Notes under the pieces: generated by a model
The model's database searches: none
What the model was told of the DNA's origin: nothing
The model's input: the letters and a program-made list of their open reading frames with translations, nothing else
Position numbers and translations under genes: made by a program
Assembly: GCA_043767805.1 (NCBI GenBank)
Contig: JAYUGC010000141.1
Coordinates: 1 to 10,586 of the forward strand
Direction: 5' to 3'
DNA from: Pseudomonadota bacterium
Lineage (GTDB): Bacteria > Bdellovibrionota > FAC87 > UBA2466
DNA length: 10,586 nt
In this document: piece by piece, positions 1 to 10,586 of the stretch
Position numbering within the stretch: position 1 is the stretch's first letter
How the letters are laid out: the number at the start of each line of letters is the position of its first letter

Positions 1-962
1 TTGGCGATGTTGCGCTGGTACTCGCCTTGCTGAGCGGCAATCGACTTGCGCGTGTCACCCAACTGATCGGCGAGCCCCTGCATCTTCGCGTTGTACTCTT
101 CCTTCTCCTGCGCGAGCTTCTGCGCGTGCGCCTTTTGGCGTGTTTCCCGCTCGGCCGCCGATAAACGTTCCTTGGCGAGGCCAGCCTCGAAGGCAGCGCG
201 CTCTTTGGCGAGATTACCTTCGTACATGCCCTTTAAGTCACCCATGGCTTTTTCAAATTGCCCGCGCTGCGCTTCGAGCTTGCCCCGGTACTCGGTCTCC
301 TGCCGGGCCGCCGCCGCCTGGGTTCCCGTGAGGCGATCGGACAAACCTTTGAGCTTCGCGTTGTACTGATTCTTTTCCGCTTCCATCTGAGCGAGATGCC
401 CGCGCTCGCGCGCCAGCCTCGCCTCGCCCGACAATTTTTCTTTGGCTAAGCCGGCTTCGAAACGCGCCTGGGCCGCCGCGAGCGACTTGCCGTGCTCGTC
501 CGTCAGGTTCGCCATGGCGCTTTGGTAACCAGCCGCTTCCTCGGCGTAGCGCTCGGCCGCCTTCTCTTTGTCGCGGCGAAGGGCTTCGTTTCTCGCCTTC
601 AGGCCTTCGAGCTGGCCTTGAAACTCCTTCTCGCGGCTTTCGAGCTGCGACGTGAAACCTTCGCGCTGCGTCTCGAGTTCTTCCTGGTGCCGTTTCTGAC
701 GGAGTGCGATGGTCTGACCAAGCGCTTCCTCCTTCTGTTTGGCGAGCTCCTTGGCTTTGGCAAGCGTCCCTTCGATATCGACGAGCTGCTGAGCGTAGCG
801 GGCCTTTTCCGCCTCGATCTTCTGTTTATATGCTTCTTCCCGCTTCAGCTGTTCTTGCGTCGTCAGCTTCTCTTTCTGCAAACTTTCCTGAAAGCGCAAG
901 CGCTCTTCGGTGAGCTTGTTCTCGTGCTGGGCTCTCACCTGACTCAAAGAAAGCTGGTAGGT
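1..962 (-). repeat. Internal ~85-90 aa protein repeats (3 copies visible) in the coiled-coil protein
   Basis: Cores RFQESLQKEKLTTQEQLKREEAYKQKIEAEKARY, RFEAGLAKEKLSGEARLARERGHLAQMEAEKNQYNAKL and AFEAGLAKERLSAAERETRQKAHAQKLAQEKEEYNAKM. The anchor Phe codons start at 893, 461 and 191 (spacings 144 and 90 aa). An exact 14-bp DNA repeat cttcgcgttgtact lies at 84-97 and 354-367, 270 nt apart. Confidence 0.85.
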
Positions 963-1796
963 CTCGCGCTCCTTTTCCAGCTCGGCCAAAACCTGCTGCT
1001 TTTGGGACTCGACCGCCTGAAGCTGCCCCTGAGTTTGCTCGAGCTCCTGAGTGCGTTGGGCGATGACCGTGCGGGTCAGCGCGAGCTGGGCTTCGCTGGA
1101 CTGGTTCTCTTGCTGCAAGGCCTGAACGCGCTGCGCGCTTTCCTTCTGCAGCCTCACAACCTTCAGCTTCATCTCCTCGCGGGTACGCGCGTTCGTCGCC
1201 TTGGCGGTCTCCAGGCGATGGACCGACTCTTGAAGGGTTTTTTGAATCTGAGCGATGCTTTGTCGGTTCTTGCGGATGCTGGCTTCCTTCTCCTGGATGG
1301 AGCTTTGCAGCTGCGCGATGTCCTCGCTCTTTTTACGGATCACGCGGTCGCGGCTCTTGATCTCTTTCTGAGCCAGCTGATTGGTCGCGATGATGTTCTT
1401 GATGATCTTCTGGTAGCGGTTGAGATCTTGCTCCTTCTTCGCCGTTTGCTTGGCCTGATCGAGCAGCCGTTCTTTTTCCTGGCCCGCGTCCCCTTCCAGA
1501 AGCTCCATCTGGGATAGCAATTCGCCATACATCTTTTGTTCGGCTTTCGACTGATGGGCCACGTAGTCGTCCTTCAAGACTTCGTACGCCCGGAGCTGTT
1601 CTTTCAGGGACTCAATCTCTCTCTGCGCTTCCCGCATTCCCGAGCGCTCGACGACTACCGCGGAAGTCGAGCGCAAAGTCGCGACGACGTAGAGCACGAG
1701 ATAGAGAATAGAGAGAACCGTGGCAAGATCGCTGTAGGACGTCCAAAACCCGCCTTCTTCAGCCCGCTTCTTGATTTTGTCGTAGCTCAAGGACAT
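1..1796 (-). CDS. Large single-pass membrane coiled-coil protein with a MotB/ZorB-like N-terminal TM motif (partial, runs off the left edge, >598 aa)
   Basis: Manually translated from the ATG at 1796 with no stop to position 1. N-terminus MSLSYDKIKKRAEEGGFWTSYSDLATVLSILYLVLYVVATLRS shows a basic cytoplasmic tip, a W-x-S-Y-S-D-L motif and a hydrophobic helix. The remainder is E/K/Q/A/R/L-rich helix with no Pro or Cys. Not in the ORF track, presumably because it has no stop in the window. The Leu/Phe-rich + strand ORFs 258-449, 492-1517 and 1536-1802 are its in-register antisense shadow. Confidence 0.92.
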   Translation of the reverse strand, partial: MSLSYDKIKKRAEEGGFWTSYSDLATVLSILYLVLYVVATLRSTSAVVVERSGMREAQREIESLKEQLRAYEVLKDDYVAHQSKAEQKMYGELLSQMELLEGDAGQEKERLLDQAKQTAKKEQDLNRYQKIIKNIIATNQLAQKEIKSRDRVIRKKSEDIAQLQSSIQEKEASIRKNRQSIAQIQKTLQESVHRLETAKATNARTREEMKLKVVRLQKESAQRVQALQQENQSSEAQLALTRTVIAQRTQELEQTQGQLQAVESQKQQVLAELEKERETYQLSLSQVRAQHENKLTEERLRFQESLQKEKLTTQEQLKREEAYKQKIEAEKARYAQQLVDIEGTLAKAKELAKQKEEALGQTIALRQKRHQEELETQREGFTSQLESREKEFQGQLEGLKARNEALRRDKEKAAERYAEEAAGYQSAMANLTDEHGKSLAAAQARFEAGLAKEKLSGEARLARERGHLAQMEAEKNQYNAKLKGLSDRLTGTQAAAARQETEYRGKLEAQRGQFEKAMGDLKGMYEGNLAKERAAFEAGLAKERLSAAERETRQKAHAQKLAQEKEEYNAKMQGLADQLGDTRKSIAAQQGEYQRNIA

Positions 1797-1798
1797 GG

Positions 1799-3037
1799 CT
1801 AAAAGACCCACCCCAGATCGAGTTGAAGCGACGGTAGAATCCCCGAGTGGTTCAAGAACACGCGCGCGGTGGAAGTCTGAGGCAGAAACAGCGCGCCCAG
1901 CCCGGCACTCGCGGTGAGACCGGACGCCCAGGACCAGCGCCAACCCGCGGTCGACGAGAACAGCGGCATGAAGACCGAGTCGTCCACCCCGGCCCGGGAT
2001 AAAGTCAGGGGCCCGGCCCCGGCGGCCATTTGCAACCAAAGCCCTTTGGGAAATATTTTCGGAAAGTACGTTACCGTCCCCAACACACCAACGCCCGACA
2101 CACGGCCCCCGCCCAGCGCCTGACTCGGAAGCAGCAAGGCACCTCCGAGGGTCACACGCGGATAGAGCGCCCGCGCGTAATTGACGGACGGGACCAAGGA
2201 GAGCAGACCCATGGTAAAAATATCGCGGCTGCCGTTTCGGAACGTAAACGTTTCGGCGACCGCCGCCGTATGACGTTCGCTTCCGTCGTCGGAATCGCCT
2301 TTCACGTGGAGAGGAAGTGGCATGGGCTTCACCCAGTCGCCTTCGTCGAAGGAGCCTTTAGCGCTCAAAATTCTGACTTCGGCGCTGAGGGGAAAAGCTT
2401 TGACCACCTCGCCCCAAGCAACGGGCTCTCCGGCGCTGATCACGCCCAAAGTGTCCCCAATCTTCCAGGGCTTGACGAGCGCCTGGCCGATCACGAGCGA
2501 GCTGCTCGAATCTTCGACCCGCAGCACGCGAGCTTTGCCGGGTGCCTCCTTCACCGTATCGCCGGACGCAAAGGAAGTGCCGCTCGACCAGAAGAGATCG
2601 ACGCGAGCGGCGAGGGAATCGGACTTCGCGATCTCTCCGCAGCCCAGCGGTTCCGACTTGCGGTAAAGGCAAATAGTGTCGCCCGGCTTCCATCTCTCTT
2701 TTCCCGCGTGGGTGATGAGAGCGGCTTTGCGATCGGTGACCACGCGGTACACCTGTGCCGTGCCTTCCGCTCGATCGACGAGATCGCCCAAGCGAACGGT
2801 CCCCTCGACGGGGGCGAGCACTTCCACCACGGCGCCTTCCGGAACTTGTTTAATGACCCAGCCGCAAGCGACTTTCACCGGCCCGTGCAAAATGCAGACA
2901 GCGTCCCCCGTGGTCCAGGGAATTCCCGCGGCCGGCGTGATCGTGAATCTTCCGCCATTCATCGTGACGGAAACCACTTCCGCGGCCCAGGCGGGACTGG
3001 CCAAGACCAGGCCCAATATCAGGACACTCCGCCTCAT
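1799..3037 (-). CDS. Outer-membrane protein: signal peptide, three tandem small beta domains (FlgT C-terminal-like) and a C-terminal beta-barrel, 412 aa
   Basis: The ATG at 3037 gives a Sec signal MRRSVLILGLVLASPAWA|AE and is preferred over the ORF-track start at 3094. Three repeats have a 75-aa period. The C-terminal ~140 aa are Gly/aromatic amphipathic strands ending LQLDLGWVF, a BAM-type terminal Phe signature. Confidence 0.85.
   Translation of the reverse strand: MRRSVLILGLVLASPAWAAEVVSVTMNGGRFTITPAAGIPWTTGDAVCILHGPVKVACGWVIKQVPEGAVVEVLAPVEGTVRLGDLVDRAEGTAQVYRVVTDRKAALITHAGKERWKPGDTICLYRKSEPLGCGEIAKSDSLAARVDLFWSSGTSFASGDTVKEAPGKARVLRVEDSSSSLVIGQALVKPWKIGDTLGVISAGEPVAWGEVVKAFPLSAEVRILSAKGSFDEGDWVKPMPLPLHVKGDSDDGSERHTAAVAETFTFRNGSRDIFTMGLLSLVPSVNYARALYPRVTLGGALLLPSQALGGGRVSGVGVLGTVTYFPKIFPKGLWLQMAAGAGPLTLSRAGVDDSVFMPLFSSTAGWRWSWASGLTASAGLGALFLPQTSTARVFLNHSGILPSLQLDLGWVF
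2318..2983 (-). repeat. Three tandem 75-aa protein repeats
   Basis: aa 19-92, 94-167 and 169-240 share A-x-V-x-x-V ... W-x-x-GD-x-[VIL] ... G-x-[VI]-x-K ... A-x-V ... GD-x-V. Repeats 1 and 2 each carry a C-x9-C pair; repeat 3 has lost both Cys. Confidence 0.88.
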
Positions 3038-3044
3038 GTCCAAG

Positions 3045-3072
3045 TTATCGGAATTTCTTGCCGAAAGGTTGA
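3045..3072 (-). promoter_or_regulatory. Candidate sigma-28 (FliA/SigD-type) promoter
   Basis: Minus strand reads TCAA-N16-TCCGATAA versus the consensus TAAA/TCAA-N15(14-16)-GCCGATAA. The -10 element ends 7 nt before the ATG at 3037. Confidence 0.5.
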
Positions 3073-3109
3073 TTCCGCGCGAAGTTCGCCCCACCTGGGA
3101 GCAAGGACT

Positions 3110-3877
3110 ATGAAAATCGCTACTTGGAACGTGAACTCGGTAAAGGCCAGGCTGACCCGCCTACTCGCTTTTTTGGAGCGCGAGCAGCCTGACGCGCTCT
3201 GCCTTCAAGAGCTGAAATGCGAAGCGGATAAGTTTCCTTGGGACGCGGTGCGGGAAGCCGGTTATCAAGCAGTGGCCCTTGGCCAAAAGACCTATAACGG
3301 GGTCGCCATTCTCGCGAAGACTCCCCTCATCGACGTCCGGGAAGGCTTCGGCGACGAGAGCACGGACACGCAAGCGCGCTGCCTATCGGCCATGGTCGAC
3401 GGCGTGCGCGTGGTCAACGTGTACGTGCCGAATGGCCAAGAGGTCGGCACTGAGAAATATATCTACAAGCTGCAATGGTACGAGCGGCTTTTGAAATATT
3501 TCGGCACTTACTCCCGCGACGAGAAGCTCGTGCTTTGCGGAGATTTCAACGTCGCCCCCGAAGATCGCGACGTCTACGATCCCGAAGCGTGGCGCGGAAA
3601 AGTCCTTTGCTCCGATTTGGAGCGCGCGGCGCTCACGAAAATTTGCCAGTGGGGCCTCACTGACACTTTCCGTAAGCATCATACGAAGCCTGGGCTCTAT
3701 TCTTGGTGGGATTACCGCGCGGGAGGATTTCCACGAAACCTGGGCCTCCGCATCGACTTCGTTTTAGCCACCGCGCTGCTCGCGGAGGTCTGTGTCGCGT
3801 CCCGTATCGATCGAGACGAGCGAAAAGGAGAGCTCCCTTCCGATCATGCGCCAGTGATCAGTGAGTTCGAGCTCTAA
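3110..3877 (+). CDS. xth: Exodeoxyribonuclease III (AP endonuclease, ExoIII family), 255 aa
   Basis: Motifs MKIATWNVNS, LCLQELK, GQKTYNGVAIL, VYVPNG, LCGDFNVAP, YSWWDYR, GLRIDF and PSDHAPV. SD-like GGAG/AAGGA lies upstream of the ATG at 3110. The 615-aa ORF in the track is this gene plus a spurious N-terminal extension. Confidence 0.97.
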   Translation: MKIATWNVNSVKARLTRLLAFLEREQPDALCLQELKCEADKFPWDAVREAGYQAVALGQKTYNGVAILAKTPLIDVREGFGDESTDTQARCLSAMVDGVRVVNVYVPNGQEVGTEKYIYKLQWYERLLKYFGTYSRDEKLVLCGDFNVAPEDRDVYDPEAWRGKVLCSDLERAALTKICQWGLTDTFRKHHTKPGLYSWWDYRAGGFPRNLGLRIDFVLATALLAEVCVASRIDRDERKGELPSDHAPVISEFEL

Positions 3878-4188
3878 CGGAGCGAGGATGCGAGCCAGGC
3901 GAGATAGTCTTTATTGCCCGACTCGATGGGCAAGGAGATCACGCAAGGCAGTTTGTAACTGTGGAGCGCTTTCACGGTGGCGATGAGCGCGTCGACCTGA
4001 TCTCCTTTGGTTTTTGCAATGAGCACCGCCTCCTGACTCGTCTCTATTTTCCCTTCCCACCAGTAGTGGGACTCCATCCCGTCCAGGATGTTCACACAAG
4101 CGGCGAGCCGTTTCTCGAGCAGAGCACGGCCAATGGCTCGCGCCTCGTCTTTCGAGGAAGTCGTGATGTAGCAAAGCTTCATGTCCAT
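3874..4188 (-). CDS. cutA: Divalent-cation tolerance protein CutA, 104 aa
   Basis: YITT...EARAIGRALLEKRLAACVNI...SHYWWEGKIETSQE...KT...VKALHSYKLPCVI is the CutA1 pattern. Alternative start at 4182. Its stop overlaps the xth stop by 4 nt (convergent). Confidence 0.96.
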   Translation of the reverse strand: MDMKLCYITTSSKDEARAIGRALLEKRLAACVNILDGMESHYWWEGKIETSQEAVLIAKTKGDQVDALIATVKALHSYKLPCVISLPIESGNKDYLAWLASSLR

Positions 4189-4195
4189 GAAGCGG

Positions 4196-4204
4196 AAGAT
4201 AGCA
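4196..4204 (-). promoter_or_regulatory. Extended -10 promoter for cutA, probably leaderless
   Basis: TGcTATCTT is followed by 7 nt and then the ATG at 4188. The upstream sequence is pyrimidine-rich with no SD. Confidence 0.5.
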
Positions 4205-4232
4205 CCGGGGAGGGAAGGAAACGAGGGGAGGC

Positions 4233-4526
4233 TTACTGAATTTCGTCGCTGAGCTTGTTCAGATCGTCGATCTGCTTGTTGACGTTATTCATGGCCTTGC
4301 CACCGAGCCCATTCATTTCGGGAGTCGCGGATACATCCGCGCCGGTCATGCCTTTGAATTTCTCCATGGCCTTTGCCAAGGCGTCTTTCATGGATTTTCC
4401 CATCTGCTCGACTTGAGTGATCATCGCTTCGTCCTCACTCTCTTCCTGGGCGGAAGTTTTCGGACTGGACTCGGCATTGGCTTGAAAGCAGGCGAGACAA
4501 AGGATGAGGAAAACAGACCGGATCAT
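4233..4526 (-). CDS. Small secreted helical hypothetical protein, 97 aa
   Basis: GGAGG SD 7 nt before the ATG at 4526. Signal peptide MIRSVFLILCLACFQANA|ES, then an acidic, Met-rich amphipathic helical mature region. The ORF-track start at 4778 overlaps the upstream gene and is unlikely. Confidence 0.8.
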   Translation of the reverse strand: MIRSVFLILCLACFQANAESSPKTSAQEESEDEAMITQVEQMGKSMKDALAKAMEKFKGMTGADVSATPEMNGLGGKAMNNVNKQIDDLNKLSDEIQ

Positions 4527-4582
4527 TGAAAGACCTCCGTAGACATTCAACGTCCAAGCTTCGCCTGGAGGCTGATAGAGAG

Positions 4583-4591
4583 ATCGTAGCA
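4583..4591 (-). promoter_or_regulatory. Candidate extended -10 promoter for the 97-aa gene
   Basis: TGcTACGAT on the minus strand in the 4527-4594 intergenic gap; no convincing -35. Confidence 0.4.
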
Positions 4592-4594
4592 TTT

Positions 4595-5383
4595 TTAGAG
4601 GCGGTTGAGACGCCGACGTAGAAAAACGCTGCCGGTTACGGCAGTTGTGAGTACGGCACCGCCTAAGAAAGGTACAAGATTGAATAACAAAACGACAGTG
4701 CCCAGCCCCAAAGTGTGGAGCCGGTGCTCTCTGGCAAACGCTCTCCGTTCGCGCCGCGCCCTGCCCCGCACCGACCACGGATATTCCATGAACTCGGCCC
4801 CCAGCTGAAAGGAATTGAAATACCAGCTACCGAAACCCGCCAGCGGCGGCCCCGCGACGGGAATCAGATTGAGACCCATGAGACAGAAGTTGCCGAGGAG
4901 AAGCTCGCTAAGCCCTTTCAAGTTGTCCGCCAGATCGCGCCCGAAAGGAACGTCGTGCAGCTCGCCGTCCGCCACGCCAAGAGTGCGCTCCACTTCCCGC
5001 GCGAGGGCCACGTAAAAGAGACTGCAGAAAATCACGCTGAAAGCGAGAGCCGTCGCAAGACCCGCGCCGATTACGAGCGCGCCGACTCCCAAGCCAAGCA
5101 CGAGCTTCAACACGGACGTCCACCACATGTCCGTAAAATGAGAAGCCGCCCATTGATAGAGCTGCCACCCCCCAAAGGAAAAACCGATGAAGGCCACCGT
5201 CGTGACGAGGCCATTAAAAAGCAAAGGCAGGATTCCGTAGCGCCACAGCCGCCGGTGCGCGCGCATGTACACGTACCCTTCCCACGGCACGCGCATGCCT
5301 TCCAGAAAGCCGGCGAGGCCGCGCGCTTTGGGTTGATTCAAAAGGAACTCGCTTAGAGGGTCTCGGTAAGGGGTCTCACCCAT
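4595..5383 (-). CDS. EI24/CysZ-like domain membrane protein, ~262 aa
   Basis: EG-x-RVPWEG...LWRYGILPLLFN, several TM segments, F-x-SLFY-x-x-LAREVE, LNLIPVAG, GAEFMEYP-x-x-x-RG and LVPFLG follow the CysZ/EI24 pattern. Start taken as the ATG at 5383 (GGAG upstream), overlapping the upstream gene by 31 nt. Function not assignable. Confidence 0.82.
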   Translation of the reverse strand: MGETPYRDPLSEFLLNQPKARGLAGFLEGMRVPWEGYVYMRAHRRLWRYGILPLLFNGLVTTVAFIGFSFGGWQLYQWAASHFTDMWWTSVLKLVLGLGVGALVIGAGLATALAFSVIFCSLFYVALAREVERTLGVADGELHDVPFGRDLADNLKGLSELLLGNFCLMGLNLIPVAGPPLAGFGSWYFNSFQLGAEFMEYPWSVRGRARRERRAFAREHRLHTLGLGTVVLLFNLVPFLGGAVLTTAVTGSVFLRRRLNRL

Positions 5384-6441
5384 GCTTTGCTCATCTCCGG
5401 GCGCGCCGTCGGATTGTCGACCGAGAAGCCCGCCGTAATGGCTTTGCCTTCGAGCCGCTGCAGCCAAATCTCCGCGCCGCCGGGCCCCGATCGCAGGGCC
5501 GCAATGGTGTGATAATCGACGAGAGCGAACCCGTCCAGCTCTCCTTCCCCGGGCAAATCGAAGAGCGGCGTTTTGACCGCCGGTCGTACCGACGCATAAC
5601 CGAGGCCGAAGCCTTGGGACGTCGCCGGGTCCATCCAATGCGTGGTCGAAATTTCGGTCGCGGCGGCAAAATCCGCGCGGTACACGCGGATACTTCCCGA
5701 GGCCTTCGCTTCGGCGACGAGAAAGCGATCTTTGGTCACCACCGCCGCGCCCACCACCCGAGAGGTGAGCGTGTCCAAAGGATAGAAATGAGCGCGGTTC
5801 AAAAGGCCGATGCCGGGATCCCACTCGAGCACGCGCGCCCACGGCGTTTTCTCGCCGAGCGCAGTCTCTCCGAAAAGATAGAGCCGCCGGTCGAAGGCGA
5901 AGATCGGACCGAAGGGCTCGGCTTTCAGCGCGGCGGGAAGGCGATCCACACCGCCGAGACCCGAAGCGTGCGGCACCCAGCGAGTCACGGGCTCCCCATC
6001 TTTGCCGTACTTGAACAGGCCGGGCGCTTCTCCGTCGCTAAACCAAAGCGAGCCGTCCGCCATGACGGACAGATGACGGAGCGTAAACGGCACTTCGGGG
6101 CCGGGCGCGCCGAGCTTTTGCCCGTCGGAAATTTTCACCACACCCCGATCGGGAACGAGCTCGAGCTTCACCATTTCGAGATGCCGCTCGGTATCGGTCA
6201 CCGTTTCGACTTCGCTCAAGAATACGAGATTGCGCGACCCGTTCTCTCCCAAAAAGTGAAGGCCGCGGTAGCGAGACGGCGCGCTCGGATCGGGATAGGA
6301 GGCGACTGGATTTTTCTGGCTCTTCGCGTTTGGAACCGTGGCCCCGTCGACGCCCACCGCCCGGCGGCCCTTTTGGAGCTTGAGCGAAGCGCAGCTACAC
6401 AGGACGGCAAGCGCGAATACCGTTCCCGCGCTAACCCGCAT
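5353..6441 (-). CDS. Lipoprotein with a degenerate 'esterase-like activity of phytase' beta-propeller-like domain, 362 aa
   Basis: Lipobox-like MRVSAGTVFALAVLCS|C. Segments DGSLWFSD...PGLFKYGKDGEPVTRWVP...LPAAL, RVLEWDP, HFYPLD, FLVAE, VYRADFAAATEIS and VRPAVKTPLFDL resemble the phytase-like family layout (recognised by eye). Confidence 0.65.
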   Translation of the reverse strand: MRVSAGTVFALAVLCSCASLKLQKGRRAVGVDGATVPNAKSQKNPVASYPDPSAPSRYRGLHFLGENGSRNLVFLSEVETVTDTERHLEMVKLELVPDRGVVKISDGQKLGAPGPEVPFTLRHLSVMADGSLWFSDGEAPGLFKYGKDGEPVTRWVPHASGLGGVDRLPAALKAEPFGPIFAFDRRLYLFGETALGEKTPWARVLEWDPGIGLLNRAHFYPLDTLTSRVVGAAVVTKDRFLVAEAKASGSIRVYRADFAAATEISTTHWMDPATSQGFGLGYASVRPAVKTPLFDLPGEGELDGFALVDYHTIAALRSGPGGAEIWLQRLEGKAITAGFSVDNPTARPEMSKAWVRPLTETL

Positions 6442-6970
6442 TCCGTTTTCCCTTCAGGCTGCGCGCGATCTCTCCGCGGCAATTCGCGCTCACTTCGGAG
6501 ACACGCTCGCGCAGACAGCGCCACGGCGCCGCCCCTTGCGAGGGACAAAGCTTTTCCGTGTCATCGCCACAGACCTTGCGCAAGGTTTTTTCCCTCACGG
6601 CCACTTCCGCCCGGAACGTGCGGCAGTTGAGAGAGACCGCCTTCCCTTTCTCAGTGAGACAACTCCACACTCGCGGATCGGAGGGCTTGAACTGCGAGCA
6701 CAGACGGGCTCTATCGAAAACGCACGGAGCCGCGGCCTGGCGCAAAGTTTCATAGCACCGGCCGTTCAAATCTTTTTCGCCGCGAGCCAGGCAATCCATC
6801 CGCGTGCCGTCTTTCGCCGACCACTTCGCGCAGATTTTTTCCGAGTCCGCGTGGCAGGCCTTTTCCCACGGTGCCACGAACGCGGGTCTCGGGGCGGGCT
6901 TGGGCGGCGGCGCGAAGGAGGCGCAGCTCGTGAACGCAAAGAGACTCAAAAGCGAGAGAGTGAAACGCAT
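6431..6970 (-). CDS. Cysteine-rich repeat lipoprotein (Cys_rich_FGFR/GLG1-like repeats), 179 aa
   Basis: GGAGG SD upstream, lipobox FTS|C16 and a Pro-rich linker. Three repeats of C-x2-D-x3-[IL]-C-x9/12-CL-x10-C (12 Cys, ~6479-6856). Overlaps the next gene by 11 nt. Confidence 0.85.
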   Translation of the reverse strand: MRFTLSLLSLFAFTSCASFAPPPKPAPRPAFVAPWEKACHADSEKICAKWSAKDGTRMDCLARGEKDLNGRCYETLRQAAAPCVFDRARLCSQFKPSDPRVWSCLTEKGKAVSLNCRTFRAEVAVREKTLRKVCGDDTEKLCPSQGAAPWRCLRERVSEVSANCRGEIARSLKGKRNAG

Positions 6971-7010
6971 GGTTCCTCCGGTCAGTCAGCGGATAGGGGG
7001 CTAAAAGGAA

Positions 7011-7016
7011 ATTATA
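7011..7016 (-). promoter_or_regulatory. Candidate -10 element for the lipoprotein operon
   Basis: Perfect TATAAT on the minus strand, 40 nt upstream of the ATG at 6970; no recognisable -35. Confidence 0.4.
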
Positions 7017-7032
7017 GCCTGAGTCGGGTGAT

Positions 7033-7149
7033 TTATCGGGAAGCGGGGCTCACTTCGTGCGGGACGTGGGAAACAGGCTCCATGGCCTGGCTTACGGCCA
7101 AGATGGAGAGCACCAGATCCAGAATCATGACGAAGAGCAACTTCTTCAT
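7033..7149 (-). CDS. Unannotated small protein, 38 aa, with a signal- or TM-like helix
   Basis: MKKLLFVMILDLVLSILAVSQAMEPVSHVPHEVSPASR*. AAGGA SD 6 nt upstream of the ATG, MKK start and hydrophobic core. It fills an otherwise empty gap and is shorter than any ORF in the track. Confidence 0.65.
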   Translation of the reverse strand: MKKLLFVMILDLVLSILAVSQAMEPVSHVPHEVSPASR

Positions 7150-7356
7150 ACGTAGTCCTTGTCGAGCACTTGAAGACGACGGATTTAGCACCCTGCGAAG
7201 TTCGAGGGCAAGAATAAAGTTAAGGAATCTTACTATGAATTATCGAGTTGTTTTCAATAGATAGACCTAATAGTGAAGGAACTTTCACGGAAACCACAAA
7301 ATCTTCACAATTTTTACCTAAACTGAAAGAACCACAATTAGGGAGGATGGGACGTA
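7150..7356. promoter_or_regulatory. AT-rich divergent regulatory region
   Basis: 7211-7340 is about 30% GC by hand count (39/130), clearly below the GC-rich coding background. Contains GTGAA-N6-TTCAC (7273-7288), CACAA repeats and a weak minus-strand TTGCCC-N18-TAAATC (7211-7182). Confidence 0.6.
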
Positions 7357-7611
7357 ATGCGGGAAAGTTGTACGTGTATAGCCCTGCTCATTTGCCTCGG
7401 GTTAGGCCAAACGGCTTTAGCGTTCGAGTTCGACGAGGAAGAAGCCACGGAAGCGTCGAGCTGGACGGAAATCAGCGCACCAAAAAAAGGGGCCACTTGT
7501 TTGGACATGTGCCTTGCGGACGGCGAAGAGCTGTTTGACTGCGAGTACTACTGCATCCAAACCGTGAAGGTCGACCTGAAGGGCCACGGCCAGCGCTGCG
7601 CCCAACGCTAA
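7357..7611 (+). CDS. Small secreted acidic Cys-containing protein, 84 aa
   Basis: GGGAGG SD 10 nt upstream. Signal peptide ending TALA|FE, acidic linker and CLDMC-x9-CEYYC motif. Its stop lies 3 nt from the convergent rnd stop. Confidence 0.7.
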   Translation: MRESCTCIALLICLGLGQTALAFEFDEEEATEASSWTEISAPKKGATCLDMCLADGEELFDCEYYCIQTVKVDLKGHGQRCAQR

Positions 7612-7614
7612 TTA

Positions 7615-8814
7615 CTATTCACCAGCCAAAGGAAACACGCGGACCTGACGGTCCCAAATGGCGAGCCCTTGCTTGCCTTTCAAGAAATCCTCGAGCGCGG
7701 GCCCGATGAGATCGGCCGCTCGCTGACTGAGCACGCCCCGGGCTACCCAGCCCGCGGGGCCTTCCGCTGCGTTTTGCAAAAGGTGGAAGTACTTGTCGCC
7801 GGACATCAGAAAGCGCGGCGCGAGCTGCTCTTTGGACGCGAGCCAGTTGACGTACGCCTTGATAAGATCGACCGCCCTCTCCTCGGCTTCCGTCGGAATG
7901 GGATTGCGCGGGCCCGAGGCCCATACTTTGCCTTCGCCGCTTTTGCCTTGCTGGACGGCGGCGAGAATCGCGTTGCCCTCTTGGGTGACTTCGCGCCGGT
8001 TGAGACCGCGGAAATTGGAAAGCTCGTCCAAGGACTTCGGCTTTACTTTGGCGATGGAGCGCAACGTCTCGTTGTCGGCCACCCAGTTACGCGGCAGGTT
8101 CGCGGTCTTCGCGCGGTTTTCCCGCCACTCGATGAGATGGAGGAGGCACGCGCAGGTTTTCGGATCCATGGACGCGCTCTTGGCCACCCGGCGGGCGATT
8201 TCATCCGCGGGCTCGTCGAAATGCTCGGGTTCGTGCTTACTCTCTTCGAGAGCCCAGTCCACGCGGCCACGGGGCGCGAGCTTTTGCTGAAGCGATTCCC
8301 AAAGCGGAACGAGATAAGCGACGTCCAAGACGGCGTACTCGACGAGCTCTTTCGGAAGCGGGCGATCGAGCCACTTCGCGCGGGCGAGACCCTTGGGCAA
8401 GTTCACTTTCAGCTGATCGCGCAAAAGATTGCCGAGGCCGACGTTATCACCCATGCCGCAAAGGGCGGCGGCCACCGCGGTATCCACCACCGGATCGGCG
8501 AGGCAGTCGTACTCCCAGAACAAACATTCCTGATCGGCGTAGGCCGCGTGCAGAATTTTCAAGACCTTCGGATCGCGAAGCACATCGAGGAAAGGCGCGA
8601 GATCTTCCTTTCGGATCCCCACCGGATCGATGAGCCACGCTTCGTTTCGAGTCGCGACCTGAATGAGCGCGATGGCCGGATAAAAGGTGCGCTCACGGAT
8701 GAACTCCGTGTCAACGGCGATGGCCGGCGCCTCCCGGAGCTTTTCCGAAAGCGCGGCGATTCCCGCTTTGTCACGTATCAACTGGTAGGTCGCTTTGAGA
8801 TCCGGCGGCAACAT
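7615..8814 (-). CDS. rnd: Ribonuclease D (DEDDy 3'-5' exonuclease plus HRDC), 399 aa
   Basis: Motifs AVDTEFIRERTFYP-x-x-ALIQVA, KILHAA-x-x-D, W-x-x-RPL...EYA-x-LDV and an HRDC-type L-x-EWRE-x-x-AK-x-x-NLPRNWV-x-D. Confidence 0.95.
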   Translation of the reverse strand: MLPPDLKATYQLIRDKAGIAALSEKLREAPAIAVDTEFIRERTFYPAIALIQVATRNEAWLIDPVGIRKEDLAPFLDVLRDPKVLKILHAAYADQECLFWEYDCLADPVVDTAVAAALCGMGDNVGLGNLLRDQLKVNLPKGLARAKWLDRPLPKELVEYAVLDVAYLVPLWESLQQKLAPRGRVDWALEESKHEPEHFDEPADEIARRVAKSASMDPKTCACLLHLIEWRENRAKTANLPRNWVADNETLRSIAKVKPKSLDELSNFRGLNRREVTQEGNAILAAVQQGKSGEGKVWASGPRNPIPTEAEERAVDLIKAYVNWLASKEQLAPRFLMSGDKYFHLLQNAAEGPAGWVARGVLSQRAADLIGPALEDFLKGKQGLAIWDRQVRVFPLAGE

Positions 8815-8859
8815 TTGAAGATCACTATCATAGTCCGTTAACTCTATCCACCGCTTGGC

Positions 8860-8889
8860 TTGATGGCCCTAGCTTTCGAGTGATACGTT
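8860..8889 (+). promoter_or_regulatory. Candidate sigma-70 promoter for icmF
   Basis: TTGATG-N18-TACGTT with an extended TG at 8881-8882; the -10 ends 9 nt before the ATG at 8899. Confidence 0.45.
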
Positions 8890-8898
8890 ACAGGGGCA

Positions 8899-10586
8899 AT
8901 GACTGATGAGACCTATGCCCCGCGCCACCGCGTGCGCTTCATAACGGCGGCTTCGCTCTTCGACGGACACGACGCTTCGATTAACATCATGCGTCGCATT
9001 TTGCAGAGCATGGGAGCCGAGGTCATTCACTTGGGCCATAACCGCGGCGCCCAGGAAATCGTCGATGCAGCCCTTCAGGAAGACGCCCAGGCCATCGCCA
9101 TTTCCAGCTATCAGGGCGGTCACGTCGAGTACTTCAAGTACGTGGTCGACCTTCTGAAAGAGGCCAAGGCGTCCCATATCTTGGTCTTTGGGGGCGGGGG
9201 CGGCACCATTACCGCGGCGGAAGCCGTGGAGCTTCAGAAATACGGAGTGGCCCGTCTCTACTCACCCGAAGACGGCCGCAAGATGGGCCTCGGCGGAATT
9301 ATTTCCGACATGGTTCGGCGCGCGGACTACGATCCCCTGTCCCAAGTCGACTGGAAATGCCTGGAGGATCGAGGCTCACTCCGCCGCATGGCCAATGCCC
9401 TCACCTGCGTCGAGCTGGGAGACGGCGCTCTGAAGGGGCCCTACGCTTCCCACCTCAAAGCCTTTGAGGCCATGAAGACGGCTGCCGCCGTGACCGGCAA
9501 AGCGAACCGGGATGCTCACCGCACGACCGTGGTGGGACTCACGGGAACGGGGGGCGCCGGAAAATCGAGTCTCACCGACGAGCTGGCGCTTCGTTTTTTG
9601 CACCGCTTTCCGAAGGCGCGTATCGCCATCGTGGCCACCGATCCAACGAGAAAGAAAACGGGCGGCGCCCTTTTGGGCGATCGCTTGCGCATCAATAGTC
9701 TTAAGAACCCACGCCTCTTCATGCGCTCGCTCGCGACTCGCGAAGCCAATCTCTCTTTGAGCCGGGCCACGCAAGAAGCCGTCGATTGTCTCGCGGCGGA
9801 AGGCTACGATTGGGTTTTGGTCGAGACCGGCGGCATCGGCCAGGCCGACACTTCCATCGTCGATCTCGTCGACATCCGCGTTTACGTCATGACGAGCGAG
9901 TTCGGGGCGCCCACCCAGTTAGAGAAGATTAACATGCTCGATTACGCGGATCTCGTCGTCCTGAACAAGTTCGACAAGGGCGGCTCCCTCGACGCGCTTA
10001 CCGACGTGCGCCGCCAGCTCCGCCGCAATCACCGCGAGCTCGAAAAGCTTCCGTCCGATCGCTACCCGGTTTTTGGATCCATCGCCTCCCGCTTCGCCGA
10101 TCCCGGAGTCGACGCCATCCTGGAACACCTCATCGGCGTGCGCGATAAGCCAAAGAAACTTCAGCTTCTCGACAAGCCCTTCGAGCTGGATAGTCCCATG
10201 GGCACCACCATCGTGCCGCGCACGCGGGTGCAGTACCTTTCGGAAATCACGGAAACGGTGCGCGAGTACCACAGCGGAACGGCAGCCGCGGTCAAGACGG
10301 TGGCCCGCTGGGAAGCCGCTCAAAATTTGAAAGAGGCGCTTTCCGGCGACGCAAAGAATCAAGTCGAGCAGCTCGAGCAGGAAGCCGAGAAAGCTCTCGA
10401 TCCCGAGAGCGCGAAGCTTCTCGCCGAGTGGCCGGAAATCGAAAAGCGGTACCGGCAAGAAAATTACACCTACGACGTCCGAGACAAGAAAGTGTCGTTT
10501 CCGCTCTATAAGACGAGCCTCTCGCAAAATAAGATTCCGCGCATTTCTCTGCCCCGTTTTCACTCTAAAGCCGATCTCTTGAGCTT
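8899..10586 (+). CDS. icmF: Fused isobutyryl-CoA mutase/G-protein chaperone IcmF (partial, runs off the right edge)
   Basis: Manual translation: MTDETYAPRHRVRFITAASLFDGHDASINIMRRILQSMGAEVIHLGHNR (B12-binding domain); MeaB-like GTPase with GLTGTGGAGKSSLTDEL, DPTRKKTGGALLGDRLRIN, VETGGIGQ, SEFGAPTQLEKINMLDYAD and NKFDK; linker YTYDVRDK...SLSQNKIPRISLP. The domain order is diagnostic of IcmF. Not in the ORF track. Confidence 0.95.
   Translation, partial: MTDETYAPRHRVRFITAASLFDGHDASINIMRRILQSMGAEVIHLGHNRGAQEIVDAALQEDAQAIAISSYQGGHVEYFKYVVDLLKEAKASHILVFGGGGGTITAAEAVELQKYGVARLYSPEDGRKMGLGGIISDMVRRADYDPLSQVDWKCLEDRGSLRRMANALTCVELGDGALKGPYASHLKAFEAMKTAAAVTGKANRDAHRTTVVGLTGTGGAGKSSLTDELALRFLHRFPKARIAIVATDPTRKKTGGALLGDRLRINSLKNPRLFMRSLATREANLSLSRATQEAVDCLAAEGYDWVLVETGGIGQADTSIVDLVDIRVYVMTSEFGAPTQLEKINMLDYADLVVLNKFDKGGSLDALTDVRRQLRRNHRELEKLPSDRYPVFGSIASRFADPGVDAILEHLIGVRDKPKKLQLLDKPFELDSPMGTTIVPRTRVQYLSEITETVREYHSGTAAAVKTVARWEAAQNLKEALSGDAKNQVEQLEQEAEKALDPESAKLLAEWPEIEKRYRQENYTYDVRDKKVSFPLYKTSLSQNKIPRISLPRFHSKADLLS

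Follow-up and report, generated by a model that had tools for sequence, protein, structure and literature searches.

What is encoded at the edge of the analysed window, a stretch of 10,586 nucleotides from a member of the Bdellovibrionota, where an open reading frame (ORF) with a short motor-like signature continues into a very long proline-free region and then leaves the contig? The ORF (3..1796, minus strand) starts with an ATG at 1796 and is open at its 3' end, running off the contig at base 3, so that the window holds its first 598 codons. With a probability of about 0.75, we read it as the first three quarters of a B subunit of roughly 800 amino acids belonging to a ZorAB-type, ion-driven 5:2 membrane motor, as predicted from sequence and profile comparisons. 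The elements on which a preliminary description had built its case, i.e., the motif FWTSYSDL (residues 17-24) with Asp23, a single transmembrane (TM) helix and the absence of any Pro, were all confirmed in the 598-codon frame.

The cytoplasmic N-terminus (residues 1-22; 1731..1796, minus strand) carries the motif x-[FL]-x-Y-x-K, whose Tyr5 is kept in at least 90% of the orthologues, plus W18-T-S-Y-S. It is followed by Asp23 (codon 1728..1730, minus strand), which aligns with Asp26, the proton-carrying residue of E. coli ZorB, and by the only TM helix, a hydrophobic stretch covering residues 24-41 (1674..1727, minus strand). Asp23 is invariant among the 53 aligned orthologues (53/53), present in all 56 ORFs upstream of an A gene that have a complete N-terminus, and also found in 111 of the 120 database homologues listed. 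In profile searches against the PDB, the N-terminal part matched the ZorB chains 8qyd_F (E 5.9e-5) and 8vvn_B (E 0.0011) best, followed by MotB 6ysl (E 0.097). The NCBIfam ZorB1 model likewise recognized it with E 1.7e-7, yet at 31 bits against a cut-off of 400, and Pfam MotB_plug, aligned with positions 10-43, reached 16.6 bits and thus stayed under its 24-bit cut-off. In the match lists obtained, the protein resembles ZorB and MotB rather than TolR or ExbD. Both the conservation of Asp23 and the profile comparison had been suggested as checks on the initial MotB/ZorB-type assignment, which is supported by either of them.

Beyond the membrane, a putative helical, Pro-free stalk would separate the TM helix from a peptidoglycan-binding domain. 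Not a single Pro occurs across all 598 residues, and this is a trait of the family, as 51 of 55 complete orthologues have a stalk without Pro; residues 51-598 consist to 69% of A, E, K, L, Q and R, and to 35% of D, E, K and R. A heptad scan found a steady register only for the membrane-proximal stalk (approximately residues 45-215; 1152..1664, minus strand), which is conserved family-wide and contains the invariant residues Y71, Y90, L99 and L100 as well as an LN-YQ block. The distal stalk (residues 216-598; 3..1151, minus strand), in contrast, shows frequent register shifts and degenerate repeats of about 60-90 aa (F-E-x-x-L-x-K-E-K-L-S...), and a BLASTP self-comparison for internal protein repeats returned none at E 1e-3. 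It is also this distal part in which the length variation between species is located: the stalk comprises about 560 aa here, 266-821 aa in close orthologues and 266 to about 1,500 residues overall, and can therefore not serve as a fixed ruler. Because of the register shifts after about residue 215 and the 20 Gly within residues 340-598, the unbroken rod of about 80 nm considered in the preliminary description is doubtful. With the cell wall about 9 nm away, a stalk of this length exceeds what a simple perpendicular span would require.

The remainder of the gene was located by orthologue alignment and profile searches at the end of another contig of the same genome, contig C9, where about 206 codons are found on the minus strand (L018:18016-18630). 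Residues 1-498 of an orthologue from the same genus align to the window contig (C141) and residues 501-703 to the end of C9. Moreover, the profiles of the peptidoglycan-binding domain and of the A subunit each gave one match in this genome, both on C9. We infer from these alignments that the B gene continues from C141 to C9; the two contig ends share no overlap, and neither DNA repeats nor an overlap that would explain the contig break were found. Contigs of three other runs reach 610-4331 nt beyond base 1 of the window.

The piece on C9 matches the PADLOC ZorB1 model with E 4.7e-24 (full-length orthologues: 4.2e-27 and 6.4e-30), a C-terminal profile matches the type II ZorB 8vvi_A with E 7e-6, and Pfam OmpA scored 16.7 bits, under its cut-off of 27.2. 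In all 60 C-terminal domains compared, N127, L130, S131, R134, C185 and C190 are invariant (motif N-x-x-L-S-x-x-R and two Cys), and the spacing of the motif residues equals that of the peptidoglycan-binding residues Y151/N152/L155/R159 of EcZorB. The OmpA-like C-terminus foreseen for a genuine B subunit is hence present on C9, in the form of a ZorB-like, OmpA-type domain predicted to bind peptidoglycan.

Directly downstream of B, again on C9, lies a gene of 447 aa (L018:16661-18004) with a ZorA/ExbB/TolQ fold. The A subunit that seemed to be lacking at this locus therefore exists, and the proposed search for a MotA/ExbB/ZorA-like gene beyond the contig end led to it. A profile of this protein detected ZorA chains in the PDB with E 6.5e-8, and the PADLOC and NCBIfam ZorA models matched it with E 1e-5 to 1e-9, the latter at 17-37 bits vs. 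cut-offs of 100-750; Pfam MotA_ExbB (PF01618) gave 11.6 bits vs. a cut-off of 22.9, and some of the homologues carry PF28082 (ZorA-like_t1, Pfam 38.1). The AF2 model (pLDDT 82.5) has three TM helices, and its comparison with known structures (VIA-align) yielded ZorA 8qyd_A with Z 12.1 and an rmsd of 3.3 Å over 205 residues; the best 23 structural matches are all ZorA, TolQ or ExbB, with Z values of about 10-10.7 for TolQ and ExbB. Thr188 and Ser228 align with the ion filter of ZorA, and at least 90% of 45 sequences retain them. Most orthologues measure about 300-330 aa, and a tail of about 110 aa is present in 10 of the 120 homologues listed. Eight canonical MotA/ExbB-family genes are encoded elsewhere in this genome.

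Upstream of B, the situation is as initially described. The neighbouring gene (1799..3094, minus strand; 431 aa) stops 2 nt short of the start codon of B and was not recognized as MotA, ExbB or ZorA by Pfam, NCBIfam or PADLOC, so that it is not an A subunit; its product has a signal-peptide-like N-terminus and the C-terminal residues ...GWVF and appears outer-membrane-like. We rejected it as a conserved partner, as a match was found in only 1 of 86 loci, in a relative from the same genus. Scanning the window against Rfam and for tRNAs gave nothing, and a search for promoters and terminators found terminator-like sites at no higher frequency than in shuffled sequences.

B and A form the core of a gene set that is common in predatory Bdellovibrio-like bacteria and is unstudied; our literature searches found no paper on this B-A family. 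Of 80 loci, two are truncated by contig ends; in all 78 that could be assessed, B directly precedes A. The two genes co-occur in 116 genomes and, counted singly, are found in 120 and 124 of 301; the cassette is present in 120 of these 301 genomes (about 40% of those sampled in the phylum) and single-copy where checked. In 58 of the 80 loci A is followed by a third gene, which encodes a protein with FHA, coiled-coil and TM parts and often provides a long cytoplasmic coiled coil, while a sister clade has a cNMP-binding protein in its place. For the C-terminal domain of the third protein, neither a Pfam family nor a credible PDB sequence match was obtained. The present genome has no third gene, and a tblastn search for a homologue elsewhere in it returned only unrelated FHA-domain proteins; A itself carries a short helical tail. 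The earlier notion of an inverted Zorya layout is thus only half right, a long cytoplasmic coiled coil often being supplied by the third gene.

By homology to ZorAB and MotAB, five A chains would form a ring enclosing two B chains, the stalks and peptidoglycan-binding domains would fix the B dimer to the cell wall, and proton flow via the Asp would rotate the A ring around it. The gene neighbourhood further suggests that the cytoplasmic face of A communicates with a signalling partner, which could be the FHA/coiled-coil/TM protein in most lineages and the cNMP-binding protein in the sister clade, a role that the short tail of A might take over in this genome. As to its role, we would guess at an apparatus tethered to the wall that serves predatory bacteria in envelope surveillance or signalling; it would be a Zorya relative housed on the chromosome rather than a motor for motility or invasion. 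In a published Tn-seq table of Bdellovibrio bacteriovorus, the three genes all tolerate insertions without effect on predation, with scores of 1.5-2.0 like those of neutral neighbours, whereas predation-defective genes are flagged at W < 0.1; the role in motility or prey invasion considered at the outset is consequently not favoured. Going one step further, the family could be a so far unrecognized branch of 5:2 motors, sister to or forerunner of Zorya on the chromosome, in which the wall anchor sits at the tip of a periplasmic cable whose length, between 266 and about 1,500 residues, differs by species and which acts as tether or tension sensor and gates a proton-driven rotor, which in turn is read by FHA (phospho-threonine) or cyclic-nucleotide sensors. 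Such a trans-envelope mechanosensory device of predators is a tentative proposal, to which we would assign clearly less than even odds.

An alternative option could be a new anti-phage system of Zorya type, in whose core stalked ZorB and tail-less ZorA sense phage damage to the envelope and in which the third gene is effector or relay. Both subunits have their closest known relatives among Zorya proteins, and several further traits would fit a defence locus: the third gene is exchangeable, the distribution is patchy down to the window's own family (8 of 33 genomes), the neighbourhoods differ by lineage, with any gene besides the cassette being common to at most 8 of 80 loci, and laboratory growth and predation are unaffected by loss, as for defence genes. 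However, one other family carries the cassette in 31 of 36 genomes, and in one genus it occupies a single syntenic site between SMC and FtsY in all three genomes. Neither a nuclease nor any other known effector was found, and PADLOC detected nothing beyond generic RNase D matches in the flanks. Searches of this genome for ZorC and ZorE came back empty, that for ZorC being weak as its control was silent, and the search for ZorD gave only generic, sub-cut-off matches of helicase type on other contigs. Together with the absent long ZorA tail and the reversed gene order, this makes an anti-phage function unlikely in our view. Less probable still is a passive, wall-tethered periplasmic scaffold in which the Asp and the A-like gene are relics and no ion-driven rotation takes place. 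The long, repetitive and length-variable stalk, the lack of a Tn-seq phenotype and the sub-cut-off scores for motor families would be in line with it, but the invariant Asp, the conserved ion-filter-aligned residues of A and the strict adjacency of B and A argue against it. A stator for motility, gliding or prey invasion, as first proposed, is the least credible option, since its basis in the 5:2 class membership, the motile predatory hosts and the MCP and CheW genes near the cassette in one genus is opposed by the missing MotA-type match of A with its three TM helices and ZorA/ExbB-like fold, by the canonical MotA/ExbB-family genes elsewhere in the genome and by the Tn-seq scores.

To our knowledge, descriptions of ZorAB have until now been confined to its role as a phage-defence sensor. 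B and A represent a conserved ZorAB relative, apparently without nuclease partners, with the stalk on B, a tail-less A and a signalling third gene, and suggest a wider, possibly housekeeping use of the Zorya motor type. The stalk lengths within the family form a natural series, with which the control of a 5:2 motor by wall anchoring could be tested. Furthermore, the ZorB/MotB-type assignment corrects the misleading database name "microtubule-binding protein", which Bdellovibrio members do carry at NCBI, as the preliminary description had suggested, and offers a testable hypothesis for three B. bacteriovorus genes lacking an assigned function.

Among the known 5:2 systems, GldL5M2/PorL5M2 of type IX secretion and gliding reportedly also has an in-ring subunit with a long periplasmic extension, as in B; GldM, however, has no peptidoglycan-binding domain, and GldL and GldM are absent from both the sequence and the fold match lists. 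In TolQ-TolR-TolA and ExbB-ExbD-TonB, too, a 5:2 motor of the inner membrane is linked with a long helical element in the periplasm, and TolQ and ExbB match the fold of A. In these systems that element is a protein of its own outside the ring (TolA or TonB), whereas here the stalk lies within B, with no TolA or TonB gene adjoining B-A; moreover, TolR and ExbD lack the OmpA-type domain in which B ends. In MotA5B2 and PomA5B2, the Asp of the B subunit also opens one TM helix and the periplasmic part also ends OmpA-like, and a wall-anchored stator with a rotating A ring would be a further likeness by inference. In contrast to A, however, MotA contains four TM helices and is recognized by PF01618, and the linker of MotB comprises tens of residues where the stalk of B has hundreds. 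MotAB and its homologues are encoded with the A gene in front of the B gene (PMC12505986).

Both B and A have their best matches, in sequence and fold, in Zorya ZorA5B2 (E. coli 8QYD, Shewanella 8VVN, Sulfuricurvum 8VVI). We nevertheless rejected the assignment to a Zorya system proper: the order of the genes is B then A, the reverse of that in Zorya, the 70-nm tail of ZorA is absent from A, the NCBIfam ZorA and ZorB scores are sub-cut-off, and counterparts of ZorC, ZorD and ZorE were not found beside B-A. Within one genus, moreover, the cassette has a syntenic context of housekeeping genes. The ZorB of Zorya has no linker between its TM helix and its peptidoglycan-binding domain, whereas a stalk is interposed here. 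Common to Zorya and B-A are, in the B subunit, a TM helix bearing the Asp and an OmpA-type domain that could form a disulfide and has an identical peptidoglycan-binding motif and, in the A subunit, the three-TM fold and residues aligned with the Thr/Ser ion filter of ZorA.

At the left edge of the window lies the gene of a B subunit of the ZorB type with a long stalk; the gene after it, on another contig, encodes the ZorA-type partner. The genome assembly comprises 204 contigs, and the window represents the first 10,586 bases of C141 (JAYUGC010000141.1), where the B-subunit ORF starts at ATG 1796 on the minus strand and, after 598 residues, is cut at base 3 by the contig end. The features read in the preliminary description were confirmed at their coordinates, i.e., FWTSYSDL at residues 17–24 with the Asp23 codon at 1728–1730, the adjoining hydrophobic stretch (residues 24–41) and the charged, Pro-free remainder (no proline over the whole length of 598; 69% of residues 51–598 are A, E, K, L, Q or R). 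In a relative of the same genus, the B orthologue is likewise divided over two contigs; in its C-terminal piece, residues 1–498 correspond to C141 1463..3 (68.7% identity) and residues 501–703 to the last 612 nt of contig C9 of the window's genome (85.8% identity), and the gene following B aligns to C9 18004..16664. On the minus strand of C9 (locus L018), a 5'-open ORF of 204 aa at the contig end would be the C-terminal piece of B (18016–18630), followed directly by the 447-aa ORF of the A subunit (16661–18004), and profiles of both gave one match each in this genome, both on C9. C141 and C9 share no sequence at their ends, and a search for DNA repeats gave no explanation for the break. In Logan, contigs of three further runs from a single sediment-metagenome study, one of which may be this assembly's own source and hence not independent, are identical over window 1–1796 and reach beyond window base 1 by 610 to 4,331 nt, which makes the break specific to this assembly. 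From these alignments we infer that the B gene would run on from C141 onto C9, with about 804 residues in total. The preliminary description was right that no A subunit lies upstream, but the partner is not missing, as it follows downstream on C9; the leftward extension it had proposed would lead to both a ZorB-like C-terminal domain and a ZorA-like gene.

Assignment of the N-terminus relies on profile matches. Pfam MotB_plug stayed below its cut-off of 24 bits for the window protein (E 0.006, 16.6 bits) and for the best orthologue (22.6 bits), and NCBIfam ZorB1 matched the window protein with E 1.7e-7. A profile of 53 N-termini retrieved E. coli ZorB (8qyd_F) first (E 5.9e-5), followed by two more ZorB chains and only after these by MotB (E 0.097), in line with the MotB/ZorB type suggested initially. 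The Asp of the family aligns opposite ZorB Asp26, and Asp23, for which a conservation check had been advised, proved invariant (53/53 aligned sequences). Among 67 upstream ORFs with the B C-terminal signature, the motif occurs in 56/56 N-terminally complete ones, the remaining 11 being shortened by a contig edge or N-run (8) or an upstream stop (3).

Among the 120 best homologues, six NCBI records of B. bacteriovorus (P0136–P0141; e.g., WP_157865652.1, AFY00849.1) start with MGLSTIF..., within the TM helix, and therefore lack the Asp motif. In a further genome (G147, L107:322–1914, plus strand), the open frame extends upstream, reading MSFNY...FWTSYSDLFLGLSTIF. The start codon of the six records was probably called 26 codons too late, which would mask the MotB/ZorB nature of the protein.

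The OmpA-like C-terminus sought from the outset was found on C9, where the PADLOC ZorB1 model PDLC00609 matched the B piece with E 4.7e-24; full-length orthologues reached 4.2e-27 and 6.4e-30 with PADLOC ZorB1, and a profile of 60 B C-termini retrieved type II ZorB (8vvi_A, E 7e-6). Within this peptidoglycan-binding domain, N127, L130, S131, R134, C185 and C190 are invariant (60 sequences). The spacing Y-N-x-x-L-x-x-x-R equals that of Y151/N152/L155/R159 in E. coli ZorB, as mapped by motif and not by alignment; according to an excerpt of PMC11946911, mutation of these residues lowered peptidoglycan binding and abolished defence, and the ZorB domain is disulfide-bonded. Against 1.84 billion representative proteins, the domain profile gave 237 matches at E ≤ 1e-30, and in every one of the best 150 the domain is C-terminal.

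The 447-aa protein is a ZorA-type A subunit. No Pfam family exceeded its cut-off (MotA_ExbB 11.6 bits vs. 22.9); the TM2–TM3 region matched PADLOC and NCBIfam ZorA models with E 1e-5 to 1e-9, a 45-sequence A profile matched ZorA chains with E 6.5e-8, and some homologues carry PF28082 (ZorA-like_t1, Pfam 38.1). In the AF2 model (mean pLDDT 82.5, pTM 0.62), one long helix at the N-terminus is combined with a cytoplasmic domain, also helical, and with two more TM helices. Foldseek placed ZorA on top (E 6.6e-3, probability 1.0), followed by ExbB and TolQ, none reaching E 0.001, and VIA-align superimposed 205 residues on 8qyd_A (Z 12.1, rmsd 3.3 Å), with exclusively ZorA, TolQ or ExbB in the top 23 rows. 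As helical bundles may reach such Z values by chance, the assignment leans to a large extent on the sequence matches. Thr147/Ser184 of ZorA, the proposed ion filter, correspond in the HMM alignment to Thr188/Ser228 of A, both conserved in at least 90% of A sequences.

Scanning a single genome from each species yielded 225 loci, and 80 of them were retained. Clustering of their ORFs revealed A in 80, B immediately upstream in 78 (the two others end at a contig edge) and a third gene downstream in 58, and no further gene was common to more than eight loci. In the third protein, an FHA domain at the N-terminus (E 8e-16) is joined by a long coiled coil and a single TM helix, and for its C-terminal domain (~160 aa) no known relative was found. 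This protein is not encoded beside A in the window's genome, its same-genus relative and one further genome (G008), and two queries did not find it elsewhere in the window's genome. In a more distant sister clade the order B then A is retained, with B of 926 aa (L104:9497–12277, minus) and 1,758 aa (L105:9436–14712, minus) followed by A and, as third gene at both loci read, one for a cNMP-binding protein; the larger B contains tandem Gly-rich repeats of ~20 aa by the dozen (G-K-L-A-G-M-G-K-E-I-G-G-L-K type), as well as repeats of ~57 aa.

At a presence threshold of E ≤ 1e-10, 120 genomes of a 301-genome phylum sample contain A, 124 the B peptidoglycan-binding domain and 116 both. The four A-only genomes comprise three weak matches in long ORFs and one in which B ends at a contig edge (G009); all eight B-domain-only genomes are weak matches. 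Presence is uneven by family (31/36 in f8, 36/67 in f10, 8/33 in the window's own family), and the locus records cover Bdellovibrionota lineages and some MAGs labeled Gammaproteobacteria (labels as recorded). Three weak A-profile matches in the window's family (G004:C434, G014:C323 and G020:C174, L106:615–2579; E 1e-14 to 1e-21) sit inside ORFs of 485–655 aa, which may be tailed ZorA of ordinary Zorya systems.

The A subunit ends in a "mini tail" (L018:16661–17100, minus; residues about 300–447) of a Pro/Ala-rich linker and a 60-aa hairpin; in the AF2 model, the Pro/Ala-rich residues 280–384 are of low confidence and residues 385–446 form a confident helical hairpin. Present in 10 of the 120 homologues listed, mostly from loci without the FHA gene, it showed no resemblance to the third gene. 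On the other side of B, 2 nt separate the stop codon of the upstream gene (1799–3094, minus) from the B start codon. Its 431-aa product begins like a signal peptide, contains three to four internal repeats of ~85 aa and ends in ...GWVF. Conservation of this protein is limited to the same-genus relative, and its atlas neighbours include Bdellovibrionota clusters with OMP_b-brl in 13–20% of members. In this genome, which lacks the FHA gene, it may represent an outer-membrane partner specific to the lineage.

Elsewhere in the window, the sole low-GC stretch (7001–7500, GC 0.476) is flanked by a small Cys-rich ORF (7357–7611, plus) and the gene of a secreted protein with Cys-rich repeats (6431–6970, minus; Pfam Cys_rich_FGFR, E 8e-8). 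An ORF that leaves the window end (8899–10584, plus) joins a B12-binding domain to a MeaB-type GTPase, as found in the N-terminal portion of IcmF-like fused mutases.

In 55 complete close orthologues, the stalk between TM helix and peptidoglycan-binding domain measures 266–821 aa (median 349) and is Pro-free in 51. Its first ~170 residues are well conserved with the heptad register kept, and farther out the stalk of the window protein contains frequent register shifts and 20 Gly. With a helix rise of about 0.15 nm per residue, even the shortest stalk would span about 40 nm. The distance from inner membrane to wall in E. coli is about 9 nm (PMC11946911, excerpt), so that the stalk cannot span this gap as a straight strut perpendicular to the membrane; it may rather lie along the periplasm, fold back or serve as slack tether.

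Many Bdellovibrio B records are named "microtubule-binding protein" at NCBI, as stated in the preliminary description, and JGI uses "OmpA-like peptidoglycan-associated protein". Our literature searches found no paper on the stalked B family, nor is it mentioned in the excerpts of two Zorya structure papers and a MotAB survey (PMC12505986). Tn-seq fitness values for four conditions are available from supplementary file 5 of Duncan et al. (2019; PMC6561027), where EP01_RS15535 (microtubule-binding protein; W 1.88/1.88/1.86/1.75), EP01_RS15540 (hypothetical protein; 1.74/1.98/1.80/1.93) and EP01_RS15545 (large Ala/Glu-rich protein; 1.81/1.99/1.51/1.67) are consecutive. We equate them with B, A and the third gene by product name and synteny, the table order SMC ... 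acetyltransferase, B, A, third gene ... FtsY being that also seen in a genus with complete genomes (see below). Most neighbours show W of 1.2–2.2, the defect threshold is W < 0.1 (PMC6561027), and essential genes, e.g., SMC, are given as ND. Provided that this equation holds, axenic growth does not require the three genes, and they are neutral in predation on E. coli and V. cholerae. By homology, the stalked B–A pair would operate as a motor, and as biological role we favour a wall-tethered device for envelope surveillance or signalling.

The main rival explanation takes the pair, with its matches to ZorA and ZorB, for a new Zorya-like defence system. Both A and B score far under the NCBIfam Zorya cut-offs, and a search for ZorC, ZorD and ZorE (ZorC control silent) found none in flanks or genome. 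The flanks contain housekeeping genes (exonuclease III, CutA, RNase D, lytic transglycosylase), and in a genus with complete genomes the cassette is placed between SMC on one side and MCP/CheW/FtsY on the other (3/3 genomes). By the defining features of Zorya, the B–A cassette is not Zorya: the long tail of ZorA is absent from A here, and B precedes A, in contrast to MotAB-type systems, where B comes after A (PMC12505986, excerpt). Stalked B and A together form an architecturally new variant within a known class of motors.
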